NCBI GenBank assembly: GCA_047495785.1
Contig: JBLDXI010000042.1
Span: 2,294,001 to 2,358,000 of the forward strand
Length of the DNA: 64,000 nucleotides
Direction of reading: 5' to 3'
DNA from: Lepidodermella squamata
Taxonomy: Eukaryota > Animalia > Gastrotricha
Position 1 is the first letter of the stretch. Every line of letters begins with the position of its first letter. The notes beneath the pieces were generated by a model that saw only the letters and a program-made list of their open reading frames with translations, had not been told where the DNA came from and made no database searches. Shown here piece by piece: positions 1 to 64,000 of this stretch. A program made the position numbers and the translations under genes.

Positions 1-1034
1 AAACTTCTCGCGCAGGGTGTGCTAATCAGCTGCTTATCGTTTTGATGCTCCAACTGCCGGCGATCGGCGCCACCTCGACCTGCGGCCATTAAGGTGGCTG
101 TTTTATTGCTCTGCCGCGATAAACACCACTGGCTACCGACCAGGGCGCACCCTAACCCAGATCTTTGATTCTCCACGTCCGGGTCGGCTACGTTCGGGGT
201 CGAACTCGCGCGTTTCATTTTCGCCTTTCGAGTCGCCTCAGAGCTGATAGCCGCCGTAATATTCTGCAGAAAACAAACAACATTTTCCACCGCCTTCGAC
301 TCAGTATCTTGCTGGGTGACTGAAAACCGAACAGCCAACGTGAAATTTTCGATCAACAACCGTAATGGAGCTACCCCACTCGTCCCGTTAACTAGCGAAA
401 CAGCATGGGCGAGTTGAGCTGTGCAGTTTCGAAGAACTCCGCTTGAATTTTTGAAATCAGTACACCACCCAGCCCAAGAATGTGACGCGTTGTAAGTCGC
501 TTTTGTCGCGAATTGAATCGATGGCAGTAGAATAGCCCGAGATATAACATCTAGAACGCCGTCCTCAGTCAAACGGGTCACGATATCGCTGTCAACACTG
601 ATATTCCACAAAACAGCCGTGGCCAGCTCCCGAACAGCTGTTTCTTCAGCCTCAATCGCCTGATGAGCGGCGATTACGTCTAAAAGCACGGCGAGATAGT
701 TATTTTCAGGGTGGGTAATCGCCCGTCTCGCTGTTGAATCCGCCCCGCTACACAAATTTCGCAACGCCCCGAGAATCGACAGAGCGAAAATTCTCGGAAT
801 TTGCGGGTTTCGATGATGAGTCGCGAGGAGAGCGATCAAGTGATGCGTAACGTTGAAAGAAGCCACCTCCGCCTTAACAAACGGGTCGAGGTACGTGAGG
901 TGTTGCAGCATAACCGCGGCCTGAATTTTAACATCGAGCGGCATGGTCGGATCGGCGAGTAGATCGACAAGTTCCGACACGTGAACCGCGTCATTTTGAG
1001 GCTGGATAACTTGACTTTGGCCGGACAGCTTCAT
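1..1034 (-). CDS. Armadillo-repeat protein of the p120-catenin/delta-catenin/plakophilin family; 3' part runs off the window
   Basis: Not in the ORF track (no stop inside the window). Hand translation from ATG 1034 gives QAAVMLQHLTYLDPFVKAEV, ILGALRNL, RELATAVLWNIS, FKNSSGVLRNCT and DTESKAVENVVCFLQNI, matching p120-family ARM motifs (AAAYLQHL, TGTLWNLS, AGCLRNVS, DSKLVENCVCLLRNL). Confidence 0.8.
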   Translation of the reverse strand, partial: MKLSGQSQVIQPQNDAVHVSELVDLLADPTMPLDVKIQAAVMLQHLTYLDPFVKAEVASFNVTHHLIALLATHHRNPQIPRIFALSILGALRNLCSGADSTARRAITHPENNYLAVLLDVIAAHQAIEAEETAVRELATAVLWNISVDSDIVTRLTEDGVLDVISRAILLPSIQFATKATYNASHSWAGWCTDFKNSSGVLRNCTAQLAHAVSLVNGTSGVAPLRLLIENFTLAVRFSVTQQDTESKAVENVVCFLQNITAAISSEATRKAKMKRASSTPNVADPDVENQRSGLGCALVGSQWCLSRQSNKTATLMAAGRGGADRRQLEHQNDKQLISTPCARS

Positions 1035-1794
1035 CTGCAACTCGGCCACCGATTGGTGGTGGGCCGGCGCCGGCCAGTAAGCGGCTTGTTGGTCCAGTTT
1101 TCCGCAATAAAATTTATATAAATTATATATAACAAAAACTAAGAGAGAAATCAAGAAGAATATTATTGAAAAATCTCTTTTTTTCTGACAAAACACAAAA
1201 TATTTGCAGGTATCACAGTAAACATAAAGGCGGTATATTTTCGCTGTTTAAAAAATCGAAATTAAGGCCCATGTTTACTCCGATAATTATGTACATTTTT
1301 TGAACGAGAGAAACGAAGACTAGGCGTAGCAGAAGTGGGACTTTGGCGGGTATAGCAACGGCTTCAGAAGCCGTTCTGATAAAAATCTAAATTAGGAAAC
1401 TCGAAGGTGTGAGTTTTGTTATTTTTATTTGCTAAGAGCAGGCTAAATAAAACGAAAAGAGCGGTCGACAACAGATTGAAGAGAGCGCGAGTTGCTAATT
1501 TCCATCAAGGCCGCTAATTCAATTTCAATACTTGTACATACAGCAGTAATAGTAATAAACGGCGGGTTTCTGAAGAGTTGTGAAGGCATTGTTTTGTTTA
1601 TTTATCTCGCTCTCGTTTTCAAAATTATTAATCACCCATTCAAATATTTCACATCACAATAATGTGCGTGCGTTGCCATCATAATTGTTGTCGCGCGCGC
1701 ATATATAGAAACGCGACCTGTATATAGCCTAGATTCAGGCCAGCTAAAGGCTAGGCTATTAAATTACAAAGTGTGCTCGCATTTTGTTTGTCCT

Positions 1795-3752
1795 TCACCG
1801 ACAACACGTCGCATCGAGCTGCGTGATTTGCGGCAGCGCGAGAATAACGCGCCTGCGGTAGTTGGCGTCCGGCTCGCCGTCTTGCTGCCCACCTACAAAA
1901 TAGATCGGATTGTGCTCCAGGTACACTGTTTTCAAACTCGGCAACGCAGCTAGCACTTCAACATCGCCCCATCGGCTCACTTTGTTCGAATTAAACTGTA
2001 TATGGATATGCAATAAAAATCGCAATTAGCATTCCGTAAGGACAACAATAAACAACTCAATAATTAATTCCAAGTGTAATTATTAAGGTGGGTAAATAAC
2101 AACATACCCAGAATTCTTCCAATTTAGACAAATGAGCCAAATTTTCGATTCGCTCAATCTTATTCTCCGCCAAATCTAGCGTTTGCAGGGCGAAATTTTG
2201 TTCAAGACCTTCGATTTTTTCAATCATGTTCGAGCTCAGGTAAAGCTGTTCGAGGGCGTGAAGGTTTTGAAGGCCGTCGATTTTCGTCAACCGGTTCGAG
2301 GCCAGCGATAAAATTCGAAGATTTCTCAACGTAGACAAACTCGTATCAATCGACCGAATTCGATTTCTGCCTAGGTACAGCTCTCGTAGTTCAACCAGAG
2401 CCTCGAGTCCTTCGATTTTCTGAATTTTATTCGAGCCAAGTTCGAGCAATTCGAGTTGCGTTAACGCTTCTAAATTTTCCAGTCGAGTAAACCGATTTTC
2501 GACGAGGAACAACTTTTTCAAGGTTGCAGCTAGGCACGCGAGATTTTCGATTTTGGCGACGCGGTTGAATGACAGGTCGAGCTGGCGCAATTTCTTGAGC
2601 GAGTCTAAATTTTCGATTTTCACAATTTGATTGTCGTATAAATCCAGCTCGAGTAAATTCGTCAGAGTCTGCAGATTTTCGATTTTCACAATCGCGTTCC
2701 ACCTTAAGCACAACAATTCCAATTCTGTACATTTCTCCAAATTTGCAATTCGCCCGATGCGGCAGTGCGTTAAATCAACTTCCTAGAAAAATAAAACAGA
2801 AAATGTAAGGAAATTTTTAAAATATAAAATGCCAAGGGACTATTCTATAGCCAGCCATGGGAAAATTCCATTTTCCCCCGATCTGGAACTCCGAGTGATA
2901 AATAAATAAATGAAATAAAATAGTATAAATAAATTGTAAGAGAAATTCCATCTTAAAAATTCAAATTCAGCCATAGAGAAATTCAATTTCCCAATGGCAA
3001 AATTTTACCATGCGCACTATCTAGAGCCACTTTATGGGCGTTAAAGAGGCACAACCCCTATGAAAATAGCATAAAAAATTGAAATAAATAGTCCACCTTA
3101 AAAAGTTTAATTTGACCACAGAGAAAAAAATGCATTTTCCCAATGGCAAAATTTTACCATGCACATGTCGGTATTTTCGAAAATAATTATAGTTTTTTCC
3201 AGATTTCACACCTAAAAACCTAACATTAAGTCTGTACCAAGTACAAAATGTCAGAAAAATAACTTTTATGACAGTTTCCTAGTGTAAAAAATATTAAAAA
3301 TCTAGCATTTTGTAATTATGACCAATCCAACAAAATCTGGCTAGAATGTGACGTGTTTTTTTGACAGCATCACAATAGCGTGTTTATATCACTAATGCAT
3401 GCTAATGTTATCAGTTTTCACTGTCAGTTTTATTATAATAGTGGTTATAAATAAATTTATTATGTTTACGAGGCAAAAATTGATCGAATTGACTTGTGAT
3501 GTAAAATTTATGGAAATATTTGTGTGTGATGATATGATGTATAGGCGAGAATGAAAGTCAACTAACCTTGGCCGTGTGGTCGTCAATAGCGATGTCATGA
3601 TGGTGATCTGGCACGCCCTTCTCGCACAGCTCACACTCGCCATCTGCCGGCGTCTGCGATTTCAGAACTGTCATGACGGCCGGCTGTTGCTGGTCCCCAC
3701 CGCCGCCATTAGCCTGCCCTCCGCTGCTGTTGTTCTCATTGTTTTCGAGCAT
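1795..3752 (-). CDS. PPP1R7: Protein phosphatase 1 regulatory subunit 7 (sds22), LRR protein; exons 3752-3567, 2782-2108, 1995-1795
   Basis: SDS22-type LRRs (LxxLDLYDNQIxKIENL), LEEFW, and LRR cap LKTVYLEHNP...YRRRVILALPQITQLDAT. Phase-0 GT-AG introns join in frame. Confidence 0.93.
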
Positions 3753-4056
3753 GGCAAATATTATTAACAATAACAACAGCCAAAAACAATAAACTAAAAT
3801 TGCAAGGCGAAAACACGTATGAACGCTAGGCAAAAGTCAATATTTCTCTTTTATATGTGCTTTCTTTTCGTGCTGGAAGAACAAGACGACGAAAAAGGGC
3901 GGCAGGTATTATGTATCAGCTATATGCATATAACCAACCGGGAAAAATTGACACGCGCAACATTTTGTAGTAATAATAATAATAATTTTACACAAATCAC
4001 AATCGCTACGCAATTTTGCATATATGTATAGGTCAATGACAGCAGTATAGGTAAAT

Positions 4057-5051
4057 TCAAGAAATCGATCGCTTTTGCAAAATTTTGTCTTTCACCTGCG
4101 CTGGGAAGTAAATAATAGCGGATGCTACATAGCGAACACCACGGCCAATTGCGCCGAAAGTCGATCTCGCCGCGCTGAAACCAATCTTAGCCCGGGCAGG
4201 GACGAGCGCGGTCGACGAGGCCGATTCAGATTCTTCGATTTTCGGCACATTGACCTTCCAGATGCCCAACTGCTTCTTCTGGGCAGTTTTCTGAGCCGCC
4301 ATTAAACGTTCGGCTAATTTGTGCTCAACCGGCTGGACCTGGAAGAAGGGTTTCTTCTTTTCCGCCTGGTCAGGTAAGGGCGGTTCCATTCCGTCGAACA
4401 CGTAAGGCGCCAGGCCTTGCTCAACCATATCGGCGTTCAGAGACCGGTATCGCCACAGCCACCAGTATGGCTGGTGATACACCGCTGCGATGATAAATTC
4501 CTCCTTCGGGCCTTCTTCAATTAGCTGAAAAGTGACGCGTTTGTTCAACACTTTGTCGACAACGAATTTAGAAGCGGCTGGTTCGTGCCATGCACCGAGA
4601 CCAGCCAGCCGAACGGGAAGAAGGCCGCGAGCTCGTTTATGGTAGGTCAACTCAACGATAGGGATGTGCTCAACATTTAAGGTGGCTTTCTCACCACCCT
4701 CCACCGACCGTACAAAACCGGTCAGTTTCACCTGCTTTCTAAAGTAACTGTCCGGAATCTTCCGAACTGAGGTAAATTTGGTGAACTATAAAATAAAACA
4801 CCTTAAAATTGACAGAATTTTCAAAAATAATTATAACATACCAATCTCAACGAGCGAACGATAAGTAGAACGCCGGTAGCTCCTACGACGTAGATACCGA
4901 TCTGAATCTCACGTTTGTGTTCGTCGATTAATCTCGAAGCCTGGTTAATATCGAGGTAGCGTTGCCAGTTAACTGATTTCGCGACAGCTGGAGCGTCGCT
5001 TTTCTTTTCTACGACTAGCACATCACTTTTATTATCGGCTTCTGAGCCCAT
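4057..5051 (-). CDS. C3orf33: C3orf33-like protein (TM segment plus staphylococcal-nuclease-like fold); exons 5051-4842, 4785-4057
   Basis: LLIVRSLRL-FTKFTSVRKIP..F.KQVKLTG, VEHIPI, LLPVRLAGL, SLNADMVEQGLA and AQKTAQKKQLGIWK parallel the human C3orf33 motifs. Confidence 0.82.
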
Positions 5052-5212
5052 CTATATATAAATCAGAAATGAATTAAGCAACCGATTAGAAACGGGTTTA
5101 TTCTCTTTTTTTTAGGGCACATTTCTCTCCTCAGATCGGGTAATTCAACAAAAAAACAAGTGCAAAGTGAAACTTAATATGTATCTATTTTATCAGCGGA
5201 AGCACCAAGAAA

Positions 5213-6363
5213 TCACTCGAAATCGCTATCTTCCCAAGGTAATAGGGTTGTTGTTGATGTTGTTGTCGTATCGGTTTTATTCCAGTCGGAGAATGAAACA
5301 AACCAGTTCGAAGAGTCAGTGGCGTGATATACTAAACTCGCCCCACCGCCGGGTGAATTCAGCCGGGCGACGGCTATATTTAACGCAGATTGCTCACCGG
5401 CATGGCAGCCTGAATACCTATATTCCGGCTGAACTGTTGCACATCCGGACGCTCTCGATCCAAGAGGCCAGACGCAGTCAGGATCTCCACAACAACTGCA
5501 AAAAATAGAGATGCAAAACTCGATTTAGCTATATCTTAAAACTATTACCTCAGCCAATCAGTCGTAATATTGATATAATACGAATGGGTTCGAGCAAGTA
5601 TCAAAAACCTGCTTGAGATCATTCGGTGAAAATAGAAAGCATCCGGCCTCAGGCCAAAGTATTTAAATGTGTCCGAGTGCGTGAATGCTGATGTAGGTAG
5701 GCCGTGGGCCGTCGGTAGAAAAACAGCGCCCTCATTTCGGGCGCTTTCGATTAGGGACGTCATCACAGGCTCGAAGCGAAAGCTGGGTACTGATTGAGGA
5801 TCCAGCCACATCACAACATCAAATTCGAGTAAGAGTAAACGAATGACGAGCGGTTTGTAAAGCTGGTACATCACATTTTTAGCCATGTAATTCGAGTATT
5901 CCGTCAGATCTATATAGCGAAGCCAGCAGCCGTTTGCTTGCGTAGAAATGTTGCATAATGGCGCTTCTTGTAGAAGCAAAGGTCCGAGATTCGAATCGAA
6001 AAAGAACGCTATTATTGAGAACTCATTCGGATATACCGATGTCAAACATCGAAGCAAGGTAACAAAAGACTGAATGTCGTCCGCTGTTCGAATAGCCGTA
6101 GAAAGCACCGTTGTAAAATTATTCGAATCTAGCTTTTGAGTCGTTTTCTTCGCCCGAATTCCGGTGTCGTCGATAAAGCGGAGCAAATTGCTTCGCTCCA
6201 AACTGTCCAGAGAATTCCGGAAGGGCAAGATCGGAGCATCTCCGTCTAAATCTAATTTTCCGACCAAGAGCGTTGAATATCGAACGAGACGAGACGAAAA
6301 CCAAAGCGTTGACAATATCGAAATGAAGACGAGAACGATGAATGGATATTTAAACGTTGACAT
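5213..6363 (-). CDS. DUF1647-type type-II membrane protein (putative glycosyltransferase-like); exons 6363-5549, 5495-5213
   Basis: N-terminal TM helix, YKPLVIR, VMWLD, SAFTHSDTFKYF, FYFHRMI, and spliced WLSCCGDPDCVWPLGSRASGC...YRYSGCH...SALNI, typical of the invertebrate DUF1647 family. Confidence 0.72.
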
Positions 6364-6507
6364 ACATTGACAAGTAAAATTAATTACACTAGATCAAACG
6401 AAAACGGAATTAGTCAAAGTTATAATTTACTCAAATAAAATCAGTCACTAATAAGTCAACATTTCATTGTAGAACACAGTAGTAAATGGAAATTTCATAT
6501 TATTTAA

Positions 6508-7530
6508 TCACATTGCATGGACTGCAGATTTTCCAAGCCAATTCACCGGTACCGTAAGTTCCTCGGATCCTTTATCGAGCTTCACAGCGCAAACCTGCCA
6601 CGGCCTAGCCATCGAACATAATCCAAGCTGTCTAGCACACGAAGAAGGACTGACATGATTAGATGCTCTGCTCTCCTCCTCTGTCTCACAACCGAATGCT
6701 GCCAAAACTAAAACAGGGGCAGCTGGGGAGGCAGCTTGGCAAAGAAGTTGCAGCTCTTTGTCGGACGAAGGAGGAATGAGACCAGACGGACAAGTTGAAT
6801 CAATGACATAAATCATTGCGGAAAGTGATGAAAATAATTCTTTCGTTCGAGGATTGGGAAGTCTTTCTCCATTTTCTTGCTCAGCGAAAAATGGGCTTCT
6901 TACAATCCGATCTCGAGTATCCGATTCCCTCTCTCGCAATTCCTTGAATTCAGTGTATAAAGTAAGCATATGAAATCGCTGTCCGGTCTTGGTAAGCTCG
7001 ACCAAGCCACCTCCAAATCCACCGGCTCCCGGAGGTGGTCGGAGAAATTCGACTAACTGCATGGCCGACGTGGCATTTTGCGCATTTGGCAGTCCGAGTA
7101 GATACTGCACGATTTTCTCCGTGCGGGGAGACTCGATACCAGGACCGAATATCGCAACTTTAGGTACTTCAGCTTGAGCCCAAGAGCCAATAATCGGCTT
7201 TAATTTCCCGAAAAACTGGGATAGAAGGGATGAGTTACGTAGATCAGCTGCAGGAAGAGCCAACTCAGATCGACGAGGGCGGCATATGCGATAAACATCA
7301 ATAGCAGGCCGAGATGAGCCAACCAAGGGATTATGCTTATGACTGACAACCGTCCAACGTTCAAGGTCTTTCTCTAACAATGATTGCCATAGAGATTCCG
7401 AAGAGCACATTGCATGCAGCTTGCGACAAACTGATCGCAACGAAAGTACATCATCAGGGCTTATACGCATAATAATATGAAGCCATATCTCGTAAGGCAA
7501 GTTGCAGAGGGAAGGTGAGTCGTTGTCCAT
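6508..7530 (-). CDS. FBXO4: F-box only protein 4, single coding exon
   Basis: N-terminal F-box (LCNLPYEIWLHI...LSLRSVCRKL...LWQSLL), then KVAIFGPGIES, GFGGG, FHMLTLY and PVLVLA of the FBXO4 GTPase-like substrate domain. Confidence 0.85.
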   Translation of the reverse strand: MDNDSPSLCNLPYEIWLHIIMRISPDDVLSLRSVCRKLHAMCSSESLWQSLLEKDLERWTVVSHKHNPLVGSSRPAIDVYRICRPRRSELALPAADLRNSSLLSQFFGKLKPIIGSWAQAEVPKVAIFGPGIESPRTEKIVQYLLGLPNAQNATSAMQLVEFLRPPPGAGGFGGGLVELTKTGQRFHMLTLYTEFKELRERESDTRDRIVRSPFFAEQENGERLPNPRTKELFSSLSAMIYVIDSTCPSGLIPPSSDKELQLLCQAASPAAPVLVLAAFGCETEEESRASNHVSPSSCARQLGLCSMARPWQVCAVKLDKGSEELTVPVNWLGKSAVHAM

Positions 7531-8217
7531 ATCAGATTTAGCTAATTGGATAAAAGGCGAAGAGTCAGAAGTCAGTAGTTTGAAACAAGGATTAAAAACG
7601 GTAGTATGAGTTGGAAAGTCGTCACAGTGGGTCTCCTGTAAATGCAGATTTGAGACAAAAAGCGACTAGTGACTCATGCTGACGCCGGGTCACGGAACGG
7701 AAAACCACAAGTTGCTTTTTCCGATGGCATCTTAATGCGCGCACTTTTGGATAGATTCGAGTATGTGACGCTTATTATATAACAGGCATGTTAAAAATTT
7801 GATAATTAACTATTGGGCTCTCAAATTGCAAATTATTTCACTGAATCGCAGCCATTAAAGTAGAAAAAGTAAACAAAAAGCACAAAAAGTGGGCCAACAT
7901 GCTGGCGATTTGCAGCTTATCTGAGTTTCGGGCTTCGAGTCCGCAGGCTGCGAACTTGCGTTTGATAAAGAACAGGTCATCTCACGTATTTTGGATTCTC
8001 GAAGTAATGTTGTTAACTATTGGCAATGCATCCATTTTTGCTCATATTTCACATGTCCCATTCTATTCTTGCAGCAGATGAATGATTCATTTTAAAGTTC
8101 CAATGCAATTGTAATTTCAACGTAATCTCAGTCACCCCTTACGTCATAATTCATCATATTGTATGAGTTGTTCACTGTGGCTTCTTTTTGTCAGTTATAT
8201 GAACCTATTTATATGCA

Positions 8218-11863
<3,646 letters not shown>

Positions 11864-12019
11864 GCAAAAAAAACTTATTATCAAGTCAAGGCTGTGAGGC
11901 ATTGCCAACCTTTCATTCTCCGAATTTTTAACTTGTCATGATTTTTTGAGCGATATAAAACTCGAGTGTTAACATTTTGTGTCCCAAATTTTTAGGGAGG
12001 CTTAAATATCGAATTTAAG

Positions 12020-13430
12020 ATGCAATCAGAGACGGCTCGGAAACTGGCTGAAATTTTCTCGTCAGCCGGCCAGGCTTTCACGCACATGGCAGAACTGACT
12101 ATGCAACTGCCCGGGGGCGAGCAAGGCCAGGGCCTCAATGGAAAATGGACCGAAAAAGAGGTTGATATGCTCAAGGGCGCGGTCGATCGTTTCGGCGCCG
12201 ACCTCGACAAAATCGGCACAGTCATAAAAGGTCGTACTCAGTAAGTAACTCATTTGTTATTCTCCTAAAATTTTCAAAATTTGTTTATTTTAGAGACCAA
12301 ATGAAACGAGGTGCGCCTGTGTCAGCTATTCAAAAAGGATCCCCGGTGAAGGGTAACGAGAACTTGCCAACTCGCCAGCCGGTTGCTCAACAAGAGGAGA
12401 AGAAGCCACGTCTTCCCCCGCCGTCATCGACCGCCGCTTCGTCCGGCGCCGCCTCGGGTCCGGTGATCAGGACAGTGGCTAACCCGGCAGCTGCCCCGTC
12501 AGGAATCGCTCCTCCGCTTGTCTTGAGCGCGAAACCAGCCGGTGTTCCCATGGCGCGTCGCGGCAAGGCGACGGGGGTTAAAAGCGGCGGCGGGCCACTT
12601 TCTCGCACCCAGCCTCAATCTGCTCAATCAACTTCGTCGGTGGCTGCTCCTGTTGGCGGTCCTAAACTGGTCTCAATGCTTGAAGCGGCGAAAAGGCCTG
12701 CACCTGTTGTTGGTAGCGATGAATTCGAAGCGAAAAAACGTCAAATGACAGGTTAGTTGCAATAGTGCCTAAATATCGAAAAAATAATGTTATGCGGGCA
12801 AAACCATGTTTTTCGAAGATTTCAGTTTTAGCTTACAAATAAAATTTCGGCAAGGTGATGTCAAATATTCCCTCTAAATTTGCAGAATTTTTCAATTTTT
12901 AGCAATTTAAACCGTGTTTGGCTAACCTTGGACAATAAGCAGTCATTTCAATGCCCATTAGCATATTCAACGGCCTAGTGAGTTTTGTCCAGGCGAATTG
13001 CGAAGAAATTCAAGAAAACTGAAATTCCTCTTGGGGTAATTTTGGCCTTCATAAATATCCGACTATTTTATACCTTATCCGTCCGATTTTCGTTTTTCTT
13101 TCGGTGACGGAAATTTCACCGCTAGAGCATAACATTTTTCAAAATTGCTTATCGCTCCGATTACCTTGAATTTAACCTAAGGGAAATATAGTGCTGGACC
13201 CTACATTTAGGGTGCGCACTTGGCACACCCACAATTTTATTCAAAAATCGTGTGCAAAAATTATTAGAGTGGAATTTTTAGCATATCGATTTGCTTATAA
13301 TGTTTCAAATTTTATCTATTTAGAAGCGCAATATCGGCGAATGCTGCGCGAAGCTGAAGAAGACGAGTTCGATAGCGAGGATGACGACGATGATGTAGAC
13401 GATTCGGACGACGACGACGATGACGAGTGA
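12020..13430 (+). CDS. BAP18: BAP18 (C17orf49) SANT-domain chromatin-complex subunit; exons 12020-12240, 12294-12751, 13324-13430
   Basis: KLAEIFSSAGQAFTHMAELTMQL...GKWTEKEVDMLKGAVDRFGADLDKIGTVIKGRT matches the BAP18 N-terminus. Followed by a Pro/Ala-rich region and an acidic tail. Confidence 0.85.
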
Positions 13431-13889
13431 AGAAGCGCTTTTTGTACACGATAATTTGTTTTCTACCGAGATCAATGTGACTGTTAATACACCCAGCCGT
13501 TTGTTTCCTCTCTTTTTGATGCACGTTCGAATTGTTGCCGCGCTTGATTCCGATTTATTGAGTGCTTTTCGGTGACAGAATTTGAGCGGATCCATTTTTT
13601 TCGTTATAATTACTTGTCTCTTGTATCAGAACTTGTTTGTGGAAAGATAGCGCTGCAACAAGACCTTGCCAGCGAAGCTAATTCTTTCACAATTCAGAAT
13701 CATCTTACTTGAAAATTTTGTGTGATCATGTCAAAGCGGTTTTTTTGGAAAAATAATGTTGTTCTTATACACGCTAGTTCATTTCTCCTCTTTTTGAGTA
13801 AAAATTCAACATTTATATTTAATGCATTTTTCCGGCTAGGATTTTATATATACAATTTTTACTTTGTTGCGCTAATTTCAATCGAAATA

Positions 13890-15372
13890 ATGGCCACTGC
13901 TGTTGAAACCAAATGCGAAGCTCTGCAGAGCAATCAGGGCAACTCGGCTGATTTGGATCAGAAAATCATTAAACAAGTCGAGTTCTACTTCGGTGATTTG
14001 AACTTGTTGCGTGATACTTTCCTGCTGAAAGAAATCGAAAAGGACAACGGTTGGATTGAAATCGACGTTTTGCTTCGCTTCAACCGCCTTAAGCAACTGA
14101 CAACCGATCGCGATGTTGTTTTGAAGGCGCTGGAACAGTCGAAATCCGGCCTGTTGGAGATCAACGCGGCCGATTACAAGGTTCGCCGCCACACCTCCCG
14201 CCCGCTGCCGACCAGCACTGACGGCAGCCGAGGTGTTGCGATTTTGAACCCGCAAACCGTCTACGTCAAGGGTTTCGCATCTGACACGACTCTGGACGAC
14301 GTCCTTGAGTTCTTCGAAAAGGCCGGTTTCCCCGCCGAGGGTGTCTACTTGCGTAAGAACAAGAAGACGAACGAATTCAAAGGCAGTGTTTTTGCTACCA
14401 TGCCATCTCGTGAAAATGCTCAGAAATTTATTGCGGAAGCACCGAAAACTTACAACGATACTGAAATGATTGTCATGCTGAAGGAGGACTATCATGTTAA
14501 GAAGGCTCAGGAGCGTGTCAACATGCGCCAGGAACAGAAGAAGCGACAGGATCAGATCTATGAAGAGTGAGTTTATCAAAAAAAATTTAAGGTGGAATTT
14601 TTTATCGAGAAAATTGAAAAGGTTTAAAGATTCCAAACTGCTTTGGAACCTTTAACTGGGTTGAAAAAAGGCCTTCGAACCGGTTAAACTGTAACTGAAA
14701 GTCTCGAAATCGTAAAATGTGCTGAAATTTGTTAAATTTTAAGGTGGAATAGTTTATTTATTCATTTTTGAAATGTTGAATTAATTTTAAAATTTTTGAA
14801 TTAATTTTTTCAGGAAGAAAAAGAAGGCTGTTGAAGATCAGCTGCAGAAAATCAAGAACGAGCTTACCCCCGGAGCAGTTCTGGTCATCTCAAACTTGCC
14901 CGAGGGTATTAACGAGAAAGTTCTGCGAGCTTTCTGGGGCAAATTCGCCCGCATGGCCTGGGTCGAGCTGTCCGAGGACCGCAAGAGCGCCCATATTCGC
15001 TTCGAAGAGGCCGATACCGCGAAGAAGGCGTGGGATGCCGCGAAAACCGCCCACCCGTGCGCCGACAACGAAAATGCCGTTATGATGGATACTCAGCCTG
15101 TTACTTTTGTCAAAGTTCTCGAGGGTGAGGAGGAGGAGACCTTCTGGAAGGGAGTCTGGGCCCAGCTGGCCGAACGCCGGGCTAATTACCAGCAGCACCG
15201 TGGCGGACGGGGAGGCCGTGGTGGTCGTGGGGGTCGCGGTGGCCGGGGCGGTCGCGGCGGCTATCGGGGCAACAAACGCCAACACGACGGCGAGGATGGT
15301 GAACAAAAGCGCAGCAAGAAGGAGATTGAAATGGAGGACTCTGACACGTCTGATGACGGCGGTGAAAACTGA
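13890..15372 (+). CDS. SSB: La protein (La motif, RRM1, RRM2, RGG repeats, acidic tail); exons 13890-14566, 14814-15372
   Basis: IIKQVEFYFGDLNLLRDTFL...GWIEIDVLLRFNRL La motif, TVYVKGF/FKGSVF RRM1, RRM2, (RGG)6 and EDSDTSDD tail. Confidence 0.93.
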
Positions 15373-16109
15373 GAGAAAGACACTTATAGAACAAATCATA
15401 CAATCTTTGTTGTTGTTTTGTTAAGATTTACCTCTTACTATGTGATGCGCGGTCAAAGCTTATAAATTGCCGTATATACCTACAGTCTAGTTTCAAAGGT
15501 GTGTGATCTGCTGCTGTTTGACAGTTACCCGTTGAAAAGTTGTGCTCTTCAAAAGTGGTAAACGCTTGAACGGTGATCATACTGTGCATTCGATTTCAAT
15601 AAAAGAGCTCTTCTTATTCCATGGTTATTGTTTTTTGAAGGAAATTGAACCAAATTAATAATCGGATTTATATTTTAGAGCATATAAACAAGATTTAATC
15701 GGCGCCCTTCGAAATCTATACCATTCGTAAATTTATGGAAAATTATCGTAAGAAATGGTCAGTTGGTTTTAGGCTCAAAGTTGAACTTTTCTGTATCAAG
15801 ATTTCGGGTGGATTTTTAACTTTTTTTTTAATTTATGAATCTCCCTAAATCGAGCTGTTACGCGGCACGCCGATAAGAAATACTCTTCGGTAAGAAGGGA
15901 AAAGGGGAATTAAGAGGTAAAGAATGTAAAAATACATCCTGATTGCTGAGGAAAATGATATCAGTAGAAAAATCCATACGTTCCAACTTCCCACGCCTAG
16001 ATAGCAGAGAAAATGTGCTGCCACCTCCGATTTGTTCGAAACAAAATGAACTTCAACTTATTTCAATTACGGCCCAAGGTCTATCATTTGGGTTAATAGC
16101 TTTGCATTC

Positions 16110-16200
16110 CCAAATTTAACTTTCTGTCCCCAAATCCAACCTTAAATCTCCAAACCTAACCTTTCGTTCCCAAATCTAACCTTTTGAGCTCCATCAGAAC
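16110..16200. repeat. Degenerate ~20-nt tandem repeat (cccaaatctaacctt-like), probably an element remnant between the two La genes
   Basis: ccaaatttaactt, cccaaatccaacctt, ccaaacctaacctt and cccaaatctaacctt in series; inverse-sense copy aagttagatttaggg near 16250. Confidence 0.55.
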
Positions 16201-16340
16201 TGACTTGATAGCTCAAACTCCTTAAATCAAGTGCTAAACAACCCCAAGTTAGATTTAGGGATGCAAATTCTAACTGAGGATTATCATTTTATCTGTTAAA
16301 AGTTTTGGCTACTTTTGATCAAAAATTATGGATTTTAGAA

Positions 16341-17540
16341 ATGCCGCTCAAATCCGAAAAATCAGAATTAAATGATGAAACGTCAGCATTGTACCAGAAA
16401 ATCGTCAAACAAATCGAGTTTTACCTCGGCGATTTGAACTTGATACGCGAATCTTCCCTTCGCAAAGAACTCGATAATGGAAAAGGCTGGATTGCTATTG
16501 ATGTTTTGACGCGTTTCAGCCGCCTTAGAGCGCTCACAACTGATCGCGACGTCGTAGTTCGCGCTCTGGAAACAGTGAAATCTGACCTTGTCGAGGTTAA
16601 TGGATCCGAATTCAAGGTTCGCCGCCAACTCTCTCGGCCGCTTCCAGCCGGCAATGGAGGCGTTACAGTTCTAAATCCGCAAAGTGTCTTCATCGATGGG
16701 TTCTCATCCGAAACTACTTTAGACAATATACTTGAGTTCCTTGAGAAGTCAGGCTTCCAAGCCGATGGTATTTTCATGCGTAAAAATAAGAAACCAAAAA
16801 CCTTCAAAGGCAGCGCCTTTCTTACAATGTCGTCACCTGAAGTCGCTCAAAGGTTCGTGGCTGAAGCACCGAGGACTTATAATGGTATGACTCTAACCAT
16901 TATGATGAAGGAAGACTATCACAACCAAGTTACGGAGGGACGACTCAACTTGCGGGAAGAGCAACGGAAACGCGAAGAGCTAACAATCGAAGAGTATGTT
17001 CAACTCTGATTAATCAAAATATTTCCAAGGTCAAAAAATGTTAACAGGAAAAAGAAGAAATTGGTGGAAAATGAGCTGCAAGAATTAGCGAAGGCAACTC
17101 CAATGGTTACTGGAGCGGTTTTAGTAGTTTCAAATCCATCCGATGAAGCGAAAGAGAAATTTTTGCGTTCGTTTTGGAACAAGTTTTCCCGCGTGTCGTG
17201 GATTGCGCTGTCCGAGGATCGTTCGATTGCCCACGTACGGTTCGAAGTGGCGGGAAGTGCGAGAAAAGCGTGGGACGCTGCTCGCAAAACTCACCCATGC
17301 GTCGGCAATGAAAATGCCGTCATGATGGATTCTCACGTTGTTGATTTTATCAAGATCTTGGAGGGCGAGGAGGAGGAATGTTACTGGAAGGGAGTGCGCA
17401 TGGGAATAGCTGAACGACGAGCTGAAAAGCAGTTGAAAGCCGAGGGAAAACATTCCGGGCAGGGCAAAAAGCGTAAACAAGCTGGCAACGAGCGGAAATA
17501 TTCGGTCGAAAATCATTCAAAAAATGGTCGTTATAATTAA
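16341..17540 (+). CDS. Tandem divergent La paralogue; exons 16341-16993, 17048-17540
   Basis: Colinear with the upstream La gene, same phase-2 intron position (GAA GA|gt), intact ORF, but lacks the RGG and acidic tail. Confidence 0.88.
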
Positions 17541-17734
17541 TTATAACGCTTTGTTGTCTGGTTTAAATGCTGAATAAAAATATATTCACGAAATGAACAA
17601 AAGATTAGTTTTTAGCTCAATGGCCTCGATAACTGCACAAAAGCTCGAGATAGTCAAATCGATGGAGACTGCGCTGAATTATATTTGAAGGTCGCCTCTG
17701 AGACCTTGTAACATGAGACGCAGAGATTAACTTA

Positions 17735-18384
17735 GCGTGATGGGGTAACTAGGCTGGAGAAAAACTGTTTTTCGAAGGTAGCCGGTGGCTGTTAAATTTC
17801 CATATCACACATTTTGAGCTGAAAAACCGTTTAATCCGCAATCGATAGCTCAAATCTTGGTCAAAAACCGATGAAGTCAATCCGTTCTATCAAGCTAAAA
17901 GCGATCGGGACAAGGAGGGGTAGCTTGAACCTAATATCAGTATTTTTCCAAGGGTGAACTATCTGTCAAAAATTAGGGCAACAACTCATCAGTCAGCTTC
18001 GTTTATGCTGTAGGCCTCAACATTTAGCAAAATAATGACCCAATCGCGCGATTCATCCCTCTCGATCATAGTAAATCAATCGATTGATGCGATCTATGGC
18101 CATCGATTGGGGTCCGATCGAATTCTGATCGTGCACTTATGAGATTGATTTTTAAATGCTAAAAAATGCGAACAATTAGACAAACCGCGTCCCAGAATTT
18201 CGAAATACAAATGGCTGATAATGCCGATTGTTGTAAAACGGAGACCGCTTTCGAATTCGGAAGAATAGAGCTTCTATTTCAATTTTTTGGAGAATTAAGA
18301 ATGAGGTTTTTAGATCCTAAAAAATCAGTTCAACGTGACTTTTAGGGCTGAGATACCTCCCGGCCAATTTACCCCGCACTACGC
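17735..18384. mobile_element. Old non-autonomous TIR element (MITE), TA-flanked
   Basis: Left end ta|gcgtgatggggtaactaggctgg; reverse complement of right end ta|gcgtagtgcggggtaaattggccgg. Degenerate TIRs. Confidence 0.55.
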
Positions 18385-19249
18385 TATACCTACAGAAATT
18401 CCTCATCCGAAAAAATCAACGGCAATCAATTTCGTAAACCACAAACTATGTGTATCTTTTGAAAATTGTTTACGGTTTTGAAGTACGCCGCAGTCATTTT
18501 CAAGGCTTCATTATCATCTTCAAGCGTGTTATGGAGCAGCTGATAAATATTTTCGGTTATTCCTGCCTCGTTTTTGGCATCACCCTTGCTAGCTTGCTAT
18601 TGTCATGGCAATATTCAGTTTTGCGGTGTCAAATGGCGGTGTGGTTACCCATATTTAGCTTCAATAAGAAGACCATCATATAACAGGCGGTAATTGTTTA
18701 GTAAATACTGCCTATTGCTAAAATCCATTGATGCTGCACAGCTCCGCGGGAGCCATACGAAGCAAGACTTCATAAGTTGGGTGCAGTTTTCCGTATTAAT
18801 ATGGCTATTATTTATATTAAATGTTTTCAAGCTTTTATGAATCAGCTGCCAAGTGATGCAAGTGCCTACTGTCAAGTGACTTGTAGAAGATATCCACGTC
18901 ACTTGGCAGCGGGCTTCACCCACTTCACACCTCGATGTCCCACTCTCCTGCGTCAATATGCTTACAACAGAAATCGAGTCATAACTTATTATTGTTTATC
19001 AAAGATCCCCTTCCCTTATCCGAAACTGGGGCAACAGGTCCCAACTTTCAAGACGTATTAATGTGGTAATTAACGTAATTTAATTAAGTAATTAACGTAG
19101 TAATTTTTCGAAATTGATCTGGGCAGATTTAGAAAATTTTCCCTAGCAATATTATTTTCCTGAACTGCGTCAAATAGCCCTCCTCCGTGGCCTATATACC
19201 TCTCCCTCTTTCGTTCAAAAATCTTGGTTTTTATGACTAAGAAACGCAG

Positions 19250-21000
19250 GAGGCACGTGAAAATGGAGCAATAAACAAGAAAGCTGTTTTTTACTTTGTG
19301 ATATCTTATCTCCGGAAGCGCACCCCTTCCTCCTCAGGTCACAAAGAACACAACGCAATAAAATTTCAGAAACACCACATACATGATGGCTTGGCCTCAT
19401 AATTATGCAATTACCGTTGCGGAAGACCAAAGAGCAAAGTCACAAGTAACTAGAATTCTTTGATCCCCCGGTGTCGTTTCCTAGTTTTATTGCACTTTTA
19501 GCAGTTTCTACAACTCTTTAGCCACGCAAGTAAATTCGTATAAAACCTTTAACTTCACGCAGTACTTATCATCTTGAGCGCTTACGCCTAAAAATTTCGA
19601 ATGATGCTCGGAAACTTGGGTGTAGCTCATTCCAACATAGGCATAAACCAGACAGTATTTTGTCATCATTAACTTCGCCTCAAACGGTTATTCGTTGATT
19701 AAGCTATATCGAACGGCAACAACTAAGGTTTTGGGACGATAGTAGTAATAGTCCAAAATATAATGTGTCCTGTTTCAGTAGAGCCACGGCTATTTTTGAT
19801 CTTCCGTGAACACCTAGTCAAACATAGCTCCATCTTGCATATAGCATAGAGGACCCGCCATTTAATGATCATTTTTTGAGTGTTCTAATTTGCACGCACC
19901 TATAATTGTTTTCTTTAAAGCGCTCGAAAATAAAATTATGCGCCTTCAACTGGAAAGCGGATTATTACAAAATTTCTTTCCGGCATACTTTGAATTTAGG
20001 CAGCGCATAGTTCGAAATTTGGTTTCGCTGTAGATAACTCTCTAGAAATAATGCTATAGCTTTGCCCTTCAAGACAAAAAGTCTCACTGCGGCTTGGCGT
20101 CTGGAAAATTTATTTTTTCTAGCAGGTTAGCCTCAACAGCGCAAACTTCACGCTTACAGCTTAAATAATGCTAGCTATTAGCCCACTAAATACAACGTAG
20201 CTTGAACGTTTGAATTTCGCTATCGTTTCGACATCTTTTCGCAACCGCCATACCATTTATATCTTTTTATTCACCGCGATTTTTGGTTTGATTAAATTCA
20301 GCATTCCGTTCCAGATGAGCCATCGTTCAAGGCGTTCTAATTGCCAATTAGCTTTTTCGTAATTCATTTTTTAGTTAGTTATCGCATTCCTCTAAATTAG
20401 CATGTTGGCGCGCCGCCTTTTTGATCTTGTGAATATTTCCAGCTTGGCTGTATTCCATATAACACATACATGAATACTTGAAAAATTGGCATCTTGATTC
20501 TTTCTTTTGAATTCTCACGGTTTTCTCAGAAGAGCTTCGAGTTCTCATGAAACTGGCCGAGAAAGCCGGACGCCATGACGTAGACGATGGCAGGCGTATA
20601 TAACATCCACCCACATGTCCAGCTGCCAAATTTACAGGCTTGTCCGTTGCCAAGTACGGTTCACACACCCCTATGACGAAAATGCCAACATTATTTAAAG
20701 AACGACATGATTAGACAGACATTATATCAATTCTCTAATCTTTACCCACTACCACCGCAATGCCACCGCATGGTCATGTGTTTTTCCAAGAACTGATATG
20801 AGTGTGCGCGCGTGAAAATTGCGTTTTATCAAAGAAAACGCCCTCAGCTACCAGTTCACGTTCACGACGTGTAGCTTTTGCCAACAAACGCCTACGACAG
20901 GAAGTTCATTTTTAGACCTACTGCCAACAGCTATTCATCGCATTAGCGACACTTCCGCGTAAGACTGTTTGTTTAGATGCATATTCTGTCGCGTGTTGAC
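19250..21000 (-). pseudogene. Possible heavily decayed DNA-transposase remnant
   Basis: Coding-like composition with stop-interrupted fragments (ETAKSAIK, ATVIA..EA..IMY, MAGPL) that loosely resemble invertebrate DDE transposase C-termini. No intact ORF. Confidence 0.25.
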
Positions 21001-22755
21001 TGCTCATATTAGTGGTTGACTTTGCTATAGTGTTACGTTTACCAATCGCGAGTCGGAAAATGAGTAATGTGCAATTTTACACCTCGTGCTAGGCCAAATA
21101 CATTTTACTGTGATATCAGGTGACTGCGTCTTGGTATTGCTCCAATGCTGCAATGAATCGCAATGAATCCCAAAATGAGTAAATAAGGCCGTGAATTAGC
21201 TGTGAGCGAGGGTGTACGATTTCCGCTGAACTTGATGTGATCGTCGTGCATATGGTATGATTGCTGTGAATTATAATTCGATCATTCCTCGATGGCTTTT
21301 GTCCAGAATTATCCGCGGTACCTGTGAAGCGGTTGTAATTCTTGAGCATGCTCGTACTCAAGTACCGGAACCTCATGCCACCTTTTCACTTCATCTTATA
21401 TCTACTGTACACTGTACTCGATTATCGCAAGGCGTAGGAAATGCTTAGTATTCGGCTTGGTATTTAGGCGAACCTAATCTGCTTCTTGCGAAACTGAGTT
21501 TTCATGTACGAGGAGCCAAATTCATAATATTTTAGATGAGTATAAAGGAATAATAGGAATTATCTTTTTGACTGATCTCAGCTTACTTATAATCAAAATT
21601 ACAATAAAACAGGGTGTAATTTTCTGGAAGGCCATTTACCACCCCGTTAAGGATGTCGTCATGGCGTTGAAAAAATATTTTCGAGGCAAGCGTCTACGTC
21701 TAAGTTCGTTCAAGTTCGAATTAGTATAAATTTGGCTCCACTGGAACATTTAAATTTTCCCATCTTGACGTTTGAGCCAATTTGACTCATAAACACGAGA
21801 CTTTCTGGGGGCTGACGCTAGAAGAATGCGTAACTTTAATTTCTCAAGTTGCGGGGTATAATATTAATATTTCTACTTCCACGCACTTCGGCTTTTCTTC
21901 AACTGCTATCAAGCTGAACAAACAATCGCATCGAGCCATTGGTAATTTGACAGATTATATGAATGAAGGCAACGCAAGCAGTAAGAGGGAATGGATGGTG
22001 CTTGGTCGTCTCATTCGAGAGCTTTTTCAAGCTCTTTCTAGAGAATGAAACATTATCTTCAATTCCATTTCCGTCTTCTAACCCCGATGCTTGCAACGCG
22101 CTCGCTCAATCGAAGCGGATAGAATTTAAATGCTGCGGCAATTTAAGCAATCAAAATCAATTTTCGATTCATTTAATATTTTATATTATCATTTTTATTA
22201 ATAGTTTTGAATTTTTTGTAAATGGCGCAAAAACTTTGCGTCGTTCTTCACTCTGGCGTGCGTCATGATTTTGGCAACCGGCCAGCGTAAATGCAATGCA
22301 GCTGCGCATGTGTGGGGTGTTTGTTGATAGTAGCGTAAGGTTTTTCTCACGCGTTGCCAAGAGGAAATGCCGATCTGGCACATCAGATACAACAATTAAT
22401 TTAGTGTTTTTCTTAGCTGAGATTTTCTGGGACTCGATTTGTTCTACTTAACCGAATTGAGTGTCTCGTGGATCCAACCCATTCATGCATTTCTATTTAT
22501 ATGAAGCGCGGTCCATGTCATTGATAGATGCTTCAATGGGGCCGTCAGAACGGAAGCTGGTGATGTATAAATTGAAATTTGGTCCTGCATTTTTCTGTGT
22601 TACAGCTATTCATGAGTTTCTAGTCCGTAATAAGTATTGATTCGATTGACCATGTTTTGTTGCCCTTTGGCCCCATGTCCCATGTAATATGTAATCAGGC
22701 AAGTACATGAAGATTTTTGCCATTTCATAGATAATATTTGCATTGAATTAATTTG

Positions 22756-23969
22756 ATGTTTCCTGTTCCTGTGGAAGTGTGGGGGTCAGCCCCTCCCGCT
22801 TCGCATCTTCGGTTGAAGGAAGCACGAAAAGAGCATTTATTACGCTCTCATGGAATTTCTCGTTACTCCGACATTATCCAGCAGGATTTGTACCGGTGGC
22901 GGGAAATGAACAACAGTCCCAAGTTCAGTTCGCTGCCCAGCGCACTTGAAGAAGAGGAACGCGAGCGTGAGGTTCAGAAGGCGCTTAACAGTTCCAGACG
23001 GCGTGTCCAGTCGACATCTAATCAGTCTGCGAAGGCTAAATTCAAAGATATCTGGAAAAAACTGTTACCTAGTATCATTGGTGGCGGAAAGCAAAAGTCT
23101 CGCGACAAATCCATGTCAGAATCTGATGCGTTGAGCGACAGTTCTGGCAACAGCGGATCACCCTCACTCCGGGAACCAGAGAAAAGCATCTTGAATCGCG
23201 TTGCGCGGCGCGAACGAGCCAACACAGATCAGCCTAGGAAGGTTGTAAGATGGGCTGATGAATCAGAGCCAGAGCCTCTTGAAGGCAAAAGTCCTCGCTC
23301 TCTCAATCTATCAACTATCGACGAGGAGGGAGGTCATATCCTTCATCGGCAAGTTGGCGAGCTCGCTTTCGAGGAGTCTGATCCCTACCTGGAGTTGGAT
23401 GACGACGATGAATCTCATCCATCAGAAGAACACGCGGAGCACAATCGCCACCCAGATACCTGGCCGCCAGGAAGACTGTGCGCTAACGCCCTCAGCTCGT
23501 ACTCAGATAGTGAATTGGTAAGATCATTTCATTCGATTTATTCTTTAACACATATTGATGTCCATTTTAACAGACACGGCATGCGACTTCCGGATGTCCG
23601 TGTTGTGACGAAAGGCAAGCGATGTTGGCTAATCTTCGGTCGCCTGATGCTGGTTTCCACTCTCCTGAGTCAACGGTCGTATCGCAACAGGTCGCAACCC
23701 GCAGTGCGGACGATTGCCTATCTGCGGCCTATGCACTGGCTGCAGCAGCCTCGTTGCCCAGCTCGTCTGGGGCGTCCAGCTTCGTTCAGTCAGACAGTCC
23801 TTCCTCGTTCCTCCCCTCAAAACTCCCTCGGCTAGCGAGCACACCCTCGCTGCTACCCTCACATTTAGAACTCAATGGCGAGCCCCTCGTAGTTGCGTGC
23901 AGTGGTGTACGGCATCGAACCTACGCTCCGGTACGGTACAACACCTCGCATGCGGCTGCCCATCCCTGA
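22756..23969 (+). CDS. Orphan, largely disordered Ser/Glu/Arg-rich protein with candidate PP1-docking motifs; exons 22756-23517, 23574-23969
   Basis: Long ORF; a phase-0 GT-AG intron (23518-23573) joins the 23622-23969 ORF in frame. Contains KSILN and RKVVRWADE. Confidence 0.7.
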
Positions 23970-26900
23970 CATTTCGACAGCGGAAGGACAATTTTCTACT
24001 TCTGTTCTGTTCACTCAAATACTGCAAAATAAATTGGTAAGGTCAATCGATGTCCTGATTTCAGCCCTTGTTATAATGAATTTTTCTTTATCATCTTCAG
24101 GTTATTCAAGTGGAAATTTTGTGCTCAAGCTGGCTATGTACAGAGGCTCCCCGCAGTTCTCCTCTCAAATCTCGACACCTGTTGTGCATTTATCTTTACG
24201 ATTATACTATATATATTTACAAAATGTTTGTCATTGAAGCTCGTCGCATTACCGTGTGCCCTTATTGGCAAAAAATCCTCCTCATCATCATCGCCGTCAT
24301 CGTTCCGAAATTCGCGTTCTTGTTCGCCTTAAGCGGCATCTCTTAATTGCGAAATGATCCGTGTTTTTTGTCTCTTAATCTTAGCCCATCTCTTGGCACT
24401 CTCACAAACGTAGGACGTTCTATTAGTAGTAAGTGTGTCCTGTTCTACAGGAAGCACTATTTCAATTCTAAGATGAAATTAGCGTTTTAATCGATCGATA
24501 CAGCAGCAGCAACAGTGGCTAGTATACTAATAATAATAATTACAACTTCGATAGGTGCTCCTTATACTATCATGTCACAACTGCTCAACTTGATCTTTTC
24601 TTGAGTCGTGTTACGTCTCGTCTCAGCCTTAGTATACGTGCATTATTACTACTACTGTTATAACTATTAATATTGCTGATTCGTGTATCATCCGCGCCCC
24701 TTTTATCTTTCCTCTTCCTGCCTCTAGATGTTATACAAATATACACGCATTGCCAAAATACATAAGGCTATAGGGGCGGGAGGTTGGTCGGTTTTTGTTT
24801 CCCCCGTTCGCTTTCTTTTTTTTCATCTTCGGGTTCTTTAATAACTCCTGCAGTTAGCTGGTCCGTTTTTTCGCCTATATCCTCTATTATTCGCGGGTAT
24901 GGCTGATGGGGGTAGGATGAGCATATATAGGTTATTCTTTTCTCATCTTTTTTTTGCTGAGGTGGCCGGTAAAGCCACGAGAAGCCACCACATTAGGCTG
25001 TGTAAGGATAATATATAAACGAGCGTGGCCACCGGCAAGAAAAAAGCGTAGCTGGGCCCCACACGCGAACTCGGGGTCAATCTTTGTAGTAATAGTAGCC
25101 ACTGGACAGAATTTACACTTACTACTCGATCTAGAATTTTTCACAGCATAATTGCCACATAACGTGTCTAGCTGGCTAGACGGCGTGTGTTAGCAAATGA
25201 CTGTATTGATCGAGTCTGCCGCTGTTTTTTTTCTTCGAATGAAAATCCATTAACCCGGACTCTAATTAGAACGCGGCAATTTTTCGTCAGTATATATATC
25301 GCCTCGGATCATGTGTCAATACTTGATTAATTCGATGCGAAGAAAACTGCTGATGCTGCTGCTGTAGTTGCCAGGCCGATGAAGATGAGTCATCGAAAGT
25401 AGGGCAAAAATTATCTTGGCACCGCGCGCAAAAAGCGGTGTATACAAATCGACTTTTACGCTAGCGCCGTGCTATCGATTGATTTTTCTAAATATATTCC
25501 ACTGTCGTCTAGAATAGTCGCAACTTCAGGAAATGATACGTATGACGTCGATATTTTTGGCACTGACGCAATTCAAACAATTATAAAATTTTAATTCTCT
25601 ACCAACTACTCCTGGAAACGACCTGTATATTTATGTCTTTTCTCCACTACCGCTACGCCTATCATAGAACAGCGTCTTTAAGACGGTCATGAAAGTTTAA
25701 TTGCGCAATCAAGTTGTGAAGCGGGCCTTTTGTCGCGCGGGCTGGCCCGATGCCAGCTTCCGTAATACCGTTATTCTGCACTTGTCATTTCACTAAACCT
25801 AATATTGCACCACCGGCGATGGTTATGGATCACCTCATTTTCGGGTGTTAGTAATCCTGTTGATGTTGTTGAATACACACACACCGACACCGCTTATTAT
25901 TTAAAGCAACCACCTTAATTCTCGTGAAATATACGAATTCTATTGTTGCTCCATTTCTTTTTCGGTCTAACTTTTTTAGCCGAGAGGAAATTCAATTTCT
26001 TTGCGCAAATCCTACACACACTTTTACAAAGAGACGAAATCGCCTCATGCTGTTCGGAGAGAGAATGAGAGAGTGAAAAAAATCTGTGGAAAAATTTGAT
26101 GATGGTGATGAGGAGGAGGAAAATTCGACAATGCGACCGAGTCAAGTACCTCTTGAATAAATATGCGAAATACAAATTTTACTTTCCCGTTATTCATGTA
26201 ATTATTAATTGTTATACATTAACATGAAATTATTGTATAAGAAAATGTACAGAGAGAGAGATAAATATATAATTCTATGAAAGAACACTGATTTTTTGAT
26301 TGAATTTATTGTGGAAACTTATGATAGTAATTTCGGAATTTTGTCGCTTGAGGGAAACTTATTGCAACAACTTTTGATGAATTTTAAGTGTGCTGTTGAT
26401 TGTACACTCAAAATGCGCGTCATCATTATTATTATCATTATATATTATATTGATATTCTATGTATTTCTGAATTTCGCGCGCGAGAAGCTTTGCAGCTTG
26501 TTCCGCTTGTTTTACAATTTTTCTTCTTTTCTGTACATATTTCACTTATGATTTACTTCTTGCGAGATAACACTTGGAATTTGTTCGAAAGGAAACATGA
26601 GAGAGAATGAATGATTAAACTAAACTGAAAAATATAAATAATGAAACAATAAAAAGCGGCATAATTGAACCAGGTTGTTCTAATGCATCATGTTTCACCT
26701 GCTGCGTCACGTTCCGGGGTCAAGCAAAAAAATGTTCGAGTGAAGGACGGCGGTGTGTACGCTTTTTTGGCTTGCGTGTTCAGCGCCGTAATTTATTGCC
26801 GATGTTTTTTTAAATAGTAATGACGCAGAAGTGTACTTACTCATGAAATTGAAACCCAAAAACCGACCTTGTTGGTTTGGACACAATTTGTTATCACGCT

Positions 26901-29900
26901 CATCTCGTGGCACAGGTTTAGCGGCCAAAAACACGAATCACCGTTTCATTTTGCATGGCGTAGTTGTGGTGGCGTATAATATAGTGCAATTTTGCGGCGC
27001 CGCAAACAACGCCAGTCATAATAAAAAAACGTGGAGCGTGTTTTGTTTCGTCGAAACAATTTATTTTTCATCTTTATGTTTCATACACGTAGAGTACCTG
27101 ACCGCAGTATACGCCGACATGCGCCATTATCTTCCCCCGAGAGCAATAATAATAACAAAGATTATGAATATGATGATGATAATTTTACGGCGCCGTTTGG
27201 TTACATGCGTTTATCTTATACCCTTCATATATAAGGCATACCAACCACATTGAGATGCAGACGAAATGGCGCTAAAATAACCTTCGCGAGAAGCAGCTAA
27301 TAGGTAGCTATTTGAGCTATATATGTTAGCATTTCTTTTTTTCTCATTCTCCTCATCGCTGTTGTTGTTGCGCGCGCACGGCGCGACTGTCTGGAACCAT
27401 CGAATAGATACATACATTTAATACCCGGTGGTGTAGTATAATAAGACAATATACAACTTCGGTCATAATATATGCGGTTTAACCTATAATATTGGACCCT
27501 TGCGCGCTATATTTAGACATGTATACTATTTATTTGGTACAAGTAGCATGCTGCGTCTGTTGCTGAAGTCCCAAAACAGCGCCACTGCGAAACTTGTAAC
27601 GTGCCAGACTGCGCACTGGATTGATCGGGCAGCTGCGTGCGAAAATTACACGTCTATAGAGAGTCAAAATAGATACCAAAAGTCAGCAGTCAGCAATCAA
27701 TTTTATATACGCAGCATGTAATACTATATTGCGGCCGAAACTAGACTATGCAAAAGAAGAGCACAAGCAGCTGTAATATGCAATGAGGTGCGCGCGCTAA
27801 CGCTACGGGGGCGTTTATTTAGCGCCAATTTATCTATCTCTTGATGCCAAGTTTCTATAACGCTAGCTAGTACTGCTAAATCACGTATATCGTACTCATT
27901 TCCGGGATGTAATAATATGAAGTTGAACGGCTGCCAAAAATTTTGGCACCCCACGCGCGTGAAAAATCAAGCTGTATTTTATCATCTGTCGGCCATATAA
28001 TCCGTCGCGACTACTTTATTATAATCGCAGTAGTAATAATAAAATACCACTAAATAAAAAATATATGAATATGTGAGACAGCTGCGCGCGTGAGGCGGCG
28101 ACAAAATTATGATTGTATTTCCGCTAAATATTTTTTCGCTTTTTTCGTGTTATCAATAATCAAGTGTGCTGCCGTTCGACTTCCGAGCAGCATCGTATAA
28201 AATATGTGAACCGGATGTTGCGGGGGCCGGCGATTAAACACGTCAGACTTTTTATCATCATTATTATTACTGCTATATTCAACGCCTGTGTGTATTTTTT
28301 GGAGGCGTGAGTTGTATAATATTATTATCAGTATTATCAATGAAATTCAGTTTGCATAGTGGGCGAGTTGGTGGAGGAGAATGCAAGAAAATAACATACG
28401 CACTAAGGCGCATGTATGACGCAATATTATGCAAACATGGTGTGTGCATTTTTTGTTCCTCTGGTCACCCTGCTCGCCGCGGCGCGTGCACCTGACAACG
28501 CGCGCATGACTCACATAGCGCATGTATGTCGGCAATTCGTGCATACCTTAAAACACGAGTCAAAAGGCAATCCTGTGTTCGGATGATATGAAATATACGT
28601 GGTATGCTAAACGAAATTTATCATCTGTTCATCATCATCACGGCCAAATGCGCGCGCAGACGCTGCGAGGTAAAAAGGCACGCGCGTGGATTTCGTAGTA
28701 GTAGCAAGCGGTGTAGTAGTGTAGTAATGTGAGTCGACCTGTACAAAAGGTGATGGATGACGTAGGTCGGCTAAATGTTTTCGAGCTTCTCAATGAAAGA
28801 CACAGCGTAGCGTTGCTACATGTCGACTTGATGATTAAGCCTGATGCCCCACGCTGTCCGTCCGAAGCGAGGACAACACAAGAGTCGAGGAATTTCAAAA
28901 CATTTATTCATTCCAGACGTCGTCGAAAGAAGAACCCGTGCCAGTTTGCGTGACCGAATCGCATTAAATTTTTGTCCCGCTCAAGTGTGTTGATATGAAT
29001 TGCGCGAGTCAATGAATATTAAATTTTAACCCGCTTCTTGACACAAATCTTGGGACGATATGATGATGATATTAAATTTATCGACCGCTCATAGAATGAA
29101 GGGAAAAAACGCCAAATCTAGGACTGCACTGATATATTATTTTTTTCTCATTTTCATCTTTCACGCTATTACAGCTGGATTCTATAATTTGGCCAGCCGC
29201 CAAATAATGGCCAAACTTCTCACGCGCATGCATTCTAGTGGGCAAATACTATACAGTAAAAGACAAGTACGAGCGACGCGACACAGAAGCCGCTTCACAC
29301 GTTTGTTGATCTTGGCAGCTTGCCCGAAAATTGGCGCGGCAGAAGATTCAGCAAACACACTCGCTATAATATATGAAAAATTGTATGAAATATTGTGTTG
29401 TAATAAACGCATTGATCCTGCCGAGTGAGCGCTGGCCCCCACACGCGCGGGTTATATTAAGGAAATGAGCGTGTTTGAACAGGTTGTTGTATACTAGACG
29501 GGCGGGTTGCTGTATAGCAGGGTTAAAATCTCACCTCTGCAAACATGCGCACCACGCGCATGATGATGATGATGATGATGATGGCAAATTATCATTTTTA
29601 GCCGCTCATGTAAGGGCGCAAACAAACGCGAGCGCGCTTTGTACATCATCATTGTTCTTCGACCGCGAAAGAACATGCGTTGTCAACTCGGCATTACATG
29701 GTGTTTTCCTAAGCCAACGAGCGCCTCGATGCGCGCTGCGGCTTCTGCTTCGAGTTATCCGCCTTGCTTGCATTATATCCGCCCATATTACGGCTAATAC
29801 CAGCAAACGGCCGATTATTGGCTCCCCCTTTCAAGTATCAAGCCGCCGCCGGTGCCGGCAGTATAAATGCCTGTACAAACGAGCAGGTAACGCGATTCGC

Positions 29901-30812
29901 CCTGGCTTGTTTAACGCACGGATTATCTTTCAGTCATGCCAAGTCCAGAGTCAAACCATGTCTATAAATAGCTCGTATGACGTCAATGCCAACAATGGGC
30001 TAATTGTGTTTACTCCGTTGTTTACTCAAGCCACGCCAGCTAGAGCCTGAAATATCAGTGATAAACCCGGAAGTTGGCCCGTTGCCAGCGCTAAAAATGG
30101 AGCGTGGGGGTAAGACGCAGAGACGAAAAAATGCGTGGACATTGCATTGAGGATTATTAGGCCAAAGGAATTCATTATTCATCATTCATAACCCACACCA
30201 TTTACGTTTTTTGCCGATGAATAATAGCGCCGATTTTTTTGACCGTTTTAAAACAAAAGACGGATCAGGTAAACAAGTTAACCGCAGTTTCATTTTCAAA
30301 TGTTTCCATGTCAGCGTTATCTGTTTTTACCATCTGGTGCCTGGAAATGATGGGGTGTAATGATCGGATATATGAATGAAGAAAACAAAACGGGTTGCTA
30401 GGATATAACGTTTCAGCCGGCAAAATTAATTGGATTCACGGCGTCCCTAGCAACACGCGCATGTCGTTTTCTCGTTCGTAGGACATGACGCTCGTGCAGG
30501 TGTGGGCCACTTTTGGCTCAATGCCAGCACGTGCCTTACTTCTAGCCCTGCAGCAAAATATTGTTATCGCGAATTTCGCCTGAGGTGACATATATTTGCC
30601 TATTGCCTCACACCTAATAGCGTGGAATCGAGCGAGGCAGGCCAGCGTACCATACAGCAACTTGAATTTAACTGAGCGCTACAGCAAGAAACCGATTCAG
30701 GTGCATGCCCTAGTTTGGCGGTCGTGTAAATAGATGATGTGCTGCATGAAAATGATGCAGTTGTTGTGATGCATGCATGTAATCCTGACACCAACGATTC
30801 GTAAACAGAATA

Positions 30813-31236
30813 CTGTATATCTACTAATTTTCGGTGGTCACTAATTTTCGGTTTTGGAGATTTCGGACCTGTACATTTAATTTCGGTGGATTTGAATTCG
30901 GTTTGAGAGTAGCTCCTGAGAAAAAATTCAAAATTAGTCACTTGAAAATGTATTTCAGTGCTTCAATCTCGTGTTTTTACACGCTATGAGGAGATAATCG
31001 CTGCTTTAGCAGCATCAATATCTGTTATTTCCAATGTCCTTACTACCTAAAATTGCGGGTAACACAATTTTGGCACATTTTACCGTATTTTACCACAATA
31101 CAGCTGTATTGTAGAAAAGAACAATGAATTGACTGAATTTATTTTCGGTGATTTTGAATTCGGTGTTTCCTCAAAAACACCGAATTCAAAGATCAAACCG
31201 AAAATTAGTGACCACCGAAAATTAGTAGATATACAG
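30813..31236. mobile_element. MITE (Tc1/mariner-pogo type), 424 bp, TA target duplication
   Basis: 42-bp perfect TIR ctgtatatctactaattttcggtggtcactaattttcggttt; TA at 30811-12 and 31237-38. Confidence 0.92.
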
Positions 31237-32619
31237 TATGTGGCGTGAAACAGACAAATTGCTCCAGCTATCTTGCCAGGTTAACACAATCTGAACCTGA
31301 ACCATTACGAAGTCATATAATACCTGACCTAATTCGAAATCAATTATAGATCGAAAATTTACGTTTTTTCAATCAATTCTCTGTGGCAGAATTACGCTCG
31401 AAAATATCTACAAAAGTCAAGTTTCTTTCATGGTGAAACATAAATGTCCCGCTTTTAGTAGGGCGACTCTTAATGATCTACGATTGTAAAAAGTGGCCCA
31501 TTTATTTTTGGATCGCGTGAGCATTGACTTTATTCTCAAGAGAACATAGCACGGCCACTCAGCCGGAAAGTTTCAAATTATTGGTTTCTCTCGGTGCAGC
31601 GGTCACTTTCACGATTGCGACACGGCGTCATTGACAAAACCAGGTCATTTCATATATTGCCGATAAGCAACTGCCCAGTCCATATCTGCTCCAAACATTA
31701 CATTTTCATTCACGAGGGCTGTGCAAAACATGAGGAGCTAAAATTAGTCTGCACTTGAATCTTGACAATAATATAGCCATGTTTTTACGATAGCCAGCAA
31801 TTTCTCGGAAAAAGGCCGAAAACACGGACAGCGATTGTTTTATCTGAATCAAAATTGGCGTTAGCTATTACATGTTTTCCTACACCACTGTTGACGAAAT
31901 GGCTCCCGATTCGCAACCTCACGCACCTCAGTATGCAATGAAATCCCTCGGAACTTAACAAAAGTGTTCCGGCTCAAAACATGGACATTTTAGGAAAGTT
32001 TTCGAAGTGTCCAGGCGATGTCCTGCAATCTGATATGCTGAGTTGAAAATTGATCTGTTGTTGACAAAAATGCACCTCAACAGCGACTGAAACATCCTTG
32101 AAAAGGATGGCTAGTAGCTTAGGGAGGTGAGATCAAAAAGCATCCAGCTCAACCCAATACGGCTAATTTTGACCTCCAATCCGCATAGGAGACACGTAAA
32201 TTTCGCAGGATCATAGCATGACGTAGTAGGTATCAAATTATTGCTACTTACGTCATGCATTCTCGAGAGAAATTCATGCCAAGTTACGTCAGGGGATTCA
32301 AACTCAGCCAACAGCAAAAACTAGGTCAAAAGCTCAGCGTCAATCCGGCAAAAATCCACTGGAAATTTGGGGCTAAAATGATATATTTTCGTGGTTCATT
32401 CTCTTAGGAACTAAGTGTACAATGGGTGGAACCCAATATACTGTAGCGCATCCACAACCTAACATTTTATCCTTGGAATTTCTAAAGGCAGCTATTACAG
32501 ACCTTTATAATTCAAAACAGATCAACATCAACTTCTGCGTTAAATTCTCTCTGTAGTATATATTTCAGAAGTAATGCGTTACTTCAAATTCTTGGAATTA
32601 TTTGAAATTCGATATTTCG

Positions 32620-32716
32620 AATTGAGTTCCGCAACATGTAAATTTGGTTCCGCTACAGCAACTTTGGTTCCGCCAAAGCAAATCAAATTCCACCTACCGT
32701 AACTTTGGTTCCGCTA
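32620..32716. repeat. Short ~20-nt-period tandem repeat (aactttggttccgc)
   Basis: Four to five degenerate copies: aattgagttccgc, aatttggttccgc, aactttggttccgc (twice). Confidence 0.65.
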
Positions 32717-32800
32717 GAAGATATTCTAATTTTCAATGTGCATTCAACTGGCTAATTAAAATTCAGGTACACATGGTTTGCACAAACAAAACAATTTTAT

Positions 32801-35800
32801 TCATTCAACTTTGGCACAAAATGAAGATAACTGAACAATTTTATCAGCAATAAGTTTATGATTAAAATCGGCCTGCGGATGTGTTAAGCTGGCCAACCGC
32901 CTTAAAGTTGCACATATTGACGGACTAGCTCGGCTGAAGTTAGCCGAAATGCGCCGAGGCCCCACCTTCTCCGGGTCCAAAGAATCAAGAACAAAGGAAC
33001 TTTGAACAAGATTATAAATTCGGTCGATAATTAAAATAAATCCATGAACCGCATTGTTAGGTAAAAATTGACTAGAATCGCTGTTGGTTTCAAGATCCCA
33101 GCACCATTTGTTGGCAATAGGAATAACTGAAGTGAGAAGAATGAACGCCCGTTGCGAGGGATTTAAAACAGGATCTGAACAAGCGATGAAAACAAGAGAA
33201 GAAGCCGCAGCTTGGCGAACATAGGCGATTTGGGACGAAATCGCTAGTTCAAACAAATCATCTTCCAGATTTTCATCAATAGCTAACAACGAAGTGCTAT
33301 CGGCATCATTCGGTGAAATAACGGGATTCAACTGCGCTAGAATCGATAGCGAGGCTGTTTGAGCTAAATATTCGCGATTTGTCGACTTGCAGTTGCTTCG
33401 AATCGCCCGGAAAAGGTTCGGGAAAGTTCGCGAAAATTTCCAAATCGACGAAATGCCTTCGGCTATCAACGGATGAATACAGGCGGATAACGCCTGAATA
33501 GCCGCATTTCGCGTTTGAAATGGCGTTGAGATTTTTAACGAATTAAGCGCGATCGTTCCAACTTGATCCGCCAATTTTGTTCGAATTTTAGCATCACCAT
33601 AGGTGAAAACGGCCCGAAGTACGTGGAAAACCGCTGTTTGGGTCGATGATTGGCAGTTTATATGATCAAAATTAGCTAGAATACGGTTCCGCAGAATTTT
33701 TTCTGTTTCATCCTGACGGCCGATTCTGTTCAATCCGTTGAAGAAGGCTACGAAGGCTAGGGGTAGACCTCCACCCCTTCGAACCTCGGATGGGCTGAGT
33801 TCAAGCTGGTTAGTTTCGCCTTCATCCGATAGCAACACGCCGCAAAGGCTGTTTTCAAATTCTCGGGCGATTTCTTTTGGCCAGGCGATTACAGCCGACG
33901 TCAGAAGGCTGGAATACTCTTCGAGAAGTCCGAAATGTAACGTCGAAAATAACACGCGGTGGATTATTTTTGACGTCTCCAGCCGCCATTTCTCGGTCTG
34001 ACATTCCGGGGTTGTTTTAGCGACGCAGCCGAATGCTGAGAGACTTCGAGCCACAGCTTGTAAAATTGCCCAGGCTGGATTTTCGCGGCCTGTCAAATAA
34101 CCTCCGAGAGACCTAAAAAAAACAAAAAAGATTGGTTGTTTGAATTTTAGCAATTTTTTTCTATAAAATAGTTCCAACTGGTTCTCAACCGCAATTTTAG
34201 AAAAAGTTACGTTTTTACTACTGAACCCTGTTAATGTCGCCACAAAGGCTTGTTGGAGCGTACATTCGATCGATTCGAGCTGTGTTTTATCCAACTACAG
34301 GGGATCCTCCTCCCTTCCCCCTGTTGACGTCACTAGGGGTATCAGCGATATACGGCCCTCACTCATTTCTTGGTATCGTCACTGAAGTCAGCGATTCTCT
34401 GATTTCTTACGATATTAAAATGGTTGACCGCTACTGTGTTTCTAAGGTTCATCAGACAGCGCGTGACATTCCGCGCCGAATCGGCAATGTGTACGAGGAT
34501 TCCTAACTTCTAAGATTTGAATAATTCAATATATCGAATTTGAGACAAGGTTGAGACGAAGCGACCTCGAATTTACAAGGTTAGCTTACTATGCGGACAA
34601 GTCGAGATGAGAAAATGATGAAGTATATGAGAAACCAACGCAGGGATTTTGTACTACGTCATCACACAATTATTTTCGACTTGGCGCTTTGTGGTTATCG
34701 AAACATGATTAAGTAAACAAAAAAGTCCATGTTCCACATCCGCACGACTTGCGTTTTGGCAGCTGCAAATTCGAGCTATGCCAGCAATGCGGCAAAAATA
34801 CTTGCCCGGATTGTCTGAAGAAAAATCCAGCTTTACTAGACTGTCAGGCGCGCCAAGACAGTCTAGTCTAGGCTAATGAGGGCGGTGTGGAGAGGTCGGC
34901 CAAAGTGGGAGTGTGGCTATGTGAATATGAAATGAAGAAAAATAGACCGCCTGGTGCGGCTAGAGTTTTGGTCTAGAGCCGGGGGTGGGAAGTTTCACTT
35001 TTGTGCTTTCCATCCCGACTCTAGGTAAGTGCTTTGTTTCTTGGTTTTATAAATAAATAATCTGTGCTTTCCGCACAGCGTGCCAAGAGGAGGGCTATGC
35101 GGTAACCTTCCACCTGGAATTGCGGCCTAGCGAGATCAAACGCCGTCGTTCTAGCCCAGAGAAGGCTCGCATTAAAGCTATCTGAAAACTCGCTGGTATC
35201 CGAAATCGCGATAATGGTGAGCTCCTCATCTTAAAATCACTCAGGCTGCACTCCCAGAGGTGCACTACGGCCTTGCAAGAAGCAGTTGTTGAAATGCCAT
35301 ATCGAAACCGAAGGAAGATTTCCGTAACGGTGAACTGTTAACTATTAACTAGTAACAGTACTTACTTATTATGTTTTCATCAGGAAAAATAAGCGCTTAA
35401 CCGCTGTCAAGCAGGTCCTCGAGAAGTAAATAGTTTTTTTTTTATAATAAAAATGAAATCCGTAATGTATATAGAGAAGCCGATGAACAGCGATCCAAAG
35501 CCGACCACTATGAGCGAAAATATAAAAAATATAAAAAGTAATGTGAAATTATAAATTGTACATATCATTTGATGTAACTTCTCTTCTATTCTTAGTTTGT
35601 TGAAGGAGGCTAATGAGTAAGTGATTTAGAGTTGCATCTTTTGATTTTTAACCTTCGGTGTCACAGGGTTATCGAAAAAATGAAGATTGTTGAAGATAAG
35701 AAGTAAGTACCGACTGAAGTTACATCTACGTAACTTAAACTTTCCATGTCACAGATCGATTGACTTCTACGAGTCACTTGTTCGGTTGGTTGGATGATAG

Positions 35801-38800
35801 TTCAATTGATTACATGCTTATCAATGTTTTTTAGTTTTGTCACCAACGACCCGGAGGTTATTGAGTTGAAAAAAAATCTCATAACACTGAGATTGCAAGA
35901 CATAAAGTACGGACTGAAGTTAGATCTTGGTAATTTAAACCTTCCTTGTCACAGAGCGATGGAATTCTATCGTACGTATCGACGAGTATAACAATCCCGT
36001 CAAGTAAAAGTGAATATATTCATCTTAGTTGTCTGTTAATGCCACTTTGTTATTCCATTACAGGCCTTTTTTAGTCTATGTTAAAGTATTGCTTGAAAAG
36101 CCGATCTTCTCCTTCGCGAGGTTGGCCAGACTTGGCTCAGCGAATAAACGACTGATTCTGATTCAAATCGATGGTTCATGGATGGGACCTTTTCGTGCGT
36201 ACCCAGGGATTTATTCTACCAACTATTTACAATTCACGTCCTCTCTGATGAGTATGTTGTCTTGGAACTACGTCATCAATAAATCTTTTTCGACATCTGC
36301 AAAGCAGGCGCCTACGTGGTTTTCGCAGCATAATTAAATAAAGAAAAAGTCAAAGTTCCACATCCACATGTCTGGAGTTTTCGCAACCTTATGTTGGAGC
36401 TTGGAGCAGAAACTCGTGCTGCCCTTGGCCAAATTACGGCAAAAAACTGCAAGGCGCCTGTAAAGCGTATTTATCAACGTTTCAACGAACGATTTCGAGC
36501 CTATTGGGACGACCTGGCACAGAGGCGGGTGGGCTTCATGCAATTTCTCGACGCTGCCTCTCACCAGCTTTCTGAGTTGAAAGAAAAGAAGCCGGCTGTT
36601 GATCGCCTTGGTCTCGCTGAATTCACCACAGTCGACAATGCCTCGCCAATGAGCATCAAATCGACAATGGCGCGGGAGACAAGGAACTACCTGAAAACCA
36701 TATCCAACAAAATGCTTCCAAGCGTCAGGTGGTTCCGTCGAAGCAAATGGAGAAGTTCAAATTGCCAAGGAAAGCATCTCAGGCATACCTGGTCTCGTTT
36801 TATTAATTTTGTGCTACTCTCACATAATGCATGAAATTTGCGCAACTTATCCAAAAAGAAACTGAAGAATCATGTACGGCGACTTTTCTTTATATTTTTT
36901 TGCTGCCTGTGCACTGACGGAGACAAGGCGTATAGACAAGGCTAATGACACGAATTTTCCAGCCGATGTATGCCACAGCGAATGTGAAAAAGCGCTTTTG
37001 GAGCTAGATCAAGCGAAAAGCGGTTAAGGAAATCAACATATAGATTCCAAATTCTAAATTCTGGATTCAAGTTGCTATCTCAGTATTGGATTTGTCCTCA
37101 GGAGCTGGTCGAGAACCAGACGATGATGTTGAAACGCGTAATTATTTTTCTAATGCCTATTGGAAAAACTCGCTTTTCCAAAAGTGAGGAAATGAATAGT
37201 CCGCGCAAGGACCGAAACGTCGCCAATAATTAATAAAGTTGTATTCAAAAGCAACTTACGGTCGCTTTCTTTTTTAATTAATTTTCTACAAGTTCCGAGC
37301 AAAAAATTGGAACTAAACGGCTGGTCTAAAGCTTCGAAGAACGCTATTGGCTGGGTCTGGCCTAAAAGCCTAAATACCCACTTCGCACTTTCTTCTGAAA
37401 CTACACGAACCAAGAGACGAGGATTGGATCAAAATCCGTCCTATGACGGATGCGACGATGAATATCCTCCCTTCGAAACCGGACAAAGCCTTGCATCGTA
37501 AATTAGCTAATCATGTCTTCCAAATGAACACATGTATCAGATCTGAAAAGGCAGCCTTGTCAAGGATGAAAAACATCCCAAGCCACAAGATCACCCTTGA
37601 CACTACATTTGTGACAGCGGACATCTCGAACATGTACAATGTTATCCCATAGAAGGAAGCCTGAGGCGCCTTATACAATTTTCTGTGGGATTCTTAGATT
37701 ATCAAATGCAATTTCGTTTTCAATATTCAATATCATAGGGGATTTTAAGATCACTAACTTTTTATTTTGAAATATCAACTTGAATTCGAAAAACTTTACG
37801 AAAAGGTACTTTGGTTGCTACGAAATGATCACGTTTCGAATTTGCGCAGACATGTTCGGGTCGCGAACAGAGTCAAAGCACTTGCCGCCTGCAGCCATTC
37901 AGTGAGGATAGTTGTGAGGACTCAATATGTTCGTCGCCTAACGCTATTTTTATCCAATATCTTTATCCTATAAGCTATTTTGTATTTATTCAACTTGTTT
38001 TGTATTGGCGCGTATTTATTTGTTCATATTTATTGCGCTTCCGAATACGAATATACCGAAATAAGCTGTAAAATTTCCGAAAATAAAATACAAACCTGTC
38101 ATTGTAGGCCGGACATTCATCGCCAAAAAAGCGCCAAAAAACAGCCGAACAACTGTTGAAGAACGAATCAACCGCTTCATTGAAATCCATCTTTCCACCA
38201 AAATGAAGCAATATAAATTGTCCGAGAGACAACGCAAGCAGAAGCAGCGTGGCCTTTTGCTCGTCGAAATTTGCAATCAGTTGCATGACTATACTTGAAA
38301 TATCACACAGAATTTGAGAATTGCGACTGGCTCCATCGATTTTATCGACGATAAATATTTCGAGGGAAGTAGTTTTAGCATCCGAAATTTTGATTTTAAT
38401 TGCTTTGCAATCATCGTACAGTAATATAATCTTCTCGCATTGAATAATCAGGAAAGAAACTTTCCCGGGTAGAAATGGGTCGTATTCGGCAACAGAACTC
38501 TCGTTAATCAGTGAAATAGCTTCACTCATCAAATTACCAATCGACGGAGAAATTAGGTCCATAATTCTTCCACTGCCATTTACTGACTTCGAAGCAAAAT
38601 CTTGGGTTATTTCTGCAGCCTGATGTCGGACATCGTTGAAATCAGATCGGCACAAGTGAGACAACTTCAAAAATACTTCAATTAAAATTTTAGGATCATC
38701 AGATTTCCAACCCAAATCTCGAAACAAGCGTAGCATACATCTTTGAACTGCGTAGTTTGAATCGTCAAACGTTAACCCGCAAAGTTTCGTTAGAACCCGG

Positions 38801-39582
38801 TCAAGGTATTTTTGCTTCTCCTCTTGACTCAGAGCAGGAATTCCGTTTGACAGGGCATCGATTAAAATCGAACAGAATCGTTCACGGCCCGGGGTTGTGC
38901 TTATTGTGCACAAAACTGGTAGAGCTTCATCGATGATATAATCAAACAACTTGGCTGATAAACTCGAAAACGCATCAGCCGAGTCTGATTTGCAATGAGA
39001 TTTGTAACTAGCGATTGTTTGAATCAAACTGTGAAAGGAATATATCCTGATTTCGTCATGAATTTCCTCATCAGCGTCGGAGGCAAACAGCTTCAAATCA
39101 TCTAAAACTGATTTTTTACTCAATTCTCGTAAAAATTCAGCTCGCAACGGGTATTGAGCAACCAAACAACAATCAGCCAATAAAATATTGATAAATGACA
39201 AAATCGGTCTCCGAATTTCCAGTTTCGCTTGAGAAATCAAAGTCTCGACCGATAAACTCGATAGAAATGTCGGTTTGACTAGTTTCAGTAGTTTTACCAG
39301 CAGTGAAGTTGTATCCAACGATAGCTCGGCGGTGTCGTAAAACGGTAACGCTTCATTTATTGCTGCAAATAAATCAGCCGGTTCGAAATTTGAACAGCTC
39401 GCGATGTGTTCTAAACACTGGCTGATTAATGGCCGAAGTTGATGGCGCTGTGAAGCAATTATCGCGGCAGTGAGTAGTTTTTTCGGATTTTTCAGCGCTT
39501 GGCCACCGCTTCCAGCTAACGAAAATCCGGCTGCTAGCAGGGGCTGCCAATGGTGAAGCGATAGAGGACCAATATCACTCAT
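32801..39582 (-). CDS. THADA: THADA/Trm732 (DUF2428) ARM-like protein, divergent, 932 aa; exons 39582-38096, 34112-32801
   Basis: LFSTLHFG, VRRGGGLPLAF (cf. TRRSAGIPFY), FHVLRAVF (cf. LNILRALF) and FQTRNAA (cf. WAVRNSS). A phase-2 intron of 3983 nt joins the two ORFs. Confidence 0.75.
35258..36003 (+). other. Nested micro-exon gene segment: exons 35258-323, 35384-425, 35475-537, 35596-616, 35667-702, 35755-784, 35835-906, 35955-36003; encodes a Lys/Glu-rich coiled-coil-like peptide
   Basis: Regular 48-60 nt GT-AG introns. The first seven exons (66, 42, 63, 21, 36, 30, 72 nt) splice into one open frame, GALRPCKKQLL...KQVLEKEADEQRSKADHYERKYKKYKNLLKEANEVIEKMKIVEDKKSIDFYESLVRFVTNDPEVIELKKNLITLRLQDIKAMEFY. 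Confidence 0.7.
36064..36640 (+). mobile_element. MULE/Mutator-like transposase C-terminal remnant; a second degenerate copy lies at ~34600-34745
   Basis: SWMGPF...WNY...W...KVKVPHPHVWSFRNLMLE...FMQFLDAASH, matching the W..RTNN..EGWH..HP.IW.F...FL pattern. Frameshifted. Confidence 0.6.
37290..37660 (+). mobile_element. Penelope-like retroelement reverse-transcriptase fragment
   Basis: One frame reads IPTSHFLLKLHEPRDEDWIKIRPMTD...FVTADISNMYNVIP, matching the PLE RT motifs P.FY.LPKIHK...RPI and LV..DV.SLYTNIP. Confidence 0.65.
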
Positions 39583-39663
39583 TTACAATAACAAACCCAA
39601 CTAAAATAGAAACGTTTTCCCTAATATTTTATTTCAAATATTTTTAATTTTTATTATTTTCCG

Positions 39664-42600
39664 TTAATAGACTTTATTCGGTCCGGTTTTGTAGAATTCA
39701 TACGCAAAATCTTCGTCGAGGCCTTTGTCCATGCCAAGGCCCATCCAATCTAGCTCGAGCTTGAACGGCCCTCTGAATGGCTCTGACGCAGTTATTCCAA
39801 TCCATTTGACTTTATCGAGCCGGATCGGTTCTTGCTTATTTTGAATACTGCCTTTCGCAGTCAGAAAGAACTTGGAGAAAGGGATTTTCGCAGTTTGCCA
39901 GTAAGGTCCCCCTCGGGTGTAAAGAGCAAAGGCGTAGCTGTCGCACCATAGAACGTCCCAGTAGTGGTCCATTTGTAGTAAAATTCGATAACTACGGCCA
40001 TCGCCGCGATATCGAAGGAGAAGGCAGTTGAATCGAGACCAATCGTAAGGGATGTACCGGTAAAACGATTTCTGAAAAATGTGAAATTATTTCGTACACG
40101 ATACATAGTTAAATTCATCTCATCAAATTTCAGAGATTTCGAAGGACTTTCATCGGAACAAACTATCTTTTATCTCTTTAATGTTTTTACTCAATACAGC
40201 GTAAATTTATGTTTGGCATTGCTTTTTATGTTCACGCAAGGGTGGTAAAAACTTCATTTGCTCTGAATGCAAAGAGTAATATTCTAGAAAAAAAGTTTCA
40301 CCTTATTCAACTACTTAATTGTTGACTATTTCAACCGTACTCCTTTCTACTCCTTTATGATGTATTGTTCAAGTTGGCACCTAATTCAAAAAATTTAATT
40401 TGGAACCTCTGTCTGTGACAGCGTTTTCTCTTGTCTGTGCTCTATACATGCTTGGGGCCCTCCATATTTCGTTGTATAATCGATCATATGTCTTCAATTG
40501 ATTCAACCTTCATGTTCAACCTTCAATTTGATGCTTGAGGCCAACGGTGATGCAACCGTTTTCGCCGTCGTGGCTAACGTGATTTTATAGTGAGGGAGAT
40601 AGCATTAATAAATGATGGGGTAATAACATCAAGTGTCATATAAGCAAGTCGACGAAAGAAATTGTCAAAAAATGTGGAGTAAACATGATTATTTTTCCTG
40701 GGGGACAATAAAATACCTCCAAGCTCCAGGCATTGTTTGGAACCGTCCGTTCAAGGCAAGGAGCTGTTCGACGAATACATGTTCCACGAGGAAAATCACC
40801 CGAAAATGAAGGGCAGTCACCCTAAAGCTTCAGGTGTGGGAGGCCGCGAGCACGGATCATATCAAGAACTCATTTAAGCAATGTACTATCACTATCATAT
40901 TGGACGGGTCTGAAGACTGCGAGATTTCGTGCATCAAGCCCGGAAAGCCATGCGAGTCTGTTGCTGCTGTTTAGGTTTTTTACTGCTGTCTATCGTCAAA
41001 TGCGGGAGTCTGATATTGTTTGTCACTGCAATGCCGATAACGGAAAAACAGCTGTAGCTGCTCTAGCGATGCTTGAGACAGAATCGGATGAGAACGTCAG
41101 AGCAGCTTTCGAATTTTTGAAGGTAAGAAGATTTGATTTTAACCAGAAAAATTCCACCCTCAATATTTTTCCAGATTCACCATTCTCCAACAATATTTCT
41201 TGTGGATAAATATTTGCTTCAGATTGAAATCTTGTAAGCTGTGTTTGTTGGGTGTTTTATTCTTCTTTGCACATGGCCAAATTCTTCAAAAATCTGATCG
41301 CCACGGCTTTAGCCACGGTTGAAAAGAAGGAGGAGATTTATGACATGATGCGCTCCTCAAGTGAAGAATCTTTCCAAGGTCACCCAGATGAATTCTCACT
41401 TTCCGCGGCCAACATCGAATCCAGAAAAAGTACATTTCCTCGATCGAGTACTTCGAGTAAACTGGCTGAACTGCTATCGTCGCTGGGTGAAGTTTCATCG
41501 TCGAACCTGTATTTGCTCTTATCATGACCAATGTTGGCGCAATGTTGTCTATATCAATACTGAACGAGTGGTGTATCGGTAAAAAAGCTTCGAAGCTCAG
41601 TATTTCCTTGTGCGTACTGACTAGCCTCCCAAAACTCTCGCCGAGTTGATTAACAAGAGTGAACCAAGCTCAGAAAATTTTGTCGCAGGCCAGATGAGAG
41701 AATTTCTCTATAACTGTTTTGAAGCTCATAAGTTGGAACGCTTCCCAAGCAGGGTAAAGCGGGGCCGTCGCGCCGAACCTTAGAATTATTTGCGCCGATT
41801 GAAGTGATTAAATAAAGTTGCCGAGAAATAAAGTTAACAACTTGCGCCTGGAATGATAAGTTAACTCTACCACCTTTGATACTATTATTTTACAGCTGAT
41901 TCCGGCCTGTTGTAACCTTTTTTGAGATATGTACGGCGAGTCAAACCCTTAAAAATGTTCACCTTAGCTACCACGCCGGGAGGAGATAGAATAAAATATA
42001 GGGCAGATGCGAAACGTAAGGCATGTCTCGTTCACCGTATGGCGTCATTATGGCACGCGACGAAATAGCGAACTCCCACACTTTAGCGGGTGACGTACTA
42101 GCACGCGTCTTAATCGCGGAAATAAACGCGTGCGTCAAAATAGCGGCCGCTAAACACCTATTTGTTAACTGAGCAGTTTATTTGTGTGAATTTACATCTC
42201 GTTTGAATGCCCTACAAAAAGCGTAAAGATCAGGCGCCTATTTCGGAGCCAAAACCTGAGAACCTGAGCTAAGAAGCTAGATAGCGCCCCAGAGCCGGAA
42301 CGGGAGTCGGAGCCAGTGCCGGAGCCGCTACCGAAGAAAAAGCGAGGTCGCCCACCTAAAAAGTCGCTAACCGAACCAGCTAATGCCCCCGCGAAGCCTA
42401 AACCGAAACGAGGTCGGTAAAATACCTACTCGCGTTGGCTTTTGTCCCGGTCGAACTAGTTCCGGCTTGTTTCCAGCAGCTAGCGATATCGACAGAACTG
42501 GCGCAGATGGTTGAAATGGAGCCCAAGCTCGGCGAAATCTATGACTATTTCGAAGAGTTTTACGTGGGCGTATATCGCTTCGGTAAGCTGACCGAGAAAC

Positions 42601-43799
42601 CTCGCTTTCACCCGAAGATTTGGAATATGGTTGGTCGGGTTATGTCCAAGCTTCCTCGAACTGACAACCTTCAGGTAGCTTGGCATAAGGCTTTCGCTCA
42701 TTGCCTCGACATCAAACACCCTACGTTGTTCACCCTGGTCAAGGCCATCCGCAAGGAACAGGACCTCATGGAACAGAAGCTGCAGCAGTACGAAGACGGG
42801 AAATCAATCGCCCGATACACTAATAAAAGTCCTTACGTTGCTGCTAACAACGCTCTGCTGAAAATAGTTCCCACTTTTCATAGCCGCCAGTTGCTGAATT
42901 TTTTAGATTCAGTTAATCAGTGGATTAACTGCAAGGTTTAAATCGTTTGAATAGTGCGATGAGAGATGTGTAAAAATAAAGTAAAACGATGAGAGATGTG
43001 TAAAATAATGCTCGCTATTTCCATGAGGTCTTAATCCCGCTAATACGCGCACGCATTTATTTGGCAGTTTAGTCGCTCGCCCTTTCGTCGCCGCTATTAT
43101 GACGGCGTCCCCTCGTTTTCAAGGCAGAGGTTTGGGCTTGGTTGTTATAAATATAGGGCAGTGCCTTCTAATTCGGATTTTACGGTATTCCGATAAGTCG
43201 GATGGTTCAAGTTAAAAAGAAAGTTATTGTTAATCCGATGATTTTAAGTTCCTTCATTTCGAATTTTGCAACTCAAACATACCCGGTTTAAAGGGGACCG
43301 AATGTTGACATAACCAGCATTTCTCCGCATACCGTCTTTCGGTACGGTCGTATCTAGGTACCCGCTGAGCACCGCCTTATTGTGCTCACCGACTTTCCAA
43401 CTCGCGTGGCTGAAACCGTCGCCATTATCGCGGTCAACGGTCATTACCCAGTTATCAACAGTTTCAGGGTCGTTGAATTTCCACAGCATCTGAAAATCAC
43501 CGTGTTCCATCTTTTCCCAAAACGGATGCGTAGAATACCGATCTTGATATAAATATTTTTCCTTCAATTCACGGCCATACATAGCGAGCTCTGTCTATCG
43601 TGAGAAAATGTTAAAATTTCGAGATTAATTTAGTACGGGCAATTACTTTGATCATTTTAGCCCCACGCCAAAAATGCCACGACAACGGTTTCGGGTCACG
43701 ACTCTTTTTATCTGGCACCCAGGCAATCAATTCTTGTCGATTCAGCGACGCAGCCAGCGAGAAATTGCGTCGAATTAGTAAGCAGCCAGCGCAGTTCAT
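39664..43799 (-). CDS. NDUFAF1: Complex I assembly factor CIA30, 290 aa; exons 43799-43647, 43594-43283, 40071-39664
   Basis: WVMTVDRDNGDGFS, LSGYLDTTVPKDG...[44 protein letters not shown].IQ and GPFKLELDW. Confidence 0.93.
40620..40960 (+). mobile_element. pogo/Tigger (DDE_1) transposase remnant
   Basis: GVNMIIFPGG/TIKYLQAPGIVWNRPFKAR (frameshifted) and FKQCTITIILDGSEDCEISCIKP. Confidence 0.7.
40990..41800 (+). mobile_element. MULE/SWIM-type transposase remnant
   Basis: DNGKTAVAALAMLETESDENVRAAFEFLK, PTIFLVDK, VF..CFILLCTW and NWLNCYRRWVKFHR fragments, with stops and frameshifts. Confidence 0.6.
41990..43185 (-). mobile_element. Terminal segment of the 53844-54321 MITE family, split by the Mutator-like insertion
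   Basis: The reverse complement of 43112-43185 begins ccgtaaaatccgaattagaaggcactgccctatattt, identical to 53844 onward. 41990-42032 continues the alignment. Confidence 0.75.
42033..43111 (+). mobile_element. Internally deleted Mutator-like element with degenerate long TIRs, AT-hook N-terminus and transposase C-terminus (42435-42941)
   Basis: Left ggcgtcattatggcacgcgacgaaa...aaataaacgcgtgcg versus right reverse complement gccgtcataatagcggcgacgaaa...aaataaatgcgtgcg. KKKRGRPPKK; YDYFEEFYVG...IWNM...PRTDNLQVAWH...HPTLFTLVKAIRKEQ. ctcgtt occurs on both flanks. Confidence 0.75.
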
Positions 43800-43859
43800 T
43801 TCTTTTCGACCTAATCAACAAACGTGATAACAATTGCGTAAACAACCCATTACTACACA

Positions 43860-44117
43860 TCACACCTTTGCGCTGAAAGAGAGAATATCAGCAGTTCTTA
43901 GTAGCGCTGAGGGGTAAATAAACGCCGGAGTTTCGAGGCAGGAAACGGCCAAGTTGTTGAAATTTGTATTTGCAGCGACAAATTGCGACTTCACTTCCTG
44001 GTTGTCGTACAAAACAATGTCAATTTGCTTTCCCTGCACAGCTTTCAGTGCAGTTAGAAATCTATAACGCAGTTCCGACGCGGCCTCTTGAGCTTTCAAC
44101 AAGTTATTTTCACTCAT
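43860..44117 (-). CDS. GEMIN7: Gemin7 (SMN complex, Sm-like fold), 85 aa
   Basis: QEAASELRYRFLTAL...V.SQFVA.N....NLAVSCLETPAFIYPSALLRTADILSFS. The ORF-track 5' extension is probably a 51-nt 5'UTR intron (44173-44123). Confidence 0.88.
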   Translation of the reverse strand: MSENNLLKAQEAASELRYRFLTALKAVQGKQIDIVLYDNQEVKSQFVAANTNFNNLAVSCLETPAFIYPSALLRTADILSFSAKV

Positions 44118-44495
44118 AAACACTAGGTACGAAAAAAACAAGGCAACTGTGATTAAAAATCCAGGTCCCATACTTTAATTCTGCTTCAAAACTTGTACAG
44201 AAAAGTGAGATTGCAGACGCGAAAATACCACGCGAGAAAAACAGAAAAAAATACGCAGCTAAAACGTATAACAATTATGCCCAAATTACTGGGTAGAAAA
44301 ATTGGTCAAACACTGTAATTTTTCTCGAGGATTTAGGTACAAAAATTTAGATCGGTCACAACGCGTCATGCTGTGTTTTTCTCATTATATAGAAAGATAT
44401 CCGGGCATTCACATTCAAAGAGATAAAGGATTGTTCGATTCTTCACACTTAAACCAGATATTAGCAACAAAACAATCATTACACTGAAAAGATCG

Positions 44496-45743
44496 TCAAC
44501 GGGCAGGCGGTATAAAAACATAAGGAGATGGCCGAGTGTTGTTATTGCTGTTTGGTATCATATTGACGAAAGAGCTTTGCTGAGCGGGTTCGTACAAATA
44601 AGCCGAACCGCCGGCGTTGCGTTGATTCATAGGGCGAAGAGGAATGTTTTCCGACAATTGTTGCGAATAATGAGCCGCACTGGACTGCTGCTGTTGTTCC
44701 GGCCCTACAACAGCCATTCTGAACGAGTCCATGCTTCGTAGAGTGGCGTTAGTACCCGTTGTGTGCGGACTAACCTGATAGTGCATCGGAATATCGTTGC
44801 CGCTTTGGCTAGGAATCCAAGCGGATGAAGTAAAAACTGCAGGATTAGGCTGGTTAGACATCAAAGGTCTCCGGTCATTGAGCGATTCGGTCGATAAATC
44901 GACGGGAACAGTACCATTGAGCGGGCGGTGAATAGGCTGACTTGGAGGCAAGTAATTACCCTGCCGGGGAGGACCGTTTAACACTCCCTCTCTAGAATCA
45001 GGTCGGAAAGATTCAACGGAAAGAGCATCAACAACGTTCCCTCTTGATTGAGCATTTCTGTAACCAGGTTGACGACTTTTAAATACTTCTGGCTGTTCAA
45101 ATGTAAAACGCTCGCCGCGACTGTCGTACATGCTAGCTTCCAGTCGTAAATCAGGCAAGGACTTGGAGCTGTGTAAACTAGTCGCGGCCGTGACAGCACA
45201 TATAAATGCGCACAGCGACAACAAAATTTGAAGACTAGCTTGTAAAACTTCGACCCAGTAATATGGGAAAATACAATCGATGGTTATTTGATCAGATCTT
45301 GGAATCAGAACTTCGGTGGTCGTTGAAACTGGAAACTGTGATGTTTTGCTGAAGGAAGTCGAGTTTTGGATCTGCGGCTTATTGCCAGCTAAAATAGGGC
45401 CGCACAAAAAGCTGAACCACCAGCTTCTTTCCGAGTCGACAAGACTTAGCACCGATGAATTTTCACGTTGCAGTGAGCCGATTTCCAGGTAAAAGCATAT
45501 GACGAAAATGTTGAATGATAGATATAGCACACTCCACACGACGTAGCAGACAACAAAAACAAATCGCCGCTGTAGTGATCCGAAAACTCCGAGCAGGGCG
45601 AAAATCAGGTTTAGGAAGTTGAAAAGGATTAAAGCATATTGAAATCCGAGAAAGTCAAATACAAGCCGCTGCACCGTTGTGATAAGCTGAACAACACAAA
45701 AGAAGACAAGCGCCACCGAGGCGCCACCAATAGTAGCTGTCAT
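44496..45743 (-). CDS. NKAIN: Na/K-ATPase-interacting protein with long disordered C-tail, intronless CDS
   Basis: VQLITTVQRLVFDFLGFQYALILFNFL...LGVFG..QRR, FNIFVICFYLEIGSL, SWW, CIFPYYWVEVLQASLQILL. Confidence 0.9.
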   Translation of the reverse strand: MTATIGGASVALVFFCVVQLITTVQRLVFDFLGFQYALILFNFLNLIFALLGVFGSLQRRFVFVVCYVVWSVLYLSFNIFVICFYLEIGSLQRENSSVLSLVDSERSWWFSFLCGPILAGNKPQIQNSTSFSKTSQFPVSTTTEVLIPRSDQITIDCIFPYYWVEVLQASLQILLSLCAFICAVTAATSLHSSKSLPDLRLEASMYDSRGERFTFEQPEVFKSRQPGYRNAQSRGNVVDALSVESFRPDSREGVLNGPPRQGNYLPPSQPIHRPLNGTVPVDLSTESLNDRRPLMSNQPNPAVFTSSAWIPSQSGNDIPMHYQVSPHTTGTNATLRSMDSFRMAVVGPEQQQQSSAAHYSQQLSENIPLRPMNQRNAGGSAYLYEPAQQSSFVNMIPNSNNNTRPSPYVFIPPAR

Positions 45744-46208
45744 AATCAGCTTCGTAAACGATGATTACTCATCACTATCCACTAATATGATAAACTTCCA
45801 TCTACATCGAGAAAAATTAAACAAAATAAACAATACCTGAAAGGAGGACGTAAAATAAAACTCATTCATTTGGTCATATGGACAGATTTGAAACTTGAGC
45901 TGAATGTCTCGCCTCGGCGTACATTAATTTTAATTTTTTGAAAACGGTTATAGCTGGGAAGACTTGAAAGCCAAAAATATTCCCATCAACAGAAAACGCA
46001 TCCAGAGGCAAAGGGCCAAAGGCCAGGTTGCAGGTTGCGAGCATTCATGCTGCTATCTTGGCGTTTGGAGTTAGCCTGCTTTCAACACTTATTTGATGTT
46101 TGAGATCATCAAAACTGACGAATTGCATTCCGGTCTCAAGCAGAACGGGCACTGCTCTCAAGTCCCAAGTCAGCAAAACCTTACGGATTTTGCCCAATCC
46201 CATCGCCT

Positions 46209-47161
46209 TGTTGATATTTAGTTTAAAGAGTCAAGAATATCGGCACGTGACCCCGCACGTTGCCCGTTGCTATCACGTTTCCTTTTCTGATGCTCTGAAC
46301 TATATAAACGCTGATTCTGTACATAATATATTGTTCGCCTAGTTTCCACTAACCATCTGTTTTCTATCCTAGACTTTGATCAACTACCAACCGCTTGGTT
46401 CTAACAGGTTGTGGACCTCAAAGGCGAACCTTTGATTCTAGAAAGCAGCGAAGACTGGAATAATTGGTGGCTACGCATCCGCCTTCGCCTTCAACAAGCC
46501 GGATTGCTAGATCTGGTAACAGGCGACGAAGTTTTCGATGATGAAAATGCCACCGTAGAAGAAGAAAACGCTTTTCTATCTCGACAAAGAGAAGCTCTGA
46601 TTCTGCTCTCGGACCACATCTGCAAGAAACTAACTCACTTCCTCAAGTCATGCAACGACGATCCTGCTATCGTCTATACTCGTCTGAAGGCCCAATTCTC
46701 CCCAGGAATCGGAGGCACACATCTGCATGTGGCGTGACGAGTTGCATACCATGGTCAAAGCAAACAACGAAAGCATCGACTCATATTTCACTCGCTTTTC
46801 AAACATCGTCCAAAACCTGGAAACCGTCGAAATCGTCTACTCAGATTCTGAACTAATCAACGCTCTGTTTCGCGGCCTCCGAAACACTGACTACTACTCG
46901 CTAAAAGACATCATCATGTTCGGAAACCGTGACATCAAGCTCGACGATGTTCAAGCAGCACTTCGCAACCATGATCTGAACCGTCCATCAACTACAGTTC
47001 GCTCGACCTCGAATCCCAGTTCGGGCAACGACGGCGAACAGAAGGCAATTAAAGCGCAAGTCAGAGGCGGTCGCAGACATCAAAAAAATTCGCCTAGTTT
47101 CCACTAACCATCTGTTTTCTTTCCTAGACTTTGATCAACTACCAACCGCTTGGTTCTAACA
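46209..47161 (+). mobile_element. Ty1/copia LTR retrotransposon deletion derivative: 198-bp 5' LTR (46209-46406), PBS, frameshifted gag, only the last 73 bp of the 3' LTR (47089-47161)
   Basis: TG...CA ends; 5-bp TSD cgcct at 46204-08 and 47162-66; PBS ggttgtggacc resembling copia ggttatgggcc; UBN2-like gag (WNNWWLRIRLRLQQAGLLDLVTG, ESIDSYFTRF, LFRGL). Confidence 0.9.
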
Positions 47162-49410
47162 CGCCTATCATTGGACCATTGGAATATGGATGGTGGAAGG
47201 AAGCAAATACATATAGGCTCTATTAATGAAGTTTCAAGTTTCAGAAACGCAAGGGAGCGTCATAATGGAGCCCTTGCAATGCTGGTTTTCTAGCCTGACA
47301 TAATTATTCTGTTCAAAAGCCGGAAGAGCATCAATTCAGGTCGTCATTCAGGTTTCAGGTTTAGGAACCACAAACGGATCAACGTTCAACGATCAGACTT
47401 CAGGCTTCAGGCTTCAGACGCTTCACAAGAAGAGCGAATGGCTAAAAATGCATGAGGCTGTGCACATAAACCATAAACCTATGCAAAAGAATAGGCATCA
47501 TTGTTCACAAGCATAACGCATAACCTAACGCATAACAGTAGCTTCGATTTGGTGCACTCTCTCGCGGTCCGCGGTCGACTTGGGAGTCCAAAAAGTGGAA
47601 CCCCCGAACGCCGCCGGCACCGCGACACCCTTCATCTTGAGAAAATTATTTTAATTATTTATCATATGTAACAGCATATGACCTCATGAAGTTTCGTTAT
47701 CGATACACTTGATTTGTTTCTTAATTAATTTGATTATCAAATAGGCTGATATAATATCACCTGTTAATCATGTTCATTTTTTCTTTAGTCTTAACGCTTT
47801 CTAGCCTCATCCGTTGGGAAAAAGGGTCAAATTGCAACCATTTTTTATTTGCCCTTCTTATTCATCGGTGCCTCATAATCTATTCATAGTGTATTCATTC
47901 ATGTATAATCGACCGGTGTGTAATAGTTTTGGTGGAGGCTTTCTCATTTTTATTCATCATTTTGACCGTCATTCCCAAATCTGAGATGTGACTGATTTTG
48001 CTGTCATTACTGTTTCATTGCCATGGTTGATACTATCTATTATCTATCATTCATCATCTATGAGTATATACATTTTACTTCTTTCTTCTTTCTTTATCAG
48101 ATTTCTTAGTTTTGAAAGAATTCATTATAAATCTGTAAGCTAGACTGAGCACCTATTTGTTACTTGGAAGCTCCCGCAACTCAAGCAACATTAAATCAAA
48201 ATATGAATAATCAATAATGCATACAATTTATTATAAATTTGCAGACTGTATGATCCCCTTGAGCAAGGTGTCATTATCTACCACCTACCACGAACCCTGG
48301 TTGTAAATAATTTTAATTGCCCATGCATTGGGGTTGTGTTGTTTGGAGTTTCTGCATTGAGCATTACAGTTTATATAAAATGCCAATCACTGGTTCAATA
48401 AGCTCCCTATGTTTTATTTTCCATTTTTTGGTACAAGTAGACTCAGTTCTTTGGGTCAGAAACCATAGTTTTTGACCCTGTCTTTTCGTTTGATATTGAT
48501 TGAGGTATCAGGTATCGGGAGTGACTTTTTTCATCAGACACATGTTTTCTTTCATTACACTGGTGTCTTACTTCCTTATTTCACCCGACAACCTAAAATT
48601 TGACATAAAATACCCGGCAACAGTTCTCACTCGAAACCAAGTTTCACTGAATCTTAGCAAATTTTGGAACTTCAACGACTCGGGGACCGTAGATATTAAG
48701 TAATTATAAGACATAGCTCTGACGAAGAAAGTTTTTTCGAGATATCCCAATCAAAAAGTGACTCGAAAACTTTTCAACACCGTTACTGAACCTTGAACAA
48801 ATCATCCGCTGTCATTTTTGGTTGTCGGTCCACTGCAAAATTTGGAAACTTCATGCTACCTCTTGAATAGTTGGAGCTTGAACGTGCTGATCGCTTCAAT
48901 AGCTCATTGACTCTTGGTATTTCTTTGTATCAACATTTCTACGTGAAAGAAAGCGCCTTAAAATACTGTCCTAGGGACTAAAGGTACGTGTTTTTGACCA
49001 CTATCTCTTGTTCTGAAGGAACGCTATACTCCGTGGGCGTTGCCTAATTTTTTGCCGATTACCCGTTTCCAAGCCTTAATTTTGCACTAAAAATGATAGC
49101 AATTTGTTGTTGTATTTGATTTTCACCTGAGTGGAGATAAGAAAAAATAAATACGGAACATTCTTCTATAGATAAGCCACACCGCTTGCCAGTGTCGACA
49201 TGCGATTTTTAGCCTTCATTTAGTTATCTCTGAGGAGATAAGCGTCACACCGCCGGCCTTTCTGGCTCTTCTTGTCATTCATTGTCAAAATGCCATAGCA
49301 CATTTTGAGTGCTACCTGTTCTTTTAGCTGTGGTAATATTTTAATTTGTAATTTTTGATAGATTTTAACATCCAATAGCATAAATTATCCAATCGACGTG
49401 AACAAGTATT

Positions 49411-51874
49411 ATGGGACTTCTGTCGGCTGGCGAACCTCTGACATGGGAGGAGACTAAAAAACTTGCCGATTTCATCAAGGAACATGGCATCCAGCAATTT
49501 ATCAACGTCTACAATCGCCATCGCTTGGTGAAGCGGGATTGCCTCCGATGGGGAGACGAGGTCAGTTTTCGATGCAGTTAACCTATCTTCGTGTCTGCGA
49601 ATTCCTTCCCATGTGTAATAATAATTTACCCCCTCTCCAATACGAATGTTCCCAATTATTTGCCTACGGCTGCTTCTTTATTTGAGGCAGTTTTTTTTAC
49701 ATCTATCACGTGCTGTGCAACTGCCCGGCAAATATTTGCTCTCAACTAACGTTGTTATGTAAACTCGTTAACTCGCATAGGCGCGGTTTTCTATACACAC
49801 TTGTAAAACACCGTTTTTCATTCTCGTTTCAGATCGAGTATACACTTGTGCGGTTCGATAGAGTGAACAAAAGAGTCCAAGCTAACCTGCGAGGCTCAGA
49901 ACTACTGCCAATTCTCGCCAAGCTAAAGTATGTTTGCTTAGTTTAAACATCGATGTGTTTGATGTAAATGAGTCGTCCTATTCTAGTGTGAACAAATCTG
50001 ACTGGAAGCCAGAATATGCTGACTACATGTTGGAAGGCACCCCATACCTGCCGTATGGCGGCGGCAGTCGAGATTTCAGCCAGGTTGAGGAGAATATGGC
50101 GCAGCGGCGGCGGTCTGTCGAGGCTTTACTCGGCGAAGATGAGGCTGTGTTGACTATTCCAGCCTTTCCTCGGATCGGGCTTCCCGGTTTCACCTACCCG
50201 GAAGTTGCCCCAACTCCAGAAAATTCCGTTTCGGGTTCGCTGTTTTTCCCGGATCGGGCTATTTTCCCCGAACATCCTCGTTTTGGTCTCTTGACTCAAA
50301 ATATCAGACGGAGAAGGGGGCGGAAAATCGCCATAAATATCCCGATTTTCAAGGATGAAAAAACCCCGAAAAATATGTTTGTCGAAGACCCTGAAAAGTT
50401 CTATGATGAAGAGGCGAAAAAGGCCGCGAAGCCTGATCACGTCTATATGGACGCGATGGGTTTCGGCATGGGCCTATGCTGTCTTCAGGTTACTTTCCAA
50501 GCAGTCGACATCGACGAAGCTCGTTATTTGTATGATCAACTGGCGAATATTTGCCCAATTATGATGGCATTGAGCGCGGGTACTCCGGTTTTACGCGGTG
50601 TTTTGACCGCCACGGACACCCGTTGGCAGGTGATTTCGGCCGCTGTAGATGACCGGACGTTGGAGGAAAGCGGTGAAGAGCCGCAGACATCAGCGAGATT
50701 CCGATTCCCGAAATCGCGCTACGACTCAATCGACAGCTATTTGAGCCCGATGGGCGCGCCATTTTCCGACTTGGACCCGTTCCCGGTCGAGCCTGGCTTC
50801 TACGCGCAGCTGACTCAGGCTGGTGTTGATTGCATCTTAGCCAGCCATATTGCCCATTTATTTTGCCGCGACCCTCTCACGGCGTACCGCGAGAAAATTC
50901 ACCAGAACGACGCGGTCGATACGGACCATTTCGAAAATATCCAGTCGACAAACTGGCAAACGCTTCGTTTCAAGCCACCCCCGCCACAGCCGCAACTCGA
51001 CCCGTTAACCAGCAGCGCGTGTAACCCGGAAAATGACCCGACGAAAACGAACCGCATCGGCTGGCGAGTAGAGTTCAGGCCTATGGAAATTCAATTCACG
51101 GATTTCGAAAACGCGGCTTTGACCGTTTTTGTCGTTCTTTTAACCCGAGTTATCATTTCGTTCCGGCTTAATTTTGTAATTCCGCTCAGTCGCGTTGATG
51201 AGAATTTGCGGCGGGGTCATAAGGCAAATGCGGTGACTGAGGAAAAGTTCTATTTTCGGACAAATGTTTTCACCAAGAATACTCCGCCCGAGGCGAAGCG
51301 GTGTTGTGAAGAGAATATGAATAAGCCGAATCAAACGAGGTGTTGTTCGGCTGAGGAGATTCGAATTGCGAACGAAAACTGCCGAATCGCCGAGTTGACC
51401 ATCGATCAAGTCGTGAATGGCTGTGAAGAGTTCACAGGTTTAGTCCCGCTGGCGAAAAGCTACCTCGCTGCTATCGACTGCGACGTGGAGACGCGGCGAA
51501 AAGTCTCCGTGTATCTCGATCTCATTTCCGGCCGCGCCACCGGTCGCTACAAGACTAACGCCCGGTGGATGCGTGATTTTATCCACTCGCACCCTGACTA
51601 TCACCGCGACTCGCGCGTCTCCGAACTCGTTCAATATGACATGCTAGAGCAAATCACGGCGATTTCGCGGCAACAAGTCACTGATAAGACACTACATCCG
51701 CTCGGGGCTTATTTTCAACGCCAGCCATCATCGGCTAATAACAGCTGCTCGGTCAGCCGGACCGCTTCAGTTTCAGCCGGCAGCGGCATGACAGCAGCAG
51801 CGACTGGCGATACTATGACCCCCGAACAACAAGACGACTTATTAGCTCGTCTAGTAAATGGCGTTTCCACCTGA
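49411..51874 (+). CDS. GCLC: Glutamate-cysteine ligase catalytic subunit; exons 49411-49560, 49833-49927, 49987-51874
   Basis: MGLLSAGEPLTWEETK, LRWGDEIEY, WKPEYADYMLEGTP, YMDAMGFGMGLCCLQVTFQ, HFENIQSTNWQTLRFKPPP, IGWRVEFRPME. Confidence 0.97.
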
Positions 51875-53843
51875 AAAGACAGTATTTCCCCCCTTAATTT
51901 CCATTTCTTTCTCGAAAAATTCACCAAGCGACAGCGAGTCATATCACAAAAAGATGGGCATGAAGCCAATTTAAGATAAGTCTATATTTAAACTTGAGAT
52001 AAACCAGCGGTCTTGGCGGATTTTTCGGGAAATGTTGTGGTGAAATTATAAACAACAAAACAATCTGGACTCGCGTGTCTTACATGCTTGAGGAAACGAG
52101 TATAACGAAATCAATGAATTCAAATTCGCTTCACTTCTTGACTACACTTTATTATGCACAGCAAAATTGTTGTTGATTTCGGCTAGTGTTGGCTGAAACA
52201 CTCAATCTCGTGTTTTATTTAGGCTGCTATTCCAATTCTTTTAATCACATAAATGTCATTCTCTCTCGCTGTTTTCTTCAAGTCTCGTATCTCTACTCCG
52301 GTTTTTTGTCTGCCGAGCTTTGCGTTGTATCGGCGATTTCTGCCCTGTGTGGCTCTTCATTCGGATAAAATAATTATTTTTTTGCTATTGTTCGTACACC
52401 ACCACAGTCAGGAAGCAATAATGTAATTTTTAATCTGCGGGAAAGAGCGGATTCGTGTAATTCTTGAATATATATTAGTAAAATCTAATAGTCTGAGAAA
52501 TCCCTGGGAATCAATCTTGTGCGAGTGTGTAATGATGATTATGCCTATATATATATTGATGAAAGCCACGTTATTTTTTATAATGAATTACTTTCTTTCT
52601 CTTCTTTCACATATTTCATCCGACTCTGTATGTTGTTTTTTACCCTGCGGTGAAAGACGTTCATACGAGCGGTTATTTTGACTGGTTGGAAAATGAAAAA
52701 GCTTTGATTTCTCGACGTGATCTATCCAGACTCGGTGTTCTCTGCTTCTCTTCAGCGCTTTATTATTCGTCACTTTTTTGCTGAAAGGAAACCTGAAGAA
52801 ATTAGCAACGGTTGTTCGAAGTTGATTCGCCATGTTGTATCGTATTCGAGTGAGAAAAATATATGTATATCAGCCGTTGTGAAAGAGAAAACCTGGCCGT
52901 GTTTATTTTTCTGCTATAAAATGCGTAATATATTTATAATGTCGCTTGAAAAAAATCCCCTTGAAATAGTTTCCTTTCTTTCATAGCTTTAACACAAATT
53001 TCCTCGAAGTAAGGCTTAGTTTCACGTGGCAATGCATCAAAAATATCCCGGCTTCTATGCACACGAATTGATTTGAAATTTGAACCACGGTGAATAAACC
53101 TATATTTAATATATACTGTTAGATTCCGCGTCATGAGATAAGGTGAGAACAGGCGAGAGAAACGAATTAGTCGATAAAATTCTGCGGGTGCATCTCGTAC
53201 GGTCCGCTATCATGGTTAAAAATGCGCTTGTGATTATTGATTCTCTATCATATTATTAATTATTATTATAATTGGCTGATGATTTTTAATGATTACATGT
53301 ATGAAACAATGGAATTACTGATGATGATTACAGATCTTGACATCCTCGCTACGTTGTTCTACCGAATAGATGAAATGAAAGAAAATAAATTTGAATAGTT
53401 TTCTCACTTGTGCACCGTGTTCGTGCATTTTTTGCGCGGACGGAAGTACAGGCGTTTGTTTTACAAGAAATCGATGCGAGAGAAGCCGCTCAATTAGTCG
53501 CTGCGATGAGAGCTTTATCGAATTTCATTACAGCCGCTAATCATAATAAAGTCGACTGAATAAATTAAGGTGGACTGAAAACCGCAAAAAATACACCACT
53601 TAGGACACTCGATTTGGACAGGTGTAAATTTGAGCTCCTTGTAAATTAGAAGGTGGTAAATTTGGACAAAAGCATGGTATTCTGCTCTAGAAAATCAGAA
53701 AAACTTATAAAAATGCAGGGGGGGAGGCAAAATGGGCAAAATTCCGCAATTCTCCCAATTTTGTTACCTTGGTTTTATAAAAATGGTAGCGATTGGATAA
53801 ATTTGGACACTTGTAGGGTCATTTTGGACACCTCGTTAGCATA

Positions 53844-54321
53844 CCGTAAAATCCGAATTAGAAGGCACTGCCCTATATTTGAAACTATCGAACCCAAACC
53901 CCTGCCCTATAAACGCGACCTGCCCTGTATTTCGGGTCTGCCCTATATTTTTTAAAATGACCTCGTCCAATGGTAGCACATGAAAAATTCCTTATATTAA
54001 GGGCGCAAATTTACTATCCATTTTTGGCGTAGCCACCAACTGCTGTTACAAAATGACCCATCGCGCTCAGCGTTGTGTAAACGAATCGCGATCATTTGTT
54101 GACCCTCGGGGATTAAGGTGGATTCGCTGACGCAACAGGCAACGGGTAACCTTTAGGAGCTCGCTTCCATGCTTCATGTGAGTCATTAGTATCCGATCAA
54201 AGGGCACTGCCCTCTAAACAGGGTCTGCCCTTTATTTGTTCAAACAATCGACCTTCACCCTCTGCCTTATACACGGGCCTGCCCTCTATTTAGGTTCTGT
54301 CTTCTAATATGGATTTTACGG
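53844..54321. mobile_element. pogo-like MITE, 478 bp, TA target duplication, internal ctgccct repeats
   Basis: TIRs ccgtaaaatccgaattagaaggca and ccgtaaaatccatattagaagaca; TA on both sides; homologous end at 43185. Confidence 0.85.
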
Positions 54322-54960
54322 TATTCATAATCGTCGGGATGCGTGCAGAACTTCAAGCTTTCCTTGAAATTCCGAAAAAATTGCACACACGGTGTCAAAG
54401 AAGTGATGACGTCTTTTAAACTCGAGCTCACCTGTAAAAAATCCCAAGCACCATATGTCCCATTTTTTTTACCAGTCGACAGCTCATGGGGTCAACTACT
54501 GCTGGTAAATTTTTCAGAGCAATAGGCTTTCAGGTTGACCGGGAATAAAGGGGCCTCGAATCGACGATTTGAGAGATTCCACATTATTATTTATTACAAA
54601 ACGGGTAACTTTCAGAATACCTTTAATTTTTCTACCGTTGGAAAGCCCATCTTTCAAGGCACATCGAGGTTTGAATGGGTTTTTTCAACCTCACTGATAG
54701 AACACTCTTACGCGTAGAAGTCGTTTTGTCCAAATTTAGCCAAATTTATCCAAATTTAGCCCCCTTACGGTACCGTTTTTCGACGTTTTTTATTTGTTTC
54801 GAATTCAATTCTCATCGGTTATTCTAAAAATATTGGCACAACCATTTGTTATGGGTGAATGTATATGTATAAATGAATAAAACACATCGATGAGTGACTC
54901 TCAAGTCACTAAATAGCATTAAGCAGTTAGGTATCAGTTATACAGGCCACAAAAAATCAA

Positions 54961-57900
54961 TCACACATCTTCATCATTTATCAGCATATCTAACATCATC
55001 TGAGTACTATCGTTTTGAAGCCGGTTGAAATGATGGCCGTCGCGATTGCCGAACGACGCATTGTCAGCACCGCCACGAGGCGGGGACGTGCTCACAGGCC
55101 GATGCCCGCCTCCCGCTCGGTACCACGTTATCACCTTCTTAGTCGCAGTGTAAGAAACGAAAACAACTAGAGCGACCGAGATGGCAGCACTAACGATGAC
55201 AAAAAACACTTTGACACCACTCCAAGAATCCGAGTCACCCGAAGATTCTTGCGAACCTTTCTTCGTGGATATTTCATCATCCAAACAGTTTCTCTCGAAA
55301 CCATGTTCCTTCCCTTCGGGACCGGGGCAGACCTCGGAAAGGAACGATTTCACTGAAAAACGGCCGCAGACAAATGTTTTCGGGAAGCATCTTTGATCTG
55401 TAGTACATCGGATTTGAGTAGTATCGTTACATTTCAGCTCTCGAGTGGACGTAATCACATAATCCTCTTCGAAACATGACCCGGTCAAAATAACGCTTTC
55501 GACGACAATTTCGCGATTCTTTTCTCCCGAAGTGCCTTCGAGCTGCAAGCTAACAAGGCGTTGCGTATTAGCCGCGAAATCTGACGGGCAGTAATTGAAA
55601 GGAATTCGAGTGAAGCTATTGTTGCCTTTTTTCGGGTCGTAATCTGCCGCAGTAACTTGCCATATCTTCCGGCGGCGCGTTACCGAAGACTTGGTGAAAG
55701 ATCCATCGACGCCCTGCTCCTCCAGAACAACAGCAAGATACGACCCAGGCTGTTGGCCGGTTCGAAATTCGTATCGGAGCAAAATATGACAGCTAGCAAG
55801 ATTGCAGGTCTTCTCCATTGCAGTGAACCGGCGAATTTCTGTGGTGGTTATTTCGGCTTGAGACGTTGGTGGGACGGTTGGCTGAGAAAAGGTACAACTT
55901 CTCTTGTCTTTTGCGCTGCTGCTGGAACCAGTGACGTTATTGCAAAATACCAACTCCTCACCACACGCCTCTCGGAGAGGATCTAAAAGCAAACAAAAAA
56001 TGTTATAAATTACTCATTTATGACTTTTTCCCGAAATTTCATGGAATTTCATGTACGCAGCAGCGAACAATGAAGTGTGAGCACTATACATAAGCGAGCT
56101 CGCACACTTAGCTAATGGCTGGAAGCAGTGGCGTGCTTCTGTAACTCAGCGACTTGAGAGCCGGGCTTGCCGAACGGCCGGCCGGTGGGAGCCCTGTCTC
56201 TGGATGTCACATGTCGATCGAGCGCCCCGTGTAAGTACGCCATCAACATGGTCGGCGCGGTGGAGGCCGTGCTGCCCAGGTTGTGTAATGACACGTCAAA
56301 GGTCAGGTCCTAACGGAAGCAGCCTAACGATGTGCGTGGTGAGCGGTACCGGGACAGTGCTTGTGAATGTGCGCCTTAGCCAGCCCATCGGTTCAGACGG
56401 ACGCAAATCTTTTTTTTATTTTTTTATTTTTATTAATTTAATTAAAACAATCTAATGCCCAAAAAATCTTAGGAAACCCATGATTCGCCCTGTTACCTAA
56501 CCCTCGGACCTCTATTTTGAAGTCATATAAAATCCTCACCTTCAATGAATTCCACACATTTTGCGGCAGAGTGGTCCATTCGGCAAGATAGGGCTTTCGG
56601 CGGGCAGTTAGCAGGGCTAGCTGCAACAGGCTTCCCACACTCGGACGAGAAAGCAATTTTAGCCAGGCCGACAGGATGATCTTTGATTGTCGGATAATCA
56701 TGTTCACCGAGTAATCCGCGAACTTTTGAATGCACCAAGGTAATCGTTGTCATAGATTCCGGCAGGAATACAAGTCGAAATTTCTGCATGGTTAAATTTG
56801 CGAAGTTCGTAAAATCAATTTTGCCAACTCGCCACTTCGTGACGGAGGTCATATTCGAGAAAAAGTGATCGTTAAACAGCCAAGTGGCGCGGCCTTCGTC
56901 GCTGAGATGGATGACAGACAGAGCTGTCCCGGGCCAGAGTCGGTATTGAAAATTCATTGTGCAATTATCGGGATTCATATTCTCATACATGTTAGATAGT
57001 AAGGCTCGGCTCTCGAGAAATTCCGGAGCGGCGATAAATTGGAACACAGAATCTGTTACAGCGATAATGCAAGGCTGGCCGTTACAGAGTGACATTTTTT
57101 GAGGCGGCCAGAGCCAATTATCACCTGGGAAATTTATGGTCAAGTCCAAAAATTACTTAAGTTTCACTTGAATTTACCTGTTAACCAGCCGCAAGTGTCA
57201 GGATAACGCATATCGCATGTACCACCGCAAGTCGTTTCGTCGCTGCAATCATGGCAATCACATAAAAAGTCGCACTTGTTCGCCGGGGAGTAGCAGAATT
57301 CCTTCGCATGGCTGCCGTCTTTCGGCGCCAGCATGCTGTCAATAATCTTACTCGGTTCCAAGGCCTGCGCAGAACAAGCCAACTCATCTTGCCTACAACC
57401 AACATCCTGCCGTTCTGGGAATTTAGTATACACCACCCTGCAGCCATGAGAGTAAGACAGGCCCCAAATGCCGACGAATCCATTAACGCCAACCCGTGTA
57501 GTGGCCACCATTCGGTCTTTATCTCGTAATTGAATCCTTATCTGCGGCTTGTGAAAATCCATTCGCATCGGTTCGTCAACCAGCTTTTCAACCTTGGTCA
57601 TGTGGTGATTGAACATTTTTAGTTCAATCTGCTCACGAATCCAGCCATTTGCAGCAACTTGTTCCAATTCCTCGGCGAAAGGCATCGCCGATTTTGAAGC
57701 GGTATCGATTACACTGAAGTCAACGTCTAAACCCGGTGGGACGTAGTAGAAAAATCGAAGCCAGCACTTCGTCGTCACGTCATTTATATCGCGAATCGCG
57801 TCGATTTCAGGTAAGGAAAAGAGAAAACTGTCATCAGCCTGGCGCAATTTATCGCTTAAATCGACGACAAGAGGCGCTCCATTCGGAAAATCGGGTTGGT

Positions 57901-58976
57901 CTGTAACTGAGGGCAGTATCACGCCGTTTGGCAGTTCGGGAACTGGGGGGATGAAGCCGTCTAATCTTTGAAAATTTGATTGGCCATAGCCGACTTTTGG
58001 AATGATTCGCCCTTCAATAGGGTTCCAGCCGTTAGCAATGTTGCAACCATTCGGGAACATGCAGTGTTCTGTGCGGTGGCCACACCCGGCTGTTTCTGGC
58101 TTCTCATCCGACGCATCCCCGCAATCGTCAACAAAATCGCAAACTGCAGCCCAAGTAATCTTTTTACCATTGACGCATGTAAAAGCTGTAGTAGGAGCCG
58201 CGTCCGGTGCCAGGTAATCACAAAACTCCCATGAAACGTTGCCCAGCGCCTTTCTACCCGTGAAATTCGACCACTGTTCAGCTTGAATAACCAGGTTGAA
58301 ATCGCGGTACGCACCAATTCTAGCCACAAGATCAAGCTCGCCTTTGTAAGAGCCGTGGATTGAAGCCACGAGTCGCTCATCTACCACTGTTTTGTCATTT
58401 TTCTTCCGGAGAAAAACCTTCCAATGACCGATGTTGCTAGATCCTTCGGAGGCCACGCGAACTCGAACTTGGCATTGAGGAGCGACTTCTTGAATAACCT
58501 CACTCTCAAGCTCAACCCGCCCACTCTCGTCCTTTTTTATGTCGTTGTTTTTGTTAACGCAAAGCATGCAATTGCCGTAGCCGAATTCGGCTGCTTCGCA
58601 CGCAACCCATTCTTTGATTTCTTTGCAAGTTTCAAATTTGAATGCAGATGATACGGTAACTTTAAAGCCGCAATCTGTAAATGCTGCGTAAGTTGTGCCA
58701 TTTGCAGCACAATTTCTAACGCCGGCTTTTACCGATGGCCTTTTGGGGTCCGGTTTCTGGGTTGTTTGAGGTGACGTTATTTGTTGTGTAGTAGTGGGAA
58801 CTGTTGCTGGCGGGGCAGTTGGCTGAGGAGCGGTACCTTTTGTTTCTGGAAAATAATCAATTAAATTGTTTACTCAACTTGGTTTTATTCAGCTCACCGT
58901 TTTGGCTGGAAGTTACTTTGAAAGACAGAGAAATGAGAAAGATTGTCAGAAGTTTTTGAAGATTGCCTGGTCGCAT
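54961..58976 (-). CDS. Type-I membrane protein with divergent MAM and LDL-receptor class A domains (MALRD1/MAMDC4-like); exons 58976-58898, 58845-57178, 57124-56540, 55982-54961
   Basis: Signal peptide MRPGNLQKLLTIFLISLSFKVTSS, Thr/Pro linker, LDLa repeats (FTCVNGK...VCDFVDDCGDASDE; KCDFLCDCHDCSDETTCG), MAM-like CWLRFFYY and CTMNFQYRL, TM helix VFFVIVSAAISVALVVFVSY. Phase-1 introns. Confidence 0.82.
56117..56412 (+). ncRNA. RN7SL: Signal recognition particle RNA (7SL), ~296 nt, antisense within an intron of the MAM/LDLa gene
   Basis: Colinear with metazoan 7SL: 5' GGCTGGAAG..TGGC..GCTTCTGTAA (Alu domain UGU), TAAG..GCCATCAACATGG, helix 6 gcgcggt-GGAG-gccgtgc, CAGGTTG, helix 8 CAGG-tcc..gga-AGCAG, GTAccGGGA, CAGCCC, and a Pol III T-run at 56410. 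Confidence 0.93.
56410..56417 (+). terminator. Pol III oligo-T terminator of the SRP RNA gene
   Basis: T8 immediately after the 7SL 3' end (aaatc). Confidence 0.85.
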
Positions 58977-60024
58977 TTTACTGCCAGTGAAAAAAAATGT
59001 AGAATGAATGTCTTGTCATATCAGCTTTTGTTTTTCGAAGCTCACATATGTTGTCCTGCTGATAAAATAACCGAGGGAAAGCAATATAGGAGCGTTTATT
59101 GCCTGTTTTATCGCTTTTCCATGTTACAAAAATGAGTCGCCGAATTTTATCAGACTTGGGGAAATTCTACACCAAGGAACTGCAAAACAATAAACAAAAT
59201 GAAAGTATGATAAAAGATATTGGTATTTACTTTAATATTCCTAATCAGAGGTTCTTTTTCCTAATATATTTAAGAAAACGCTATATAGTTTTTCGATGTG
59301 CTGTATAACAAGAGTTTCTTCTCGGTACCGAAGGCATAGCTCAGTGCACGTAGATAAGAAATATATGATGATGATTAAGCGACACGTCGGTGACTTTGTG
59401 GCGCGGTATCGTTATTACAGCCGCTTTCAGTGATTACAGGTCACTTTGCGCACACGCGTTTTTGCATATCAGCCTACTTTTGCGATGCATTACTATTATT
59501 AATGTGTTATGTATCTGAAGAAATATTTGCAGGTGATAAAACACATGCGTGGCTGAATGTCATGCGGCAAAAGTGGTATATATGGTATATATGCAACGAG
59601 GCGGTGGTGTTTTACTACACCGGAAATATTTATTCGTAAAAGCTGTAATACCACCCTAAAACGAGTGTTCGAAGGTTTGATAATCTTGGCCAAGCTGTGC
59701 TGAGCCACTAATGAGGAATTTGTGAGCTCACTTCCGGCATCTGATAACGGCATAAAAAACACGAAAATATGTTTAACCAGACGATTTAATTGTAATTTAT
59801 TAGTTACAACGACCAGTGATAAAATAAAATCATACTCAATATAATATTTAATATTAAATCAGCAGAAAAAATAATTGGAAGAAAGCAGCAAAAATTAATT
59901 TTCGAATCATTGAACCAGGTTGCGAATAAAAAATTGATCGACAGGACGAAACTACTTGAGTATCATTAAATGCTGAAAATCGAATATTAATTATTTTTTC
60001 ATTTAGCCATGAAAGATTACTCAC

Positions 60025-60588
60025 CTGTTTTTTGGACCTGAGTGGCACCTTGTTCGATGTCGTCCTCATAGTCGCGTTTTTCGAAAGGCTTGGTAACCAT
60101 TTGATCGGAAGCTGGTGATGGGGTTGTTTCTTCAGAATTGTAAGCAGTTATACCTCCTAAAAATGAAGAATGATTTTATCAATAACTTTTGAGAAGACGT
60201 TTGCCTATTCTAAAGCATCATCTATATCGAGGTATTTCGATGAATTTTTCTTTAACACTTTTTTCTTATCGATATTTCCAATAATAAAGGGACTCCTAGC
60301 TCTCTTAAAGAGGCCTTATTTTTAACACAAGTACTGGCGGAATTTACCCAGTAGAAGAGCTGTGCCACCGAGGATGAGAGCGGATGCGAGAACAAGTGCC
60401 TAAAAAACAATAAAACCGATATTATCAAGTCTTCTTTAAAATGGAACAAAATAAGTCTTCGTTTATTGCTCAGTCGAGTCCTTCATATGAAGAATCAATC
60501 AATATAGTCTAGAAAATTCTAAGGATTAGGTATAGAATATTCAACTCACGACGACAAATACCCAGTTATCTTCTCGACCAGTGGACAT
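60025..60588 (-). CDS. Alternative 5' coding exons of the MAM/LDLa gene (60588-60550, 60399-60348, 60156-60025)
   Basis: They splice via GT-AG into MSTGREDNWVFVVALVLASALILGGTALLLGGITAYNSEETT...QVQKT, ending in phase 1, compatible with the acceptor at 58845. Confidence 0.65.
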
Positions 60589-62350
60589 AACCGCTGCTAT
60601 AAATTCCTCTTTTAGCTTATACCAGTGCGAAAGTATGGTAGTTTTTTAATCATTCCTAATTTTTTTTCACAACATTTTTGAAAAAAACGCGTGTTAAATT
60701 TTGAATCGGCATGCGATTTAATGATCTCAAGCACGCGATTCGATTTTACCGAGTGCACACCAATTTTTTGTATTATTGCGGTCAAGTGCGTGTGCGCAAA
60801 ACACCCGCACATCTCTGATTTGCCGCGTATTATTGACAATTACTCAAGCCATCACCTGTTTTTATTTGTCTAATCCGATCGCGATTTCTCATTTCTCCAG
60901 TGCAATTATTTGTTGTATACCAATATGATATTATACAAGGTGGTCTTCTCACTTGCTGTTTTTCTTGACATGGGGCGTTTTTCTTACGCGCGCGCAAAAT
61001 ATTTCAATTGAAATTTAGGCGCATATATTCAGCAGCGTCTTGGTATAAGGACCATGCTTATCTGTCTCGCTCACAAATTCGCTCCCAAAACAAAGTGGCA
61101 AGTACGCCATGGCATAATTGGCCGATTATTCCTTTCAGATTGATGCTGTTTTGTTTTCTCACGCGGCTCTCCTGTTTCCCAGGCCGTAATAATAACAATT
61201 TACAGTAGTGGTTTCGATAGTTTTTAGCCTAATATACTGCGTATATAGGCGATCTATCTGCCATCGTCGCGCTGCAATCATTTTCCTTAATGTCGCGCAC
61301 GGGCACGATTTATTTGTTTGTTAGTATTTTCCTAAATATACAATTCGTGATCGATGGCCCCTCTCGCCTCTTCTACGAGGCGCAATGGGGGCGGCGCCCA
61401 AAATCGTCGCTGACCACAAGACACAAAATCGCAAACGTTGATTGCGCGGTACACAACAATATTAGGACAATAGGACGAAAATGTGCCCTGCTCCTCCTTA
61501 GCACAACTTACACCACAGGCGTCCGTAAAACTTGGCCTATAGCGGCGATTGGTATAACAAAACACGCCCAAAGCGCGGCCTCAAACTCTTCAGTAGTAGC
61601 TAGGATAATAATAACAAGACAATGCGCCCTAAAATCTTGTTTGCTTACACAACCACTTGAACATGGCTTTTTAGCCCGATGGCGCGCGCTTACGCGGAAA
61701 TATCGGCGCCATGGCGGACGCCGATGCTATAAAAATTTTATTGCAAAATCATCATCTTGATCATCAGCGTGTCTGGTCTCGTTACAACCTCCGTATAAAC
61801 TCCCACGGTCTCTAATCGCCGCCTCTTGTACTCGCAGTCACTGTCCGTAATACACCGGAAAATTGCAGCTATCATTGCCATCATCAGCATTCAGATGATG
61901 ATCATCTTCATTATATATAGAAATCGCTAGCTAATTTTTACGCGTCAAGCCATTCATCAGAATTTGGCAGTCACGCATTAAAATTCTAGCCGGCTATTTT
62001 TTGACTTTTATTTATATTTGCTGGTGGTGGTAAGACTTTTGTCGCCTATGTGTAGTGGAGGAAGATACTTCACGCGACAAATCAATCAGAATAAATTTAT
62101 AGGCGACATGCGTCGCGCAGATGGTAAACATTGTTTCGGCTAAACATAATTGACCTTTTTATTGTTTTTATAGGCGCGCGAGAGACAGAATAATTTTTAT
62201 CAGCTCAAATGTCTCCCATTGACAAATTTGCCATCGTTAAAAAAATCGTCGATTTTTATTAGATCTATTGCCATGTCGACGGCAGGATGAAGACGGCCGC
62301 GTTACTGCGCTGATTTTTCCTGCTGCTACTGCTGTAAAAAAATAACCAAA

Positions 62351-63819
62351 ATGATGCCGATTTTTCTATTACTGCTCCTGGCAACCGTTTTGCCGCAATC
62401 AACGCGGGCCCTCGACTGCACAGCACCAGCTTACAATTTAGCCGACCGAGCTACCTTACGGCGGTTTGTTGAACAAGCTGATTTGGTCGTAGTCGGCACT
62501 GTATTAGACCTCAACCGGAAAATGATACCGTTCGAGATGGGCCCGGATGAAATGTCGTCAGGTCGCGAAGGCCGCGTCCTAATTCGTCGCGTTTTCAAGG
62601 GCCAACAATTTTTATCGGCTCGTTTCAACGAATTAGCTACAACCGCGCGAATTCAGTCGCGAATTCCTACGATTATTCTAGGCTCAGATGCTGAGGGCAT
62701 CTTACAGGTTCGAGGCAGAACAACGTCGCCTGAGGACGATTCCTACGCGATAGACGACGCGACTCCGAGCAGTGATTTAGCCGCGCCGTTTCGGAAGGAA
62801 AAGCAAGCCCCGGTCCAAATAAGTAACAACGCGATAGTCGACGAATTTGTCGCGTATCTACGCGAAGGTTTGCTCAACGTCAACGGGTTCCACTCGCCCG
62901 GTATTTGCAACTCGGCGGCTGAGCGATTTGATACACGAATTTTGCTGCTGAAATTGCTGCCGGATAAATCAGCGCGGGGTAAGGCGATGAGGACGTCGTT
63001 TCGTTGGCGCCTCGTAGCAGCGCCTGTCCCACTGAATTGGCGAACTATTCAAGCGATTGAAGGCGTTGTTTCTGCAAACCAAGCTCGCCCACCGCCGAGT
63101 GGAAATTTGATATCAGCAACCGCGGCTCCAGTGACTACCCGGAAAATGGCTCCTACTACGCCTAGATGGACCTACGGCAAGTCGTCTACTGTACCAATCA
63201 TTCAATCAGTAAGGCCGACTTGGACTATGACCGCAGCGAAATCGACGACTACGCCAGCCACTCGGCGGCCAGCAGTGACTTGTGCCGAATATCGCTGCAC
63301 GGGGCCGGGCGAGGTTTGCACAATGTTCCAGGGTGTTCCTCGTTGCGAATGTCCCAACAATTGCGCAAGCCCTTCAGTGCCAGACTCATCCGGGGCAGAT
63401 ATCAGCGAAACGCCTACCAGTGTTTGCGGGACAGATGGTCAAACTTATGAGTCGATGTGCCATCTTGCCAAGGTTAAACTTAATTTATCCGATTTTCAAT
63501 TATTTTATTATTATTATCGCTTCACAGGCTCAGTGCGAGACCAAGTCGCGAACTTTACGGTTGAAACACACCGGAAACTGCGATGTGCCTGATCCGTGTT
63601 TGAATATGAATTGCACGTACGGTGCGATTTGCGAGCGTTCGCTAGACGGGCTCACCTCGAGGTGTATCTGCCCGCGCCAATGCCCTACCCCAGGATCCCC
63701 GGGTGCCAATGTCGCACTCTGCGGCAGCGACGGTCGTGATTATACGAGTCTTTGCCATCTTCGCAAATCCGCGTGCGAAGGCATGCGAGATGTCCAACCT
63801 GCTCGGCTTGGGAAGTGCA
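62351..63819 (+). CDS. AGRN: Agrin, 5' part (signal peptide, NtA domain, follistatin/Kazal repeats); exons 62351-63472, 63528-63819; continues beyond the window
   Basis: EQADLVVVGTV...GRVLIRRVFKG...VNGFHSPGICNS...DTRILLL (NtA), VCGTDGQTYESMCHL, DPCLNMNCTYGAICERSLDGLTSRCICP, LCGSDGRDYTSLCHL. Confidence 0.9.
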
Positions 63820-64000
63820 GTAAGTTTTTTTGAAATTTCAATTAATCCACACGGTCTTTTAGAAGAAATCAAATTTAATTTTCAGGATTATTTTTTTTAA
63901 TTCAAGATTTTTGGAAAAAATTGAAATTTTTGAAAAAAAAGAAAAATATATGAAATTTTTTAAAATAATCTGTAATAATCTGTTTCGAAAATCTTTCATT

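Follow-up and report, generated by a model that had tools for sequence, protein, structure and literature searches.

The locus described here raises the question of what becomes of an animal's signal recognition particle (SRP) when helix 8 of its 7SL RNA carries a UAAC tetraloop instead of GNRA. The gene is found in the window, that is, the whole stretch of 64,000 nucleotides of Lepidodermella squamata DNA that was analyzed. In the S domain of SRP RNA, two loop adenosines pair with each other, the third residue of the helix 6 loop and the fourth residue of the GNRA loop in helix 8, and SRP19 promotes this clamp. The clamp residues of human 7SL are numbered A149 and A201; no relevant description of the A149-A201 pairing geometry came out of a literature search.

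Eukarya and Archaea are said to conserve the position-4 adenosine of the helix 8 loop universally, and GRRA is present in 81 of 81 archaeal RNAs surveyed (PMC2905702). An animal with C at position 4 truly departs from such statements. The change from A to C is not obviously neutral because of the role and the conservation described for this adenosine. Two papers on the Lepidodermella genome and its small RNAs make no mention of 7SL or SRP.

The 7SL gene and its helix 8 loop

A cmscan search of the 64-kb window shows a sole Rfam match, Metazoa_SRP (RF00017) at positions 56118–56412 of the plus strand, with a score of 172.7 bits (gathering score 70) and an E-value = 2.7e-45. The match spans model positions 1–299 of 299 and represents a full-length RNA of 295 nt. 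The features of the gene are as follows.

56118–56412, plus strand: 7SL/SRP RNA gene, full length (Rfam RF00017, 172.7 bits, model 1–299)
56118–56161, plus strand: 5′ part of the Alu domain (helices 2–4), with the UGUAA motif at 56140–56144 (cmscan, model 1–44, posterior probability '*')
56244–56283, plus strand: helix 6, the primary site of SRP19, with the GGAG loop at 56262–56265 (cmscan structure line, MFE fold, variant letters in the sequencing runs X1, X10 and X11 described below)
56291–56335, plus strand: helix 8, the site of the SRP54 M-domain, containing the symmetric loop CAGG/AGCA and, at its apex, the 3-bp stem UCC/GGA (cmscan; 21 flanking bases as in E. coli ffs)
56311–56314, plus strand: apical tetraloop UAAC replacing GNRA (sequence, cmscan; no alternative letter in four runs)
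56085–56094, plus strand: TATA-like box, sequence TATACATAAG, roughly −33 to −24 from the 7SL start, a putative RNA polymerase III promoter element (read in the sequence)
56410–56417, plus strand: T8 run, RNA polymerase III terminator (read in the sequence; the cmscan match ends within the run)

The UGUNR motif of the Alu domain is present as UGUAA, and helices 2–4 align with high posterior probability. The long helix 5 is found between the Alu and S-domain parts of the cmscan alignment. Helix 6 shows a GNAR loop, GGAG, with A at position 3 in both the cmscan alignment and the MFE fold. The SRP54 M-domain motif of helix 8 is also present, as CAGG at 56304–56307 and AGCAG at 56318–56322. The sequence TATACATAAG is likely to act as the upstream RNA polymerase III promoter element, to judge from its position and letters, and TATAAA-type boxes are situated at a matching distance in the upstream ends of two other 7SL copies (run X1 contigs). 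A preliminary description of this DNA had noted intact stems, an Alu domain and a terminator, all of which are borne out by the full-length RF00017 match and the T8 run. The sequence at 56118–56412 is a genuine and probably functional 7SL gene.

The apex of helix 8, the most conserved hairpin of the RNA, reads AGGTCAGGTCC-TAAC-GGAAGCAGCC at positions 56300–56324, with the loop letters at 56311–56314; the RNA sequence is UCAGG-UCC-UAAC-GGA-AGCAG. The segment UCC-UAAC-GGA aligns to the RF00017 consensus gcg-GAAA-cgc with posterior probability '*' throughout, and the mismatches to the consensus loop GAAA are the first and fourth positions. Thus a GNRA loop with A at position 4, a feature of helix 8 in RF00017, is absent and the loop is UAAC. 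The MFE fold reproduces both the helix 6 and the helix 8 hairpins of the cmscan alignment. The UAAC loop and the GGAG loop of helix 6 had both been reported before, and sequence and cmscan place the UAAC loop exactly where the preliminary description had it.

C-UAAC-G agrees in sequence with the UMAC class of tetraloops, whose definition is the sequence U-(A/C)-A-C with a Watson-Crick closing pair (PMC12550061). Although not GNRA in sequence, UMAC loops form motifs resembling GNRA in ribosomes and in phage boxB RNA (PMC12550061). Nearest-neighbor energies put UAAC 0.9 kcal/mol below GGAA in stability and close to the median of all tetraloops, and so speak neither for nor against a look-alike loop; the nearest-neighbor parameters (ViennaRNA) contain no special-tetraloop bonus for C-UAAC-G.

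The neighborhood of the gene displays several other features. Two direct-repeat units of 12 nt that differ by one mismatch, CAAAAAATGTTA at 55994–56005 and CAAAAAATCTTA at 56460–56471, are spaced 466 bases apart and bracket the 7SL gene together with its promoter and terminator. They could be the footprint of a duplication or an insertion, or a chance occurrence. There is also a short tandem-like repeat, GAAATTTCATG GAATTTCATG, at 56034–56055, 60–80 bases upstream of the 7SL start. ARAGORN detected no tRNA genes in the whole window (1–64000), hence none upstream of the 7SL gene. On each side the gene is flanked by an open reading frame on the minus strand. Long exon-like open reading frames with Pfam matches are found at 44496–45743 (minus strand), 49934–51874 (plus strand), 57164–58567 (minus strand) and 62351–63592 (plus strand). 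The matches are to NKAIN, to glutamate-cysteine ligase (E-value = 4e-152) and, weakly, to LDL-receptor class A and Kazal/agrin N-terminal domains, some of these weak matches being under the Pfam score cut-off.

Copies of the gene in public sequencing runs

Contigs of four public runs (X1, X10, X2 and X11) were aligned to positions 55800–56700, with a threshold of 10 reads in 100 for the listing of variants. X2 and X11 are metatranscriptomes and X1 is DNA-like, X10 being of unspecified kind. Contigs of this type cannot show transcript ends, strand or level, and may drop rare variants.

Whether reads support TAAC had been named beforehand as a test of the loop. At positions 56296–56326 the contigs of the four runs display no letter other than that of the window at the threshold of 10 in 100, and TAAC is not an assembly error since all four agree across this segment. 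No GNRA version of the helix 8 loop is seen in these contigs either, the dominant forms all being TAAC. The loop change is fixed among the 7SL copies seen.

Run X1 covers both flanks of the gene without a difference and therefore contains the locus of the window. In the same run, which has many contigs over the gene, six different upstream continuations meet the 7SL body, at positions 56036, 56063, 56087, 56112, 56114 and 56116; thus the genome has several 7SL copies. The other copies with differing upstream flanks number at least six in X1. Some of them match the window copy for as many as about 80 upstream bases, and others share upstream only a box of the TATAAA type at about −30. Contigs of X2 and X11 are confined to within the 7SL gene, which is a pattern expected of transcripts, and X10 contigs also cover the gene.

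The window copy departs from the dominant contigs at six positions: 56175, 56179, 56256, 56261, 56271 and 56284. Positions 56256 and 56271 form a pair in helix 6 that is C-G in the window copy and U-A in the dominant copies, a compensatory exchange. Position 56261 belongs to the pair closing the GGAG loop, with U-G in the window copy and C-G in the others. The same two states, U-G and C-G respectively, are found at 56284 in a small hairpin between helices 6 and 8 (cmscan structure line). In helix 5, position 56175 participates in a C-G pair in the window copy and a U-G pair in the others. Only 56179, an internal-loop position, lies outside a base pair.

These six differences could mean that the window copy is a silent or decaying paralogue and that the dominant copies, which also carry UAAC, do the work. 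The failure of the window copy's own letters at 56175 and 56179 to appear in the assembled contigs of the DNA-like run X1 points the same way. However, pairing is kept by all but one of the differences, the TATA-like box and the terminator are intact in the window copy, and an X2 RNA-library contig carries the letters of the window copy at five of the six distinguishing places, the exception being 56284. We therefore regard a silent or decaying state of this copy as rather unlikely. Few as the changes are, their pattern suits a paralogue under structural constraint better than a decaying pseudogene.

The UAAC loop, SRP19 and the S domain

The explanation that we consider probable, with some reserve, is that the window holds a working copy of a multi-copy 7SL family, that UAAC is found in every detectable copy, and that the loop has a GNRA-like fold with SRP19 still holding the helix tips. 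It starts from what is observed, namely the identity of the gene, the sequence of the loop, its presence in RNA-library contigs as in all detectable copies, and the use that bacteria naturally make of the same hairpin. The apical loop of helix 8 would have become UAAC in this lineage, in all detectable copies, and the S-domain elements that were checked are kept, i.e. the GNAR loop of helix 6 (SRP19) and the helix 8 symmetric loop (SRP54). As a loop of the UMAC/URRC type, UAAC may take a GNRA-like fold in three dimensions. SRP19, presumably retained, would go on clamping the helix 6 and helix 8 tips to each other, and the A-A cross-loop pair would give way to an A-C contact or would simply be lost.

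A change like this could reach fixation because the eukaryotic tetraloop no longer tethers the receptor, the job that constrains the loop of E. coli; relaxed constraint and neutrality of the change are thereby presumed. The E. coli tetraloop tethers FtsY, and its mutants lose 20- to 200-fold activity (PMC6781444). In human SRP a motif of the receptor protein took over this tethering role (PMC6781444). The human 7SL loop mutants UUCG, GUAA and GUCG minimally affect stimulation of the SRP-SR GTPases in vitro, and preprolactin targeting is not significantly impaired by the same mutants (PMC6781444). The human mutants being tolerated, the eukaryotic loop is therefore probably under weaker constraint than its conservation suggests.

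The S domain might instead have been rewired, as the preliminary description proposed: loss of the A-A clamp would have forced a change in SRP19 or made SRP19 dispensable, and assembly would differ in this lineage. An adenosine called universal in Eukarya and Archaea is, after all, C in all copies detected here, and Archaea provide a precedent in that SRP19 can be dispensable (PMC2905702). However, helix 6 retains GGAG with the clamp adenosine, and the compensatory pair found in helix 6 between copies would be unexpected had SRP19 binding been lost. UMAC loops, moreover, mimic GNRA (PMC12550061), and even UUCG at this position leaves human SRP working in vitro (PMC6781444). With helix 6 intact and carrying a compensatory pair, with UMAC mimicry and with the human mutants tolerated, the proposal of a rewired S domain with a changed or lost SRP19 is unsupported, and we hold such rewiring to be quite unlikely. 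Loss or co-evolution of SRP19 in this animal likewise appears unlikely from the analysis. We give a low probability to the A-A clamp having been replaced in one metazoan lineage by an A-C contact or by none, with SRP19 having co-evolved or become less necessary; if true, nature would here have run an experiment on how assembly of the S domain is enforced. Most likely, UAAC is a tolerated look-alike loop rather than the mark of a rebuilt machine.

It is very improbable that the physiologically relevant gene is some rare canonical copy, with GNRA, at another place in the genome. A single copy among many could escape, as rare variants drop out of contigs at a threshold of 10 reads in 100, but TAAC is present in every RNA-library contig aligned (X2, X11) and in X10.

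Bacterial hairpins and comparison with known systems

The UAAC loop is flanked by 11 bases on its 5′ side and 10 on its 3′ side that recur unchanged in ffs of E. coli MG1655, which was fetched by coordinates and aligned. An identity of the 21 flanking nucleotides with E. coli 4.5S RNA had been claimed in the first account of this locus, and the claim holds. With BLASTN the hairpin matched no E. coli genome, the split 11 + 10 identity being too short. An exact scan with the 25-mer that includes TAAC, over one genome per bacterial and archaeal species, showed hits in two planctomycete MAGs. Both matches form the apex of a Bacteria_small_SRP RNA (RF00169) that scores above the gathering score:

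L001, 3715–3810, minus strand: planctomycete small SRP RNA with the identical 25-nt UAAC apex (exact scan, RF00169)
L002, 1971–2067, minus strand: planctomycete small SRP RNA with the identical 25-nt UAAC apex (exact scan, RF00169)

URRC is a widespread bacterial alternative to GNRA in SRP RNA (PMC4091067). This report and the two planctomycete RNAs agree with the earlier remark that URRC loops occur in some bacterial SRP RNAs. Because the hairpin is found at the apex of planctomycete small SRP RNAs and URRC is widespread in bacteria, the UAAC hairpin is, on sequence grounds, a naturally used, working SRP54/Ffh-binding element in bacteria. The RNA of the window is of the 295-nt metazoan type and not the hairpin of about 100 nt, with helix 8 and part of helix 5 only, that characterizes RF00169. 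The resemblance of its stem to E. coli is best explained by convergence on an SRP54-binding motif under strong constraint, because all other domains of the RNA are metazoan; convergence was also the original reading and is favored here for this reason. A sequencing or assembly artefact, or bacterial contamination supplying the E. coli-like hairpin, might be suspected from the identity to bacterial sequences but is effectively refuted by the cmscan match and the run contigs, as the 7SL around the hairpin is complete and metazoan, Alu domain and helix 6 included, four independent runs concur on TAAC, and eukaryotic genes flank the locus.

Metagenomes were scanned for eukaryote-type S domains with a U..C loop, using the pattern GGAG, gap, CAGG NNN TNRC NNN AGCAG, gap, GTGAAT. 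The scan gave 65 stretches against an estimate of tens of chance matches, and a handful of these have all three stem pairs. Six loci, four with full stems and two others, were submitted to cmscan and none is an SRP RNA; they are chance hits. Three of these loci come from human-gut metagenome assemblies. The scan missed even L. squamata itself and is therefore uninformative on relatives.

A healthy animal whose visible 7SL copies have C at position 4 constitutes a natural counter-example to the universal A. This also agrees with the loss of receptor tethering by the mammalian tetraloop in vitro, and offers a ready-made sequence for testing the weight of the A-A clamp in SRP19-driven assembly. 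SRP RNA finders that require a GNRA motif would miss or down-score UAAC genes. The scope is modest and the interest that of specialists, the picture of SRP function being unchanged.

Compared with metazoan 7SL (RF00017), the RNA has in common the Alu UGUAA motif, helix 5, the GGAG (GNAR) loop of helix 6, CAGG/AGCA in helix 8 and the T-run terminator; it differs in the helix 8 loop, which is UAAC versus the GAAA consensus, at positions 1 and 4. With the planctomycete RF00169 RNAs it shares an identical 25-nt apical hairpin that includes UAAC. Unlike the RNA of the window, the bacterial RF00169 RNAs are about 97 nt long and are without helix 6, Alu domain and SRP19, and the role of the bacterial loop is FtsY tethering, which is reported lost in mammalian SRP. 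The 11 + 10 bases flanking the loop are common to E. coli 4.5S RNA (ffs), whereas the E. coli loop is GGAA and the remainder of that RNA is unrelated in length and domains. With respect to the UMAC/UNAC tetraloops of rRNA and of phage phi21 boxB, UAAC fits U-M-A-C by sequence.
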